DNA of 64,000 nucleotides from Thermofilaceae archaeon. GTDB lineage: Archaea > Thermoproteota > Thermoprotei > Thermofilales > Thermofilaceae. Under the pieces are notes generated by a model, which was not told where the DNA came from, ran no database searches, and saw only the letters and a program-made list of their open reading frames with translations. This document shows positions 1 through 64,000 of the stretch, in pieces; position 1 is the stretch's first letter, and the number at the start of each line of letters is the position of its first letter. The DNA is taken from positions 1 through 64,000 of the forward strand of contig JAWCCZ010000005.1 in NCBI GenBank assembly GCA_038861545.1, given 5' to 3'. The translations under genes were made by a program, and so were the position numbers.

Positions 1-964
1 TATCGCTCTTCTTCACCCTACGAACAGCTAAAATCCCAGCCTTCGCCAAGTAATACTGCGCCAAATCATCAATACCCTTCTGACAAAACACCACACTAGC
101 ACCAGAAGCCTTAATCTTCTCAACCATATCCCTGATAAGAGTTGATTCCTGTTCCAGGAACATTTTCAGCTGCTCTGGATTAGTCACATTTATTTTAGCC
201 GTCCACTCCGGCTTCTCAACTTCGAGAGGAGCGTCGATTAACGCGATCTTCGCTTTCTCAACCCTTTTCGGCATAGCTGGATGTACAACTTCTTTGTCCA
301 AAACGATACCTTTAATCAGTTGAGTATCGGTTAAAGCCTCTCCCTTTTTCTTTTCAACTTTGATGTTATCTAGCGATAGGTCGAATTTTCCATCCTTCTT
401 TTCAATGACCGCCAACGCGGCATCAACCACTATATCCGCTAAAAAGTCTTTGTATTCGGCCACAACCTTACTCGCTAGCGCTGTTGAAGCTATATTCTTC
501 AAAACATTCTTGTTCAATGGATCCACAGGCTCTGCGATTTTATCGATCGTTCCTACAAGGAACTCCATAGCCTTCTCGAAACCTTCGGAAATGATAGATG
601 GGTGTACCTCTTGGTCAAGGAGTTCTCCTGCCTGAACCAGTAATTGACCTGCCAGTACAACTACAGAAGTCGTACCGTCACCTACTTCATCATCTTGGGC
701 TTTAGCAACTTCTACTAGCATCTTAGCCGCTGGATGCTGAACCTCCATTTCCTTCAAGATAGTAGCCCCGTCACCCGTTATTGTCGCATTACCGAAGGAG
801 TCTATCAGTAGCTTATCCATGCCTCTAGGTCCGAGCGAAGTAGCCAAGGCTTCGGAAATAACCCTAGCAGCGTAGATGTTAGATCTTCTAGCATCCCTAC
901 CTGTTGCTCTACTAGAGCCTTCTTTCAATATTAATACAGGAATAGCCTGAGACGCAGTTGACAT
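1..964 (-). CDS. ths: Thermosome (group II chaperonin) subunit, 5' part; runs off the window start
   Basis: Manual minus-strand translation from ATG at 964 gives MSTASQAIPVLILKEGSSRATGRDARRSNI...TSLGPRGMDKLL...GDGATILKEMEVQHPAAK...EVGDGTTSVVVL, the classic thermosome motifs. Not in the ORF track because it is truncated. Confidence 0.97.
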   Translation of the reverse strand, partial: MSTASQAIPVLILKEGSSRATGRDARRSNIYAARVISEALATSLGPRGMDKLLIDSFGNATITGDGATILKEMEVQHPAAKMLVEVAKAQDDEVGDGTTSVVVLAGQLLVQAGELLDQEVHPSIISEGFEKAMEFLVGTIDKIAEPVDPLNKNVLKNIASTALASKVVAEYKDFLADIVVDAALAVIEKKDGKFDLSLDNIKVEKKKGEALTDTQLIKGIVLDKEVVHPAMPKRVEKAKIALIDAPLEVEKPEWTAKINVTNPEQLKMFLEQESTLIRDMVEKIKASGASVVFCQKGIDDLAQYYLAKAGILAVRRVKKSD

Positions 965-994
965 ACTGGCACCGGTAGGTGCTTTATTCGCTTC

Positions 995-1010
995 TATATA
1001 AACATTTCTC
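995..1010 (-). promoter_or_regulatory. Putative BRE/TATA promoter of the thermosome gene
   Basis: Minus strand reads GAGAAA-TG-TTTATATA, about 30 nt upstream of the ATG at 964. Confidence 0.55.
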
Positions 1011-1050
1011 ATAGGATAATGCTTTTAGCCTACATTTTCACTTCCAGGAG

Positions 1051-1497
1051 GTGGATGATAAGGTTAAATCGCTAAAAGAGGAAATAGGATCCACTGCGAT
1101 TTTCGCAGCTATAATAGCTGTTTTGTTGTTTGCAGTAGCTCCTCTAGCTTTAGGCACCGATACACCATTAGCAGTTGTTTCTAGTTGGAGCATGGAACCT
1201 ATACTACATGTTGGTGACATTATAGTGGTATACGGGAGAGATGAAATTAGAGAGGGCGACATCGTAGTATATGTAAGTGCAAGTGGCACATTGATAGTCC
1301 ACAGGGTAATAGCAATTGAGAAAAATGCATTTGGGTTAGTTTACGTGACAAAAGGGGATGCCAATCCAACCCCTGATGCTCCGGTATCTCCATCAAGAGT
1401 AAAGGGAAAAGTGATTCTGGTAATCCCCTACCTAGGTAGCATAAAATTATTTTTTGAGAGAGCATTTATAAGTTCTTATTCTTTGGTTCGCATATAA
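1051..1497 (+). CDS. Signal peptidase I (archaeal/Sec11 type)
   Basis: N-terminal TM helix; VVSSWSMEP (catalytic Ser), GDIIVV, IVHRV (His) and TKGDAN motifs. Confidence 0.93.
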   Translation: MDDKVKSLKEEIGSTAIFAAIIAVLLFAVAPLALGTDTPLAVVSSWSMEPILHVGDIIVVYGRDEIREGDIVVYVSASGTLIVHRVIAIEKNAFGLVYVTKGDANPTPDAPVSPSRVKGKVILVIPYLGSIKLFFERAFISSYSLVRI

Positions 1498-1600
1498 CAC
1501 ATTTACCGAGAAATCCTTTTATAAGGGAACTCTAGTGAGGCCTTTAAAAGGGGGTAAGAAGCTTTATAAGCGTTTTTAAGCCTTTTAGGCGGGGAGGGGT

Positions 1601-2155
1601 ATTCCTAAACCAACTTATAGGATTGAAAATGTTGTAGCGTCGGTTACCCTAAATCAAAGATTGAACCTGGAAAAAATAGCCGAAAGAGTGCCGCATGCTG
1701 AGTATTCACCTGAACAGTTCCCAGGCCTTGTGCTAAGAATTCCTAAGCCTAAAACTGCTACCTTAATCTTCTCGAGCGGTAAAATGGTTTGTACCGGTGC
1801 TAAGTCAGAAAAAGAAGTACGTAGAGCAGTTAATACAATCATTGGCCTTCTCAGGAACCACGGTATAGAAGTTAAAGGTGAACCGATAATAGAAATCCAG
1901 AACATAGTTGCAAGCGCTAATCTTAAAGCGCTAGTAGACTTAGAGCGGGCAGCCTACCTATTAGAGAACAGCATGTACGAGCCAGAGCAATTTCCGGGTT
2001 TAATCTACAGGATGGATGGACCGAAAGTAGTACTTTTGATTTTCTCGAGTGGTAAAGTTGTATGCACAGGTGCACGAAGAGAAGAAGAAGTTCAGGAAGC
2101 TATCAATAAACTTTATGATAAACTTGATCAACTCCAAGCTCTAATACTCCAGTAG
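1601..2155 (+). CDS. tbp: TATA-box binding protein; N-terminus extended upstream of the ORF-track start to a probable ATT start
   Basis: Two TBP repeats (YSPEQFPGL / YEPEQFPGL, LIFSSGK). In-frame upstream sequence 1601-1660 encodes IPKPTYRIENVVASVTLNQR, the first-repeat counterpart of IQNIVAS. In-frame stop at 1586-1588. Start position is inferred. Confidence 0.95.
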   Translation: MPKPTYRIENVVASVTLNQRLNLEKIAERVPHAEYSPEQFPGLVLRIPKPKTATLIFSSGKMVCTGAKSEKEVRRAVNTIIGLLRNHGIEVKGEPIIEIQNIVASANLKALVDLERAAYLLENSMYEPEQFPGLIYRMDGPKVVLLIFSSGKVVCTGARREEEVQEAINKLYDKLDQLQALILQ

Positions 2156-2168
2156 CTAGGGATTTCAT

Positions 2169-2645
2169 ATGGCTGAATACGCAATTAGAACATTTAGACC
2201 TGAGGACTTGGATGAAGTTATAAAAGTTAACCGGGAAAATCTTCCCGAAAACTATCCCCCGTTTTTCTTTAAATTACACTATGAAAATTTTCCACAAGCT
2301 TTCATCGTAGCTGAATCTAGCGGAAAAATAGTTGGCTATGTAATGTGCAGAGTTGAAACTGGAAAGCTCTATACTAAACAAGATGTAGGAAGACAAGGAC
2401 ACATAGTATCAATAGCAGTTATTCCCGAAATGAGAGGTAAGGGTATCGGAACAAAATTAATGAAAAGAGCCATGGAATCTCTTTATCAAGTCTACGGTGT
2501 CGAGGAGTATTATTTGGAAGTGCGCGTATCGAATATGCCGGCCATAAACCTCTACACTAAATTAGGATTCGAAAAAATTAAAACTTTAAAGAGTTATTAC
2601 CTAAACGGAGAAGATGCATATTTAATGGCTAAGCAAGCCCCATAA
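2169..2645 (+). CDS. ard1: N-terminal acetyltransferase, Ard1/RimI family (GNAT)
   Basis: NRENLPENYP, GHIVSIAV, RGKGIG, LEVRVSN and YYLNGEDAYLM motifs. Confidence 0.92.
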   Translation: MAEYAIRTFRPEDLDEVIKVNRENLPENYPPFFFKLHYENFPQAFIVAESSGKIVGYVMCRVETGKLYTKQDVGRQGHIVSIAVIPEMRGKGIGTKLMKRAMESLYQVYGVEEYYLEVRVSNMPAINLYTKLGFEKIKTLKSYYLNGEDAYLMAKQAP

Positions 2646-2652
2646 ATTAATA

Positions 2653-3618
2653 TCATAATGTTTTTAGCTGTTCTAATAAATTATTTAGCAAATTGGTTAT
2701 ATCTTTTTCACGGTTAAATTTAGAGTAGACAGCTAGGCCGATAAACCTATCTAAATTCTTGTCGTACCACAGGTTGCCTAGAAAAATCTTTTTCATACTC
2801 TTTAATATATGGAAAGTGGATCCTTTTATCTTAAAAGTTTTGTCTTCGATTTCTTCGTATTTTATCTTAGGGAAATCTACTTTTGTGATCTTTTTAAAAT
2901 CTTTTACAATATTTTTTTCGAACCAACCTATTGCTCCCTTTTTGAACTTGTCTGTCAGCATGCTAGCTAATCCGCTGTAACCTATAATGACATACTCTTC
3001 TGTCCTCTCTTTTGAGAAAATGCAATATGAGGATAGTGTAGTGAACTTCGCTGACACCAACCTATACTCTTGGGGTATGTATACATTGAATAATAGTAAG
3101 GACCAAAGCGCATGTTCGGAGAGTGAAGTGTAATGACACTTCACACCTTCGAGAATTCTCTCCAATAACTGTTCATCTTCTTCAACTCTGTATGGCGTGA
3201 ATGTCAATGAAATAGCTCTTTCGTTTTTTTCGCAGTACCAAAGAACTGCTTTCATGGGCGAACCTGCTACTCTGAAAGTCCAAAGAAGTCCGTTATGACT
3301 AGCTACCTTGATTTCCTCCTTATGTACATGCTTTATTTCAACTTCCATGTGCTTCTTTCTGAGTTCCTTTAATCTTTCTTCCCACATTTTTTGGTATGCA
3401 CTTAACATCTCGTTTAAACTCTTTGCTTTTTCGAATGAAATTCTTTCCAAAGTTATCTCTAACCTAACATTTGCGCTATCAGCTACTCTAAAAAATTCGA
3501 CATTACCACTTACTCCTTCGGCTACTATATCCCATCCGCTTGGAACCGAAAGTTCAAAGTGCCTCCAGCCTATTGGTTTCAGCAACATGGCGACATTCTG
3601 GTTATTTGTAACTGGCAT
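2653..3618 (-). CDS. Hypothetical protein, two tandem related domains (possibly PsbP/Mog1-like fold)
   Basis: 321-aa ORF filling the gap. Internal repeat WRHFELSVPSGWDIV vs WSLLLFNVYIPQEYRL. Fold is a guess. Confidence 0.75.
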   Translation of the reverse strand: MPVTNNQNVAMLLKPIGWRHFELSVPSGWDIVAEGVSGNVEFFRVADSANVRLEITLERISFEKAKSLNEMLSAYQKMWEERLKELRKKHMEVEIKHVHKEEIKVASHNGLLWTFRVAGSPMKAVLWYCEKNERAISLTFTPYRVEEDEQLLERILEGVKCHYTSLSEHALWSLLLFNVYIPQEYRLVSAKFTTLSSYCIFSKERTEEYVIIGYSGLASMLTDKFKKGAIGWFEKNIVKDFKKITKVDFPKIKYEEIEDKTFKIKGSTFHILKSMKKIFLGNLWYDKNLDRFIGLAVYSKFNREKDITNLLNNLLEQLKTL

Positions 3619-3825
3619 TTAAAGTTCGCTAATGTTGTCCCCAAAGCAACAAGTGAAACTTTACTTTGAATCCTTCAATGTTTAATTGCGCAGCCAATAA
3701 GCCTTGTAAACCACAGTCTAGTAAAAGAACACGCAAAGCGTATGGCATAGCAGTTTGATAGTAACACCGAACGAAAGATACGGAATACTTTTTAAAAGAT
3801 AATTCACTAGGGGGAGGGCTCAGAA

Positions 3826-3981
3826 ATGCCGATAAGAGATCAGGATAAACTACAGTTAGCATTAGAGAACAACTTTAGGTTTAAAATCTGTAGGAAATGC
3901 GGTTCACGTAACTCATGGAATGCGGAGCGATGTAGAAGGTGTAAAAGTCGCGACTTAAGGCCGAAGAGATATAAGAAGTGA
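3826..3981 (+). CDS. rpl40e: 50S ribosomal protein L40e (not in ORF track, 51 aa)
   Basis: Manual translation MPIRDQDKLQLALENNFRFKICRKCGSRNSWNAERCRRCKSRDLRPKRYKK with the KICRKC...CRRC...LRPK signature. GGAGG SD upstream. Confidence 0.95.
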   Translation: MPIRDQDKLQLALENNFRFKICRKCGSRNSWNAERCRRCKSRDLRPKRYKK

Positions 3982-4038
3982 TAATCCACTTCTGCATTAA
4001 TGTAAATTAGTAAACTAGTGTACTTTTCTTTATTGAAG

Positions 4039-4617
4039 TTATTTTAAATGTTCCCTTGCATACACATAGATCCCATCGAGAATACCGGGTCCGCCTTCTC
4101 GCCCATGCGGGCTCATCCTGTATTTGCCGCGAAGTCTTACGGCATCCCGAATATTAGCGGCGGTTTGTGCTACAGCCTCCTTATCAATGCCTTCTATGAT
4201 AACTTCATCTTTTTCAGCCTTAACTTTCACGCCAGGCATAATATGAGCTGTTACTCTACCACGCCTACCCAGGAAATTCTCTATTATAACTACTCCATTT
4301 TTTTCGTCAACCTTGACATTCATCGGGAAATGCGCATATACTACTTTCATTTTATATCTATACCCTTTTTGAACTCCCTCTATCATATTATTAATTAAAG
4401 AGTATAGTAAGTTAATCATAGAGTATGTTTTCTTTTCAGCCATGAATGTTTCAATCACTATCTTGCTACCCTCTAGATACACCTCAATACTTTTAATATG
4501 GGACATGTCTTTCTCAACCCTACCTAAGGGGCCCTCCACTCTGATGCGTCGACTCTCTATGGTTACTTTTACGCCGGATGGTATCTCTAATTCTCTCCTG
4601 ACGTACGGCTTCCTCAA
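4039..4617 (-). CDS. rpl6: 50S ribosomal protein L6 (uL6), stand-alone
   Basis: VEGPLG, YAHFPMNV, IENFLG, VAQTAANI and DGIYVY motifs. Confidence 0.95.
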   Translation of the reverse strand: MRKPYVRRELEIPSGVKVTIESRRIRVEGPLGRVEKDMSHIKSIEVYLEGSKIVIETFMAEKKTYSMINLLYSLINNMIEGVQKGYRYKMKVVYAHFPMNVKVDEKNGVVIIENFLGRRGRVTAHIMPGVKVKAEKDEVIIEGIDKEAVAQTAANIRDAVRLRGKYRMSPHGREGGPGILDGIYVYAREHLK

Positions 4618-4859
4618 GGCTAACCCCTCTTAAGCTCGCCCTTGGCATTCCTTTAAATATATTTCTGGATGTTAAAACTGTGTAGAATATCGCTGAAAAA
4701 AGTAATGGGGATAAAGGTATACCGCAAGTACGATTTGTCCCTCAAGTATGAGATGCTGAAGTTATCAATTAATACAAATTTATATTTAATGTCGATTTTC
4801 TCTGAAGCGGGAAAAACTTATAAAACCTAATGATGAAAGTTTCCCGTCAACGGGGGAGA

Positions 4860-5150
4860 ATGAGCGATATATTAGAAGAATTATATAGGGGCGTACAACA
4901 GGAGCAAGAAATAGTAAAAATACGTTTAGAGAAAAGGCGTGGATCACGTTATGTAACGGTAATCGAGGGAGTGGATGAAAAACTCTATGATCACAAGGAG
5001 ATTGTATCTTTCTTTAAAAACAGGTTAGCGTGTGGAGGAACCGCGAAAAATGGTAGAATAGAACTGCAGGGCGACCATAGATACAAGGTTAGAGATATAC
5101 TAGTTAACCTAATTGGAATATCTCCGACGAATATAATAGTTGAAGAGTAA
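4860..5150 (+). CDS. sui1: Translation initiation factor aIF1 (SUI1)
   Basis: IRLEKRR, VTVIEG and LACGGTAKNGRIELQGDHR. Start set to ATG 4860 after a GGGGGAG SD. Confidence 0.93.
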   Translation: MSDILEELYRGVQQEQEIVKIRLEKRRGSRYVTVIEGVDEKLYDHKEIVSFFKNRLACGGTAKNGRIELQGDHRYKVRDILVNLIGISPTNIIVEE

Positions 5151-5207
5151 AAATGCATTGTGAAAAAGTTTTAGTTTTATTGTTTTAAGTTTTAAAAACT
5201 AAACTAT

Positions 5208-5735
5208 CTATTTTTCTAGCTTTATGAGCTCAGACAGGCGCTTTATACCATCTATTTCTTTTATTATGCGAGCCGCAGCTGGAGGCACTAATGCCTCCCA
5301 CTCAGCACCTTCGGCTATGATTCTCCTAATTTTTGTTCCCTCGTAAACCTCCCTTTCTAGGAAAGGTATTCCCACAACCTCGTAGCCTGCTTCTTCAAAA
5401 AGTAAACGAGTTAAAGGTTCGTTAGTATATACCCTTCTGAAACGAGGGCACAATGATACTACTGTTTGAACCCAGAGAGAATGCTGCCCATCAGTGTCCG
5501 GCACTGCCGCTAGGATTACTCTATCCCATAAATTTTCTTCTTTTAGTGTTGCAGCAATCATCTCTAACCTTTCGCCTAAAGTAAAGGGATTTTTAAAACT
5601 GTGAGAATATTGTGCACTGCCAACAGCGATGACCGTTTCCGCCTCCCTATCTAATATCCATTTAAGAGCATGAAGATGACCTTTATGAAAAGGTTGAAAA
5701 CGACCTATGAAGAGGGCGCGATTAATACCGGGCAG
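5208..5735 (-). CDS. nadM: Nicotinamide-nucleotide adenylyltransferase; extended upstream of the ORF-track start, probable CTG (5735) or ATT (5726) start
   Basis: In-frame sequence upstream of the ORF-track Met encodes RALFIGRFQPFHKGHLHAL...GSAQYSHSFKNPFTLGERLEM, the NadM catalytic motifs. C-terminal GTKIRR...WEALVP. Confidence 0.93.
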   Translation of the reverse strand: MPGINRALFIGRFQPFHKGHLHALKWILDREAETVIAVGSAQYSHSFKNPFTLGERLEMIAATLKEENLWDRVILAAVPDTDGQHSLWVQTVVSLCPRFRRVYTNEPLTRLLFEEAGYEVVGIPFLEREVYEGTKIRRIIAEGAEWEALVPPAAARIIKEIDGIKRLSELIKLEK

Positions 5736-8700
5736 CCATTATCACCTCATCGTAAAAATCCTTCAATACTTCCAAGTAATTTATGTCTCCTTTTTCAACT
5801 TTATCCATCATCTCTTCTACTTTATTGGTTCTCTCTATAGATATTAACTGCCGATACCTTTCTTCGGATGATAAATAATTGTATACATCTATACCTAACT
5901 TAGTGGGTATTAGGCGATGCCTCTTAGTTTCTATTACATACTTTCTATTAATGAGCGTAGCAATTATTTTCGCATAAGTTGAAGGTCTTCCAATACCTTC
6001 CTCTTTCATGCGAGCGACGAGATCTGCCTGAGTGTAAAGCCTCTCAACCGGCATTTTCCTTCGTCTAACCTCAGATACGGCATAAGATCCCGGCTTAATT
6101 TGTATTAGTTTAAAAGGTCTGTAAACCGCTGTAAAACCCGGTTCTGTTATACTGGAGAAAAAAGCCAGTTCCCTTGAGTAGTTTTTCACTTTTACATTAT
6201 ATTTTGCAACTTCAACTACGGCCTCGTTCATCTGGCTAGCTATGAAACGACGAAATATCAGGTCATATAGACGAATATGCGCATAGGTTAGCGGTCTAGC
6301 CAGCTGTAATATACCTTGATTCACCAGTGCTCTTAAAGTATCTACATCGTAAGATCTAGTAGGTCTTATACACTCATGAGTCCCGTGGGGCCCCCAGGAG
6401 CGGCCTTTAAACATTGCTTCGCCAAATCTCTCTGTGATATAGCTTTTAGCAATCCCTATCCCGACATTCGAAACGTGATGGCTGTCAGTTCTATGATAAG
6501 TTATTAAACCCATCTCAAAGAGCTCTTGTGCAAGCCTCATAGTTTCTTCTACTCCAAAACCAAGACTTTGCATTGATTCCCTTAGCAAAGCATCAGTAGT
6601 TAATGGGGGTGGAGGGGGTATTTTAATGGATTCTACCCCCTGGAGTTCAATTACTGCTACTGAACCTTTAAATTCTTTAGCTACTTCATTTACCGGTTTC
6701 TCTAATTTATCGAATTCAAAAGTAATTATAAGTCCATTTTCTAATCTTAATCTAAATATAATCTTAAAACTTTTCATAACTTTTTCATACTGTTCTATTA
6801 CCCAGCCCAGTACTGGCGTTTGAACCCTCCCTGCCGAAAGCCACTGCTTCCCAAATGCATTCCATAGTTTTTGGCTTAGCGAGAAACCTATCCACCTGTC
6901 TTCTATTCTGCGCACTAATTGCGCTTCAACTCTCCTCAAATCGATATTCCGGGGATTCGCTATAGCCTCTTCAAATGCACGCCGTGTAACTTCGTGAAAC
7001 TCTATCCTATCAATTCTCTTCGCGTACGGTTTGAGTAGTATATAAAGATCCCATGCTATCTTTTCTCCTTCTGTATCAGGATCTGTTGCAAGAAAAATTA
7101 AATCAACCTCGCTCGCAACTTCCCTTAGGGCGTCGATTATAGTCTGCTGATCAATTAAGTTAGCAGAGTTGCAGTAGGAACATGTGTATTCGTTGCTAGG
7201 TACTGTGAACTGCTCACCACAGTTCAAGCATCTCTTTATAGTAGCGTAGACCGGAACAAACTTTCCATCACTTACCAAAACGCCCCAGAAACCCTCGTCT
7301 GTAACAAGGTCTATTACATGACCTTTACCTGCTGCAATTAGAAGGATATGACCGCCAGAGCTGACTTCGTATACATTAAGTGCATTCAGCCTACGTATTG
7401 AGGGTCTTCCGAAGAAGGAAGCTATTGTGCGTGCTTTAGTAGGTGATTCTACGACGACTAGAGCCGTTTTAACCATATCAGCAACTTCTGGTTTCACCTC
7501 TCCATTAATGAGACTTTTAATGAACTCCCTATCCTTATCCACTTCACTTAATATTGTATTTAAATCCAATTCTTCAAATCTAACCCAAGTAGATTCATCT
7601 GTGTACCATCTTACTTGCTTTTGTAGTGCTTCTAATAGTTTTTCATCGTCTGTAATTACTACAGAGAGACCCTTTGATATACCTCCTGCAAACATTCGTG
7701 ATGTTCTACCTGTAGCTTGTAAGTACGTAGGTGCATCAGGTATTAGTAGGAAGGGCCTGTCATCTACTAAACGTATTGACGCAATTGCTCTTGCTTCCAT
7801 GGCTTTTAAAACCTCGCTTCTAGAAATCAATTCTTTCAGGATAACGCGTAACTCAAGAACTTGGTTGTATACTTGACTTAGAAAACCCTCCGGACTCTTA
7901 CCCGTATTCAATGCTTCTGAGAGTGCCCTAAAGGATTGAAGTTCTAAATCTCTGAGACGCCGCCTTAGGCTAATGGTTAACCTGTCTAATCTAGCTGCCT
8001 CGCTGCCCGATATAACGTTCCTAAGGGCCTGAGCGATCTGTAAAAGTCTGAGAGGACTTGCCTCCTCAACTTCAGCGGCGAACTTAAAGTGAGGTGTTCC
8101 GGCAAATATTGCATACCTAATTATATGTGGTAGATCTATACCTCTAACTAGTAGACCGTAATATGTGGCGTAACCTATGAGAACATCCAGCTCGCCTTTT
8201 TCAAATCTTGAGAAAGCTTCTTTACTCTTTGAAGTAACAAGCTCGGCTTTGATCCCTTTCTCAGCAAGATGCTTGAGAAGCTCCCCTATACGTTCATCTG
8301 AAATACCTGGTTGGATGAAGATAAGGCCTCCTTTACCGAGTTTCGAAGCCACCTCAGCTATGTGTTTCTCGAAATCTCCTTCACTAACCAGCAAATATGA
8401 GTCAACCACGTTTCTCAGCAACTCTGTACGTGAGCCAATCTCAAAACCCAATAGTTCTCTGAACAACTTAACCCTTAATCCTTTTGGCCGGCCGGTAGCT
8501 GTAGAAACGACTAATACGCCGGTTTTCCCATTAGATATTAACTCTTTGAGCCTTCGTCTAGCATCATTCAGTACATGTAATTTATCTTCTGAGAATTTAC
8601 TTTTGTTTACAGTTAAACGTACTATCTTATTGGCTATATTTATAGCATCCTGAGGTAAGCCTAATAATAAAAGAAGTTTATCAACATTTTTAGAAGATTT

Positions 8701-9378
8701 AATGATAGAATCAACATCATCGACAAAGATAAAATCAAACCTTATGTTTTTTATGAGTTCAAAGTTTCTACTTAAGAATTGAGAAGTAGTTACTAAGATT
8801 TCGTAGTCTCCTTTGGCAATTCTATTTATTACTTCGGTTTTCTCCTTCTCACCTTTAACAATATAAGCTATTGTTTTAACGTTAAGTCCCAGTTTCCTTG
8901 CATAGGTTGTTAACCTATCGCTAGTCTGCTTTACTAAAAGACTTGTAGGTTGAACCAAGTAACATTTCTTACCCTTAGTGGCTAAGTATAGCGCCATTAT
9001 AATTCCGAAAAGACTCTTACCCACTCCTGTGGGAGCTAGTATTGTGAATGATTTTCCTTTGAAAACCCTTTTTGCCCACGTAATCTGGGCGCTCCAAGGA
9101 GGATTCCCTATGGTATTTCTAAAAAATTCGCTAAATTCTTGTACGAACTCCTCTTCATGTAAGAGCTCTCTGAATTTATTTTGACCTTCTGAGCAAGAAA
9201 TGTAACCGCATATTTCTCTTAGAAAGTGTAACCTATCTTTCTGAGCTATTTCGAGGATCCTTAGATCGATATCCTGTAGGCACTTCTCACATGGAAGACC
9301 CATGCTGAGACGTTCGTCAGGTATAGATCCACCACAGCTGGGACACTGGTTTCTTACTATTAGACGCACACAGCACAC
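5722..9378 (-). CDS. rgy: Reverse gyrase
   Basis: N-terminal Zn finger (CPSCGG...CEKC); helicase-like APTGVGKS and DDVD motifs; topoisomerase IA VESPTKA, ATDPDTEGEKI, SAGRVQTP, catalytic ITYHRTDS and GIGRPSTYA. Confidence 0.98.
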   Translation of the reverse strand: MCCVRLIVRNQCPSCGGSIPDERLSMGLPCEKCLQDIDLRILEIAQKDRLHFLREICGYISCSEGQNKFRELLHEEEFVQEFSEFFRNTIGNPPWSAQITWAKRVFKGKSFTILAPTGVGKSLFGIIMALYLATKGKKCYLVQPTSLLVKQTSDRLTTYARKLGLNVKTIAYIVKGEKEKTEVINRIAKGDYEILVTTSQFLSRNFELIKNIRFDFIFVDDVDSIIKSSKNVDKLLLLLGLPQDAINIANKIVRLTVNKSKFSEDKLHVLNDARRRLKELISNGKTGVLVVSTATGRPKGLRVKLFRELLGFEIGSRTELLRNVVDSYLLVSEGDFEKHIAEVASKLGKGGLIFIQPGISDERIGELLKHLAEKGIKAELVTSKSKEAFSRFEKGELDVLIGYATYYGLLVRGIDLPHIIRYAIFAGTPHFKFAAEVEEASPLRLLQIAQALRNVISGSEAARLDRLTISLRRRLRDLELQSFRALSEALNTGKSPEGFLSQVYNQVLELRVILKELISRSEVLKAMEARAIASIRLVDDRPFLLIPDAPTYLQATGRTSRMFAGGISKGLSVVITDDEKLLEALQKQVRWYTDESTWVRFEELDLNTILSEVDKDREFIKSLINGEVKPEVADMVKTALVVVESPTKARTIASFFGRPSIRRLNALNVYEVSSGGHILLIAAGKGHVIDLVTDEGFWGVLVSDGKFVPVYATIKRCLNCGEQFTVPSNEYTCSYCNSANLIDQQTIIDALREVASEVDLIFLATDPDTEGEKIAWDLYILLKPYAKRIDRIEFHEVTRRAFEEAIANPRNIDLRRVEAQLVRRIEDRWIGFSLSQKLWNAFGKQWLSAGRVQTPVLGWVIEQYEKVMKSFKIIFRLRLENGLIITFEFDKLEKPVNEVAKEFKGSVAVIELQGVESIKIPPPPPLTTDALLRESMQSLGFGVEETMRLAQELFEMGLITYHRTDSHHVSNVGIGIAKSYITERFGEAMFKGRSWGPHGTHECIRPTRSYDVDTLRALVNQGILQLARPLTYAHIRLYDLIFRRFIASQMNEAVVEVAKYNVKVKNYSRELAFFSSITEPGFTAVYRPFKLIQIKPGSYAVSEVRRRKMPVERLYTQADLVARMKEEGIGRPSTYAKIIATLINRKYVIETKRHRLIPTKLGIDVYNYLSSEERYRQLISIERTNKVEEMMDKVEKGDINYLEVLKDFYDEVIMAARY

Positions 9379-9586
9379 CTATTGCAGCTTTGCATTTTAC
9401 GGTGTCTAAAAGATTTGCGCTTCGAAGTGATCAGAGAACTGATGGTGTAAGTTAGGCGTGAGACAATAGCAGTTACTCTTCAAGAATTCGTATCCTAAGT
9501 ATAGTGGTGTAAATTCCAAAATGTAATACTGAGCTAGTTTAGATAACTGTTTAAAGAATTATTAATATTTAAAAAATCACTCTTTT

Positions 9587-10525
9587 TTATTTAGATATCT
9601 GACTTAACTCTACTAATTTAAGTAATCTACTCCAGTTCTCTTCTATATCCTGCTTTAGCTGATCTAGCAACCATTTATTTTCTGGTGCTAACAAATGACG
9701 GAAACGACCTTGCAGTTTTAGGTATTCTTCTACTGGTTTAGGAGTTTTTACAGGTACAGTAATCCTATAGGTCCCGTTATCATATTCGTATAAAGGCCAT
9801 ACTCTGGTGAGAACCGCTAACCTGGATAGCTCAATAGATTTATCGGTATCGCTGCGCCAACCTGTTGGACATGGACTAAAGTAGTGGAGAACTGTAGGTC
9901 CTTCTACCGAAGCTGCTTTCACGATTTTATTGTACATATCTGTGGGATACGCCGGGTTTAACGTTGCTGCATAGTTTACGCCATGCGCAATCGCGATCTC
10001 GATTAAGTTCTTTTTCCTTTCAAGCTTGCCTGGGATCAGTTTGCCAGCAGGGCTTGTAGTAGTCGCAGCTCCTCTAGGTGTTGCCCCGCTTCGCTGGATT
10101 CCTGTGTTCATGTACGCCTCGTTGTCGTAGCATATGTAGATCATATCATGCCCTCTCTCAAGGGCTCCGCTTAACGCTTGAATGCCTATATCGAACGTTC
10201 CACCATCACCACCGAATACGACTACTTTAGGTCGCTTAATCCCTGTTTTCTTTTCGAGGATTTTAAATGCTGCCTCTATACCGGCCGCTGTTGCCGCTGC
10301 GTTCTCAAACGCATTGTGAACCCAAGGGACTCTCCAGCTAGTGTAGGGGAAGATAGTTGTAGCTACTTCCAGACAACCAGTGGCATTTACTGCTATCGAG
10401 TTTGGAACAGCTTTGAGTACCATCCTAACCAGTATTGGTGCACCACATCCAGCGCAAAGCCTATGACCAGGTGCGAAGAATTCCTCCCTAGGAATCTCCT
10501 TTATAGCTCTTATTTGAGTAACCAT
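9587..10525 (-). CDS. porB: Pyruvate/2-oxoacid:ferredoxin oxidoreductase beta subunit
   Basis: GHRLCAGCG, TPP-binding GGDGGTFDIG...YDNEAYMNTG and PCPTGW. Confidence 0.95.
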   Translation of the reverse strand: MVTQIRAIKEIPREEFFAPGHRLCAGCGAPILVRMVLKAVPNSIAVNATGCLEVATTIFPYTSWRVPWVHNAFENAAATAAGIEAAFKILEKKTGIKRPKVVVFGGDGGTFDIGIQALSGALERGHDMIYICYDNEAYMNTGIQRSGATPRGAATTTSPAGKLIPGKLERKKNLIEIAIAHGVNYAATLNPAYPTDMYNKIVKAASVEGPTVLHYFSPCPTGWRSDTDKSIELSRLAVLTRVWPLYEYDNGTYRITVPVKTPKPVEEYLKLQGRFRHLLAPENKWLLDQLKQDIEENWSRLLKLVELSQISK

Positions 10526-10526
10526 T

Positions 10527-11726
10527 TTATCTCACCCCTAACCAAATTTGCCTTTCTTTAACTTCGCCAGACCTTGTCGTTTCTAAAGCAATGCAGAACG
10601 CTGTTTCAGCCTGATCAGCTGTAAAGTCCCTGCCACCTAACCCATATACTGCATTAATTAACAGGGGCCTCTCTTTCTCGTCATAAAGCGCAGAAGCTAC
10701 ATCCATTAGTAATGGCGCCCCTGGGCTTCCGAAACTATAGCTTCTATCCATTACGACAACCGACTTAACGTTTCTTAATACTTTAGCTAATTCGTCCCTT
10801 GGGAAAGGCCTATATAACGTTAAACTTACAACACCCACTTTTTTACCTTCTCCCCTAAGTTTTCTTGCAACGAACCTGGCAGTTCCAGCTGAAGACCCTA
10901 GTATAACTAGGGCAGCCTCTGCGTCCTCCATCCCATACGTTTTAATAGGTTCGTAATTTCTTCCGCTTAGTCTACTATACTCTCGAAGAATGTTGAGAAT
11001 TGTCGGGTAGCTGTTGTTAAAAGCTTCAGCTTGTGCTCTTTTGAATTCCATATAGTAGTCGTATAGCACTAAAGGCCCGTACGTCATGGGATTCCTTATG
11101 TTTATCGGGTTAACCAATTTCCTAGATGGTAAGAAAGCCCTGACACTTTCGTCATTCAAAACATACAGTGACTCAACGCTGTGACTTAGTATAAAACCAT
11201 CCAGGTTGACTATCGTAGGGAGTAGAACACGTTCGTCCTCAGCTATTTTAAAAGCTTGTATAGTAAGATCGTAAGCTTCTTGAACATTTTCGGCGAAAAG
11301 CTGAATCCAACCTGCGTCGCGTACAGCATAGGCGTCGTCGTGGCTACAATGGATGTTTATCGGTGCCGAGAGAGCGCGATTCGCTAAAGCCATTACTATA
11401 GGAGTTCTCATAGCTGATGCTATCCATAGTACCTCCCACATTAGTGCCAGGCCTTGACTAGCCGTAGCTGTGAAGACCCTAGCGCCAGCCAATGACGCTC
11501 CTATGCATGAAGATAAAGCCGAATGTTCGCTCTCAACAGCGATGTAAGCCGCGTCTAACTCGCCATTATTAACATATTCGGCAATTCTTTCCACGATAAT
11601 TGTTTGCGGCGTGATTGGATAAGCCGCTACTACATCCACGTTTGACTGCTTTACTGCATATGCAACTGCCTCGTTACCACTCATTCCAATTCTAGCTTGC
11701 CTTTCAATTTGCACGCTCATAGCCAT
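10527..11726 (-). CDS. porA: Pyruvate/2-oxoacid:ferredoxin oxidoreductase alpha subunit
   Basis: YPITPQT, VESEHSA, TATASQGL and YGLGGRD. Start set to ATG 11726. Confidence 0.95.
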   Translation of the reverse strand: MAMSVQIERQARIGMSGNEAVAYAVKQSNVDVVAAYPITPQTIIVERIAEYVNNGELDAAYIAVESEHSALSSCIGASLAGARVFTATASQGLALMWEVLWIASAMRTPIVMALANRALSAPINIHCSHDDAYAVRDAGWIQLFAENVQEAYDLTIQAFKIAEDERVLLPTIVNLDGFILSHSVESLYVLNDESVRAFLPSRKLVNPINIRNPMTYGPLVLYDYYMEFKRAQAEAFNNSYPTILNILREYSRLSGRNYEPIKTYGMEDAEAALVILGSSAGTARFVARKLRGEGKKVGVVSLTLYRPFPRDELAKVLRNVKSVVVMDRSYSFGSPGAPLLMDVASALYDEKERPLLINAVYGLGGRDFTADQAETAFCIALETTRSGEVKERQIWLGVR

Positions 11727-11731
11727 GCTAC

Positions 11732-12016
11732 CTACACCTCTTCGGGAATCATTTTGATAGCTTTTGCTGGACACTCGTTAACGCATATGCCGCATCCTTT
11801 ACAATAATCGTAGTTGATCTCTACTCTATCATCATCATGTCGCGTTATCGCTGGTTCTGGGCAGTACGTCCAGCATAAGAGGCACTTAATGCATTTAGTT
11901 TGATCAATAATAGGCTTATGCGCTCTCCAATCACCGGTTCTATATCGCACCGAAGTTCCAGGCTCAGAAATTACGCATCCTATACCCAAATCCCTCCAGC
12001 TCAACAAACTAGACAA
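11732..12016 (-). CDS. porD: Pyruvate/2-oxoacid:ferredoxin oxidoreductase delta subunit (2x[4Fe-4S])
   Basis: TGDWR, CIKCLLCWTYCP and YCKGCGICVNECP. Confidence 0.95.
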   Translation of the reverse strand: MSSLLSWRDLGIGCVISEPGTSVRYRTGDWRAHKPIIDQTKCIKCLLCWTYCPEPAITRHDDDRVEINYDYCKGCGICVNECPAKAIKMIPEEV

Positions 12017-12572
12017 TTTTACTCACCCCCTCATATGCTTTCTTTATAGCTTCGACGTTCCTTTCAAAAACTGTGGGGCTCTTAAACCTCTCCTTAACCG
12101 TGTTCAAAACGCTTTCAAGCTTAACTAACCCTGCAGCTCTGATGAAAGCTCCCAGCATGGGCGTATTGTAAAGCGGATTTCCGAATACATTCATTGCTAT
12201 TGTATAAGCATCAACACCCCACAAACTTAACCCAAGTTTCTTTACTCTCTCTAGTAGACCAGCTTCTATAACTTTTGCATTAACAACCAAAAGACCAGCT
12301 GTTTTAATACCTGAAAGTATAAGGTCATACAACTTCAAGAGGCTGGGATCTATTACAACTACTGCATCTGGGTTATAGATCCCAAAATGTTGTTCAAGAG
12401 GCTCATCAGAGATTCTAGTGTATGCTCTGACAGGAGCCCCGCGTCTTTCAGGTCCGAATTCGGGAGCATGATATACATACTTCCCCTCCAGTATAGCAGC
12501 CCTTGCCAGTAAGTCACTCGCTGTTACGACGCCTTGACCCCCCCTACCATGCCATCGAACTTCATATATCAT
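12009..12572 (-). CDS. porG: Pyruvate/2-oxoacid:ferredoxin oxidoreductase gamma subunit
   Basis: EVRWHGRGGQG, FGPERRGAPV and NTPMLGA. Start set to ATG 12572. Confidence 0.95.
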   Translation of the reverse strand: MIYEVRWHGRGGQGVVTASDLLARAAILEGKYVYHAPEFGPERRGAPVRAYTRISDEPLEQHFGIYNPDAVVVIDPSLLKLYDLILSGIKTAGLLVVNAKVIEAGLLERVKKLGLSLWGVDAYTIAMNVFGNPLYNTPMLGAFIRAAGLVKLESVLNTVKERFKSPTVFERNVEAIKKAYEGVSKIV

Positions 12573-12681
12573 CTCTTCTCCACTACCCCAGGGTTGCGAT
12601 GTATATAATTCTTGACCCGTGATCTTATAGTTTAGCAATTAATCAAAGAATTTTTAAACTACTATAGGATGATTCTAAACT

Positions 12682-13122
12682 GTGGAGGAAAAGGTCTTAG
12701 AAGAGCTTATGGCCACTATAGCACAGTTCCAAAGAGACGTAGAAAAAACCTTCGAAAAAATTTGGACGAAACTAGCTACCGAGCGTCCTTTAAAGCTTGG
12801 GGCATGGGAACCTCCCGCTGATGTCATCGATAAGGATAACGAAATAATTATTTACGTTGACGTGCCAGGGTATTCAAAGGATGACGTAAAGGTGAGAGTG
12901 ACCGACGATACTATTGAAGTTATGGCCGAAAGAAAAGTCGAGGCCGCGACAGAGGGTAAATATATTTTAAAGCAGAGGGTTCGAGAGGTGCTCTATAAGC
13001 GAATTGATCTTCCAATAAAAGTACGACCTGAGCAAGCTAAGGCTAAGATGGAAAATGGAGTACTCGAAATAAGGATACCTAGGAGCGAGGCAACCCGCGA
13101 GGTACAGATAATTGTAGAATAA
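12682..13122 (+). CDS. Small heat shock protein Hsp20
   Basis: EPPADV, VDVPG and AKMENGVLEIRIP alpha-crystallin motifs. Confidence 0.93.
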   Translation: MEEKVLEELMATIAQFQRDVEKTFEKIWTKLATERPLKLGAWEPPADVIDKDNEIIIYVDVPGYSKDDVKVRVTDDTIEVMAERKVEAATEGKYILKQRVREVLYKRIDLPIKVRPEQAKAKMENGVLEIRIPRSEATREVQIIVE

Positions 13123-13127
13123 CTTTT

Positions 13128-13589
13128 ATGGCTTTACCCAATCCTAAATATAGGAAGCTAGCAGTGGGTGGAACTTTTTCCCTCCTGCATTCTGGACACC
13201 GATACCTTCTGAGATCTACCCTCAACTTAGGTAACGAGGTTTTAATCGGGGTTACCAGCGATGAATACATTCGTGAAATGAATAAAAACCACCCTGTAGA
13301 ACCCTATGAGGTACGCGCCCTAAGAATAGTTAGGTACTGCCTCAGAATAGCTAAACCTGGTCAGCGAATAATAGTTATGCCTATTGATGATTTTGCTGGT
13401 CCAGTAAAATATGATCCTTCTATCGAAGCTTTAATAGCTACTGAAGAGACTTTTACTAATGCTCTACGTATAGCACTAGCTAGAAGGGGGATGCCGCTTG
13501 AGATTACCGTTGTGGAGCCTGTACTAGACACCGATGGAGAACCTATCTCTAGCACGAAAATTTGGAACAAGCTTCTCTCGTATACTTAA
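13128..13589 (+). CDS. coaD: Phosphopantetheine adenylyltransferase (archaeal CoaD)
   Basis: VGGTFSLLHSGH, IGVTSD and ISSTKI motifs. Confidence 0.85.
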   Translation: MALPNPKYRKLAVGGTFSLLHSGHRYLLRSTLNLGNEVLIGVTSDEYIREMNKNHPVEPYEVRALRIVRYCLRIAKPGQRIIVMPIDDFAGPVKYDPSIEALIATEETFTNALRIALARRGMPLEITVVEPVLDTDGEPISSTKIWNKLLSYT

Positions 13590-13822
13590 CTGTGCGCCGA
13601 AAGCGATTGGCGCGTATAGCGCGATGCTAATCGCATAAGGCATAGGTACCAAGCGATAACCCAAGCAACATAGATCACTAAGCCTAACAACGAGCGCAAC
13701 CAGCTCTCCGTTAAAGTTTTGAAAACTATACCTTCAACCATATAGAATATAACGATTAATGACAGCCAAGTAATAATGATGAAAAAGGATAAAATTTTAA
13801 GCGACTTAATCGTAGTGTTCAC
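13586..13822 (-). CDS. Small two-TM membrane protein
   Basis: Two hydrophobic helices; directly abuts the upstream glycosyltransferase gene. Confidence 0.6.
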   Translation of the reverse strand: MNTTIKSLKILSFFIIITWLSLIVIFYMVEGIVFKTLTESWLRSLLGLVIYVAWVIAWYLCLMRLASRYTRQSLSAHS

Positions 13823-14824
13823 CTAAGGAATAAAGAAAACGGATATAACAGCCAGGGAGCTGCTAATCATGCCTAGCAGTACTAATCTTTTGACTATCTC
13901 CTGCTCAGGCATTGATCCATCAATGGCTAATATTAACCGAGTTAAAGATAACGGTGCATTCTGGTCGGTAGACGGGGCTAACCTATAATCGGACAAAACT
14001 TCTACAGGCCTTCCCCTCATTTCCCTATGCTCTTTTAACCCCCCTACTGAGCCTATTACTAGTATGCCATTTATAATATGCGGTAAAAGCGCTATTAACG
14101 CAACGAACTCAAGGTTAAGAATTACTGCCGCGACGCCTATATATGCTCCTATAAGCAAGCTACCGGAGTCTCCGTTCAATATCCGAGCTGGCCATCTGTT
14201 GTAGGGTAAATAACCTATTAGTGCTCCCACTAAAGGAGCCAGCAATAGGGCAGAATCCCAACCCCCCTTTAAACAAGCTCCGACGGTTAAAGCTACTGCT
14301 GCTGAAAATGTTGTAGCTGGCATCACACCGTTAAACACGTCTAACATATTAATTACATTAGCAGGCCCTGCTACAGCAAGAGGTAAAAGAAGCCAATAGA
14401 TCACTGTTATCCTAAGTTTACCAAGAAAGGGAACCAGAGGTCTACCAAAAACTATCTGATCTGGCCAGATAAAGTGTGCGATAAATACTGGTGCAAGCGT
14501 AAACACGGTAAGTGCTGTCTTAACTCGTGCTCTTAAAACTTTAAAATCATCAACAATACCTATCATGAACGCGGTTGTAAATGTTGCAACTACAGTGAAG
14601 ACCCTCGGTAACAACATTGGCTCGAGCAGCATAACTAGCGATGAGGCTGAAAGCATTGCAATAAATAGAGCTACCCCTCCAGAGTAAGGAACTAGTGGGC
14701 GCCCTGGTTTATGCACATCTGGTCTTACATGGTTGATCGTACGCATTTTTTTCGCTATCAGCGGCGTTACATGATAACCAGTCAAGCATGAGATGGCTGC
14801 TATTGCAACCCACTTTAAAGTCAT
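13823..14824 (-). CDS. UDP-GlcNAc:dolichol-phosphate GlcNAc-1-P transferase (AglH/GPT, MraY family)
   Basis: Multi-TM; DVHKPGRP.VPYSGG, GIVDD, NVINMLDVFNG and NRWPARILNGDSG. Confidence 0.88.
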   Translation of the reverse strand: MTLKWVAIAAISCLTGYHVTPLIAKKMRTINHVRPDVHKPGRPLVPYSGGVALFIAMLSASSLVMLLEPMLLPRVFTVVATFTTAFMIGIVDDFKVLRARVKTALTVFTLAPVFIAHFIWPDQIVFGRPLVPFLGKLRITVIYWLLLPLAVAGPANVINMLDVFNGVMPATTFSAAVALTVGACLKGGWDSALLLAPLVGALIGYLPYNRWPARILNGDSGSLLIGAYIGVAAVILNLEFVALIALLPHIINGILVIGSVGGLKEHREMRGRPVEVLSDYRLAPSTDQNAPLSLTRLILAIDGSMPEQEIVKRLVLLGMISSSLAVISVFFIP

Positions 14825-15798
14825 AGCCTATCACTCAGAATAGCCGCCGCCACTATAGGAAAGATTAGGGTAGCATCACCGGGTACAGTTACATGCTTAG
14901 CCACGGGCTTCAGCTTTCCCCAGCTTATGGCCTCCCTCGTCCTTGCACCGCTTAAGCTACCGTCCAGCTCAGTGGCTGTAGTTAAATAGACAGCATAATC
15001 CAATCCACCTTTAAACTGTGCCCACCATATTACGTGATGCTTGCTGATGCCTCCGCCTAAGATTATAGCGCCCAACCTTTCAGAATTAAAGATTAAATCA
15101 GCAATTCTAGCCATATCTCCTATCACGTCAAGCTCTAAAGAAAACCCCTTTGAGCGCCCCACTTCATTAAACGTGTAAATGGCTGTCCCAAAAGCAGAGT
15201 CAATAACACCAGGAGAAAAAACGGATATACCGTTAGTAGCAGCTGCAGCTAATATTGAATTCACATCAGAAATTTTTACGCCAGCTTCTCTAGCAAGCTC
15301 GCTGGGTGTCCACTTCGATTTCCTTGTAACTAGCTCTTCGAGAAGCCTATGGACAAACTCTTCAATTATGGGACCATAGCTATCCCTAGGCACTAGCACA
15401 TTGCCTAGTCTATGTATGTTGAGGTCACCGAGCATTACATCATCCATCTCGAAATCTCCCTTATAATAAGCACCTCCAAGAGCTCTAGCAATATCATGAT
15501 CAAATGCTCCACCAGTGGTAATTATTGCGTCTACAAACCCCTCCTTTGCTAGTGCGGCTATCACTCCCCTAAGTCCTGTAGCTACAATATTCGCGGTAAA
15601 AGCTAAGAAGACTGTACAATGCTCATCTTTTACCATCTCTCTAATAACCCCTACAGCCTTTGACACATACTTAGAGCTAAATCCCCCCATCTTCTCATAC
15701 AGTTTGATAAGCTTCGAGGAACAGGTAGCTAATTCCCTTAAATCATATGAATTTATATCCTCTACACGCTCTCTTAGTAACTCCTCTCTTTTCGACAG
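14821..15798 (-). CDS. dys: Deoxyhypusine synthase; extended upstream to a probable CTG start at 15798
   Basis: FTANIVATGLRG, ITTGG..DHD, LGGGISKHH and DGSLSGARTREAISWGK. In-frame upstream segment LSKREELLRERVEDI...LYEKMGGF resembles crenarchaeal DHS N-termini. Confidence 0.93.
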   Translation of the reverse strand: MSKREELLRERVEDINSYDLRELATCSSKLIKLYEKMGGFSSKYVSKAVGVIREMVKDEHCTVFLAFTANIVATGLRGVIAALAKEGFVDAIITTGGAFDHDIARALGGAYYKGDFEMDDVMLGDLNIHRLGNVLVPRDSYGPIIEEFVHRLLEELVTRKSKWTPSELAREAGVKISDVNSILAAAATNGISVFSPGVIDSAFGTAIYTFNEVGRSKGFSLELDVIGDMARIADLIFNSERLGAIILGGGISKHHVIWWAQFKGGLDYAVYLTTATELDGSLSGARTREAISWGKLKPVAKHVTVPGDATLIFPIVAAAILSDRL

Positions 15799-15804
15799 AC
15801 TCCT

Positions 15805-16275
15805 TCACCTTTCATACAAATAAATCCGATGTGACCTTCCCCCATCTTTAAAATCTTCAACCCTTTTCGGTTTCCATCCAGTTATCTCAAAATCATGAGA
15901 AATTATTCTAGCTCCCAACTTAGCTTCTTTCTCCAGCTTTGGCCTCAACCTCTCGTTAACCGACGTAAGAAGGTACATGAAGACTACATCCGCCGGGGGA
16001 AGCTTTAACTCAAAGAAATTCCCTTGAATCACTAGAACTTTGTTCTGAACACCTTCACGAATAATGTTGCGCACAGCTCTACTTACCAGATCACTCCGGA
16101 GCTCGATTCCTATCGCCCGCGCGCCAAATTCTTTAGCTGCTAATACCAAAACTCTACCATCCCCACAACCTAGATCGAGCAAAACTTCACCGGGCTTCAG
16201 CTCAGCAAGCCTCAACATCTCCTTAACCACTTCGATTGGTGTCGGTACAAATGGAACCGATACATAATAGCTCAT
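15805..16275 (-). CDS. SAM-dependent methyltransferase, aKMT-like protein-lysine methyltransferase
   Basis: VPFVPTP, LDLGCGDGR, FMYLLTSVNERLRPKL and SHDF motifs. Confidence 0.85.
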   Translation of the reverse strand: MSYYVSVPFVPTPIEVVKEMLRLAELKPGEVLLDLGCGDGRVLVLAAKEFGARAIGIELRSDLVSRAVRNIIREGVQNKVLVIQGNFFELKLPPADVVFMYLLTSVNERLRPKLEKEAKLGARIISHDFEITGWKPKRVEDFKDGGRSHRIYLYER

Positions 16276-16345
16276 AACCCCTCAAAGGTTAAATGCAAAG
16301 CCTGGATAAAATCTTCGCTTCTATATTGACTTTAAGAACGTTAGC

Positions 16346-16455
16346 TGGCGCCGGGGCCGGGATTCGAACCCGGGCGGCCGGTAAGCCAACGGGTATTTAC
16401 AAATAACCTTATTTTAGCAACCCGTCCCCTTAGACCTTCTCTCGGGCACCCCGGC
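16346..16455 (-). tRNA. tRNA-Ser(GCT), 20-nt intron at 37/38 (16395-16414), CCA encoded
   Basis: Cloverleaf with GCCGGGG/CCCCGGC acceptor stem, ACGGG/CCCGT anticodon stem, long variable arm and TTCGAAT T-loop. Splice helix UUGC/GUAA. Confidence 0.93.
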
Positions 16456-16629
16456 GTTGCATAAGTACGCCGACTAGGAGGAATATATTGTTTACTTCGC
16501 GCAACAACCCTGCTTGACAGCCAACTTTCACTAAAATTTCCTGTAGTCGTACTCAACAATCTGAAAAACGTTAAAGTCAGAGAAAATGAATCCTACAATG
16601 CTTAAATACCTAAGTTAAAAGCATTGAAA

Positions 16630-16725
16630 GGGCCCGTGGCCTAGCTTGGAAAGGCGTCGACCCGTTAACGGGGCGCAAGCCTGCGGAGCCGGAGAACCCG
16701 GGTTCAAGTCCCGGCGGGCCCGCCA
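16630..16725 (+). tRNA. tRNA-Arg(GCG), 19-nt intron at non-canonical 29/30 (16660-16678), CCA encoded
   Basis: Removing ACCCGTTAACGGGGCGCAA restores stem TCGGC/GCCGG and loop CT-GCG-GA. BHB-like motif GCGT/GCGC with 3-nt bulges CG|A and AA|G. Confidence 0.95.
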
Positions 16726-16783
16726 CACATACAATAGCGTGCAAACTCTAAGCCTTGCCATTGTCAAATTATTTTTATCTAGG

Positions 16784-17098
16784 CTACTTTGATCTTAGAG
16801 GATATCTTCGAATGTAGCCACATCGGAGACATGTCACCACTATTTTAGCGCCTCCGCATCCTTTTTTCACCCTAATACGAGCCGTATAACCTGGAATAAG
16901 AGGTATCTTGCATTTTCTACAGTACCGTCTCTTTACTTCTCTAGGAAGCTTAAGATGGGCTTTAGCTGCTATCCTGAAAGCTAACTGTACGTAACGTTTA
17001 GCCAATTGTTCATCCTTCCTAAGAACTTTATCGGCTAAATCTAGGAGGATTTGAATCCTTTCCCTGGCTATGCGTTTTATTTCATAGCGTGAGACCAC
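16784..17098 (-). CDS. rnp4: Ribonuclease P protein component 4 (Rpp21)
   Basis: IARERIQIL, AKRYV, KRRYCRKC and VTCLRCGYIRRYP. Confidence 0.93.
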   Translation of the reverse strand: MVSRYEIKRIARERIQILLDLADKVLRKDEQLAKRYVQLAFRIAAKAHLKLPREVKRRYCRKCKIPLIPGYTARIRVKKGCGGAKIVVTCLRCGYIRRYPLRSK

Positions 17099-17180
17099 AC
17101 TGCTACACCTCGAGTCTAGCCCTCCTGCTTAGGGGTTCAACGGTAATAGTTATAACCCCTCTCTTTTCAAATAGAGTGAA

Positions 17181-17274
17181 GCCGGGGTGGCCGAGTGGTC
17201 GAAGGCGGCGGGCTGCAGTGGTGGTGTCGTGTAGAAACCCGCTGTTAACCCGGGTTCGAATCCCGGCCCCGGCT
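17181..17274 (+). tRNA. tRNA-Cys(GCA), 18-nt intron at 37/38 (17219-17236)
   Basis: GCGGG/CCCGC anticodon stem, loop CT-GCA-G|A, splice helix CUGC/GUAG, U73 discriminator. The 7-nt variable region TGTTAAC is a little long. No encoded CCA. Confidence 0.93.
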
Positions 17275-17356
17275 CTATTCTAGACTTTGATATTTAATTT
17301 ACAACTGTAAAAAATAAATTTAGTCCCTATTTTCTTAAAAAGATAAATTCCAGGCT

Positions 17357-19267
17357 TTACATTCTGTGAGGGGGCTCCATCCCCAGCATCTTCATTCCAT
17401 TTTCCAGGGTTACAGCTACCATTTCCACAAGCGCCAACCTTGCTTGAGCCTTTTCCCTCGGTTCTGCTTTAAGTATAGGCACTTTATCGTAATAGCTGTT
17501 GAAAGCTAATGCAAGCTCATTCAGGTATTGCGTCAGAGACTCTATCTTCAGCTCATCGGCGGCTTTAGCGACTATTTCAGGAAGGTAACTAATAAGTAAA
17601 AGTAGCTTTCTTTCCTCCTCGCCAAAAGAGCCTTCAGACACGTCTGGTTTCAGATCACCAGCCTTCCGGAGAATGGACCTAGCTCTTACATAAGCATACT
17701 GGATGAATGGACCACTGTTACGCTCGAAATCTAGAATCTTCTCCCACTTGAATGAGAGTGGGCGGAGGGGTGAGATGCTTAGTATTGCATACTTCACCGC
17801 TCCAATTCCTACTCTTTCAGCTACTTCTCTGTTTGCTTCAAGCTCGAGACCTCTTTTAATCAGCTCTTCGTTAGCTCTTTTAACCGCTTCATCGATTAGC
17901 TCATCAGCGGACACGTATCTGCCTCTTCTACCAGACATCTTTACTCCCGGCAATGTCACAAGCTCGTAGGAGAAGTGAATCATGTTCTCAGCTTCCTGAA
18001 CATAGCCAAGCGTGTAAAGTGCTAATCTAACCTGAATTTGCTCAAGAGCTTGTTGGGCAGCTATGACATTCACTACTCTGTCTACTCCTTGCTTAAATTT
18101 CCAAATCGAATATGCAATATCCCTAGTCGCATAAAGCGTGGTCCCATCGGAACGCATAAGAGTCAAAGGAGTAACAGTGAAGTTCTCCGGTATACCGAGC
18201 TTCTTCCTAACCTCGGGGTCTTCGGCAAGTTTATCTGCCTCAAATATGATAGCTCCCCGAGTCTCACGAGCATAGCCAGTGGCTTTCAATTGTTTAATAA
18301 TGTCATCCGATAACCCGTTCCAAACTGTAATATCGCTCTCCCAATCCCATTTATCGAAGGAGATACCTAGTCTGCTTAACGTTTGCTTAAAGCCCTCGAT
18401 ACAAAGCTCAGCTACTCCTCTAACCAGCTTTACAGCCCATTTCTCGCCTACCTCGTAGGCTCGATTTATCTCTAAAATCCTAGTTGAAGGATTCTCCATC
18501 CTCATAGCCTCAGATAATACGGAGAACAACTCGTCATCCTTCTCCATAAGTTCTTTCGAAACCCATAACCAATCCGAAAGCTCTCTGTCAATCTCGGCAC
18601 GCTTCGCTGGATCTTCTTCCTTTTTTCTCCTCTCGTCTAACTCCCGGACATTTACAATTGCGTTGACAATCGCATAGATCAATCCTATGTAGTGATCCGG
18701 CTTCACATTCCTCTTAACTTGTTTTACCTTTTCGTAGCCATAAGCCGCATAAGCCATCTGTAAACCGACATCATCCACGTAGAAGTGTGTTTCAACCGTG
18801 TGCCCTCGACCTTTAAGTATCCTGGCTAACGCATCACCTAACACTGCATTCCTTAGATGCCCGATGTGAAGCGGATGAACGGGGTTCGCGCTAGTATGCT
18901 CGATAATCACCCACATTGGAGAAGGGTGCGGATTAAACCCGTACATATCGCTCATGCTGGTAACTACATCCCACACTAGTTTACCATATAGATTAGGCTC
19001 TATGAATATGTTAATGTATCCTCCTTCACTTTTCACATCCATAATATAACGCGAAAAAATTCTAACTTTCCCAACTATTTCGTTAGCCATTTTTACTGCT
19101 ATCTTTTCATCTCTAAAAAGTCTGTACAAGTTTACTGTCAGATCTCCTCGATCAGGAGGAGCTTTCTCAACAGAAATGCTAGACTCTGCTGGCAGTTCTG
19201 GTATTGCTTGGCTAAAGGCATTTCTGACTTCCTCCTCTAACACTTGGTACGCACTGTAGATTTTCAT
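17357..19267 (-). CDS. argS: Arginine--tRNA ligase
   Basis: EHTSANPVHPLHIGHLRNA, RSDGTTLYATRDIAY, KMSGRRG and SGPFIQYAYVRARSIL. Confidence 0.97.
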   Translation of the reverse strand: MKIYSAYQVLEEEVRNAFSQAIPELPAESSISVEKAPPDRGDLTVNLYRLFRDEKIAVKMANEIVGKVRIFSRYIMDVKSEGGYINIFIEPNLYGKLVWDVVTSMSDMYGFNPHPSPMWVIIEHTSANPVHPLHIGHLRNAVLGDALARILKGRGHTVETHFYVDDVGLQMAYAAYGYEKVKQVKRNVKPDHYIGLIYAIVNAIVNVRELDERRKKEEDPAKRAEIDRELSDWLWVSKELMEKDDELFSVLSEAMRMENPSTRILEINRAYEVGEKWAVKLVRGVAELCIEGFKQTLSRLGISFDKWDWESDITVWNGLSDDIIKQLKATGYARETRGAIIFEADKLAEDPEVRKKLGIPENFTVTPLTLMRSDGTTLYATRDIAYSIWKFKQGVDRVVNVIAAQQALEQIQVRLALYTLGYVQEAENMIHFSYELVTLPGVKMSGRRGRYVSADELIDEAVKRANEELIKRGLELEANREVAERVGIGAVKYAILSISPLRPLSFKWEKILDFERNSGPFIQYAYVRARSILRKAGDLKPDVSEGSFGEEERKLLLLISYLPEIVAKAADELKIESLTQYLNELALAFNSYYDKVPILKAEPREKAQARLALVEMVAVTLENGMKMLGMEPPHRM

Positions 19268-19336
19268 TGCTACCTCACCGATATTAATGTTAATACTTAT
19301 AAGCTTGGCCTTACCGGAGGTTTAGAAGAACCACTA

Positions 19337-19432
19337 GGGCCCGTGGCCTAGCTTGGAAAGGCGTCGACCCGTTAACGGGGCGCAAGCCTTCTAAGCCGGA
19401 GAACCCGGGTTCAAGTCCCGGCGGGCCCGCCA
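19337..19432 (+). tRNA. tRNA-Arg(TCT), 19-nt intron at 29/30 (19367-19385), CCA encoded
   Basis: Identical to the gene at 16630-16725 except for the anticodon loop CT-TCT-AA. Confidence 0.95.
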
Positions 19433-19850
19433 CACATACAATAGATGATAGAAACTCCAATATTTAAGTAAAAAGAAATAACTAAGATGAACTACTCTCC
19501 TCTTTTACTAGGTAAATATTCCTAAAGTATTACAAAGATAATATGCAAATATTATACAATTTATATATATATTCTAAATATTTTGTTTTAATTTATCTAA
19601 TTTCATAAATTATATCTAATTTGATTTCTGTAACAAATTATATTCATAAACAAGAGAAAACTCTATAAATTAAGGGAAATTCGGCGTGAAGCTAGCTTGG
19701 CAATAAAAACTTGTCCTGTTTTCTATTTTTCATAATTTAAATTAAAAATTTAAATAAAGGTTACTATAATTCCTAAAAAAGTTAAAATTTAACGTAATAA
19801 CCTTTGTATAAGATTCTTAGAAGAATTACATCTGGAGAATATCTTCTTGA

Positions 19851-19945
19851 AGCCCCGGCCGGGGTTTGAACCCGGGTCCTCCGCCTCTCTGGAACAGTAA
19901 CTAACTTTACCAGAGCGGCGCTCTACCCGGCTGAGCTACCGGGGC
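19851..19945 (-). tRNA. tRNA-Thr(GGT), 21-nt intron at 37/38 (19887-19907)
   Basis: GCCCCGG/CCGGGGC acceptor stem, loop CT-GGT-A|A, perfect splice helix CUGG/CCAG with 3-nt bulges. Confidence 0.94.
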
Positions 19946-19980
19946 TTATTCCCTTTCTCAGGCATGGATTTAAGTTTTTA

Positions 19981-21276
19981 TTGCTAACTAGTTTACAGAT
20001 GTTACCTAGCAGAAGACGGTTAAGTAATGGGCTATACAGGGTTGAAGGAGCTGCCAAGTTAAAGGTACTCGAAGGGTGTTTTTATGCCCTAGGAAGGTAT
20101 TTCAGAGAAGGGGATGAGCTAATAATCCCTAAAGGTTCAGTCATATGTATAAATGTTAGATCAGAATGCGTTGCTGAAGGTTTTATAGCTGGCTCAATTG
20201 ACGAGGCCAAACCAGAGGAGGAAGTGATCTATGTTTGGGAATCCTTATCCAATGATTTAACTTCAAGGAAAAATAAAATAATGGTAATAGGCGAACCTGA
20301 TAGTGGGAAAACAACGTTTTCCACATTCTTAGTTAATACTGCTCTCTCTAAAGGTTTGAAAGTGGCCTTTATTGATGCTGACATAGGACAAAACGATATT
20401 GGTTGGCCGGGTACGATAGCTTTGGCTCTTCTGACCCAACCCCTATCCTGGCTAGGAGAACTCGAGTCCGCAGCCATCTACTTCGTAGGCTCCAATACAC
20501 CGAATGGTTGCGAAGACATTGTTTTAGTGGGTGTGAGAAAAATCCTGGAGAAAACGACTAGTTGTAATTTAACAGTTATAAACACAGACGGGTGGATTAC
20601 AGGTAAACGAGCTATTCTATATAAGGCAAGATTTGTTGAAACAGTTAACCCTGACGCCTTAGTCGTGATGAGGGGGGCCGGTTCAGCTGATTGTATAGGT
20701 AAGATGTTTGAACATTCAGGTATAGATGTAATTTACGCTCCAACCCCTCCTAAGGTTAAATGTAAGGATAAAGAACTAAGGAAAATACGAAGAGATCTTG
20801 CCTATCTAGACTTTTTATTAAATTCCTCCGTTAAATATTTGAAATTGGATAAAGTAAAGTTTTATGGAACATATACTTTAAACTTGCAGCCTGATTCTAT
20901 GCTTGAAAAATTCTTAGATTCATTGCTGGGTTTTGAAGTTTGGGTCGAGTCTAGCAATAGCATAGTCGTATTAGCCGTCAATAGCGAACAAGCCTATAAA
21001 CGAGCTTTGGAAATGCGGGAACAGCTTTCCAAAACGTTAGGTAAGGAAGTTTACATTTCAAATATTGAAGGACTTAAAGGCTTACTCGTGGGATTTCTAA
21101 ATCAAAAATTAGAGCATGTAGGCGTAGGTATTATTGAGGAAGTCAACTTATCTGAGAAAGTAGCTAAGGTGAGGACCCCCTTCTCCATCGATAATGTATG
21201 CCTACTTATTCCCAGTGTGTTAAAAGTCACAGAAAGAGGTTTAGAAAGAGAAAAGAGCCCCTTCTTGTTAGCATGA
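19981..21276 (+). CDS. Polynucleotide 5'-hydroxyl kinase, Clp1/Grc3 family
   Basis: Walker A GEPDSGKTT, DADIGQNDIGWPG and VINTDGWITG. Start may be ATG 19999. Confidence 0.88.
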   Translation: MLTSLQMLPSRRRLSNGLYRVEGAAKLKVLEGCFYALGRYFREGDELIIPKGSVICINVRSECVAEGFIAGSIDEAKPEEEVIYVWESLSNDLTSRKNKIMVIGEPDSGKTTFSTFLVNTALSKGLKVAFIDADIGQNDIGWPGTIALALLTQPLSWLGELESAAIYFVGSNTPNGCEDIVLVGVRKILEKTTSCNLTVINTDGWITGKRAILYKARFVETVNPDALVVMRGAGSADCIGKMFEHSGIDVIYAPTPPKVKCKDKELRKIRRDLAYLDFLLNSSVKYLKLDKVKFYGTYTLNLQPDSMLEKFLDSLLGFEVWVESSNSIVVLAVNSEQAYKRALEMREQLSKTLGKEVYISNIEGLKGLLVGFLNQKLEHVGVGIIEEVNLSEKVAKVRTPFSIDNVCLLIPSVLKVTERGLEREKSPFLLA

Positions 21277-21956
21277 AAAAGCTTCCTAAACTAGCCCCGT
21301 CATTTTTTTCACTATGCGACTTAAGGGTCTTAGGGGTTCAGGTGGAGCACGTTGAAACATTTATGAGTACGATGCTGGAAATCGCTGAGCAGATACTTAA
21401 GGCTGCTAGAGCAATAGATAAGAAAGAAGTTTTAAAAATGGTGGAAATCCTTCTCGAAGCAAGGAAGAAATGTAAGAAAGTAATGGTAGTGGGTGTAGGA
21501 CGTTCAGGACTTGTCGGCAAAGCCTTTGCAATGCGTCTAATGCATCTAGGTTTCAATGTTTACGTTATGGGTGAGACCATAACGCCGGCAGTTGAGGAGG
21601 GAGACGTGGTTATAGCGATATCTGGTTCCGGTACAACACAAATAGTTGTTAGCGTAGCTGAAGCCGCCAAGAAAATGGGGGCACTGGTGGTTTCAGTAAC
21701 TTCCTTCCCAGATTCACCACTTGCAAGACAGAGCCACTACATAGTACACGTACCTGGTAGAACGAAAATATCGTTAGAAAAAGACTACTTTGCCCGGCAG
21801 ATATTAGGGATTTACGAGCCATTAGCTCCACTAGGAACACTCTTTGAGGATACCGCTCTAGTGTTCTTTGACGGCATCGTCGTATCCCTTATGAGAGCAT
21901 TAAAGCTAGGTGAAGAGCAACTTATGGAACGTCATGCTAACATTGAAGTTCCTTGA
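21273..21956 (+). CDS. hxlB: 6-phospho-3-hexuloisomerase (SIS domain)
   Basis: GVGRSGLVGKAFAMRLMHLG, GETITP, ISGSGTT, APLGTLFED and RHANIE. Start is ATG 21273 (ATGA overlap) or GTG 21342. Confidence 0.93.
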   Translation: MKKLPKLAPSFFSLCDLRVLGVQVEHVETFMSTMLEIAEQILKAARAIDKKEVLKMVEILLEARKKCKKVMVVGVGRSGLVGKAFAMRLMHLGFNVYVMGETITPAVEEGDVVIAISGSGTTQIVVSVAEAAKKMGALVVSVTSFPDSPLARQSHYIVHVPGRTKISLEKDYFARQILGIYEPLAPLGTLFEDTALVFFDGIVVSLMRALKLGEEQLMERHANIEVP

Positions 21957-21957
21957 G

Positions 21958-22233
21958 CTATCTGCTTGAGCTTAGTGCCTTTTTTAATTCCTCTTCTGTA
22001 GCCTTCTTAATCACACTCCAGACTGCTCTACCTTTCTCTCTGTCATGCCTTATAAAGCCGGCGTTTTCGAGAACCATTAATGTGTGGTGCAAGAGGGAGT
22101 AACTACTAGCTAATTTTCTTTCTAGAACTATCTTAAGTAGGTCGGGAGTTTGTACCTTTCCTCCTTGCTCTTCAAGGATTTTGTAAACTTTTATTGCTCT
22201 CTCGATTACTTGAGCACTTCTAGGTCTCGGCAT
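21958..22233 (-). CDS. Small winged-helix DNA-binding protein
   Basis: Basic 91-aa protein; helix pattern followed by LMVLENAGFI and a beta-wing. Confidence 0.65.
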   Translation of the reverse strand: MPRPRSAQVIERAIKVYKILEEQGGKVQTPDLLKIVLERKLASSYSLLHHTLMVLENAGFIRHDREKGRAVWSVIKKATEEELKKALSSSR

Positions 22234-22364
22234 TTACTATCCCTATATAATTAACGAATTTTTATTATTAAAGCTTTTTCTTCCAGCCATTATACGCGAA
22301 AAATCCTAGCATTGTTTGTGTATAAACGATTAATTTCGACAGTATAGATAAGGTTTAGATAAGA

Positions 22365-24185
22365 CTAGTTAACCATTTCTCCAAATAATACCTTAGATAC
22401 CTCAATTAACTCTTCGATATTTTCAACCGCTGCTATGTTATACCCAAGGCTTGTCAGAAAACTTTTAACATAATTATCGAGCACTCGTTCGTCCAGCATA
22501 GCGATAATCGCAGTATCATGCCTTGACCTCACACTCCTACCCATGGCTTGTGCCACTTTAACCGCTGCTGGTGCTAAATAAACAGAATACCAAGCTGTTT
22601 CACCTCCAACTTTGTATTTCAATTGCTCGAATAAACTTTTATTTAGAATATTTGGCTCCGGCACTGGTAAGCCTGCGATTACGACTAACTTAATTAGACT
22701 TCTACCATTGACGCGCAGTTCAATCCCCTCTACTAATTTACCCCAAGCCACACACAGTAGAATCAGTTTTTTATTGACTTTTACAGACTTCACGACGTCG
22801 TTTATGCTAGTATCCTCGCGTTCCATCAGAATCGGGTGTGACTTTATATGAGTTCTCAAAGCCTTAGCCATGTCGTATGATGGGGCTACCACCAGAGCCA
22901 TACCCTCCCTTAGATTTTCGAATAGACCGTCGATCGCTTTAGCCATCGCTTCATACGTGTCAAAACCGCGTTCAATAAAACGGGAAGAAACTCCTCTCAG
23001 AGCTAGGACTTTAACCCGTGTAGCCCAAGGTGGTGGCATGCGCAATTCAAATGTTTTTTCTTCTTCCAGTCCTATCGTATAGATGATGTAGTCACGAGGG
23101 GGGAGAGTTCCACTCATCAGGCAGGAGCCTCTAATATTAGAAAATAACTCTCTGACTTTATATGCTGGGGATACACATAAATTTTTTAATATTATATCGT
23201 TGTCTTCAATCCTTGCGGTTAATATAAAACCGTGTTTGCTACTACTAATTGAACTTAGAAATGATATAATGCTTCGTAGAGCAGAGGGGCGTTCTAACTC
23301 AACTTCGATCGAAATGGCGGCTCTAGCTAATTCGTCTAGACTAGGGATTAAATCCACTAAATCACTAATAGAAAGCTCTACTTCGCCGCAACCTTTCCTA
23401 GCAATTTTTTCAAGTTTAGACATGTAAGCGTAGAATGAGTACAGATCCCTTTCCAGCTTTGCGAGGTTTAAGCCAGTGTAGTAGCGTGAAACTTCCTGAC
23501 GTGCCTTTCGAACAGTTTTCCTACTCAAGTTTTTACTAAGAACATCTATGAGAGTATAAGGTAGATTATGTGCCTCATCTATTACTAGCGTGATATTCTC
23601 AGTTCTAACCCCGACCTCGCTAAAGAAAATCTTCCTAATATCGGGGTCAAATACATAATTGTAAGCAGCAATTATCACCTCTGCTTGACTAAGTGCAGCC
23701 TTGGCTACTTCGTATGGGCATGCTTCAGCTTCCGAAGCTAGTCGGATAAGCCTCCCTGGGCTTAATATACCCTCCATTTTTACTTTGGAAAGGCATTTGA
23801 AATATGGGCATAAACCGTTACGAGATAGTTCACTGCAAAATCTAAGAAAATCATCATATTGGAGAACGCTAGCTCCTTTTATCAGACATAGGTCCCTTTT
23901 ATTTTGAAGAAAGACCGCGCTGAATGCTACTCGGCGATTTAACATTTTTAACTCTCGCAAAGGAGCCTGGAACTGTGACCTGGTTTTAACTAAGTATATT
24001 AGCTTCAGACCTTCATCGATAACCGCGGCCAAGGAACCGGTTAGAACCGCAGCGGTTTTGCCGGCGCCCATTGGATAGCTGATTAACAAGTGTTTTCCCT
24101 CCAAGAAGTATTTATAGACAGCCTCCGCTATCTCTCGCTGACCTAATCTCCATTCCTTATACGGCCAGATTTCTTTAAAGTCCAC
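22365..24185 (-). CDS. xpd: XPD/Rad3/DinG-family Fe-S DNA helicase
   Basis: Q-motif RLGQ, PMGAGKT, four Fe-S Cys (DLC..FC..CPYF..CPYE), IDEAHNL, MSGTL and QAMGRSVR. Confidence 0.9.
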   Translation of the reverse strand: MDFKEIWPYKEWRLGQREIAEAVYKYFLEGKHLLISYPMGAGKTAAVLTGSLAAVIDEGLKLIYLVKTRSQFQAPLRELKMLNRRVAFSAVFLQNKRDLCLIKGASVLQYDDFLRFCSELSRNGLCPYFKCLSKVKMEGILSPGRLIRLASEAEACPYEVAKAALSQAEVIIAAYNYVFDPDIRKIFFSEVGVRTENITLVIDEAHNLPYTLIDVLSKNLSRKTVRKARQEVSRYYTGLNLAKLERDLYSFYAYMSKLEKIARKGCGEVELSISDLVDLIPSLDELARAAISIEVELERPSALRSIISFLSSISSSKHGFILTARIEDNDIILKNLCVSPAYKVRELFSNIRGSCLMSGTLPPRDYIIYTIGLEEEKTFELRMPPPWATRVKVLALRGVSSRFIERGFDTYEAMAKAIDGLFENLREGMALVVAPSYDMAKALRTHIKSHPILMEREDTSINDVVKSVKVNKKLILLCVAWGKLVEGIELRVNGRSLIKLVVIAGLPVPEPNILNKSLFEQLKYKVGGETAWYSVYLAPAAVKVAQAMGRSVRSRHDTAIIAMLDERVLDNYVKSFLTSLGYNIAAVENIEELIEVSKVLFGEMVN

Positions 24186-24186
24186 G

Positions 24187-24654
24187 CTAGTCTATTGCTA
24201 TCCTAGTCTCTTCTTTAACTGCACGGAGTACAAACATCGTCCGAGTTGACTCGACACCTTCAATTCTGCCAACTACGTCTAAAACCTTTGTAAGTTCTTC
24301 GCGGCTACCGACTCTAACCTTAAGTATAGTGTAATATTCTCCCGTAACATCATATATTTCATATACCTCTGGCATAGCCTTAAGCCTCTCTAGTACTTCA
24401 TCATACCTCCGCGGGTCAGCCGTTAAAGCTACTATAGCGACAACATCCTTACCTACTTTTTCTGGGTCTACTACGGCTTGAAACCTTATAATGACACCAA
24501 GCTTTAGAAGCTTTTTTACTCGTAGATGTACGGTTGCTTCACTTATCCCTATTTGCTTGGAAATCTTGGAGTAGGGCGTTTTCGCGTCGTCCTGCAAAAT
24601 TCTTAACAACTCTCTATCGATTTCATCTAACGGCGGGCGAGACTTTGTCGACAT
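24187..24654 (-). CDS. Lrp/AsnC family transcriptional regulator
   Basis: LDEIDRELLRILQ.DAK HTH plus RAM domain (YDVTGEY). Confidence 0.93.
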   Translation of the reverse strand: MSTKSRPPLDEIDRELLRILQDDAKTPYSKISKQIGISEATVHLRVKKLLKLGVIIRFQAVVDPEKVGKDVVAIVALTADPRRYDEVLERLKAMPEVYEIYDVTGEYYTILKVRVGSREELTKVLDVVGRIEGVESTRTMFVLRAVKEETRIAID

Positions 24655-24709
24655 ATTTTATCAAGTTATTACCGTTCCTCATTAAAAAAAGTTTACTCCA
24701 ATAGCTAAG

Positions 24710-25498
24710 CTAAATTGAAACCATGAAAAGAGAAAATAGAACGGATTGTAGTATCCCCGAAATAGTATAGCTGATTAGTGCACCCAAGATTGCCTTGCCT
24801 AACGATACTGAACCTCCTCCTTGCAGAGCGGCTGACATAACAACTAGCCCCCATATAGTAAAGAAGACGCTGTGAGCTTGAAGGACCGTGAAGAGTTGAG
24901 GAATTTGCCTCATAGCTAAAGAAACTAGTGTTAAAATGACACTTATATTCTGGCTTCCCGGAACAATTATAATCTCTATTTTGTCGATATTTATAAAGAA
25001 AAGCGTATAAATTATTGTTTTAGTTAGAGCTTCATAGAATTTTGTGCTTAAAGTGTAACCGGCAAGTACGGCGGAAGATACGCCTAAGCTTTTGCCTAAT
25101 AGTTTTAGCCCTAGGAGTACCCCGAGCGTAGCACTTATCCAGGCAATTAGTCCGTATCCAAAGGCCATCAGGAACACCCGTCCGTACGATTCTTCACTCA
25201 ATTCACCAATTTTTTTAAAAGATGAAGACGCGTTTACTGCGATTACGCGGTAAGTTCTACCTGTAATTTCTACTGAAGGTTGTACCTGGTCCCCCTTAAC
25301 GTATACAAGAGATAATCTAGAGAGCGGGGTTAGATTTTCAAAAAACACTATGTTTACTACTAGCAGCATACAAAGTATTGGCCCAGTGACATCCGATCTT
25401 TGAGAAATTTCCATAAAGATTCTAAATGGATTCAAACCTGCTAATAGTACACGCCTTAAACTTTCTCTAATCCCAACCTCCTCGTGAGCCCATGCCAT
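24710..25498 (-). CDS. Multi-pass membrane protein (Yip1-like topology)
   Basis: LNPFRIF followed by about 5 TM segments and one soluble loop. Confidence 0.6.
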   Translation of the reverse strand: MAWAHEEVGIRESLRRVLLAGLNPFRIFMEISQRSDVTGPILCMLLVVNIVFFENLTPLSRLSLVYVKGDQVQPSVEITGRTYRVIAVNASSSFKKIGELSEESYGRVFLMAFGYGLIAWISATLGVLLGLKLLGKSLGVSSAVLAGYTLSTKFYEALTKTIIYTLFFINIDKIEIIIVPGSQNISVILTLVSLAMRQIPQLFTVLQAHSVFFTIWGLVVMSAALQGGGSVSLGKAILGALISYTISGILQSVLFSLFMVSI

Positions 25499-25549
25499 AT
25501 GCCTTCTATCAATCCTGTCATTAATTACTTACCTTGCTTGTACTAGCTC

Positions 25550-25828
25550 ATGCTTCAAGGGAAAAACGTATATGTTACCGCTCCTCGCCTTTTGCAGGTG
25601 GTAAGACCCGTGGAACAAAGAGTATGGATCGGCACATTTGTACTTATACTAGTAATCGTCATAATTTTCTCTTTAGCTCAAATAGCGTGCTATGAGGTAA
25701 GGCTATGCAACGGTGGTTTAACATTATACGTGAATTACGCATTACTGGCGATCTTCGGGCTCTTTGTACTGTCTCTAACTTACGTTTTAACTACTAAGTT
25801 CTTGCACAGGCATGACACTAGATATTAA
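25550..25828 (+). CDS. Small two-TM membrane protein
   Basis: Two hydrophobic helices; fills the intergenic gap; start uncertain. Confidence 0.5.
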   Translation: MLQGKNVYVTAPRLLQVVRPVEQRVWIGTFVLILVIVIIFSLAQIACYEVRLCNGGLTLYVNYALLAIFGLFVLSLTYVLTTKFLHRHDTRY

Positions 25829-26129
25829 TTTCGAATTTTCCTGAGGGTTTAATATCATACACTTCTATTTCAGCTTTAACTGGTATAAAAACTCCATCTT
25901 TAACATAATAGTACAGGATTATCCTTCCACCTTTATCAGAAACTCCCATTTCATTTGACTTCTCAACCAGCAGCTTGGCAAGTTTAGCCCAGTTTTCCTT
26001 TGAGATTTCCCTTGCTTCACCTCTAACCTTGGAATAGTATGTAGCATAAAACCATCTTCTTACTTTTGACACTGCTCCCCGCACGGTTGGAGACAGTGTT
26101 GTTCTAAAAATTTTCAATTCATTCATCAT
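25818..26129 (-). CDS. Hypothetical protein resembling ThermoDBP/DUF2258 nucleic-acid-binding proteins
   Basis: SKVRRWFYA and DKGGRIILYYYVKDG recall DUF2258 motifs (from memory: DKLRRTLFA, DKGDVVRIxxxYxxxDG). Confidence 0.55.
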   Translation of the reverse strand: MMNELKIFRTTLSPTVRGAVSKVRRWFYATYYSKVRGEAREISKENWAKLAKLLVEKSNEMGVSDKGGRIILYYYVKDGVFIPVKAEIEVYDIKPSGKFEINI

Positions 26130-26191
26130 CTCTTTCCTTTACGATTAAGAATTTTAAATTTTTATCGTTAAGCATAGATGGTACCGATCAT

Positions 26192-26698
26192 TCACCACGG
26201 TTTATCTTTCAAACCTAATTTATAGGCGAAAAAGTTCGAGACAAGATGTATAGGAGGAGTTATGATTACTAGAATAGCAACAATAATAGAATTAATACTA
26301 CCGATAAAAAACCGATATAGAAGTATAGCGGTCAACAGGAAAGCTAATTGATCTAGAAAGGGGGCGGGTGAACCCCTTTCAAGTCCAAATCTCCTTTTTA
26401 CAAAGGACCCCAAAGCGTCTCCAAGCATAGTCCCTAGTGATAGTATAATCGACTCAGTTAATGAACCTATGCCCAAAAGGCTCATAGACCAACCAGCTAA
26501 GCTACCTAGTAACACACCAGTAATGAAGCCCTCTATGCTTTTACCGTCACCAAGCACCCTGCGACCGTCGATAAACTTCCTGCCGAAATCTAAAGGGTGC
26601 CTATATCTTATGATTCTCGCCATGACTACGGGAAAAGCATTAGCCACATAGCATGGCACCATTAAAGCTAGCAGTTGCCTTAGCAAGCTTGTCCACAT
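26192..26698 (-). CDS. carS: CDP-archaeol synthase
   Basis: YVANAFP, PLDFG, DGRRVLGDGKS, GDALGSFVKRR, PFLDQL and LGLKDKPW. Confidence 0.93.
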   Translation of the reverse strand: MWTSLLRQLLALMVPCYVANAFPVVMARIIRYRHPLDFGRKFIDGRRVLGDGKSIEGFITGVLLGSLAGWSMSLLGIGSLTESIILSLGTMLGDALGSFVKRRFGLERGSPAPFLDQLAFLLTAILLYRFFIGSINSIIVAILVIITPPIHLVSNFFAYKLGLKDKPW

Positions 26699-26872
26699 TC
26701 TCCTTCTTTACTTATGACTGAGGGGATCCTTTAAGGGATTTCCGTTTATAAAAACACGGAGTAGTTAAGTAGCGCAGCCACATCTAGCTTTAACCCTTTT
26801 ACCTGCTTAGTTGTGCTACTTCATAACCGTAATGCTTTTGAGCAGCACAGCTTTGTTAACGCGTGGTAAGTA

Positions 26873-27190
26873 ATGGATCCATTTATTGAATTCCTGAAAC
26901 GAGAGACTTCACGAGTTAGAGTGCGAAAAGTTGGCACATCTACCTACCTAGTTGAGGGGGAAGTTTCTAGACAAAGGATGCGAGATTTACCAACAGATTT
27001 CATAGATATCCTTTTCCTCCGCAACGAGCCTACGGAACAAGTGGTCGTTGAAAAAAGTTTAATTAGAGAGCTAAGATATAGATTAGAAGAGCTAGAAAAA
27101 GAGACTAAGAAACTCAGATGGGAAAATAGATTACTTGAAGTTTCATTAGCCATATGTATAGTTTTAATAATTATTAGCCTACTTATATGA
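26873..27190 (+). CDS. Hypothetical coiled-coil protein with C-terminal membrane anchor
   Basis: Heptad-rich LRYRLEELEKETKKLRWENRLL followed by a hydrophobic C-terminal helix. First gene of the AAA/vWA unit. Confidence 0.7.
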   Translation: MDPFIEFLKRETSRVRVRKVGTSTYLVEGEVSRQRMRDLPTDFIDILFLRNEPTEQVVVEKSLIRELRYRLEELEKETKKLRWENRLLEVSLAICIVLIIISLLI

Positions 27191-27205
27191 TTTTAAGGTG
27201 GAAAT

Positions 27206-28423
27206 ATGACTACCGGAGTTAAACAGGCTATATATAAATTGGAGGAAGAAGTCAAGAAACGTTTTGTTGGTAACGAAGAGGTAGTCCACGTACTGACATT
27301 AAATCTCTTACACGAGAGATCTACCGCACTGATTAGAGCTCCTCGGGGCAGAGGTAAATCTACTTTAATGTTGCTCTTCTTGAAAGGGTTGTTCAATGAT
27401 GAGTACGTAGTTCTGTCAGGAGCTTCAGAGATAAAAAGGGGAGAAGTAGTTGCCAGGCTTCACATACCCTCACTTGAACGGGAAGGTGTCGAACATGTTA
27501 TCTGGTCTGCCTTTGTTAAAGCGAGAGGTAAAGGTATAGATGAGGCTAACAGGTTAAATCCTTACACGGCGTCCAATATTTATCATCTACTCCAGTTCGG
27601 AGAAGTATGGGCTTATGGACAACGTTTTACAGTCGGAGATTTCGTACTATTCGCTAATGAAAACCCAGCTGATCCAACCACATTCATCCATCCTCCGCCT
27701 TTCTACGATAGGTTCGATGTAAGTGTTCAACTCTCTTCTTTAAGCTTAAGTGATAAGTTTAGACTTCAGAACCTGGTGGATGAGCATGGTTCTCTTATAG
27801 ATTCAATGCCCCAAGTCATGGATTTTGAAACACTTACAGAGGCGAGAAAGGAGGTAAGCGAAGTCGAAATCGATGTAGACCTCCGCGCAACACTTAACGT
27901 CCTAGTAAGAGATTTGCAGACGTGTATAAGGAACAGGGACTTAGGCCGCGTCAAACCGCCAGCGCTCTGTGAAGGATGTCATTTTGTGCATAACGTATGT
28001 AGTTCTGTGAGAGAAGGCCCAAGCGAGAGAGCTATTCTTGTTATAAATAATCTCCTGAAAGCTAAGGCATGGCTTGATGGCAATGTAAATGAGGATGACG
28101 TTTACCGTTTAAGTACCTATGTGCTAGCACATAGAATGGAGCTGGTGAGGCAGGACAGAGGGGCTGATGAGCTTCAAAGGGTTCTGAGAAGGCAAAGGGA
28201 GTTTAATGATGAAAGACGATCTAGGAAACAATGGGCTATACTTGAGAACTTGTATAGAGGTTTCAATAGGGAATTGTACAAGCTTGCTGGAGAAATCGCT
28301 GTTGAAGATTTAGTTTTCGCTGAAGAGCTTATCCGCTTAGAGGAGGATTGGGTTAAAAAAGGATTGTTAAAACCAGAGGAAACAGTTAGCTCTAGGTTGG
28401 CTCCAGATGCCATTAAGTTATAA
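27206..28423 (+). CDS. MoxR-like AAA+ ATPase
   Basis: RFVGNEEVV, Walker A APRGRGKST, Walker B IDEANRL, FANENP, FYDRFD and GPSERA...VLAHRM lid. Confidence 0.85.
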   Translation: MTTGVKQAIYKLEEEVKKRFVGNEEVVHVLTLNLLHERSTALIRAPRGRGKSTLMLLFLKGLFNDEYVVLSGASEIKRGEVVARLHIPSLEREGVEHVIWSAFVKARGKGIDEANRLNPYTASNIYHLLQFGEVWAYGQRFTVGDFVLFANENPADPTTFIHPPPFYDRFDVSVQLSSLSLSDKFRLQNLVDEHGSLIDSMPQVMDFETLTEARKEVSEVEIDVDLRATLNVLVRDLQTCIRNRDLGRVKPPALCEGCHFVHNVCSSVREGPSERAILVINNLLKAKAWLDGNVNEDDVYRLSTYVLAHRMELVRQDRGADELQRVLRRQREFNDERRSRKQWAILENLYRGFNRELYKLAGEIAVEDLVFAEELIRLEEDWVKKGLLKPEETVSSRLAPDAIKL

Positions 28424-30086
28424 AGAAATAACAGAATTATTTGATAGAGCGCGTAGCGAGATGTATATTCCACCTATAACTTCAGACGTAACAATAACTA
28501 GAGGTTCCGTGGAGATTGATATAAAGGGTAATGTTGCTCGCTTGAAAATTCCCGAGGAGATACTTTACGACCCGGAGGGGGGACCTATTCTTTTATGGTA
28601 CTTTAGGCATAACCTGGCTCACATGCATTACTGTCCGTACAATTTAAGAACGATTCAAACTCTCGCTAAGGCAGCCTTCCAAGAGGTGAAAAGCTGGAGT
28701 ATAGCTCATAATGCTGTCAAGGTTTTTGCCGACCTACAGATAGATTTGCTATACCTCCCACTTAAATACGGTCAAGCTCCTTTGCATATATTTTATGAGT
28801 TTGAAAGCAAACCAAAAGGTTTAGATGAATTCCGTTACGCGGCTTATAAGCGTCTTTTCGGTAAAATGTTAAAGATGCATAAGATTGATCCTGATGCTTC
28901 CTTCTATGGCACTATTGCCTCTGAAGTTATTTTAAGCTCAAGATCGTGGATCTCAAAGATTAAAATCATAGCGGCTTTGTTAAAGAAACTACAGGCCCTT
29001 AACAAACTGAAAAGACTTGAGAGCAGCACTGGCAGAAATACTCCATTATATGAAGACTTGGAAGCCGATATGCTGAACGAGGCAAGTATAGCTATGTCTG
29101 GAGTAAGTAAAGAAGAAGCAAGGGAGCTATATAGACACTGGATAAAACATAGAGTGAACATCAAGGAGATAGAGAAAAAGTTCGAGGGTATAACCAAAGG
29201 ACAGGGTAGCGAGAAGGTTAGTGAAATAGAAGTGAAAACAGAGAAAGGTACGGGAGAGGAGCCCGAGCTACCTAGCACATTATCTAAACCACTCTCAAAG
29301 TTCAGCAGCGCTGAGGATGCTGTTTGGAAAGCGCTGTGGTATAAGGCCAGGGCTCAAGAGCTTATTATTGAGTATGGAGGTTACCGGAGAGGTGGTACAT
29401 GGGCAGTATATGCTTACCCAGACCTATGGTTAGTTGAAGATGACCTAGAAGATTTAGATGTAGAGGCAAGCCTAGAAGAAGGCTCGCTGATACCCGAAGA
29501 AACTACGTTGAAAGCTGTGAACCTTCCTTCTCCAGCAGGTGAAATTATTATACAAGAACAAGTCCCTGCCGTTCTCGTGGTACTGGATACAAGCAGGAGT
29601 ATGCTTGGCGCGATCGACGATGCAGCAATAGCGGCTTTTGCAGCCTATTTAAACGCTAAAAAAGCTGGTGGGAAAGTAGCAATTGTAAATTTTTCAACTA
29701 AGTACATAGCGGTAGGATGGGAAGAGCAAGATTTTTGGAAAGAACTGGCATTATCTATTTCACAAGGTGAACTGACGATACTGCCTTTAGGAGCAATAAA
29801 GATCTTAGTTAACGAGCTTGAACATGGGGAAAGTGCATTCATTGTGCTTGTCACTGACTGCGGTTGGCAGAATCTACGGGAAGCCTTAGGTTTTCTAGAA
29901 AATCTGGCTTCAAAAGGGCATAATGTTGTAGTTTTCCATATAGAAGGATGGAAATATCCGAAGAGTTTAGAGGCAGTATCAAGAATACCCAACTTAACTT
30001 TCTATAGGGTAAGGGACCCTTCATTGCTTCGTTACTTGGTCCTCTCCGAGCTAAAGCGCTCTATTTCTACTTCAGTTGTAGGGTAG
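28407..30086 (+). CDS. vWA-domain protein with N-terminal degenerate metallopeptidase-like domain
   Basis: MIDAS motif VVLDTSRSM, IVNFS and LVTDCG; N-terminal HNLAH. Overlaps the AAA gene end. Confidence 0.82.
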   Translation: MPLSYKEITELFDRARSEMYIPPITSDVTITRGSVEIDIKGNVARLKIPEEILYDPEGGPILLWYFRHNLAHMHYCPYNLRTIQTLAKAAFQEVKSWSIAHNAVKVFADLQIDLLYLPLKYGQAPLHIFYEFESKPKGLDEFRYAAYKRLFGKMLKMHKIDPDASFYGTIASEVILSSRSWISKIKIIAALLKKLQALNKLKRLESSTGRNTPLYEDLEADMLNEASIAMSGVSKEEARELYRHWIKHRVNIKEIEKKFEGITKGQGSEKVSEIEVKTEKGTGEEPELPSTLSKPLSKFSSAEDAVWKALWYKARAQELIIEYGGYRRGGTWAVYAYPDLWLVEDDLEDLDVEASLEEGSLIPEETTLKAVNLPSPAGEIIIQEQVPAVLVVLDTSRSMLGAIDDAAIAAFAAYLNAKKAGGKVAIVNFSTKYIAVGWEEQDFWKELALSISQGELTILPLGAIKILVNELEHGESAFIVLVTDCGWQNLREALGFLENLASKGHNVVVFHIEGWKYPKSLEAVSRIPNLTFYRVRDPSLLRYLVLSELKRSISTSVVG

Positions 30087-30105
30087 TAATATGCGAAATG
30101 TAAAA

Positions 30106-30954
30106 CTAGGAAGCAGCTTCTTCCAGTCCTAATTGTTGCTCTATCCCCAATTTCTTAGCTATTTCTTTCCATTTTACGATGGCTTCGCCTTCACTAAGAT
30201 CCTTATCAACTTCATACTCTCTTCTTAGAGCTTCTACTAACTCTTCTGCTAGGCTCTGCGGCGCTTTATTAAGTAACTCCTTAGCTTTATCCAGCTCATT
30301 ATTTTGAATTAAATCTAGAAAATACTGTTTAACGTTAATTATCTTTACCTTACCACTTTCTTTAATTAAGGCTAAACCCGATTCATAGTCAATCTCTACT
30401 TTGGTTTCCTCTTTCTGTTGTCTGAGCTGCTCAATGGCTTCTCTAGAGATAATTTTTTCTAAACCATATACAGAAGCTGCCTTTTCCACTTTTTCTAAGG
30501 CTTTCTTTCCCGTGCTGAGTATTTCTATTAAATCATCGACTCCTAAAGGAAGTTCATATACTTTTCTCCCTACAACCAGAGTAGCTTTTAGGCCTTTAAC
30601 GTTGCTTGTAGGCATTCTAACATCTAAAAAACCGTCATAAGTATATATGGGAATTAACTCTTCTTCTCCGTCTGGAAAAACTACCTTTGCTCCTTCATCC
30701 CATAACCGTGCACTTGTCTCGCCTAACACTAAGTGCCTACCGCTTTCTAAAGCCACCGCGTTGAAGATCCTGGCCAAGTTACCGGCAATACCTTCGACGT
30801 CGCCGTGTACATCATAAATCCTTAAACAAATCCACCCTTTTGATGTTTTTATTTCGACTTCTCCAATAACTCCTCTAACAAGTAACCCTAACAAATTGGC
30901 GGTGTTTACAACTTCCTCCTCTGGAATTTCCCGAGCTACACCAATCCACGCCAA
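30106..30954 (-). CDS. Hypothetical protein
   Basis: 282-aa ORF with typical composition; no recognised motif. Confidence 0.75.
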   Translation of the reverse strand: MAWIGVAREIPEEEVVNTANLLGLLVRGVIGEVEIKTSKGWICLRIYDVHGDVEGIAGNLARIFNAVALESGRHLVLGETSARLWDEGAKVVFPDGEEELIPIYTYDGFLDVRMPTSNVKGLKATLVVGRKVYELPLGVDDLIEILSTGKKALEKVEKAASVYGLEKIISREAIEQLRQQKEETKVEIDYESGLALIKESGKVKIINVKQYFLDLIQNNELDKAKELLNKAPQSLAEELVEALRREYEVDKDLSEGEAIVKWKEIAKKLGIEQQLGLEEAAS

Positions 30955-31061
30955 CGAAATCCCCGAAGCTTGATTTGAAGACCGGCTTAAAGGGTATATA
31001 TCTTACTCTTTACTTTCTCGCGCACATTACGTTTAAGTCTGAATCAAGGTGGTATGACCTC

Positions 31062-32096
31062 GTGAATCTTAAAAATTTCCCTACAGTAAAAGAATCCGTT
31101 CTTTATGAAAAAGCAGGCAGAAAAGTTAGATGCTGCATATGTGAGCGGAGGTGTATCATAGAAGAAGACTCCTTAGGATTCTGTGGTACTAGGATAAACA
31201 TTGAGGGGCATCTATATACTCTTACTTATGGTGATATATCAGTAGTAGAATCACGACCCATAGAAATTAAACCTTTCTACCATTTCTGGCCTGGTTCAAT
31301 TTCTCTCACGTTCAGTACATGGAGCTGTAATTTTACCTGTCCTTGGTGTCAGAACTGGCAATTATCCAAAACTCTACCTCAGCCAGCAAAAGCTAGGTAT
31401 GTATCACCGGACGATTTAATCAAAAAAGCCTTAGGTAAAAACCAGGGTATTTGTGTATCCTTTAACGAACCCTTGATGTTGTTTGAATACAGCTTAGATG
31501 TATTTAAGTTAGCCAGAGCCTTCGGGCTATACTGTACTTATGTTAGTAACGGGTATATGACTCTCGAGGCTCTAAGAAGGCTACATTCGGCTGGTCTTAA
31601 CGGCCTAAAAATCGATGTAAAAGGGGGGGAGCAGGAATACCGTAAATACAATAATGCAATCTCAGAGATAGTTTGGAGAAACGCCAGAGAGGCTAAACGT
31701 ACCGGGATTCATGTTGAAATAGTTTACCTAGTAGTTACTGATGCTACGGATAAGGAGGAGATAATACTGGAGACTATCGAGCGCCATTTAAGAGACCTGG
31801 GACCTGACACACCTATACACTTTACCCGTTATTTTCCTGCTTATGTATACCATAAGCCTCCAACTCCATTGAAAAAACTTGAATGGGCTTACGAACAGGC
31901 AAAGAAAGACGGAGTTTATTTCCCCTACATAGGTAATGTAAGTGGGCATAAGTATGAAAATACCTACTGTCCAGTTTGCGATGAACTTCTGATCAAACGA
32001 TTTGGTCCACAAATTATCAGTTTAAACTTAACTAGAACTAAAAAATGTCCAAAATGTGGTTACGAAGTTCCCATTGTTGGCGAATTACCAGCTTAA
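31062..32096 (+). CDS. AmmeMemoRadiSam-system radical SAM enzyme (PflA-like)
   Basis: CCICERRC, RPIEIKPFYHF, CNFTCPWCQNW, SFNEP, HFTRYFP and ENTYCPVC. Start set to GTG 31062. Confidence 0.9.
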   Translation: MNLKNFPTVKESVLYEKAGRKVRCCICERRCIIEEDSLGFCGTRINIEGHLYTLTYGDISVVESRPIEIKPFYHFWPGSISLTFSTWSCNFTCPWCQNWQLSKTLPQPAKARYVSPDDLIKKALGKNQGICVSFNEPLMLFEYSLDVFKLARAFGLYCTYVSNGYMTLEALRRLHSAGLNGLKIDVKGGEQEYRKYNNAISEIVWRNAREAKRTGIHVEIVYLVVTDATDKEEIILETIERHLRDLGPDTPIHFTRYFPAYVYHKPPTPLKKLEWAYEQAKKDGVYFPYIGNVSGHKYENTYCPVCDELLIKRFGPQIISLNLTRTKKCPKCGYEVPIVGELPA

Positions 32097-32182
32097 GCTT
32101 AGATGAATTAACCTCTCAACTGAATCTTATATGAAAAGCTAAAACTCTTGAAGCTGCTAAACAAACCTAAAATCGATGATGA

Positions 32183-32293
32183 TGCCGGGGCCGGGACTTG
32201 AACCCGGGACCTCCCGGTATCTTCCCGAACCTCAGTCTTCAGCCGGGCGCTATCAGGATCTGTTTAAGACACTCCCAGCTGAGCTACCCCGGC
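32183..32293 (-). tRNA. tRNA-Phe(GAA) with two introns: 22/23 (32252-32271, 20 nt) and 37/38 (32219-32236, 18 nt)
   Basis: Removing both introns gives a canonical cloverleaf (GCTC/GAGC D-stem, CCCGG/CCGGG, CT-GAA-GA). The D-arm intron has a full BHB (GC, UGGG/CCUG, GUCU/AGAU). Confidence 0.94.
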
Positions 32294-32332
32294 TATCAGT
32301 GACTTCTAGAAGGGGGTTATATATCGCTTACT

Positions 32333-33853
32333 TTACCTATCCTGATTAAGTCCAGCTATGGAATCCCAGTTTCTGAGAATGTAATCAATTTCCTCTACCA
32401 GCTTACCAACTTGTACCCTTACCTGAGACCTCGTATCCCTAAAGCGTATAGTGACTGTATCTTTCTCAAGCGTTTCTCCATCTATTGTGACGGCGATTGG
32501 GACGCCTATCTCGTCCGCTTCTACATATCTCCTCCCTATAGTACCTTTCTCGCTGTAAATTGTTGAAAAATGTTCTTTTAACTTCGCGTACACACTTCTA
32601 GCTTTCTTTATAAACTCCGGCTTACTCACAAGAGGTAAAACAGCTACTTTAACTGGAGCTACTTTTGCATGCAGAGAAAGCATCAGTCTTCTCTCAACAA
32701 GCCGGTACGCATCAGATAGCAGTGCTAAAATGATCCGTTCGAGACCAAAAGAGGGTTCAATAACGTATGGGATAAGTTTAACTCCATCATCTTCGATCTC
32801 CATGTTTTTGCCGCTGAACTCCTGATGTCTTCTCAAGTCGTAATTCCCTCTATTAGAGATACCCTCTATTTCCTTCCAGCCCATAAAGGGAAAATTGTAC
32901 TCTATGTCAAATGTCTGCAAAGCATAATGTGCTAACTCGCTCTTAACATGTTCTCTTATTCGTAGTCGGCTTAAGTTTAAACCAATCCTTCTAAACCATC
33001 TCATAGATTCCCCTATCCAGTAAGCATGCCACTGAGACTTGACTAGACCTCTCTTCCAAGCTTCATCAAGAGTGATGATCACATACTCATTCACACCCTG
33101 TTCTTGTTGATCGGCTGTGAGTATATTTACTCTAAGGCCGGATACTTCATTGAAATAGGGGCATTCATCCATCTTATCCGGGTTAATGAAGTACTCTATT
33201 TCCATCTGCTCAAACTCCCTTAGTCTGAATAAGAAACTTCTTGGAGATATTTCGTTTCTAAATACTTTACCTATTTGCGCTATTCCAAATGGTAATTTCA
33301 TACCATATGTATAATAAACATCTCTAAAATTAATGAAAATTAACTGAGCTGTCTCCGGTCTCAAGTATGCCTCATTAGCTTTAGTCTTTTTCGGCCCTAA
33401 GTATGTTGTAAACATTAAGTTGAAAGGTTCAGGTTCGCTTAATTCTCCACCGCACTCAGGACACTTAATACCTTTTCTTTTAATTAAAGCTGAGATAGAT
33501 TCCGCCGATGGTGACACAATATTAATACCTAGATCTTCAAGTAAGTGATCGGCCCTGTAGTCTTTTCCACACTTGTTACAGGTTACTAAATAGTCATAAA
33601 ATGACTCTACATGTCCACTCGCTTCCCATGTCCTGGGATGAGTAATGATACTACCGTGGATGCCTACCACATCTTCTCTCCGTCTGACAAAGAAATACCA
33701 CCAATCATCGATGAGTTCCTTTCTAAGTTCGGCGCCGAGAGGGCCATAATCATAGAAACCCCTTACACCACCGTATATTCTTCCGCTAGGGTAGAAAAAC
33801 CCCTTCCGTAAACAGAAACTTACTAAACCATCTAAAGTCAATGCCTCGGACAT
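32333..33853 (-). CDS. glyS: Glycine--tRNA ligase (alpha2 type)
   Basis: YDYGPLG, WEASGH, YLRPETAQ, FRNEISPR, REFEQMEIE and IEPSFGLERI. Start set to ATG 33853. Confidence 0.97.
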   Translation of the reverse strand: MSEALTLDGLVSFCLRKGFFYPSGRIYGGVRGFYDYGPLGAELRKELIDDWWYFFVRRREDVVGIHGSIITHPRTWEASGHVESFYDYLVTCNKCGKDYRADHLLEDLGINIVSPSAESISALIKRKGIKCPECGGELSEPEPFNLMFTTYLGPKKTKANEAYLRPETAQLIFINFRDVYYTYGMKLPFGIAQIGKVFRNEISPRSFLFRLREFEQMEIEYFINPDKMDECPYFNEVSGLRVNILTADQQEQGVNEYVIITLDEAWKRGLVKSQWHAYWIGESMRWFRRIGLNLSRLRIREHVKSELAHYALQTFDIEYNFPFMGWKEIEGISNRGNYDLRRHQEFSGKNMEIEDDGVKLIPYVIEPSFGLERIILALLSDAYRLVERRLMLSLHAKVAPVKVAVLPLVSKPEFIKKARSVYAKLKEHFSTIYSEKGTIGRRYVEADEIGVPIAVTIDGETLEKDTVTIRFRDTRSQVRVQVGKLVEEIDYILRNWDSIAGLNQDR

Positions 33854-33931
33854 CAAGTTCAGCGAGCCTGTAAGTGCAAGTCTTTTTAAACTTAGCACAC
33901 TCGAAGCCTTTTACATAGTATCTACATGCCT

Positions 33932-35221
33932 TCAACGCAGGCGTAAAATGGGAAGAAGTCGTGGTATAATTACCGGGGCAATTATAAGGGCTATGGTAAT
34001 GATTGAGATGGTTCCTACTAATATGTCAACGGCTTTTCTATGGGTTGAGAAAAATGGGAGCCGGATGAGCGACTCAAGCCCTGCTTTCAAAGTACTGCCC
34101 CCATCAAATGGAATTATAGGGAGCATATTAGCTAATCCAACTGCAAAGTTCATCCATGCAATCCATAGAAGCATGTAAACGATTTCCCAACCGCCAATCG
34201 GTTGTGTATAGAAGCTCTTCAAGTAAGGCAGAAAGCTAGGAGGAAGTGACACTGGTATGAGCATGAGACTGCGTATTGTCCCTAGTAAGTTGCTAAATGG
34301 GCTAGAAAAAGGAGTTAAAAGACTCAACGTTTGATTTAAATCGACTAAGTTTACACCAATGAATCCAAGCCCTTTATCTTCTATTTTACCACTATAGGAA
34401 TACTTATCAGCCAATGTTACGACTATGTCACGTCCCTTTGAAAGCGTTAACGTTGCTCTTTCTCCAGCTTTCCTGTTAGCCATCACCGATAGAAACTGTT
34501 GGAGGTTCATAATTTCGATATCATCAACCCTCACTATTATGTCACCAGGCTGTATTCCAGCCTTTTCAGCCGGCGAGCCTGGGACAATAGCTGTAATACC
34601 CACTCCTTGCACCGTTACTGTGACACCAGTAAGTTGCTGAGAAATCAATAATATAATAAACAGTGTCGCCATCACGTTAGCAAAGGGTCCAGCTGAGAAG
34701 ACTTTCGCCTTAATGATAGGTTTTGCATCCTGTAACTCTTCCCCAGGTTCTACAAAAGCACCTAAAGGTAATATTAGCAGCAATAAACCAGCAGACTTAA
34801 TGGGTATACCGTTTACCCTGGCTTCAAATCCATGTGCTAGCTCATGAAAAATTATAGCTATTATTAATCCTACTAAACCATACCATAAGGGTATAAGAGG
34901 ATTCAGTCCAGGCAAGCCTATTAGCGTGCTTGGCGATGGCGCATATTCAGGTGGTATTGCTAGAGATGCTATAACACTTCCAATTAAAAGGAACATACCA
35001 GCTACCATCCCGATAAGCCAAACTGCAATGGCTATCGGTCCTAGAAAGCGTGCCCATTTCGGAGTAAGGCGCTCTATAGTTTGTGCGCATTTTTCGCATC
35101 GGACAAGCACTACGGGACCGTATAGCTTTACACTCTTAGATCCCTGCAGCCCACGTCGCACAGCGTATACGTAGAACACTAGGCATACAATCAGGAAAGC
35201 TATTGACTGGAACTCCATCAA
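33932..35221 (-). CDS. Site-2 protease (M50) with PDZ domain
   Basis: HELAH, GAFVEP, AGPFAN, PDZ GSPAEKAGIQPGD and NMLPIIPFDGG. Confidence 0.93.
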   Translation of the reverse strand: MMEFQSIAFLIVCLVFYVYAVRRGLQGSKSVKLYGPVVLVRCEKCAQTIERLTPKWARFLGPIAIAVWLIGMVAGMFLLIGSVIASLAIPPEYAPSPSTLIGLPGLNPLIPLWYGLVGLIIAIIFHELAHGFEARVNGIPIKSAGLLLLILPLGAFVEPGEELQDAKPIIKAKVFSAGPFANVMATLFIILLISQQLTGVTVTVQGVGITAIVPGSPAEKAGIQPGDIIVRVDDIEIMNLQQFLSVMANRKAGERATLTLSKGRDIVVTLADKYSYSGKIEDKGLGFIGVNLVDLNQTLSLLTPFSSPFSNLLGTIRSLMLIPVSLPPSFLPYLKSFYTQPIGGWEIVYMLLWIAWMNFAVGLANMLPIIPFDGGSTLKAGLESLIRLPFFSTHRKAVDILVGTISIITIALIIAPVIIPRLLPILRLR

Positions 35222-35261
35222 GCAATAGGATAGAAAACATCCTTCTTTAATGCTTCTGTAG

Positions 35262-35672
35262 CTATGGACTCACAAGGTTCATACATGCATAAAGGTCAGC
35301 GGCTACAAGAAGCGCTCCTATTGAGAAGTTAAATAGACCATTTATACCGTACGATAATGTCTCTAAAGCTTTCTCTTTAACACTGATCGCGTAAATTGAG
35401 GGCATCTTATATACGGCCTCGCGCGCTCCTTTAACAAAAGAAAGTTCGCGCTCGTAATGAGCTATTACATTTAAGATTATTTCCCTTACAGAAGGTGTTG
35501 AAAGACTAGGCACCACATTTTTTTTAACTAATTCAAGCAACTCTTCATATACATTCAGGCCAATATCTATTGCTTCATCTAAATTACCTGTCTCAATTGC
35601 TTCGGTATATTTACTATAAAGGTTACGCACCTTTACGCTTACCGTTTCAGCTTCCACGTGAAAAAAAGACAA
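35262..35672 (-). CDS. Hypothetical helical protein
   Basis: 136-aa ORF; no recognised motif; start uncertain. Confidence 0.65.
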   Translation of the reverse strand: MSFFHVEAETVSVKVRNLYSKYTEAIETGNLDEAIDIGLNVYEELLELVKKNVVPSLSTPSVREIILNVIAHYERELSFVKGAREAVYKMPSIYAISVKEKALETLSYGINGLFNFSIGALLVAADLYACMNLVSP

Positions 35673-35803
35673 CAGATATTAAAATGACTCTAAGATGTGA
35701 AGTAAACGTATTACGCATGTAACGTGGAGCGACTAGCCCCGCTATATCTTCTTTTATGTGGCGAACATCTACCTCACAAAAGGTGAAGGCTTGAAAGAGC
35801 GAC

Positions 35804-35859
35804 AGGTCAGCTCCGTAGCGGTGACTTCACCATTCGCCGCTTTGACCCCTCGTCATCCC
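35804..35859 (-). ncRNA. Candidate C/D-box guide sRNA
   Basis: Minus strand: GGG-ATGACGA(C)-GGGGTCAAAGCG-GCGA(D')-ATG-GTGAAGT(C')-CACCGCTACGGAG-CTGA(D)-CCT. Starts right after the AbrB-like stop codon. GC-rich. Confidence 0.6.
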
Positions 35860-36159
35860 CTACGCTATAGCTTCTATCCTTTTCACTTTAATTCTTGATC
35901 CTGGTAAAATACCATATTTTTCTCTTACTTCCCTTGGTATGGTGAATTGTCTAGAGTCTGTTCTACGAGTTTTAAGTAGTTTAACCTTAAGTGTAAATTC
36001 TATTCCCTCGTACTCTAAAGTTACTAAAACACCATAAACCTCTTGAAGCTTTAACGAGCGAACTAAACTTGCAGGTATTAGGACTTGGTTATTAAGGTAA
36101 ACGTAAGCTTCGTAGGGTACCCCTACAATGTCCCGCCCTGAGAGATGCCTGGACTGCAT
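35860..36159 (-). CDS. AbrB/MazE-like (swapped-hairpin) DNA-binding protein, two modules
   Basis: NNQVLIPASLVRSL and SRQFTIPREVREKYGILPGSRI. Confidence 0.8.
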   Translation of the reverse strand: MQSRHLSGRDIVGVPYEAYVYLNNQVLIPASLVRSLKLQEVYGVLVTLEYEGIEFTLKVKLLKTRRTDSRQFTIPREVREKYGILPGSRIKVKRIEAIA

Positions 36160-36278
36160 GTTCCTTATTTCAGTATAGTTGCTAAAATAAGTTACCTATC
36201 ATGCCCATTTCACCTAATGTGTATGCTTTCGAGTTAGAGTTGCGACAAATTAAAATTTTGACGCATTTTTTAACCACT

Positions 36279-37397
36279 GTGGCCGATTTATTAGTACTAG
36301 ATCCTTGGGGTACGTCCAGCATAAAAGATTACACAAAGTTAATGCAACAGTTTGGTATAGAAGCGCTGACTGAGGAGTTGCTGAAAAAACTCCCATACAT
36401 TCATAGATTAGTAAGAAGAAAAATAATATTTGGTCATAGAGAGTTGGGAATTGTATTGAATGCTCTGCAGAATGGTTCAGAATACGCGGTAATGACTGGT
36501 ATTAAGCCCAGTGGTGATTTCCACTTAGGAACCAAGCTTACTTCGGAGGAATTCATATACTTTTTATCCTTATCATCAAAGTCGCAGGGTTTCTTCGCAG
36601 TAGCCGACCTAGAAGCCTATGCTGATAATAGAATTCCGCTTGAAGAAAGTTATCAAATAGCATTAAATAATCTAATGGATATGCTGGCACTCGGGCTAGA
36701 TCCCAAACGCGTCTATGTTTATAGGCAATCTGAAGAAATGTCAGTCCTACGACTAGCTTTCATATTTTCCAGGTCTGTAACCTACAGCACTCTAGAAGCT
36801 ATCTATGGTCAAAAACCTTTCAGCCTATATTTTTCAGCGCTTGTACAAGCCGGTGATATACTTAACCCGCAACTTCCCCATTACGGTGGACCTAAACCTA
36901 CCCTGGTCCCCGTAGGAGCAGATCAGGATCCTCATATAAGGCTGACACGCGACCTTGCCTCCAAGTATAAAGGCGACTTAGGTTTTATACCTCCGGCTGC
37001 TACCTATCATAAATTACTAAGAGACCTTACTGGTCAAGAGAAGATGTCTAAGCGAAATCCTATGGGCATACTGTACTTGAATGAGGATTTAGAGTCGGCT
37101 AAAATAAAGGTTATGAGCGCATACACAGGGGGGCGGGCCACAGCCGAGGAACAGAGGATGCTGGGTGGTGAACCCGAAAAATGTGTAATTTTCGTCGAAC
37201 TGCTCTCAGCACATTTCCTAGAAGACGATAAGAAGCTTGAAGAATTGTATTGGAATTGTAAAACGGGTTGTATACTTTGCGGTGAATGCAAAGCGAAGGC
37301 TTGGGAAGTCATAAGTATATGGTTAAAAGACCATCAAGCAAAGAGATCTAAAATGAAGGATATGGCTGAGCGGTTACTGGCAGAGAAAACATTTTAG
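36279..37397 (+). CDS. trpS: Tryptophan--tRNA ligase
   Basis: LDPWG, TGIKPSGDFHLG, VPVGADQDPH, KMSKR, TGGRATAEEQR and CGECK. Start set to GTG 36279. Confidence 0.96.
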   Translation: MADLLVLDPWGTSSIKDYTKLMQQFGIEALTEELLKKLPYIHRLVRRKIIFGHRELGIVLNALQNGSEYAVMTGIKPSGDFHLGTKLTSEEFIYFLSLSSKSQGFFAVADLEAYADNRIPLEESYQIALNNLMDMLALGLDPKRVYVYRQSEEMSVLRLAFIFSRSVTYSTLEAIYGQKPFSLYFSALVQAGDILNPQLPHYGGPKPTLVPVGADQDPHIRLTRDLASKYKGDLGFIPPAATYHKLLRDLTGQEKMSKRNPMGILYLNEDLESAKIKVMSAYTGGRATAEEQRMLGGEPEKCVIFVELLSAHFLEDDKKLEELYWNCKTGCILCGECKAKAWEVISIWLKDHQAKRSKMKDMAERLLAEKTF

Positions 37398-37424
37398 AAT
37401 GCGCGTAATCCCGCTTTATTAGCT

Positions 37425-39533
37425 GTGCGAACGCTTATACTAATTGTGGTTATTTCCACTTTAAGTGCGCCCATGGCCTTAGGGGGGAATTTCAACGCAT
37501 TATTAACCGTATTTGTAAAGGATGCCCAAGGTTTGGATCTAAAATTCGATACTGAGAAACCCCTTGTGAAATTGGGGAACTATACATGTATTAATAACCA
37601 ATGTAGGTTCAACATAACCCTGTTAAACTATGAAGAAGCATTTCTTCCTCTTAACCTTTCGGTTTTTTGGTTGAGCATACCAGTATACCAAAAAGAGTTT
37701 ACTCTTGAGAACGGAACAACCTATAGTTTTACAGTGAAAGTTAATGCTTCACGGGTTAACGTATCTGGGGTAAATGATAGAAACAGGAAACTTGAAAAAT
37801 GCAAGTTAACACTAAAACCTTATGGGATAGCTAAAACTTACACAGTATCGTGTGGCAATGAAGTTTCACTGCCTTTCGGTACTTATAGTGTTGAAAACGC
37901 TGAAGTACAGTTGGCAACTAGTTTCGTTAAGGTACAAACAGCCATAAGCGGATTCAATGTGGTGAATGGTACTAAATCCATACAAATATCACTCAACGTG
38001 GCTGACAGCATCACTATCCGATTGCTAAAGTCTGATGGTAGCTTAATGAATGACTGCCGCTTAATTTTACTCTTTGACCCGAATAATTATAATGTAACAG
38101 TATATAACGGACGTGTTCAAGGCGGAATAATCCCCTTATACAACCTTCCGTATGGTACCTATCTAGCGGATGTCACCTGGTACGGAGTTAATATACTAAA
38201 GACTATATTCACGATTGGGGGTAAGTACTCCACAATCAACTTGACAAGCAGCCTTTTAGCCCAGGTTAGATTGCAGATCCTAGATACAGATAGTAAGCCG
38301 CTTCAGTTTATAAAAGTAAAAATAACTGGCATGGGAATAGAGAGGGAAGTCACCACTAATGCAGCAGGTTATGTATTCTTGACAGATATACCGCCAGGTA
38401 CGTACTACGTAACCGTCAAATGCATTGGAGGTGAAGCTTCATCCCTTGCAAGGATTACGACCAGTGAATCATGGGCGGTGATCCCTTCTAGACGCTTGAA
38501 TTTGACTATAGTTTCCGAGTACGCGGGAGGTCTTATAACTCCAAACTTGCCCCCTGGCTTATGGGCTTCTATTTACTATAACGACAGTCTATTGAATCAT
38601 TCTGAAAATATTGAGGAGTCTCCTCAGTTAACTTTAAACCTGGATGAACCGGTATGTGTTCAAGCTTCGCTTAAGCTAAAGATCGGTTGGAATGAAAATA
38701 TATTGATTGAAAAAACACTTGTGACTTACTCTAGTCAACTTGTGGAGAAGGTTCCCTTTCTAAATTTAGAGATTAAAGTAACTGATAAGGGGGGTGACCC
38801 TCTGGCAGGAGCTCTAGTAGAAGTCAGTGATGAGCTTGGTGTCAGAACTTTTAAAACCAATGAACGCGGTATTGTATATGTATACCATATTTACGGTAAA
38901 CGTTTCAAGGTTGAAGTTAAATGGGAGGGGGTGAGTGTAGCCTTACAAAACGTGCATGCACCGGCATACTCGCTAGAATTGAATGCAGATGTATGGAAGC
39001 TTCGAGTTGATGTGAAGAATGCTATCGGTAACCCTATTTCTGGTGCATTGATAGTCTTCCTCGTGGAGGGGGAAACTTTTTCCTACGTTGTAAACTCAAC
39101 TACAAGAGATAACGGTATAGTAGAGTTTGTCCTCCCAGTTCCATCCGGCTCCCATGTCGAAATGCGTATGGTGAAGGGAAGGGTGAATGCGAATTACGTA
39201 GTAACAAACAAAGATTTGCAAACTGGGATCATCCAGGTTAACACAGATTTAATACTCGACTACGGACCGCTTCAGTTGCGAGTTGGTGAGGCAATTATAA
39301 TTGCTCTCATGGGAGTTCCCATGTTACTTGCTGTAATAGTAGTGTATAAACGTATAGTTAGACGACAAACAGCTGAAAGTGTTTTTACGGTATATGGTAA
39401 AGAGTTTAAAAGCGAGGAAGAAGAAGGCAAAAGTCTAGTGGAGACGTTGAGAGATCGTTTCAAGACAATATTTAGTGCGGAAGAGAAAGAAGAGGAGAGT
39501 GAAGAAGAAGAGAATGTATTCGAAGAACTATAA
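37425..39533 (+). CDS. Secreted, membrane-anchored glycoprotein with repeated carboxypeptidase-regulatory-like beta-sandwich domains
   Basis: Signal peptide; repeats such as LPFGTY, LPYGTY, IPPGTY and TNAAG/TNERG/TRDNG; many N-X-S/T sequons; C-terminal TM and acidic tail. Confidence 0.8.
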   Translation: MRTLILIVVISTLSAPMALGGNFNALLTVFVKDAQGLDLKFDTEKPLVKLGNYTCINNQCRFNITLLNYEEAFLPLNLSVFWLSIPVYQKEFTLENGTTYSFTVKVNASRVNVSGVNDRNRKLEKCKLTLKPYGIAKTYTVSCGNEVSLPFGTYSVENAEVQLATSFVKVQTAISGFNVVNGTKSIQISLNVADSITIRLLKSDGSLMNDCRLILLFDPNNYNVTVYNGRVQGGIIPLYNLPYGTYLADVTWYGVNILKTIFTIGGKYSTINLTSSLLAQVRLQILDTDSKPLQFIKVKITGMGIEREVTTNAAGYVFLTDIPPGTYYVTVKCIGGEASSLARITTSESWAVIPSRRLNLTIVSEYAGGLITPNLPPGLWASIYYNDSLLNHSENIEESPQLTLNLDEPVCVQASLKLKIGWNENILIEKTLVTYSSQLVEKVPFLNLEIKVTDKGGDPLAGALVEVSDELGVRTFKTNERGIVYVYHIYGKRFKVEVKWEGVSVALQNVHAPAYSLELNADVWKLRVDVKNAIGNPISGALIVFLVEGETFSYVVNSTTRDNGIVEFVLPVPSGSHVEMRMVKGRVNANYVVTNKDLQTGIIQVNTDLILDYGPLQLRVGEAIIIALMGVPMLLAVIVVYKRIVRRQTAESVFTVYGKEFKSEEEEGKSLVETLRDRFKTIFSAEEKEEESEEEENVFEEL

Positions 39534-40533
39534 AAACATAGTAAAAATAGGAGAACCGATTCCGCTTATTGGGCATCTGGCATTTGGAATTATAGATAGA
39601 GGAACGAATCTTCTTCAGATCCGACCCACAAGCTTGTGTCCTCTTTCCTGTATTTTTTGTTCAGTCGACGCTGGTCCTCAATCTAGATGGAGAAAAACTG
39701 AGTATATAGTAGAATTAAACCATTTACTTAATTGGTTCCGATGGGTTGTCGAGGTTAAAGGTTTAGATAAAGTTCACGCTTACATTGACGCGGCTGGCGA
39801 TCCGCTAACCTATCCAGAAATAATTAAGCTTGTTCAAGAACTGAAATCCATGGAATTTGTAGAGACGGTTGCTCTAGAAACTCGTGGCATGCTTCTCACA
39901 AACAAATTAGCGGACGCCTTAGACGAGGCAGGACTTGATAGGATAAACCTTTCAATTGACGCTCTAAATCCTGAATTGGCTAAGCGATTAGTTAATACTC
40001 CACGATTCGATGTAGAGCAGGTAGCAAAAGTAGCCGAGTATATTGCTGGTAGCTTACGAATGGATTTACTGATAGCACCAGTATGGATACCGGGTCTTAA
40101 TAATGAGGAAATACCTAAAATTATAGCGTGGGCGCTCGATATAGGAGCTGGTAAGAGGTGGCCTCCACTTGGCATACAGAAATACGAGTTTCATAAATAC
40201 GGTAGACAGCCTCGTGGTGTTATACCCATGAAATGGAGAGACTTCTATGATAACCTCCGAAAGTGGGAAAATGAATACGGCGTTAACCTGGTGCTTAAAC
40301 CTTCTGACTTCGGAATCAGAAAAACAAATAGGGTACCTCTTGCTTTTAGTAGATTTGAGCGGGTAAACGTGAAAATAATGGCTCCTGGCTGGATGAGGAA
40401 TCAAGAAATTGGTGTAGCTAGAAGTCGAGTAGTCACAGTGATCATGGCAAATGAGAGAGCGGTTCGAAGAAAAGTATCGGTAAAAATTCTCAGAACTAAG
40501 AATAACATATACATTGCGCAGTCAGAGCTATGA
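39514..40533 (+). CDS. Radical SAM protein with C-terminal TRAM-like domain (uncharacterised archaeal family)
   Basis: IPLIGHLAFGIIDRGTN, CPLSCIFC and C-terminal VKILRTKNNIYIA. Confidence 0.85.
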   Translation: MYSKNYKNIVKIGEPIPLIGHLAFGIIDRGTNLLQIRPTSLCPLSCIFCSVDAGPQSRWRKTEYIVELNHLLNWFRWVVEVKGLDKVHAYIDAAGDPLTYPEIIKLVQELKSMEFVETVALETRGMLLTNKLADALDEAGLDRINLSIDALNPELAKRLVNTPRFDVEQVAKVAEYIAGSLRMDLLIAPVWIPGLNNEEIPKIIAWALDIGAGKRWPPLGIQKYEFHKYGRQPRGVIPMKWRDFYDNLRKWENEYGVNLVLKPSDFGIRKTNRVPLAFSRFERVNVKIMAPGWMRNQEIGVARSRVVTVIMANERAVRRKVSVKILRTKNNIYIAQSEL

Positions 40534-40558
40534 ATGAAGAATAATAAAAGATCGGGGG

Positions 40559-41860
40559 GTGAGGAGGCTAGTGCCTTACGATAGGCCTAGAGGGACAAGA
40601 GACTACTTTCCCGAAGAAAGTGATGAACGAAGGCTAGTTATCGAGAAACTTAGGCATACATTCGAGCTCTATGGTTATGGTGAAGTAATTACACCAGCGT
40701 TTGAACATCTAGAACTGCTAGTAGCTAAAGCAGGCGAAGATGTTATAAACCAAATATACTGGTTCAAGGATAAGGGGGGACGTGAACTCGGCTTACGTTT
40801 CGAACTCACCACTCCGATAGCTAGAATTGTAGCTGAAAATCCTTCACTTTCAAAACCCATCAGGTTTTATTATATTCAGCCGGTTTGGAGATACGAGGAA
40901 CCCCAAAAAGGAAGGTTAAGAGAGTTCTGGCAAGCTGGGATCGAGTTAATAGGTGTACCAGATATCTCTGCTGATGCTGAGGTTATCGCACTCTTAGTAA
41001 ACTCGTTAAGAAAAACCGGGCTAAAGAATTATTGTGTACACATTAATGATAGGCTCCTAATAGAGCATTTATTGGCTTGGGCCCGTATACCTCCTGACTC
41101 ATTAAACACGGCATTCAGAGTAATAGATAAGCTAGAGAAAAAAGGCGTTCAATACGTTGCGGACCAGCTTTCCAACTTAAGTACACAACCAGACCGTATA
41201 CCCAAGTTGCTTGAACTTCTGACATCGAGTGACATTACTCAAATAGAAAAGTTGAGTCTTACACTTGAAGCACGAGAAAGTATAGCGTCCTTAAACTCCT
41301 TAATTTCAGAGCTAGAGAATGCTTATGGTCTAGCCGACTACGTTCAGCTTGATTTGAGCGTGGTAAGAGGGCTTGACTACTATACAAGTTTAGTATATGA
41401 GGTAAAAACTCCTATAGTTGGAGAGTTGGGAAGCATTGCCGGTGGTGGTAGGTACGACGATCTGATACGATTAGTTGGAGGGCCGCAGCTGCCAGCTACG
41501 GGTATGGCTATCGGTATCGAACGCCTAATTGAGTGCTTAAGAAAAGAGGGTGTATTACCTTTCCGGCGTGAAAGAAGGGGAGTAATGGTCATTCCGATAG
41601 AACAAAAGTATAGATACAATGCTATTAGTATTGCTGAGAAATTAAGGAATAATGGGATAACAACAGTAGTAGAGTTAAGTTCTAGGAAACTCTCTACGAC
41701 ATTAGAGGTTGCCAATAAACGCGGTTTTAGATACGCGTTAATTATAGGTAAGACAGAAATAGAAAAAGGTTTCATAACGATTAAAGATTTAGAACTTTGG
41801 AAGGAAGAAAAAACTAATATAGAAGATTTTATAAATATTTACAGTAAAGTTGTCTTATAA
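40559..41860 (+). CDS. hisS: Histidine--tRNA ligase
   Basis: PRGTRDY, LRFELTTP, WRYEEPQKGRLREFWQ, VRGLDYY and GGGRYD. Confidence 0.97.
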   Translation: MRRLVPYDRPRGTRDYFPEESDERRLVIEKLRHTFELYGYGEVITPAFEHLELLVAKAGEDVINQIYWFKDKGGRELGLRFELTTPIARIVAENPSLSKPIRFYYIQPVWRYEEPQKGRLREFWQAGIELIGVPDISADAEVIALLVNSLRKTGLKNYCVHINDRLLIEHLLAWARIPPDSLNTAFRVIDKLEKKGVQYVADQLSNLSTQPDRIPKLLELLTSSDITQIEKLSLTLEARESIASLNSLISELENAYGLADYVQLDLSVVRGLDYYTSLVYEVKTPIVGELGSIAGGGRYDDLIRLVGGPQLPATGMAIGIERLIECLRKEGVLPFRRERRGVMVIPIEQKYRYNAISIAEKLRNNGITTVVELSSRKLSTTLEVANKRGFRYALIIGKTEIEKGFITIKDLELWKEEKTNIEDFINIYSKVVL

Positions 41861-42922
41861 ACCTTGAATGGATTTTATAGCCTCTTTCAACCTTCCAATA
41901 GTAGCTACTGGAGTTGGATCAACACCTTGATGTAGAGCCAGCACATATGATGTTAAATCTACTATGCCTAGAAGCTCTAAGATCTCGGATAAACGGTTAC
42001 CTCCAGATGAAACTACGTCAGCTGCGCCTACTTCCCGTTCCTTAAGCAATTCCTTCCAAAAATCTATGGTAACCTTTAATTCCGTTGGCTCCTCTGATCC
42101 TCGGATAAATATTGCTTGATACTTGGCAGCTAATTTGCCTTCCCATCCCATTATCTCGTTGTGGTTAGCTTCAGGTAGTTCTGCAAAAAACGCATGGTAT
42201 TTCGCGTTCTCATTTATCTGCGTTTTTAGCCTGAAGCCAACTGAGCTGTAAGGTTGATAAGAGTAAATAAGGGGGACTTTGTCTTTTAGAAAAGCGGCAA
42301 GCTTTGTGGGAAGGCTTTCTTGAGGGTCTTGTTTGAAGACTTCCATAACTCTTCGTAATCCCTGAGTAACTTCAGTCACTACTATTGGCTTTAGCAGGCC
42401 AGCTGTTTCAAAGGCTCTGAGACATGCTGCCAGCATTGGTGCTACTGCGGTTCTAGGAGGTCTACCAACTGGCAATTTGTAAATCAAGCCCCCTGATTTT
42501 GAAGCCATTCTTTCGAGCGCACCGCCGGATGTTATAGCTATTAACTGCGCGCCTTTCGTTACTCCTCGAATAGCGCACTCTAGCGTCTCTGCAGTATTAC
42601 CGGAATAACTTAAAGCTATAAGTAATGTATCTTTTCCAAGATAAGCTGGTAATTTAAACCCTCTGACAACTTCAATGGGAACTTCAACCGAGTCTAACAT
42701 TAAGCTTCTGACCAGATCTCCTGCTATCGCGGATCCTCCCATTCCTGCAATTACTACGTTCTTCCAAGACACCTGCGGTAATTTTCTAGATATAATTTTA
42801 TGCAAATCTATCTCGCCATATTTCCTATAATATTCTTCAAATTCAACAGGTTCAGCTAATATTAGATGTAGCATTTTAGATTTATCGAGAGATTTTACTA
42901 GATCGCCTATGTTCATCGACAA
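41855..42922 (-). CDS. Bifunctional phosphoglucose/phosphomannose isomerase
   Basis: GMGGSAIAG, SYSGNTAET, TSGG, PPR, KTQINENAK and PEANHNE. Confidence 0.92.
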   Translation of the reverse strand: MSMNIGDLVKSLDKSKMLHLILAEPVEFEEYYRKYGEIDLHKIISRKLPQVSWKNVVIAGMGGSAIAGDLVRSLMLDSVEVPIEVVRGFKLPAYLGKDTLLIALSYSGNTAETLECAIRGVTKGAQLIAITSGGALERMASKSGGLIYKLPVGRPPRTAVAPMLAACLRAFETAGLLKPIVVTEVTQGLRRVMEVFKQDPQESLPTKLAAFLKDKVPLIYSYQPYSSVGFRLKTQINENAKYHAFFAELPEANHNEIMGWEGKLAAKYQAIFIRGSEEPTELKVTIDFWKELLKEREVGAADVVSSGGNRLSEILELLGIVDLTSYVLALHQGVDPTPVATIGRLKEAIKSIQGL

Positions 42923-43043
42923 GTATCTAGCTTCCTCCTATTTATCCCCCTCGCAGAGCATTCTAAGTAAGGCTGTGAACACCGTTATAAAACTTAGACT
43001 GATTGTGCGGCTCGAAAAATTTATAGCCTTTATAGAAACTAGT

Positions 43044-43466
43044 ATGACTATGGAAAGTGAGGAGAAGGCCATATTAGAGAAAATGACTAAAAAAATTGTT
43101 GGAGAATGGTTAAACTCCGTCAAAGAAATGACGTGTCCTAAAGGGATACTCCATGTTAATAGTAAGGATTTCGATGAACTACTAAGAAAATGTGATATAG
43201 TGCTAGTTGATTTTTGGGCGGAGTGGTGTGGACCCTGCAGGATGATTGAACCAATAGTTGAAAGCCTTGCTGTCAAATATGCATCCAAAGTCGCTATAGC
43301 TAAAGTAAATGTAGACGAAAACAGCGAAGCGGCTTTTGAGTATGGAGTAATGAGCATCCCTACCCTCGTAATCTTCTATAAAGGTAAAGAGTATAAGAGA
43401 TTTGTTGGTTATTATCCAGCTTTAGCTAGAGACTTGGATTATGCTCTAAAAACCCTCGTTTCCTGA
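43044..43466 (+). CDS. trxA: Thioredoxin
   Basis: DFWAEWCGPC and VMSIPT. Start set to ATG 43044 or 43050. Confidence 0.93.
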   Translation: MTMESEEKAILEKMTKKIVGEWLNSVKEMTCPKGILHVNSKDFDELLRKCDIVLVDFWAEWCGPCRMIEPIVESLAVKYASKVAIAKVNVDENSEAAFEYGVMSIPTLVIFYKGKEYKRFVGYYPALARDLDYALKTLVS

Positions 43467-43709
43467 ATTCACTATAACCATCAACACATCAGGTATTTTT
43501 CCACTTCTTACGCATGCTTCGTATATTCTCCATACTCTTTTAGATGTGACCAGACCAGCGTAAAACCCCTGCTGCTCAAGATCATTCTTAACGCGATCTA
43601 CCAGATCCCCGGGATGGATGAAAGGATCTTTAGCTAAAACTCTCATTAGTGCAGAGACTATGTCTATGTTTCGAGGATATGGTTTTTTGTTAGAACGGCC
43701 TCTTCCCAT
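43446..43709 (-). CDS. Small conserved hypothetical protein
   Basis: 87 aa; YP...DI, HP.D, LVTSKRVWRIYE..V..G.IPDVL pattern typical of a crenarchaeal conserved family. Confidence 0.7.
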   Translation of the reverse strand: MGRGRSNKKPYPRNIDIVSALMRVLAKDPFIHPGDLVDRVKNDLEQQGFYAGLVTSKRVWRIYEACVRSGKIPDVLMVIVNSGNEGF

Positions 43710-43721
43710 ATTTCAACGCCT

Positions 43722-43777
43722 GGTCGGCTTACCTCCTTTTCCTCATCAGGCTCAGGTAAAAATACATTCTTCATCCC
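43722..43777 (-). ncRNA. Candidate C/D-box guide sRNA
   Basis: Minus strand: GGG-ATGAAGA(C)-ATGTATTTTTAC-CTGA(D')-GCC-TGATGA(C')-GGAAAAGGAGGTAAG-CCGA(D)-CC. All four boxes at canonical spacing. Confidence 0.7.
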
Positions 43778-43809
43778 TCATGCTTCTTGGATGGATTTAA
43801 AAAAAAAGC

Positions 43810-44121
43810 TTAGCGTGATATAAGAATATATACTAACTCTTTCACATCCTCGTCGAACTCCTTGCGTAATACCTTCTCTCCTATTAGTCTTGCTATAATC
43901 CTGTAAAGCGTAGCTGGGGTTAGACCCCTGACCTTAGCCCACTCGTAAAGCTCTGACTTAGTAACTTTACCTCCCTTCTCCTCTACGAAGGATACTATGA
44001 GTTCTTCTTCAACAGGATAAGATTTACTTTCAACATGCATGTTTTCAACTTTGAGAAAAGCCAGAAGGTTCTCATTATGCTGGCTCTCCTTTGTCGAATC
44101 ACGTCCCTTCTTTGATACCAC
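43810..44121 (-). CDS. Small winged-helix protein
   Basis: EELIVSFVEEKGGKVTKSELYEW...TLYRIIARLIGEKVL plus beta-wing; start uncertain. Confidence 0.65.
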   Translation of the reverse strand: MVSKKGRDSTKESQHNENLLAFLKVENMHVESKSYPVEEELIVSFVEEKGGKVTKSELYEWAKVRGLTPATLYRIIARLIGEKVLRKEFDEDVKELVYILISR

Positions 44122-44157
44122 AGTTAATAAGTTGAAATCATTTATAATTAAATATTA

Positions 44158-44601
44158 TCATTTTCCTTCCAAATTTATTTTTTTAAATCTAAGTATCAGA
44201 TCCCTGTCTTTGCCTATAAGGTCCCTGTAACTATTAAACTCTGCATCGCTAATAGTTCTAAAGAAGTCTGCTGCAATATAAGTCTCATCCCGAAAACTAC
44301 CTATCCTGCCAAATACTTCTATGCAGTTATCTATGGGAAATGACCTCAACTTGTTTGCAACGTTGTTCCATGCTCGTACACGTGCATTACCCTCATCATC
44401 GATTATCATGATTTCGATAAATTTCCTGAAATCATGTAATTCTTTAACCTTGCCGGCCATACGAACTCTATTAACCTTTAAGTATACACCCTTATAGGTT
44501 AGCTTAAAAATCACCTCGAATCCCTTTTCCGAGATTTCAATTTTATTGATTTCATGTGGCAGCACTCTAATATACACTCTCCTGACGTCGAGTTCCCCCA
44601 T
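44158..44601 (-). CDS. OB-fold nucleic-acid-binding protein (RPA2/RPA32-like)
   Basis: VNRVRMAGKV, IIDDEGNARVRAW and IEVFGRIGSFRDETYI OB-fold pattern. Confidence 0.75.
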   Translation of the reverse strand: MGELDVRRVYIRVLPHEINKIEISEKGFEVIFKLTYKGVYLKVNRVRMAGKVKELHDFRKFIEIMIIDDEGNARVRAWNNVANKLRSFPIDNCIEVFGRIGSFRDETYIAADFFRTISDAEFNSYRDLIGKDRDLILRFKKINLEGK

Positions 44602-44668
44602 ACCTAAAGCGTTCTGCTAACGAAATAACCTTTTTTAACATAACCTTCAAAGGAAAAGCGGGCAGAAC

Positions 44669-45346
44669 ATGCCCAAAGTTAACACTAAACTTGTTTTATG
44701 GGATGAAGTAGTAGAATGGTGTAGAAAACTAGCTGAGAAGGTGAAAATGGATGGCTTTAAACCCGACGTTGTAGTAGCTGTTGCTAGAGGAGGCTACGTG
44801 CCTGCAAGGTTACTGTGTGATTTCTTAGATGTTCATGACCTAATAAGTCTGCAAATCCTGCATTGGGGAAAAGCTGCAGAAATTACAGCTGTGGCTCACG
44901 TCAAGTACCCATTCGTCATCGATCTCTCAGGTAAAAGAGTTATACTAGTAGATGATATTATAGATACAGGCGAATCTGTAATTGTTGCTAAAGATTATAT
45001 ACTCAATAAGTGGAAAACCGCTGAATTGAAAACCGCGGCTATGCAATGGATATCTTCAGTTGCTAAAATTAAACCGGATTTTTACGTAGAAGAAATTAAA
45101 GAATGGATATGGTACCAGTATCCTTGGACCAGGGCTGAGGATACTACAAATTTCTTTGAAAAAATTATAAAAGAAAGTGCTAAAGAGGAAAAAATCGAAT
45201 GGACCTATGAAGAGTTGGTAAAAGAATTTAGAAACTGGTATGGAATAGACGTAGGAGAAACATATTATAAAATTGCTTTGAGCAGACTACTGGAAAATGG
45301 ACTTATTGAACGACGTGGTGAACATTATATAGTGAGAAAACAGTGA
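44669..45346 (+). CDS. Purine phosphoribosyltransferase with C-terminal winged-helix-like extension
   Basis: VAVARGG, PRPP motif VILVDDIIDTGES and WYQYPW. Confidence 0.9.
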   Translation: MPKVNTKLVLWDEVVEWCRKLAEKVKMDGFKPDVVVAVARGGYVPARLLCDFLDVHDLISLQILHWGKAAEITAVAHVKYPFVIDLSGKRVILVDDIIDTGESVIVAKDYILNKWKTAELKTAAMQWISSVAKIKPDFYVEEIKEWIWYQYPWTRAEDTTNFFEKIIKESAKEEKIEWTYEELVKEFRNWYGIDVGETYYKIALSRLLENGLIERRGEHYIVRKQ

Positions 45347-46278
45347 TCGATGGAGTCAAAGTCTATAAGGATGGAGGAATCGTAGTCGAGAGTAAAGGTA
45401 GAAAGATCTTAATTGACCCTTGCTCTATACCGGGCATTAAGCCAAGCGCAATCTTTGTTTCACATGCACATAGAGATCATTACAGCCTAAAAGTGCTGAA
45501 GACCTTGCGTGGAGTCCCTAAGATCATGAGCCAAGCTACGCGTGAGTTGATAGACCCTCATGGGACCCTTGATAACGTAATTATAGTCAACGGGGGATTG
45601 GTTGCTGAGCTTGAAGGATTAACCCTGGAGTTTCACGAGGCTGGACATATTATAGGGAGTTTACAGTTGAGAATCGATACTGGACTTAGAATAGTTTATA
45701 CTGGCGATTTCTGTCTCGAGAAAAGAATCGTGCTTAGACCCGCCCCCGTTCTTAAGGCCGATGTTTTAATAATTGATGCAACTTATGGTCATCCTAATTA
45801 TAGTCTTCCGCCGAGAGGAACTTTGTATAAAAAGTTGCTGGAGATTGCTACAGAGCGCGTGGAACTCGGCGAAAATCTTTCAATCGCGGCTAGGGCTTTA
45901 GGTACTGGACAGGAAGTTACTGCTCTTCTTTCCTTATCAGCTAAGTTAACCCCTTTGGTCGAGAGAAAAGTTGCAGAAAGGAACAAAGTATACGAGAAAT
46001 ATGGTGAAATTTTAGGCAACTATGCAGTCTTTGATAGGATTCCTCCTTCCAGCGGTATAACGTTAACTGCTCTGTCTCAGTCAACTCAAGGTGAATTGAT
46101 ATGTACCGGCTGGGCAATAAATACTGGTATTCCGATGTCAAGTCATGCAGATTACGATGATCTCCTGGAATACGTTAAGCTTAGTGACGCATATAATGTT
46201 TTCACATTTTCACGTTTCTCTAAGGTATTTTCAAAACATCTTTCAAAAGAATTAGGCGTCGCGGCTATCTCACTTTAA
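45343..46278 (+). CDS. MBL-fold metallo-hydrolase (beta-CASP-like nuclease)
   Basis: SHAHRDH, AGHIIGS, YTGDF, DATYG and SSHADY. Confidence 0.87.
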   Translation: MIDGVKVYKDGGIVVESKGRKILIDPCSIPGIKPSAIFVSHAHRDHYSLKVLKTLRGVPKIMSQATRELIDPHGTLDNVIIVNGGLVAELEGLTLEFHEAGHIIGSLQLRIDTGLRIVYTGDFCLEKRIVLRPAPVLKADVLIIDATYGHPNYSLPPRGTLYKKLLEIATERVELGENLSIAARALGTGQEVTALLSLSAKLTPLVERKVAERNKVYEKYGEILGNYAVFDRIPPSSGITLTALSQSTQGELICTGWAINTGIPMSSHADYDDLLEYVKLSDAYNVFTFSRFSKVFSKHLSKELGVAAISL

Positions 46279-46329
46279 CCAAGTTTTGCAAGTTAAAACG
46301 ACAAATATTTTTATGGATAATATATTTCA

Positions 46330-47136
46330 ATGCTGATGATAAAACCCAAGGAGAAAGCTGAAATTGGTATAATAGGAGGATCAGGGCTTTATGACCCCGC
46401 AATTCTCGAAAATGTTAAAGAATTGAAAATATACACTCCTTTTGGCTCGCCCTCTGACCTTATAACCATCGGTACATTAAAAGGTCGGAAAATAGCTTTT
46501 CTGCCCCGGCATGGAAAAGGTCATAGAATTCCACCACACCTAATAAATTATCGAGCCAACATATGGGCCCTAAAGGAGCTTGGTGTAGAAAGGATAGTAT
46601 CGGTTAGCGCAGTTGGTAGTTTGCGCGAAGACTATAAACCGGGAGATTTCGTCAATACAGACCAGTTTATTGATATGACTAAAAACAGGGTATACACGTT
46701 TTTCGATGGTCAAACAGTTGCTCATGTAAGCATGGCAGACCCCTTCTGTCCTGAACTCAGAGAAATCGGAAGTAAAGTGGCCAAACGCCTGGGTATAACC
46801 ATGCATGAAAGAGGAACCTACGTATGTATAGAAGGGCCAAGGTTCTCGACGCGGGCTGAGTCGAGACTTTGGAGAAAGTTTGATGCAGATATAGTTGGTA
46901 TGACCCTAGTACCTGAAGTAAACCTGGCTAGAGAAGCTGGGATGTGTTTCGTCAATATAGCAATGGTCACGGATTATGATGTATGGGCTGAAAAGGCAGT
47001 AACCGCCCATGAAGTATCCAGGGTAATGGCCGAAAACATTGAAAAAGTGAAGAAACTATTGTATGAAATAGTTCCCGAAACACCGTTGGAACGCCGCTGC
47101 GGATGCGATAAATACTTAGGGGAAGCCGTTCTCTAG
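46330..47136 (+). CDS. mtnP: S-methyl-5'-thioadenosine phosphorylase
   Basis: [37 protein letters not shown] and VTDYD. Confidence 0.95.
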
Positions 47137-47194
47137 TTTTACATATTTTTACCCTGACTAAATTTTTATACGTTGCAAAGATGCCGATGTATGG

Positions 47195-48502
47195 ATGCAG
47201 TCTGCGATTAAAGATTTCAGTCTAGCGTCTGAAGGCAAACTCAAGATAGAGTGGGCTGAGGCGCATATGCCTGTACTACGTAAAATTATGGTAACGTTCT
47301 CTAAAACTAAGCCTTTAGAGGGGCTCACTATAAGTGCATGCTTACATGTAACCAAGGAAACAGGGGTTTTAGTCCGGGCACTAACTGCTGGCGGAGCGGA
47401 GGTGTACTTGGCAGCAAGCAATCCATTGTCAACTCAGGACGATGTAGCGGCCGCTTTAGTTGAAGAGGGGATTCATGTGTATGCTTGGAGAGGTATGAGC
47501 ACTGAAGATTACTACAAGGCAATAGCTCGAGTTGCCTCCGCTAACCCGGCTATAACTATGGATGACGGAGGCGATTTAACGGTTTTGATCCATAAGCTTT
47601 ACTACAATGAAACGGGTATGGATGTAGAAATAGCTAAGCAGGTTATAGGAAAGTGCAAAATAGAGCATAATAGCGTAATAGGTGGAACTGAGGAAACGAC
47701 GACGGGCGTTATTAGGTTGAAGTCCCTTGCTAAAGAGGGGAAACTGCTTTACCCGATAATTGCGGTTAATGAATCTCGTACAAAGTACCTCTTCGATAAC
47801 AGATATGGAACAGGGCAAAGCAGCCTTGATGGTGTGCTTAGGGCAACCAACTTATTAATAGCGGGCAAAACAGTAGTAGTAGCAGGCTATGGGTGGGTAG
47901 GACGGGGAATAGCTTCCAGAGCTAGAGGATTAGGTGCGAGAGTCATCATAGTTGAGCCTAACCCGATAAAAGCTCTTGAGGCATACTACGATGGTTTTTA
48001 CGTTACTGACATGGATGAGGCCGCCTCTTTAGGTGATATATTTATCACTGCCACAGGAAATACAGATGTTATTAGAGGAGAACATATTAGAAAAATGAAA
48101 GATTGCACAGTACTGGCAAATGCTGGGCATTTTAACGTTGAGATATCTGTAAGCGACCTAGAGCAATTAGCTGTCACTAAACGACAAATTAGGGACAATG
48201 TAGAGGAATATAAACTACCAGATGGGCGTAGGCTCTATCTGCTATGCGGTGGACGTTTAGTCAATTTAGCAGCTGCGGAGGGGCATCCCTCTGAAGTAAT
48301 GGACATGAGTTTCAGTAATCAAGCATTAGCTGTCTATTATATAAACAAAAATAAAAATATATTAAAAAATAAGGTTTATAAACTACCTAAAAATATAGAT
48401 TATAAAATAGCTAAATTAAAGTTATCCTCCTTACAAATAAAAACGGAGAAATTGACACTTAAGCAAAAAGAATATATAGAATCATGGAGACTTGGAACAT
48501 GA
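47195..48502 (+). CDS. ahcY: Adenosylhomocysteinase
   Basis: CLHVTKET, SNPLSTQD, EETTTG, FDNRYGTGQS, GYGWVGRG and GHPSEVMDMSF. Confidence 0.97.
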   Translation: MQSAIKDFSLASEGKLKIEWAEAHMPVLRKIMVTFSKTKPLEGLTISACLHVTKETGVLVRALTAGGAEVYLAASNPLSTQDDVAAALVEEGIHVYAWRGMSTEDYYKAIARVASANPAITMDDGGDLTVLIHKLYYNETGMDVEIAKQVIGKCKIEHNSVIGGTEETTTGVIRLKSLAKEGKLLYPIIAVNESRTKYLFDNRYGTGQSSLDGVLRATNLLIAGKTVVVAGYGWVGRGIASRARGLGARVIIVEPNPIKALEAYYDGFYVTDMDEAASLGDIFITATGNTDVIRGEHIRKMKDCTVLANAGHFNVEISVSDLEQLAVTKRQIRDNVEEYKLPDGRRLYLLCGGRLVNLAAAEGHPSEVMDMSFSNQALAVYYINKNKNILKNKVYKLPKNIDYKIAKLKLSSLQIKTEKLTLKQKEYIESWRLGT

Positions 48503-48578
48503 AAATCAAGCTTGCTATCGCCTTTTTTACTGCATACCTTATTTAAAGTTTAAAAGTTGGGCTATTACAAGATTGTGG

Positions 48579-50264
48579 GTGGTCACCCTAAAAGAGAAGT
48601 GGCTAGTGTTTTCGGCATGGCCCTATGTTAACGCTATTCCACATTTAGGTAACCTTGTGGGTTCTATACTCTCTGCAGATATAGCAGCACGTTTCTTAAG
48701 AATGAAGAACGTTGAGGTAGTGTTCGCCAGTGGTTCTGATCAACACGGAACGCCGATAGAGGTGGAAGCTATGAAACGGAACATAAATCCAAAAGTTTTA
48801 GCTGATGAGATGCATGAACGAGTGACAAAATTGTTCGAAAAATGGAATATTTCCTTTGATATTTATACAAAAACTGAGAGTGAAATACATGTCAATTTTG
48901 TGAAAGATTTCTATGATCAAGTATATAAAAATGGTTATATATTTAGCGATATAGTTCAAGTATTATTCTGTACTAAAGATAAAATTTACCTCCCAGATAG
49001 GTTTGTCGAAGGTATCTGCCCCTATTGTCAGTATCCAAAAGCTAGAGGAGATCAATGCGATAACTGTGGTAGGTTATTAGATCCACTAATTTTAATTGAA
49101 GCGCGTTGTGTGCTATGTAATTCTAAACCTGTAATTAAAGAAAGTAAACATTGGTTTTTAGATTTATCAAAACTAACTGATAATATTAAAAACTATATTA
49201 TTAATAATAATAACCTACCAGAAAACGCTAAAAACATGAGTATTCAGATGATAGAGGAAGGATTAAAGCCGAGATCTTTAACGAGGGATAATAGATGGGG
49301 TATTGAGGCTCCTTTTCCAGGTGCAGAAGGAAAGACAATCTATGTATGGATGGAGGCAGTCCTAGGGTATGTTTCGGCTGTCCAGGAATATTTCAAAAAG
49401 AGGGAACAACCTGACCGATGGAAAGAATTCTGGCTTGATAGAGAAACAAAAAGCGTATATTTCATCGGAAAGGATAACATACCTTTTCACACTATAATTC
49501 TGCCAGCTCTTTTAATCGCATCTAGAAAAGGATACGTTTTACCTTGGATTGTGGCTTCAACTGAATACCTTATGTTTGAAGGTGAGAAATTCTCGAAAAG
49601 CAGAGGAGTTGGAATATGGATTGACGAAGCTTTAGAACTTTTACCAGCAGACTACTGGAGGTTCTCTTTAATAGCCATGAGACCTGAAGTTAGAGACGTA
49701 AACTTTACCTGGAAAGGATTACAGGAAGTTATCAACTCGCAGCTAAACGATTCTATTGGTAATTTTATCCATAGAGTTTTGACCTTAGTTAAGCGAAGAT
49801 TTAATGGTATTATCCCCGATCCCAAATCCCTTAGGGAAATCGATAGAGAAACTTTAGAAAAAGCTTGGTCTAAGGTAGACGAAATTGAAAAACATATGTT
49901 AGAATTTAGATATAAGAGGGCCTTAACTGAGATCCTAGAAATTGCTTCTATGGGAAACACATATATAAACTTACAGCGACCGTGGGAGGAGCCCTCCCCA
50001 GAAGCCGCTAAATCCCTCTTTACGGCCTGTAGCCTAGTGAAAACCCTTATTATAGTTTTAGCACCAATAATACCTGAAAGCTCACGAAGAGCTTGGGAAA
50101 TGCTGGGTTATGAGGAAAAGGTTGAAGAAATTTTATGGGAAGAGGCAAAAACAACTATCCAACCTGGACTCAAGATACGCGATCCAGAACCTCTTTTCAG
50201 GAAACTTACTGACGAAGATATAGAGGGCATGAAGAAAAAGCTAGAATCGATGAGAGCAAGATGA
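48579..50264 (+). CDS. metG: Methionine--tRNA ligase (no C-terminal dimerisation domain)
   Basis: AWPYVNAIPHLGN, GSDQHGTPI, Zn knuckles, YVWMEA, GKDNIPFH and KFSKS. Start set to GTG 48579. Confidence 0.97.
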   Translation: MVTLKEKWLVFSAWPYVNAIPHLGNLVGSILSADIAARFLRMKNVEVVFASGSDQHGTPIEVEAMKRNINPKVLADEMHERVTKLFEKWNISFDIYTKTESEIHVNFVKDFYDQVYKNGYIFSDIVQVLFCTKDKIYLPDRFVEGICPYCQYPKARGDQCDNCGRLLDPLILIEARCVLCNSKPVIKESKHWFLDLSKLTDNIKNYIINNNNLPENAKNMSIQMIEEGLKPRSLTRDNRWGIEAPFPGAEGKTIYVWMEAVLGYVSAVQEYFKKREQPDRWKEFWLDRETKSVYFIGKDNIPFHTIILPALLIASRKGYVLPWIVASTEYLMFEGEKFSKSRGVGIWIDEALELLPADYWRFSLIAMRPEVRDVNFTWKGLQEVINSQLNDSIGNFIHRVLTLVKRRFNGIIPDPKSLREIDRETLEKAWSKVDEIEKHMLEFRYKRALTEILEIASMGNTYINLQRPWEEPSPEAAKSLFTACSLVKTLIIVLAPIIPESSRRAWEMLGYEEKVEEILWEEAKTTIQPGLKIRDPEPLFRKLTDEDIEGMKKKLESMRAR

Positions 50265-50387
50265 AGTAAAGTTTTGGATTAGTTTTATACTAAGAGTTTC
50301 CTATTTTAGTCAAAGCTTATGTGTTATTGTCTTTCTTTACGCGAGAAAGTTTCCTTTAACAAAGCTGAACTTAATATATACAGATAA

Positions 50388-51665
50388 TCAATCTACAATA
50401 TCGCCTTCTAAATGAAATGGTGTAAAACTCTTTATTCTAATTTTTACCCAATCACCTATTTTCGCAGAATTTGCAGATAAGATCACTGGTTTATATGTGT
50501 CTGTTCGTGCTACTATGTAATCTCCTGGCCTTTCTTCAACTACTAAGGCATTTATAACTCTGTTAAGGTATTCAGAGTTCCTCTGAGCCGCGACCTTAAT
50601 CGATATTTCAGAAAGTATTCTCGACCTTCTTTTCTTCTCTGGCTCGGGGACTTGTGGATTCATAATATAGGCTGGCGTGAATGGTCTAAATGTGTATCTA
50701 GCTAGATGAACCTTATCGAATAACAGCTCTTCAATTAACTTAACACTATTCATAAATGCTTCCCATTTTTCGCCTGGAAACCCTACTATTATGTCTGTGA
50801 CGATGCTCAAATCCTTTAACTCGTTTCTTAAGTATGTTACGATGTATTTATACTCAGCGACCGTGTACTTTCTACCCATAATTTTTAGTACTTCTTCATC
50901 GCCAGACTGCACTGGTAGGTGTACGTACTTGTAAATTCTGTCGTCCTTCATTAAACATGATAACCTATCCACAAACTTCTTTACAAGCCAAGGTTCCATC
51001 ATACCAATTCTTATTCTGTAATCGCCTTCGACGACGCTTAGAATTTCCTCCAGTAAATCTGGTAGGTTAATACCTAAATCTAATCCATAAGCTGCTAAGT
51101 CCTGGCCTGTCAAGTAAACTTCTTTAGCTCCCATTCTAACAGCTTCGTCAATCATATTAACAGCTATTTCCGGGTCTAAGCTAATTACTCCTCTTCTGAC
51201 GATGGGCTCCACGCAGAAGCTACAGGCTCCAAGGCAACCAGCTTGTATGGGTAAGACGTACCTAAAGTCTCCAGTATATTTAGGAATGAGTAATTCCTTA
51301 CCATAAACCCTAACCAAGAAAAGATAGTCTCCTCTTAGAAAATTACGAAGTTTGCTCATAGACCCAGGTTCTATTAATGATGCATTAGGTGCCGTTTTCA
51401 ATATTTGATAGGGACGAATATTAACTAAACAGCCTGTAACTGCGATCCTAAGGTTCCTCTTACTTAGAAACTTCAGCCTTTCAAGAGCTTTTCTTTCACT
51501 CTCTGCCCTTACCGCACAGGTAATAAGAATAGCTGCTTCGGCCTCATCTAAAGTATTAACCACATTACCGCCTTCATTTATCACCATCTGTACTACTACA
51601 TCAGCTAATGCTTTGTTTAACCAACAACCATAGCATTCCACATATACTCGCATTTCAAAACCCAT
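50388..51665 (-). CDS. tRNA methylthiotransferase (MtaB/e-MtaB, MiaB-like radical SAM)
   Basis: UPF0004 domain (YGCWLN, TCAV, GCL), GCLGACSFC, HLPVQSG, DIIVGFPGE and C-terminal TRAM. Confidence 0.92.
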   Translation of the reverse strand: MGFEMRVYVECYGCWLNKALADVVVQMVINEGGNVVNTLDEAEAAILITCAVRAESERKALERLKFLSKRNLRIAVTGCLVNIRPYQILKTAPNASLIEPGSMSKLRNFLRGDYLFLVRVYGKELLIPKYTGDFRYVLPIQAGCLGACSFCVEPIVRRGVISLDPEIAVNMIDEAVRMGAKEVYLTGQDLAAYGLDLGINLPDLLEEILSVVEGDYRIRIGMMEPWLVKKFVDRLSCLMKDDRIYKYVHLPVQSGDEEVLKIMGRKYTVAEYKYIVTYLRNELKDLSIVTDIIVGFPGEKWEAFMNSVKLIEELLFDKVHLARYTFRPFTPAYIMNPQVPEPEKKRRSRILSEISIKVAAQRNSEYLNRVINALVVEERPGDYIVARTDTYKPVILSANSAKIGDWVKIRIKSFTPFHLEGDIVD

Positions 51666-51788
51666 TCACTTGAACTTTAAAAACTCCACAGTTTAAGGTA
51701 TACGCGATAAATACTCTTAGACGTCACTCTTAACTAGATGGCAAGGGTTTTTAAAGTGTAAATAGCACTGGGCTGCAGGGGGTGAAAA

Positions 51789-53381
51789 GTGCAACGTTAT
51801 ACATATGCTATCATAGCGATAATGGCATTAACTGTATGTGTAAAAGCTTTCGGTGATGTTGACTTAGAACTAAATGTTAAGCCAGATATTCCCTATATTA
51901 TAGAGATAATTAACCTAAAAACATCTCCAGTAAAAACTCTCAGCTTTAATTTAAGTAAATTTGTCAAATATATTGTATATTCAGCCGCATTATCCGATGA
52001 GGAAGTAGTTAAAGGGAATTGCGAAAATGGGATAATTAGTTTCCAGTTCAAGATGGCCCATGAGGAATTCAAAATCGCATTTGTGTTGCATACCGTTAAT
52101 AAAACTGATACATCTAGCCAGATTACTATACCTTTACCCTTAGCACCGCTTGAACAAGGATCCAACTTCACATTGCTAATTTACGAGTTACCCTCGGATC
52201 CGGTAATAAACAATCCATACTTGAACTTTTCAAAGGGATTCGATTCTGCCCTTGGATATTACCTTAGATATAATGGCTCAGCTCCTTCAGGCTCCCTTTA
52301 TCCAATCGAGCTTGAAGTCAGGTACTCTAACCCAAGACCGGTAATAGACAGCATTGTTAGAACAGTAAAGATAGAAAAAGAACAAGTAATTTTCACAGAT
52401 AATTATACGCTTGTAGGCTTTTTTGATCAAGAGTCCAGTAATTTAGAATTATTCTACCCCGGTAACTTCATTATAAGTAGCGTAATAGGGCTTATGGGAG
52501 TCTACCCTTCTACAAGTTATAGCGTCGATTCACTTAATAATTCATTAAAACTATCTGTGAAATTGATGGCTCCTCCGCGCCGAAGTGGCGATCGCGCTTA
52601 CCTTACTGTTACTTTAAAGACTCCATATAAATGCAGTGAAAACGGCTGTGAGCTTCCACTCTCGGTAGCCGTAGGGCACTATGTAAATAACTTAACAGTA
52701 ATGCTAAGAGTGCATGGAGAACTTGAGTTTCAAGGATTAAAGCCAATTAATTTAAAGTCTGTTCAAAGCGACACAGTATACATACTTGGTTCATTTAATT
52801 TGCTAAATAACGAATTTTCTAATATTAAAGTTTGGGTGAAACCCAAACTTGCAACTAAGCTTTCCCCACTCTACACTGTCACACTACTATTAGTTGCTGT
52901 TATAGCTTTGTATATAGGATTTACTAAAACTAAGAATATTTTTTCCGCTAAGCAACCTGCTAGTACTAAAGTGGTCGAGAAAGTCGCTCCACCGCAAGAA
53001 GTTGTAGATACTGTAATAGATATAATTACACTGCTTAGAAATTGGTTAGACGAATGTTTAAAGTTAAGTGAAGGTAAGATTACTATGCGTGACTATAAAC
53101 AAATAGTAAAAGAAAATAGAAGAAAATATGACTCATTAAGATTTAAAATCGAGAAAATTTCAATGGAATTAGCTGATGATAATATGAAATCACTAATTAA
53201 AAATCTCAACGAAAAATCATATTCGTTGGTTAAGATATTTCAACAATTCGAAAACTTAAGAATGATATACGATAGAAGAACGATAACAAGAAAAGAATAC
53301 GAACGACAAATCGCACCACTAAAGGAGAACGCTCAGGATATCTTAGATTCACTTGAATCTTTATTGAAAGCCTTAACGTAA
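51789..53381 (+). CDS. Single-pass membrane glycoprotein, ribophorin-I-like architecture
   Basis: Signal peptide, two beta-rich exo-domains with sequons, one TM, helical cytosolic tail. Homology is inferred. Confidence 0.6.
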   Translation: MQRYTYAIIAIMALTVCVKAFGDVDLELNVKPDIPYIIEIINLKTSPVKTLSFNLSKFVKYIVYSAALSDEEVVKGNCENGIISFQFKMAHEEFKIAFVLHTVNKTDTSSQITIPLPLAPLEQGSNFTLLIYELPSDPVINNPYLNFSKGFDSALGYYLRYNGSAPSGSLYPIELEVRYSNPRPVIDSIVRTVKIEKEQVIFTDNYTLVGFFDQESSNLELFYPGNFIISSVIGLMGVYPSTSYSVDSLNNSLKLSVKLMAPPRRSGDRAYLTVTLKTPYKCSENGCELPLSVAVGHYVNNLTVMLRVHGELEFQGLKPINLKSVQSDTVYILGSFNLLNNEFSNIKVWVKPKLATKLSPLYTVTLLLVAVIALYIGFTKTKNIFSAKQPASTKVVEKVAPPQEVVDTVIDIITLLRNWLDECLKLSEGKITMRDYKQIVKENRRKYDSLRFKIEKISMELADDNMKSLIKNLNEKSYSLVKIFQQFENLRMIYDRRTITRKEYERQIAPLKENAQDILDSLESLLKALT

Positions 53382-53462
53382 AGTCCATTTTTATCGATCT
53401 ATTTATTCAATTCTGTTTATCGCCAGTCAAGAATTCTTTGGTACAAATAAAGAAAAGTACAC

Positions 53463-53581
53463 TGGTGCGGGGGCCGGGATTCGAACCCGGGCAGGCCTCC
53501 GCCAGCGGAGATCCCCTCTACCAATTTTACCTCTGGTAGATCCTAAGTCCGCCCCCTTTGTCCTAGCTCGGGCACCCCCGC
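53463..53581 (-). tRNA. tRNA-Leu(TAG), 31-nt intron (best placement 37/38, 53511-53541), CCA encoded
   Basis: GCGGGGG/CCCCCGC acceptor stem, GCGGA/TCCGC anticodon stem, long variable arm; intron hairpin TCTACCAG/TTGGTAGA. Confidence 0.93.
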
Positions 53582-53623
53582 TAAACCTAGCTAACCAATC
53601 CAGGTAATAAATTTTCGGTATAT

Positions 53624-53692
53624 TGCGACGACTCAGCCAAATGCCTTTCGGTCACTTCTCACCGTAACTCTGTTTCCTCATTTGCCGTCGCA
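53624..53692 (-). ncRNA. C/D-box guide sRNA targeting 23S rRNA H69/H71 region
   Basis: 9-bp terminal stem TGCGACGGC/GTCGTCGCA; C ATGAGGA, guide AACAGAGTTACG, D' GTGA, C'-like GAAGTGA, guide CCGAAAGGCATTTGG, D CTGA. Guides complement the conserved LSU sequences GUAACUCUG and CCAAAUGCCUU. Confidence 0.85.
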
Positions 53693-53738
53693 GAGTTAAT
53701 TCTCGATTGAGAAATAAAACCTTGCCTTTATTAACTTG

Positions 53739-54017
53739 TTACTCAATTAACCTGGATACTGTGATAATATCTACTTGACTTACTCCAGCGACGTCAGCTA
53801 ATAGTTCTTCTAGATTTGTTGTACCTCCTTCGATGCTTTCAGGCATGGCTATCCAGAGATATATAGCGTTTATACCGAATGCTACTGGTTCAATTCTACT
53901 TTTCAAAACTTCATATAATTCTCGGGGAAGCTTACCTTTTACTGCTTCAATGATTTTCTCAGGCGGAGTATCTACATCATCTGGGAGAATTTTCACGATC
54001 GTTACCACCCGTGTCAT
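53739..54017 (-). CDS. ef1b: Translation elongation factor 1-beta
   Basis: VKILPDD, EPVAFGINA, EGGT..LEE and GVSQV. Start set to ATG 54017. Confidence 0.93.
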   Translation of the reverse strand: MTRVVTIVKILPDDVDTPPEKIIEAVKGKLPRELYEVLKSRIEPVAFGINAIYLWIAMPESIEGGTTNLEELLADVAGVSQVDIITVSRLIE

Positions 54018-54027
54018 GTTTATCCCC

Positions 54028-54204
54028 CTATGGACCTGCAAATCCACATTTAGGGCATTGGTATGTGTTACATTGTTTTCGACATTTCTCGCATCTCCAG
54101 ATCTCTACTTCACCGCAGTTAGGACAGCGAAATCTTACACCCCTCTCGTATGGTGCTATAGGTTTGTGACATGACGAGCAGAGTGGTATTTTAAGGCTAG
54201 TCAT
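54028..54204 (-). CDS. Small Zn-finger protein (DUF1610/HVO_2753-like; not in ORF track, 58 aa)
   Basis: Manual translation [58 protein letters not shown] with four CxxC motifs. Usual archaeal position upstream of EF-1beta. Confidence 0.92.
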
Positions 54205-54263
54205 AGGAGGCCCTCAACTGCTCTATTTATAAATCTTGGCCAATAGTGGCTATTTTGTCTGCC

Positions 54264-54629
54264 TTAGATAATCACCAGTAGGGGTTCCCCCTGCTTCACA
54301 ACCATGCCTTCCTTAACAAATAACTCCTTTATAATTCCCTGTTTATTAGCTCTGACCTCTATCCTAGTTTTCATGGCTTCTAAAATCGCAATCGTATCAC
54401 CTTGCTCTACTTTATCTCCTACCTTTACTTTAATTTCAATAACTTTTCCAGTAATCGGTGCGTTAATAGCTCCCTCAATTCCACTGACCGTAGGCTCTGT
54501 AGAGACGCTTTTAACAACCCCGGTTTTTAGCGCTTGAAGTAAAACTTCTAAATCACTAGATCCTTCTTCTACTTCTACCTCAACATCGAATTCCTCGCCG
54601 TCTATTACTACCTTAAACCATCGTTTCAT
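54264..54629 (-). CDS. Biotin carboxyl carrier protein
   Basis: APITGKV, VKVGDKV and biotinylation motif LEAMKT. N-terminal FKVVIDGEEFDVEVE hairpin. Confidence 0.92.
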   Translation of the reverse strand: MKRWFKVVIDGEEFDVEVEVEEGSSDLEVLLQALKTGVVKSVSTEPTVSGIEGAINAPITGKVIEIKVKVGDKVEQGDTIAILEAMKTRIEVRANKQGIIKELFVKEGMVVKQGEPLLVII

Positions 54630-54799
54630 AAGTAGGCACCTTCAAAATCTGAACATGCTTCCAATTTTGCTATCAACCCCCAGAGTCTGGAAGCTGACTG
54701 CGAAGGCTTCTTAGATTTACTTTTTTGTCTAGAAGATAAAATGAAGCAGGTTACTGCCAATAAGGCCGCCAGCCTTCGCTGCTCTTCGTCTGTTTTCAA
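54626..54799 (-). CDS. Small carboxyltransferase accessory subunit (epsilon/delta-C-terminus-like; not in ORF track, 57 aa)
   Basis: Manual translation MKTDEEQRRLAALLAVTCFILSSRQKSKSKKPSQSASRLWGLIAKLEACSDFEGAYL. TTGA and ATGA overlaps couple it to both neighbours. Confidence 0.75.
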   Translation of the reverse strand: MKTDEEQRRLAALLAVTCFILSSRQKSKSKKPSQSASRLWGLIAKLEACSDFEGAYL

Positions 54800-56361
54800 A
54801 CAGGTGGCACCCCATGCTTTTTAGAAGGACAGGGTTTCCTCTCCCTTTTAGAGAGAAGGAAATTTAGAGTCTGTACTAATACGCTCCTTGTCTCGCTGGG
54901 GATTAGTACGTTATCAATGTATCCTCTACCTGCTGGAAAATATGGATTAGCAAACCTGCTTCTATACTCACTAACAAAGCTTTTGATTAACTCTTCTCTC
55001 TCTTCGGGATCGGCTTTTTCCAGCTTATTTTTATGTATAATTTCAACTGCTCCTTCAGGACCCATTACCGCTATTTCGGCACTTGGCCAAGCATAGACGA
55101 CGTCTGCTCCTAAATGTTTGCTTCCAAGAGCTATATATGCGCCTCCATAGGCTTTACGGATAATAACTGTTACTTTTGGTACTGTAGATTGCGCATAAGC
55201 ATGTATTATCTTTGCACCATGGCGTATAACGCCCCCATGTTCCTGAATCGTACCTGGCAGAAAGCCAGGTACATCTACAAAAGTGAACACCGGAATGTTA
55301 AACGCGTCACAAAACGTCACAAACCTCGCAATCTTATCCGAACTATTTATGTCCAAGCTACCGGCCATGAACGTAGGTTGATTAGCAACCACACCAACTA
55401 CGTAACCAGCGAGCCTCGCGAATCCTGTGATGGCATTTAACGCGAAGAGTTCTTGGACTTCAAAAAAAGATTCCCTATCGAATACTCGAGTAATGATTTC
55501 CCGCATGTCGTAGGGTTCCTCTGGATCGTCTGGTACTATACTGTTTAATGTTTCATCCTCTCTATTTGGATCATCCCCTGTATCCACGTACGGTGGATCC
55601 TCTAAGTTGTTCGACGGCAGATAACTCAGAAGTTTCTTTATTAGATAGATAGCATCCTTGTCATCATTCGTAACAAAGTGTGCTACACCGCTTTTTTCAG
55701 CATGTACTTCGGCTCCACCTAAGCTTTCAAACGTTACATCCTCGCCAGTAGCTGCTTTTACTACCTTAGGTCCTGTGATGAACATGTAACTGGTTTTCTT
55801 GACCATAATAATGAAGTCTGCTAAGGCTGGAGAGTAAACCGCACCGCCTGCACATGGACCCATTATTGCTACTATTTGAGGAACTACCCCGCTCGCCATC
55901 ACATTCCTATAGAATATTTCACCGTAGCCTTTAAGTGAATCAACTCCCTCTTGAATGCGCGCCCCTCCAGAGTCATTTAAACCTATAATAGGGATTCCTA
56001 GTTTCATAGCTAACTCTATTAAATGGGCTATCTTCATGCCATGCATTTCACCCACACTGCCACCCATGAACGTGAAATCTTGAGCATATACTGCAACTTT
56101 GCGTCCATTTACTTCGCCTATTCCGGTAATTACTCCATCTCCATAAGCTACCTTACTACTCATGTCCAGCTCTGTAGCTCTATGTGTGACCAGACACTCA
56201 AGCTCAACAAAAGTACCTTTATCGACTAAAAGCTCTACTCGTTCCCAAGCTGTAAGCTTGCCAGATTCATGCTGCTTTCTTATCCTATCGATGTCGCCTC
56301 CAAGCCTAATCCGTTCTTTAAACTGTTTGAGTTCTTCAACTCTGCGCAAATTAGCCTTCAC
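54796..56361 (-). CDS. Acyl-CoA carboxyltransferase (PccB/MmdA family)
   Basis: GKLTAWER, GDGVITG, QDFTFMGGS, DSGGARIQEG, GPCAGGAVYSPA, DVPGFLPG, RKAYGGAY and KKHG. Confidence 0.95.
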   Translation of the reverse strand: MKANLRRVEELKQFKERIRLGGDIDRIRKQHESGKLTAWERVELLVDKGTFVELECLVTHRATELDMSSKVAYGDGVITGIGEVNGRKVAVYAQDFTFMGGSVGEMHGMKIAHLIELAMKLGIPIIGLNDSGGARIQEGVDSLKGYGEIFYRNVMASGVVPQIVAIMGPCAGGAVYSPALADFIIMVKKTSYMFITGPKVVKAATGEDVTFESLGGAEVHAEKSGVAHFVTNDDKDAIYLIKKLLSYLPSNNLEDPPYVDTGDDPNREDETLNSIVPDDPEEPYDMREIITRVFDRESFFEVQELFALNAITGFARLAGYVVGVVANQPTFMAGSLDINSSDKIARFVTFCDAFNIPVFTFVDVPGFLPGTIQEHGGVIRHGAKIIHAYAQSTVPKVTVIIRKAYGGAYIALGSKHLGADVVYAWPSAEIAVMGPEGAVEIIHKNKLEKADPEEREELIKSFVSEYRSRFANPYFPAGRGYIDNVLIPSETRSVLVQTLNFLLSKRERKPCPSKKHGVPPV

Positions 56362-56984
56362 CTTATCTCATTAACCCAAACTTCATAGAAATTGGTTCCG
56401 ATCCTAACCTTAACTAATTTAGCTCCTTTGCTAGCCATTTCGCAGGCAAGTTTCAAATGCCTGAGCACTTTAGTAAGAAGCCCTTCGAGCATGGTTGTAT
56501 TGTCAAGCGACTTGAGGTATTCGTGCAAGAATTTCTCAGGTATATATCTGGCTTGCAGGTCAGGGGTATGAGTAAACTCGCAGGCAGTAGCTATAGCATT
56601 ATTCTTTCCAGTCGTGTCCAGCATTTTAAGACCTTTCAATGCAACATAAACTAAACCACCTTGAGTTACTACCTTTACGACTTTATTTGGAGGAATAGGA
56701 AGAGCTCGCCACGGTTTGTAAAATCGTTCACCAATTTGCACAGTACTTTGACCAGCCACTGCAGCTAAAACTGGTGCGCCGCAACGAAATACCAGTTCAC
56801 CTTCAACTTCTATTACCTCGTTACTTAGGCTGTTTCCAACTAGGGCATTGGATACAGCACATAGAAAAGGTTCAGTGGCTACACTGGTAGTTACTAGGCG
56901 GATGCCATTACCATCTAAAATCTCAAGTGTAACTCTACGAGATTCGACAAGCGACGGTAATGCTTTAGACTCTGAAAGCATCAA
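56358..56984 (-). CDS. Truncated PxpC/KipA (allophanate hydrolase subunit 2)-like protein with extra C-terminal region
   Basis: SNALVGN...VIEV, VLAAVAG, PWRAL and YVALKG resemble the CT_A_B/AHS2 domain. GTGA overlap with the carboxyltransferase gene. Confidence 0.6.
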   Translation of the reverse strand: MMLSESKALPSLVESRRVTLEILDGNGIRLVTTSVATEPFLCAVSNALVGNSLSNEVIEVEGELVFRCGAPVLAAVAGQSTVQIGERFYKPWRALPIPPNKVVKVVTQGGLVYVALKGLKMLDTTGKNNAIATACEFTHTPDLQARYIPEKFLHEYLKSLDNTTMLEGLLTKVLRHLKLACEMASKGAKLVKVRIGTNFYEVWVNEIR

Positions 56985-57039
56985 CGGGTTAGATAGCTAG
57001 GGATATAAAAGGAATTCTGATATGCTTCCGCCGTAAAAT

Positions 57040-58092
57040 TTAATTTAGATCTTCACGCTTCAGTTTATAGAAAGTTTCATGGGGCTCAGTCTGGTACCAG
57101 TATGCCACGCTGCTATAATCTGCTGCGACTTCATTCCACTCTCCGTGAGGTGCTACAACTTCAATATGCTGCTTAAAAGGTATAGGATCTGGAATGTGAA
57201 AACGATAAGCTGCTATCTCACCTCTCTCTTCATCTTTATGCAGAAGGCCGTGAAAGGGAGCCACGAATGTTCCTCCAGTAAAGTACCAACCTGAGAGGAA
57301 ATAATCCTCTGTACCTGTGGCACTATATGCGACCTCGCCATCAGCAAATATAGTTATGTTACCTTCAAGGAATCCCAATCCTCCAATTATAGGTCTTTTA
57401 AAGCTCAGACTACGCATAAACAAGTAAGTACCTACATAGTGACCCGTGCCACGAGATCTAAGCACGGTATAGGCTTCTCCCAGACTAGTCTCTTTTTCTC
57501 TATGCCATATAGCATGGAACCTTCCCATCTCTTCCACTTCGACGTTAGAGTAATAACCTATGATGTAATACAACGAAGAGACCTCTTCTACTCCTAGATT
57601 TTCGATTTCGATTCTAGCTTTCCTAAAGGGCATAGGCAAGTAACAGTAGAAACCGCCACTGCTTAATCCTAATGGCAAGGGGTGCGCGTTCTCAGTCAAT
57701 GATGGCTGAGGGGAAAAAGCCCTATGACCTTGTAAGAAAAAGTCTCCTAAGGGGGTTTCTATGCTAGGTTCGCCCTCGTTATCCCACCACGCCCTTAAAA
57801 TCACGTTCCGGAGAAACCTTCGATCAGCTGCACTTATAGTTATCCACATGCTTACAATTATCCCGGGTTCACTAAGCTTGAATATATCCAGTTTTTGTCC
57901 GGGTTCAATCGAATAATAGTCCAATCGCGCTCCCTTTTCAATTTGACGTATTAAACCTCTCTTTCCCCAGTGTTCTAACCATTCTCTAGGAAGCTTATCC
58001 CGTATATTTGTTACCTCCTCCTCAGAAAGTGTATGTGTACTAGATACGTATTTCATTTTACCTTGCTTAAGCTTTGGAAGGTCTGTAAGCAT
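57040..58092 (-). CDS. DUF2961 / glycoside hydrolase family 172 protein
   Basis: GIIVSMWIT, LRAWWDNEGEPSIETPLGDFF, CYLPMPF, GHYVG, FLEG, GTEDYF, YRFHIPDPIPF and SSVAYWYQ. Confidence 0.88.
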   Translation of the reverse strand: MLTDLPKLKQGKMKYVSSTHTLSEEEVTNIRDKLPREWLEHWGKRGLIRQIEKGARLDYYSIEPGQKLDIFKLSEPGIIVSMWITISAADRRFLRNVILRAWWDNEGEPSIETPLGDFFLQGHRAFSPQPSLTENAHPLPLGLSSGGFYCYLPMPFRKARIEIENLGVEEVSSLYYIIGYYSNVEVEEMGRFHAIWHREKETSLGEAYTVLRSRGTGHYVGTYLFMRSLSFKRPIIGGLGFLEGNITIFADGEVAYSATGTEDYFLSGWYFTGGTFVAPFHGLLHKDEERGEIAAYRFHIPDPIPFKQHIEVVAPHGEWNEVAADYSSVAYWYQTEPHETFYKLKREDLN

Positions 58093-58256
58093 GCGCGAAA
58101 CGCTTAGTTCATGCTAAAAAGGGTTGCGTTTATAATCTAAGTTAGTCAAAATTTAATACTTAAGTTTTATATTATTAAGCTATTTCTATGAGAGAAATTT
58201 TAATAATATTTAAGGTTATAAAGTAAAAATAAAATTAACCTTCGCTCATTGATCAA

Positions 58257-58535
58257 TTAACCCTTTCTCTCTAGTATTATTTCTATGGCTGATACTATTC
58301 TTTCCTTTCCCGGCTCGCCAACTTTTTCGCTAGTTATATTAACGTTTTTAATATCGACTTTTCCTTCCATGAATCTGCGTACTACTTCAGCTGTATCAAC
58401 GGCTTTTGATATAGATCTCCCTCTAGCTTTCAATGTTATGCGCTTGCTGCCTAGTGTGAACTGCGTTACTGCAGCTAAAACGTAGCTTGCAACTGGTTTC
58501 TGCCCTATCAATATGGTACCCTCCGACGCTGACAT
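58257..58535 (-). CDS. albA: Chromatin protein Alba
   Basis: IGQKPVASYV, KARGRSISKAVDTAE and VSAIEIIL. Confidence 0.95.
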   Translation of the reverse strand: MSASEGTILIGQKPVASYVLAAVTQFTLGSKRITLKARGRSISKAVDTAEVVRRFMEGKVDIKNVNITSEKVGEPGKERIVSAIEIILERKG

Positions 58536-58606
58536 GTTTAATACCACCTCTTGGGTCGCTTTAGGGGAGTCTACAGGGTGATATATTTTTTCCCTTTTTT
58601 GATTTA

Positions 58607-60412
58607 TTATTCCCGGTCTTCTTCTAGAGGAAGAGAATAATAATACTCTTTAATCCCCTTTAAGTACCTATCGAGCCTAGAGCCTTCCTTATTTACCCTG
58701 GGCCGCAGAGTGTCAGGGTCTCTTCGAAACGTAACATCTAAATCTTCGAGAAGCTTGTTAAAGCCTTCACGCATACTTAGGGGGGGAGAAGAGAATCCTC
58801 GATCCCCTGGTTCACCCGAGAACACCATTATTGAATCTGCTAAAAAGTCTTGTGCAACTAGATCATGTTCGACAACTAGTGTGGCCGCCCCGCGATCCTC
58901 TGTAAGATGCTTGATAACTCTAGCTACTGCATACCTCTGCTCAATATCTAGATAAGCCATAGGTTCATCGAGTAAATATACCTCAGCTTCTTTCCCAAGC
59001 GCAACCGCTATGGCTACTCTTTGCAATTCTCCACCGCTGAGCTCTGATATATCGCGTTCCATAAATTTATTAACTGAAAGTGGCAGGAGAAGCTCGCTCT
59101 GAACAAAGCTTGATCCTGTATCCACACCGGCTTTAACTAGCACTTCCCTAACGCTACCTCCCGTCTCTAACCTAGAAATCACTTGGGGCTTATAGCTAAT
59201 TTTCAGACCATGTCCTACTAAAACTCCTCCCCCATCAGGTTGCAGCTCTCCCACGAGCATCTTGACAAATGTACTCTTTCCGATACCATTCGGTCCCACT
59301 ACTCCAACAACCTCGCCAGCATAGATCTCGCCTGCTTCTACAGTCAATTCGAAAGTTCCAAGTTTTTTATAAAGAGTATCCCATTTAACAACAACAGCTT
59401 CAGGCGCGTTGCGCCTTTCAGGTGGCTTAACGTGGAATTTTATTTCATACTCCCTGAATCTTATATTTTCTTCCTTTAAAACTCCTTTTAGGAATGTATT
59501 AATGCCCACTCTAACGCCCCTTGGCAAACTAACTATGCCATATGCTCCTGGTTCGCCATAAAGGACATGAACTAAATCACAAAGATAGTCCAGCACCGCA
59601 AGATCGTGTTCAACCACTACTACGTACTTACCAGTGGTTGCTAAAACCCTTATAGAACGAGCTACACGCAGCCTTTCCCTGACATCAAGATAGCTAGAGG
59701 GTTCATCAAACATATAGACGTCGGCTTCTCTACACATTGTTGCAGCAATGGCTAGCTTCTGCAGTTCACCACCACTAAGATACGCTACCTCCCGGTCCCA
59801 AACTCTATCCAATGCTAATCTCTCCTTCAGCTCGCAGGCAACACCTCGTTCATCAATTTTCTCAATAATTTGGCGTACAGTACCTTTTACGTAGCGAGGT
59901 ATCACGTCAATCTCCTGAGGTTTTCGAACTGTTTTAATGCGTCCTTCAGACAACTTTTGAAAATAGGGTTGAAGCTCAGATCCTCTAAAGAATTTGATTA
60001 TTGTATCCCAGGAACAGTCTTCATTCACGTTGCCTAAGTTGGGTTTCAGCTCACCCGCTAGGATCTTAAGAGAAGTCGATTTACCTACTCCATTGCTGCC
60101 TATAATTCCGATAACCTGCCCCATTTTTGGTATTGGTAGTCTAAAGAGTTCAAATCCATTAAGGCCATACCTATGCACTAATTCGGAACCGAGTTTCTCA
60201 GGTAGATTAACTATATGTATGGCGCTAAAGGGACACTTCTTCACACATATACCGCAGCCGACACATAGTTTTTCGTCTATCCTCGCTATTTTATGCTCTT
60301 CATCTACCCATACACATTTTGCCCCAGATCTATTAATGGGGCAAAACCTTACACATTCTGTTCCACATTTAGAGGGTCTGCATAACGCACGCTCAACTAT
60401 TGCTATTCTCAT
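58607..60412 (-). CDS. rli: Ribosome recycling ATPase ABCE1 (RLI)
   Basis: N-terminal Fe-S domain (CRPSKC..EC...CP, CVGCGICVKKCP), two ABC domains (LSGGELQ) and TFRRD...RPRVNK. Confidence 0.97.
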   Translation of the reverse strand: MRIAIVERALCRPSKCGTECVRFCPINRSGAKCVWVDEEHKIARIDEKLCVGCGICVKKCPFSAIHIVNLPEKLGSELVHRYGLNGFELFRLPIPKMGQVIGIIGSNGVGKSTSLKILAGELKPNLGNVNEDCSWDTIIKFFRGSELQPYFQKLSEGRIKTVRKPQEIDVIPRYVKGTVRQIIEKIDERGVACELKERLALDRVWDREVAYLSGGELQKLAIAATMCREADVYMFDEPSSYLDVRERLRVARSIRVLATTGKYVVVVEHDLAVLDYLCDLVHVLYGEPGAYGIVSLPRGVRVGINTFLKGVLKEENIRFREYEIKFHVKPPERRNAPEAVVVKWDTLYKKLGTFELTVEAGEIYAGEVVGVVGPNGIGKSTFVKMLVGELQPDGGGVLVGHGLKISYKPQVISRLETGGSVREVLVKAGVDTGSSFVQSELLLPLSVNKFMERDISELSGGELQRVAIAVALGKEAEVYLLDEPMAYLDIEQRYAVARVIKHLTEDRGAATLVVEHDLVAQDFLADSIMVFSGEPGDRGFSSPPLSMREGFNKLLEDLDVTFRRDPDTLRPRVNKEGSRLDRYLKGIKEYYYSLPLEEDRE

Positions 60413-60442
60413 CAAATATCCCCAAAAGTACAGCTTTGCTTC

Positions 60443-60715
60443 TTACTCTCCTTCGCTTTCCATAGATTCTAAGAATATTTCATAGTACTCCTTTAACAAC
60501 TCCCTTTCTTCTTCTATTTTTTCTTTATCCCTTTTATCAGAAGATTCAAGAACTACTAACTTGCCTCGTTTGTCAAGCGATATTTCTTCCCTTTGCATGT
60601 AACCTTGCTTAGCAGCGACTTCTTTCTTATAACCACATTTTTTACACACTAAGTACTTTTTACCCTCATCCTGCTGAGGGACCATCAATGAGCCACATTT
60701 AGGACAAAACTCCAC
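60443..60715 (-). CDS. TFS/RpoM-like protein with only the N-terminal Zn ribbon
   Basis: FCPKCGSLMVP...LVCKKCGY followed by an acidic helical tail. No C-terminal Zn ribbon or RSADE motif. Confidence 0.8.
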   Translation of the reverse strand: MEFCPKCGSLMVPQQDEGKKYLVCKKCGYKKEVAAKQGYMQREEISLDKRGKLVVLESSDKRDKEKIEEERELLKEYYEIFLESMESEGE

Positions 60716-60859
60716 TTTAAATCCCCGCAATTCAAAACAAAATTGAAATTAGCTATTAAATATTTCGCACCAAAATCAAGCAGAAATCTCGACTGTTAAC
60801 TTTATATCTAATGGCAACACTTTTATTAATACGCTCAGACGAGGTCTTTGGGGGGGAGA

Positions 60860-61594
60860 TTGTCGGAAAAACCTGAATACGTTGTTGTTGCAGAAGATCT
60901 ACATAAGTACTACCAACTTAGAGGCGAAACTGTTAAGGCGCTTCGTGGAGTAAACCTTAGCATTAAGCACGGAGAATATGTCTCTATCCTAGGTCCTTCA
61001 GGCTCCGGTAAAACCACCCTTTTCAATATGATCGGCGGGCTGGATAAACCTACACAAGGTAAGGTAATTTTAGATGGGCGTGACTTGGCTTCGCTGACTT
61101 CTAGGCAACTAGCATGGGTGCGTTGTCACAGGATTGGATACATATTCCAAACTTTCAACTTAATTCCTGTACTTACAGCTTTAGATAACGTTGTAGTTCC
61201 GATGATTTTTGCTGGCGTTTCAAGGCGTGATAGAGAGGAGAAAGCAAAGAAACTACTCGAACGTGTTGGCTTAGGTGATAGGGTTTATCATAGACCTACA
61301 GAGTTGAGTGGTGGTCAGCAGCAGAGGGTAGCTATAGCCCGTGCTTTAGCCAACGACCCCGCAATCATCCTAGCAGACGAACCAACTGGAAACCTCGATC
61401 TTCAAACAGGACTCAGAATAGTGCAATTACTTAAAGAGTTAAACGTAGAGAAAGGCGTGACGGTGATAACTGCAACTCATGACCTAAAGATGATTGATGT
61501 AAGTGACAGGATAATCTGGATTAGAGATGGCACGGTTGAACGTGTGGAAGAACGTGCCGCTATAGAGCTAGGGACAGAAGAACTAGAACTATAA
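60860..61594 (+). CDS. ABC transporter ATP-binding protein (LolD/MacB-type), orphan
   Basis: GPSGSGKTT, IGYIFQTFNL, LSGGQQQRVAIARAL and DEPTGNLD. Confidence 0.93.
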   Translation: MSEKPEYVVVAEDLHKYYQLRGETVKALRGVNLSIKHGEYVSILGPSGSGKTTLFNMIGGLDKPTQGKVILDGRDLASLTSRQLAWVRCHRIGYIFQTFNLIPVLTALDNVVVPMIFAGVSRRDREEKAKKLLERVGLGDRVYHRPTELSGGQQQRVAIARALANDPAIILADEPTGNLDLQTGLRIVQLLKELNVEKGVTVITATHDLKMIDVSDRIIWIRDGTVERVEERAAIELGTEELEL

Positions 61595-61595
61595 A

Positions 61596-62135
61596 ATGCT
61601 AGAAAAATTCAACTTAATAGCTTCGACGTATAGGAGGAGGGAACATGATCTACTTAGCGAGTTATGGTATTTTTTGAGAGAACTGGGTGACTATAAAGTA
61701 AAGGCTAGCACCACAGGATTACCTGGTTTGACCGTTTTGCAAACAAGTCTTAACCCGGTAGAAGTAATTGAAACTATAGAGAAAAAAACTGTATCGGAGC
61801 CATGGTACTTCAGGTATCTATTGAAGATAGAGCCTATAGAGAGTTGCGTTAATTCGGATATAGAAGCTATTAAACAAGCAGTGTTAGAACTTGCAGCTGA
61901 AAAAATAAAGAAAACTGACAGTTATAAAATAGAAATTAGAAAGCGGTTAACAAGCATTTCTAGAGATGAAATAATTAATACAATAGCTCCTATTTTTACA
62001 AATAAAGTAAGCTTAGATAACCCCGATAAAATAATACTGATTGAAATTATAGGGTATAGGACGGGGGTAGCCATAATCGAGCCTAAACATATAGTTTCCA
62101 TTCAACGTTTACGCCGTCAAACTGCTCAATTATAA
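61596..62135 (+). CDS. THUMP-domain protein
   Basis: FNLIAST, SYKIEIRKR and KVSLDNPDKIILIEI. Confidence 0.85.
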   Translation: MLEKFNLIASTYRRREHDLLSELWYFLRELGDYKVKASTTGLPGLTVLQTSLNPVEVIETIEKKTVSEPWYFRYLLKIEPIESCVNSDIEAIKQAVLELAAEKIKKTDSYKIEIRKRLTSISRDEIINTIAPIFTNKVSLDNPDKIILIEIIGYRTGVAIIEPKHIVSIQRLRRQTAQL

Positions 62136-62136
62136 A

Positions 62137-62727
62137 TCAACGAGATAAATATTCTAGAGCCATTCTAGATAATAAACATTTTTCGATAGCTTCAAATAAA
62201 TTTTCGGAATATGTAGTCATAATTTCATTTTCACTTATATTTAACATTCTTTGAATAAGTTTCAATTTCTCATCTGAACAAACATATTTTACTACTTTTA
62301 AGTTTAATGTGTTAGTTATTTTATTCATTCTTTCTAATAATTTATTCAAATCATAGTCACTATCTACTAACAAAACTTGGTTAAGTCCATTGACAGGTTG
62401 ACAAATAGATAGAGCTTTCGATATATCATTGGTTGCAGCAATAAAGAGCATAACTTCAATGTGAAAAGTTCGTGCGACATTGCGTTTTTTCTCGTAAGTT
62501 TTCAGTGCATAAGCCATCGCTATTAAAACATGGCTTATGCTGACAATGGCACTCGGATTTATGACAACTATTCTTGTGCCGTTATTTTGCCTAATAACGT
62601 CGAGTAATTCTTCAATATGTAGACCTTCTTCCGGCAGGGACAGTAGATATGCGATGACATAGACTTTCTTATCGTTTATTAATGTCGTTAAAAATTCTAT
62701 ATTATTACTATTAGTATTTATCACCAT
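62137..62727 (-). CDS. cgi121: KEOPS complex subunit Cgi121-like
   Basis: HVLIA...A, NVARTFHIEVMLFIAATNDISKAL and C-terminal LLSRMAL. Confidence 0.75.
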   Translation of the reverse strand: MVINTNSNNIEFLTTLINDKKVYVIAYLLSLPEEGLHIEELLDVIRQNNGTRIVVINPSAIVSISHVLIAMAYALKTYEKKRNVARTFHIEVMLFIAATNDISKALSICQPVNGLNQVLLVDSDYDLNKLLERMNKITNTLNLKVVKYVCSDEKLKLIQRMLNISENEIMTTYSENLFEAIEKCLLSRMALEYLSR

Positions 62728-63859
62728 ACACTTTTTCCAAATTTTTTAGTTCATATAGAGCACCCTCGATGTCTGCAGGTAGACCAAGTGCTTTCGCTTC
62801 TAAACCCATCGCGCATATGAGGGCCATTAATTCCCTTAAGGGCATCCATCCCATTACACCAATACGAATAATTGAATCTTTTAATCTACCTAAACCGCCG
62901 GCTATTTGTATATTGTATACTTCAGCCAGCTTCTTTCTGAACGTTTGCGGATTAACATTAGTAGGGATTTTAAATGATAAAACTGTTCTCGACCTATACG
63001 GCTCTTTTACAAAAGGCTTGAAACCAAGCATCTCGAAGGCCTTATAAAGTGATGGAGATCTTTCAACATGTAATCGAACCCATTTATTTATTCCAAAATT
63101 GATGATTTTAACTAAAGCTGAATTTAGCGAAGAAAGTAGCGTTACAGCAGGAGTAAATGGAGTCTCAGATCGTTTTGAATACTCCAAGTACCTGTTAATA
63201 TCAAAGTAGGAAGTTTTAGCGCTTCTCAGGGAGGAAATAGCATCGTTGCTTAAAACTATAAATGATATTCCTGGGGGAGCAGATAAACATTTCTGGGACG
63301 CCCCGGCTAGGGCGTCAATACCCCATTCTTCTATCTTTAACTCATCGCCTCCCACAGCTGATACCGCGTCAACGAGAGTTAAGATACCTTTGGATTTAGC
63401 TTCCCTACAAAGCTCGCTGATGTAGCTAAGCCTAACACCAGGAGAAGTATCATTGTATACCATTGCTATCAAATCCGGCTTAAAATAATCCATCTGCTGC
63501 AGAACGGTATCTAAACTTGGCGCTGAGCCGGATTCAGCGGCAACTATAGAAACTTCTGAACCATACATCTTCAAAGCTTCAGCGAATCTGCTGCTGAATT
63601 CCCCTGTTGCCGGTACTAGAGCTTTACGGCTCGGACCAAAATTGGCAGCTAATGCTTCAACAGCTCCTGTACCTGAGGCCGTAAAAAGTATAATTGTATT
63701 GCTGGTCCCAAGTAAAGTTCTGAGATTGCTTACAAGTTCTTCATATAATTTATGAAAACTTTCAGATCTATGATTGATCACGGGTTTCGCTGACTCTAAT
63801 AGTATATCGTAGGCTACATTTACAGGACCTGGTATGAAGAGGATGTCCTCCCAGCCCAT
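62711..63859 (-). CDS. Class V PLP aminotransferase (serine-pyruvate/alanine-glyoxylate type)
   Basis: FIPGPV, INHRS, SGTGAVE, VDAVS, ASQKCLSAPPG, TPFTP and IRIGVMG. Confidence 0.92.
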   Translation of the reverse strand: MGWEDILFIPGPVNVAYDILLESAKPVINHRSESFHKLYEELVSNLRTLLGTSNTIILFTASGTGAVEALAANFGPSRKALVPATGEFSSRFAEALKMYGSEVSIVAAESGSAPSLDTVLQQMDYFKPDLIAMVYNDTSPGVRLSYISELCREAKSKGILTLVDAVSAVGGDELKIEEWGIDALAGASQKCLSAPPGISFIVLSNDAISSLRSAKTSYFDINRYLEYSKRSETPFTPAVTLLSSLNSALVKIINFGINKWVRLHVERSPSLYKAFEMLGFKPFVKEPYRSRTVLSFKIPTNVNPQTFRKKLAEVYNIQIAGGLGRLKDSIIRIGVMGWMPLRELMALICAMGLEAKALGLPADIEGALYELKNLEKVYGDKY

Positions 63860-64000
63860 GTTAATTACTCTAAATCCACTTCTATTTTTTCTTTTATTTG
63901 GTACTTACACTGCATTACATATTGCTCTAGCCCCAATGTACTCAGAAGAGAACCAAACTATTAAGCAAGGTTTTTACACTAACCTTTATTGTGGATAAAA

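Follow-up and report, generated by a model that had tools for sequence, protein, structure and literature searches.

What kind of enzyme is encoded by an archaeal operon that joins a carboxyltransferase and a biotin carrier to a PxpC-like protein and a small protein without database match, and that has no biotin carboxylase gene beside it? The question is raised by a locus in the window analysed here, the first 64,000 nucleotides of contig JAWCCZ010000005.1 of a Thermofilaceae archaeon (GCA_038861545.1). [quoted passage not shown]

Layout of the operon and its catalytic core

The features on which the argument draws are the following.

57003..57010, minus strand: TATA-like box TTTTATAT, read from the sequence, about 20 nt ahead of the X start codon
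56358..56984, minus strand: X, open reading frame of 208 aa with a TTG start; an ATG at 56981 is an alternative start, giving 207 aa
56577..56936, minus strand: X residues 17-136, beta-sandwich corresponding to PxpC subdomain A (secondary structure, invariant columns, structural alignment)
56373..56498, minus strand: X residues 163-204, long helix (163-185) and beta-hairpin (189-204, KLVKVRIGTNFYEVWV), family-specific
54796..56361, minus strand: CT, carboxyltransferase beta subunit of PccB/AccD5 type, 521 aa (PF01039, TIGR01117)
54626..54799, minus strand: open reading frame of the 57-aa small protein, without database match
54264..54629, minus strand: BCCP, 121 aa (PF00364)
54573..54620, minus strand: N-terminal beta-hairpin motif of BCCP, residues 4-19, WFKVVIDGEEFDVEVE, kept in 21 relatives
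54369-54371, minus strand: biotinyl-lysine K87 of BCCP, within the AMK biotinylation motif (EAMKT)

The preliminary description of this locus had recognized four translationally coupled genes, and both the coordinates and all three types of overlap are indeed present in the sequence. The start and stop codons of successive genes (X, CT, the 57-aa frame, BCCP) overlap as GTGA, TTGA and ATGA; the operon begins with X, whose stop codon overlaps the start codon of CT. The TATA-like box, to which we assign a function from its sequence, suggests that these genes form a transcription unit of their own, which is probably leaderless.

Profile searches bear out the earlier assignment of CT as a PccB/MmdA-type carboxyltransferase and of BCCP as a biotin carrier. 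CT reaches 652 bits against PF01039 and 802 bits against TIGR01117, the mmdA model, which is under that model's cut-off of 999 bits. Its nearest solved structures are PccB of T. maritima (1VRG, 699 bits) and 1X0U of S. tokodaii (645 bits), and AccD5 of the LCC complex is matched with 561 bits; the scores against PF01039 and 1VRG identify CT as a crotonase-fold carboxyltransferase of the PccB/AccD type. BCCP matches PF00364 with 69.5 bits, carries the AMK motif and aligns from residue 5 onward to residues 497-613 of the beta subunit of a two-subunit pyruvate carboxylase (5KS8_C); residues 1-50 alone gave no meaningful match in the PDB. CT is the only Carboxyl_trans gene of the genome and BCCP its only Biotin_lipoyl domain.

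Biotin carboxylase and the genome census

The preliminary description had stated that no BC, OadB or PxpB gene adjoins the operon, which is correct for the locus but does not extend to the genome where BC is concerned. A single BC gene, coding for 490 aa with Biotin_carb_N, ATP-grasp and Biotin_carb_C domains, lies among unrelated genes on contig 3 (G000:C3:149933-151405), unlinked to the operon. The census of this genome (1.63 Mb, 92 % complete) counts one BC, one biotinyl domain, one Carboxyl_trans gene and one biotin ligase. BC is single-copy in 27/27 high-quality genomes of the order; in sister families (loci L029, L031-L034, L041 and L046) an orthologue, 47-57 % identical, is itself a member of the cluster, and in other lineages BC is found 20-45 kb from the cluster. 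Since it is the sole BC and BCCP the sole biotinyl carrier of the genome, BC must act on BCCP, and an ATP-grasp BC is available to the carrier, as the in-cluster orthologues also indicate.

A genome-wide search for further partners, as proposed in the preliminary description, returned the one biotin ligase and neither OadB/MmdB nor PxpA/PxpB. OAD_beta (OadB, PF03977, the membrane beta subunit) is absent from this genome and from all 41 genomes of the order, complete ones included, and the same holds for PxpB (AHS1, PF02682; 0/41). PxpA (PF03746) is absent from the 92 % complete genome, in which PYC_OADA (PF02436; 5S/OadA-type keto-acid carboxyltransferase) found no match either, and methylmalonyl-CoA mutase is missing from each of the 41 genomes. 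Given the single BC, its in-cluster orthologues in sister families and the lack of OadB, 5S, PxpA and PxpB, the system is therefore read as a BC-dependent acyl-CoA carboxylase whose BC gene has been dispersed.

The comparison with known biotin enzymes leads in the same direction. Pyruvate carboxylase was ruled out, as the genome holds no second biotinyl domain, and a transcarboxylase of 12S, 5S and 1.3S subunits was rejected, PF02436 having no match in the 92 % complete genome. The sodium-pumping decarboxylases MmdABCD and OadABG share with the present system an MmdA-like CT and a carrier whose N-terminal hairpin is of the kind typical for MmdC and OadA; they differ from it in that here no beta pump subunit exists (0/41), a BC is present and the small protein has a hydrophobic stretch of only about 12 residues. 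A decarboxylase of this pumping type was likewise rejected, on the missing pump subunit in the 41 genomes and the presence of BC. The acetyl-CoA/propionyl-CoA carboxylase of Sulfolobales consists of three subunits, AccC, AccB and PccB. Like the present system it has separate BC, BCCP and PccB-type CT proteins, CT scoring the 645 bits given above against S. tokodaii 1X0U; unlike it, the present system includes two additional conserved genes, those of X and the 57-aa protein, and a BC gene that is dispersed in this family.

The preliminary description had suggested a soluble complex that works without BC, either a decarboxylase or a transcarboxylase in which carboxyl groups are exchanged between CT, of PccB type, and a second CT of PxpC type, and had itself named a canonical BC elsewhere in the genome as a finding that would count against it. 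Such a BC is the gene on contig 3. That BC, OadB and PxpB genes are not adjacent in this genome, that CT scores high against the mmdA model and that full-length relatives of X retain a complete PxpC fold would suit the proposal. The census nevertheless largely refutes it, and we regard it as extremely improbable: the single conserved BC is in the cluster in sister lineages and could use no carrier but BCCP, X has no subdomain B and no PxpB provides subdomains C and D, neither a 5S/OadA-type subunit nor a membrane beta subunit is encoded, and no mutase would supply methylmalonyl-CoA. The transcarboxylase and the decarboxylase variants are both unsupported on these grounds.

In the conventional carboxylase that we prefer, the unlinked gene on contig 3 would supply the BC subunit, BC would carboxylate the biotin on K87 of BCCP, and a PccB-type CT hexamer would then transfer the carboxyl group onto a short acyl-CoA. 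With methylmalonyl-CoA mutase missing throughout the order, the known propionate and 3-hydroxypropionate contexts do not fit and acetyl-CoA is favoured; by elimination, it is the most likely substrate.

Family, fold and distribution of X

X had been described beforehand as AHS2/PxpC-like, with no PxpB adjacent and possibly a repurposed PxpC-derived subunit, and profile and fold comparisons agree with this view. The match to PF02626 (CT_A_B, formerly AHS2) is narrowly placed, with 27.3 bits over a cut-off of 25, and covers profile positions 4-94 of 261 only. With an AlphaFold model of X (pLDDT 91.6), VIA-align ranks MSMEG_0435 (3MML_A) first, with Z 17.0 and an rmsd of 2.5 A over 134 residues, which marks the two folds as homologous; 5DUD_C (Z 15.4) and 3VA7 (Z 15.1) are also matched, unrelated cupins reach Z of about 6, and the best Foldseek matches are the same proteins. 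The alignment runs through subdomain A only (134 residues vs chain residues 2-266), so that the two-subdomain PxpC fold is not found in X. The beta-sandwich conserves the motif SNALVGN (N46, G50, N51). In P0020, a long-form relative, the PxpC fold is complete (252-268 residues aligned, Z 23-24): residues 157-266 form a cyclophilin-like part, and the helix and hairpin known from X come after it. On these models, X is a cut-down relative of PxpC and KipA that has lost the cyclophilin-like subdomain B and kept the C-terminal helix and hairpin. Conservation within the family is highest here, with G187 and A188 invariant and W203 and E206 nearly so; residues 156-208 alone had no meaningful match in the PDB.

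PxpC (E. coli YbgK, 5DUD), KipA and subdomains A-B of urea carboxylase (3VA7) have in common with X the PF02626 family and an N-x-L-V-G-N motif, and 5DUD and 3VA7 also share its subdomain-A fold (Z 15.1-15.4). X is set apart from them by the partial profile match, the missing subdomain B and the lack of a PxpB or PxpA partner (PF02682 in 0/41 genomes of the order, PF03746 absent from this genome). A component of 5-oxoprolinase or urea carboxylase was accordingly ruled out as the identity of X, with PxpA, PxpB and subdomain B all missing.

The distribution of X follows that of CT. Among 120 genomes of the class, X occurs in 46 and CT in 50; about 45 of the 50 CT-bearing genomes have both, X nearly always lying immediately upstream of CT. 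X is present in 22/22 genomes of the family, and the fetched loci keep the order X, CT, small frame, BCCP. A search for related loci returned those of three named MAGs (Thermofilaceae, Thermofilales and Thermoprotei). The cluster also occurs in genus-level relatives of the cultured Thermofilum pendens. In family f5, X and CT are on separate contigs, and X without CT was seen in one genome only, a MAG of 52 % completeness. Five CT-bearing genomes, of families f2 and f10, have no X, which shows that X is dispensable for this enzyme class. No fusion of X to CT or BCCP was found among 1.84 billion representatives. Public records label the members of the X family "hypothetical protein".

Could X then be a mere conserved neighbour without functional relation to the carboxylase, or a decaying PxpC pseudo-enzyme without a role? 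Such a reading can point to the profile match over a third of the domain and to the label in public records, but we hold it to be very unlikely. Decay does not fit the retention of X, strictly paired with CT, in every genome of the family and most genomes of the class, nor the overlap of its stop codon with the CT start, the conservation of the C-terminal helix and hairpin, with G187 and A188 invariant, and the confident model.

The hairpins, the small protein and the role of X

Structural data on a related protein offer a point of reference. [quoted passage not shown] Its fold is homologous to that of X (Z 17.0; Z 23.2 for the long form), and both are PxpC-type proteins tied to a PccB/AccD5-type CT and BCCP, a tie that for X we infer from genomics. 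MSMEG_0435 differs in being complexed with the PxpB homologue MSMEG_0436, in having both subdomains A and B and in not being reported as an operon neighbour of a CT gene (PMC13012033), whereas X is translationally coupled to CT, has no subdomain B and no PxpB in its order, and carries an additional C-terminal hairpin.

This hairpin had been noticed early as resembling the N-terminal hairpin of BCCP, and the likeness holds in a profile-profile comparison of 18 X C-termini with 21 BCCP N-termini: 14 columns align with a score of 22.8 (P 3.7e-5), which none of 200 column shuffles reached (mean 8.2, sd 1.9, maximum 17.3). At the level of sequence profiles the likeness exceeds chance. A regular-expression scan of the genome for extra copies returned only that of BCCP, with a pattern too strict even for X. 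X probably uses its hairpin, as a copy of that in the biotin carrier, to dock onto the enzyme.

The 57-aa protein consists of an N-terminal hydrophobic helix (RRLAALLAVTCFIL), a basic linker and a C-terminal LWGLIAKLE motif, with an invariant W40. In 18/18 fetched X-bearing loci, the interval between CT and BCCP holds a frame with this layout, and differences from the nearest relative fall 13/7/27 on the three codon positions, approximate figures from a gapped alignment. As had been stated, the protein is unannotated: no match was found in Pfam, NCBIfam or the ESM Atlas, scans of 18 family members with E up to 10 gave no carboxylase-related Pfam family, and a family profile against all PDB chains gave chance matches only (E above 0.7). 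Homology to AccE, PccE or OadG is not supported by these Pfam and PDB searches. The protein resembles AccE/PccE (AccE in 9YX1; PMC13012033) in being small, helical and encoded beside the CT gene, and differs in sequence, where the searches detected no likeness to known epsilon subunits. In the known complex, beta-hairpins of BC-BCCP linkers wrap the N-terminal helix of AccE, and the CT hexamer takes up the C-terminal helices of AccE (PMC13012033); the helix-linker-helix layout of the 57-aa protein may correspond to such a tether, with one end bound to CT and the other wrapped by hairpins. The frame thus codes for a conserved small protein that, by position and layout only, can be called epsilon-like. 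A similarity between its motif and the tail of BC is only suggestive, the observed score being reached by 3 of 150 shuffles.

We take X to be a non-catalytic PxpC/KipA relic, with subdomain A kept, subdomain B lost and a helix and hairpin gained. By analogy with MSMEG_0435 on AccD5, it would be bound to the CT/BCCP portion of the holoenzyme; the loss of subdomain B could, however, have abolished an equivalent contact. The hairpins of X and BCCP may pack around helices of the 57-aa protein, of the BC tail or of both, so as to form a BT-like tether assembled in trans. Such a tether would keep subunits from separate genes in one complex or adjust how the carrier reaches CT. More specifically, we tentatively propose, as a possibility that we consider doubtful, that archaea of the Thermofilales type have a five-component acyl-CoA carboxylase whose BC-CT bridging (BT-like) module is built in this way from the X/BCCP hairpins and the 57-aa/BC-tail helices.

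Rather than tethering, X might regulate the enzyme negatively, in the manner of MSMEG_0435: it would displace BCCP from CT, sequester the carrier or its biotin and damp activity under some conditions. MSMEG_0435, the best structural match of X, has exactly that function (PMC13012033), the BCCP-like hairpin could compete with the carrier's own for one docking site, and families f2 and f10 have the enzyme without X. With subdomain B missing from X and PxpB from the order, however, X may no longer have the biotin site known from urea-carboxylase-type proteins, and the position of X at the head of a coupled operon suggests stoichiometric co-production over conditional expression, in contrast to the stationary-phase increase of MSMEG_0435 (PMC13012033). 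We therefore judge a regulator unlikely.

Altogether, the link of a PxpC/KipA-type protein to acyl-CoA carboxylases, first seen in 2026 in mycobacteria, is here hard-wired at the operon level throughout an archaeal order, and in a minimal form, without PxpB, in this family without the cyclophilin-like subdomain, and with a carrier-like hairpin added. This assigns a context to a family so far annotated only as hypothetical and offers a simple, thermostable system in which the function of PxpC-type proteins on carboxylases can be probed. It also raises a metabolic question, since the enzyme is universally kept by heterotrophs without methylmalonyl-CoA mutase. If the five-component reading is true, the partnership of PxpC-type proteins and carboxylases would be ancient and present in both prokaryotic domains, and a PxpC-type partner would be able to turn into a constitutive structural subunit.

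A coupled operon and its biotin carboxylase

The four minus-strand open reading frames grouped into one operon by the preliminary description were confirmed in the sequence, as were the three start/stop overlaps between them, each of 4 nt (GTGA, TTGA and ATGA):

56984-56358, minus strand: X, the PxpC/KipA-like protein, ORF of 208 aa
56361-54796, minus strand: carboxyltransferase (CT), ORF of 521 aa
54799-54626, minus strand: small ORF of 57 aa
54629-54264, minus strand: biotin carrier (BCCP), ORF of 121 aa

The sequence TTTTATAT, which is TATA-like, lies about 20 nt 5' of the X start codon, beyond the stop codon of the DUF2961 gene that comes before X. On the strength of the overlaps and this box, we read the four genes as a single translationally coupled unit, which is probably leaderless. 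Pfam and NCBIfam bore out the domain identities of X, CT and BCCP: CT scores 652 bits against PF01039 and 802 bits against TIGR01117, and for BCCP the match is to PF00364, with K87 in an AMK motif. The solved structures nearest CT are PccB proteins (1VRG at 699 bits, 1X0U, 1XNW) and AccD5 (561 bits).

The flanking genes are partly retained among relatives. The DUF2961 protein directly upstream (57040-58092, minus strand; 350 aa; PF11175, 225 bits), separated from the operon by the TATA-like box, is kept in the sister genus and absent beside the operon in more distant relatives. An HVO_2753-like double zinc-finger protein of 58 aa (54028-54204, minus strand; PF07754), overlapping the start of the EF-1-beta gene (53739-54047, minus strand) downstream of the BCCP gene, forms with it a pair whose synteny with the operon likewise extends to that genus (L044, L045).

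The operon had been described as lacking a biotin carboxylase (BC), and a transcarboxylase-like shuttle or a decarboxylase had been proposed. A genome-wide search for BC, OadB, PxpA/PxpB and the ligase, run on the window's assembly (1.63 Mb, 12 contigs, 92 % complete), recovered the following:

Contig 3, 149933-151405, outside the window (7934-9406, minus strand, of the fetched locus L005): biotin carboxylase, one gene, 490 aa, with Biotin_carb_N, ATP-grasp and Biotin_carb_C
Whole assembly: one biotinyl domain
Whole assembly: one Carboxyl_trans domain
Whole assembly: one biotin-protein ligase

OAD_beta, PYC_OADA (5S/OadA/PycB type), PxpB, PxpA and a second CT_A_B besides X were all absent from this 92 %-complete assembly. 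The BC gene, which is flanked by unrelated TYW3 and NTPase genes, is the sole one of the genome, and this BCCP is the only carrier available to it. All 27 high-quality genomes of the order have BC in single copy, and neither OadB nor PxpB occurs in any of the order's 41 genomes.

When the window's proteins were compared by tblastn with contexts of about 18 kb from 20 related genomes, the gene order X, CT, short gap, BCCP was seen in nearly all of them. At seven of the related loci (L029, L031-L034, L041, L046) a BC orthologue, 47-57 % identical, directly follows BCCP or stands divergently beside X; in the window's own family BC lies 38-45 kb distant in complete genomes, or on another contig, and has moved away from the cluster. 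Because the single BC of the genome has only this carrier, and because BC is found within the cluster in related loci, we assign the operon to a BC-dependent acyl-CoA carboxylase. The supposed absence of BC was thus not borne out; a BC-independent transcarboxylase or decarboxylase is unsupported and was rejected, since a canonical BC elsewhere in the genome accounts for an ordinary enzyme.

The PxpC-type partner

X reaches 27.3 bits against PF02626 (CT_A_B, former AHS2; cut-off 25), covering only profile positions 4-94 of 261. A word-index search returned just 5 relatives; searching all 1.84 billion representatives exhaustively with a profile yielded about 36 proteins specific to the family, in a short form (~190-223 aa) and a long form (~305-316 aa), ranked above generic PxpC proteins that match at residues 30-117 only. 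Public records label family members 'hypothetical protein', and relatives with a name attached come from MAGs of Thermofilaceae, Thermofilales and Thermoprotei.

The AlphaFold model of X (pLDDT 91.6, pTM 0.86) comprises a beta-sandwich (17-136), short helices, a long helix (163-185) and a hairpin (189-204). Foldseek gave significant matches solely to PxpC/KipA-type structures (TTHA0988, urea carboxylase or amidolyase, MSMEG_0435, YbgJK), and an independent aligner placed 3MML_A (MSMEG_0435) on top (Z 17.0, rmsd 2.5 A, 134 residues), followed by 5DUD_C (Z 15.4) and 3VA7 (Z 15.1), with unrelated cupins at Z ~6. The long-form relative P0020, whose source genome carries BC within the cluster, is modelled (pLDDT 90.2) with a complete PxpC fold (Z 23-24 over 252-268 residues), in which a cyclophilin-like subdomain (157-266) precedes the same helix and hairpin as in X. 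On these models, the partner was ancestrally a complete PxpC-like protein bearing an extra hairpin; subdomain B was deleted in the window's lineage, and both subdomain A and the C-terminal module were retained. No other region of the family is as conserved as this module (RGAKLVRVxVGxxxYEAWVEE; G187 and A188 invariant, W203 and E206 nearly so).

X occurs in 46 and CT in 50 of 120 genomes of the class, and X is present in all 22 of the window's family. Among the 120, a single genome, a 52 %-complete MAG, has X without a CT match, and CT without X is confined to families f2 and f10. In the f2 loci (L070, L071), CT is followed by a BCCP with a diverged N-terminus and the small ORF is not recognisable; in the f10 loci (L072, L073), BC and BCCP run convergently to CT. 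The differing layout is a hint at joint gain or loss of X, the small ORF and the canonical hairpin of the carrier. The sole clear exception to tight X-CT linkage is G028, a 99 %-complete f5 genome with a long-form X at 163676-164494 of its contig 5 and CT and BC on its contig 1.

Hairpins, small protein and proposed docking

The reported mirroring of the BCCP N-terminal hairpin by the X C-terminus is real: hhalign of X C-termini (consensus KLVRVRVGGxxYEAWVEE) against BCCP N-termini (KKFRVTIDGExYEVEVEV) scores 22.8 over 14 columns (P 3.7e-5), a score reached by none of 200 column shuffles (maximum 17.3). From residue 5, BCCP aligns with residues 497-613 of 5KS8_C, the segment before the biotinyl domain in the beta subunit of a two-subunit pyruvate carboxylase, and also with OadA and PycB models. 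In those enzymes this segment is part of a BT/PT-like interaction module.

The 57-aa ORF has no Pfam or NCBIfam match. An ORF of 49-87 aa fills the CT-BCCP gap in 18 of 18 X-bearing loci examined. These ORFs share a hydrophobic helix at the N-terminus, then a basic linker, then the motif sxW[RK]LAx[RK]L[DE] at the C-terminus, in which the Trp is invariant; no recognisable counterpart was found in the f2 loci. Compared with its closest relative, the 57-aa ORF differs chiefly at third codon positions (13/7/27, approximate given a gapped alignment). It is a genuine small protein, and a conserved one. At ~12 residues, its hydrophobic stretch falls short of a typical membrane anchor, and similarity to AccE, PccE or OadG was not detectable, so that it may be termed 'epsilon-like' by position and architecture only. 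The BC tail carries a similar motif, xW[KR][LV]xx[RK][ILV] (here DAWKLASRLFP), kept across most lineages examined. Profile alignment of the two (hhalign score 27.4, P 2.6e-5; reached by 3 of 150 shuffles) is suggestive only, and they may represent a shared docking peptide.

A mycobacterial complex offers a precedent. There the PxpC homologue MSMEG_0435 binds AccD5, the CT subunit, directly; it takes hold of two BCCP domains, with one biotin sequestered, and reduces the activity of propionyl-CoA carboxylase, and its PxpB partner MSMEG_0436 is distal, with no contact with the CT core; the N-terminal helix of the epsilon subunit AccE lies inside an eight-stranded barrel of beta-hairpins from four BC-BCCP linkers, and the helices at the C-terminus of AccE insert into the CT hexamer (PMC13012033). 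By analogy, X would dock on CT and BCCP, and the X and BCCP hairpins would pack round a helix contributed by the 57-aa protein, the BC tail or both, jointly tethering the separately encoded subunits. This model, which we infer by mapping the mycobacterial structure onto the present system, is coherent. The earlier proposal that a repurposed PxpC-derived subunit would dock via the shared hairpin finds support in conservation, in the predicted structure and in recent experimental precedent. X could be a stoichiometric stabilising subunit, as its translational coupling would suggest, or a modulator that throttles the enzyme, a role favoured by the homology to MSMEG_0435 and by the existence of lineages without X.

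A carboxylase without a mutase

The system pairs an acyl-CoA carboxylase with a partner of PxpC type. This PccB-type enzyme is universally conserved among the heterotrophs of the order, despite the absence of methylmalonyl-CoA mutase from all 41 genomes, and because of that absence it cannot serve a route from propionyl-CoA to succinyl-CoA; acetyl-CoA is the default guess for its substrate. Comparative genomics has credited T. pendens with a biotin transporter and, among Crenarchaeota, only Staphylothermus with a Na+-translocating decarboxylase (PMC2678158), both of which fit the present census.
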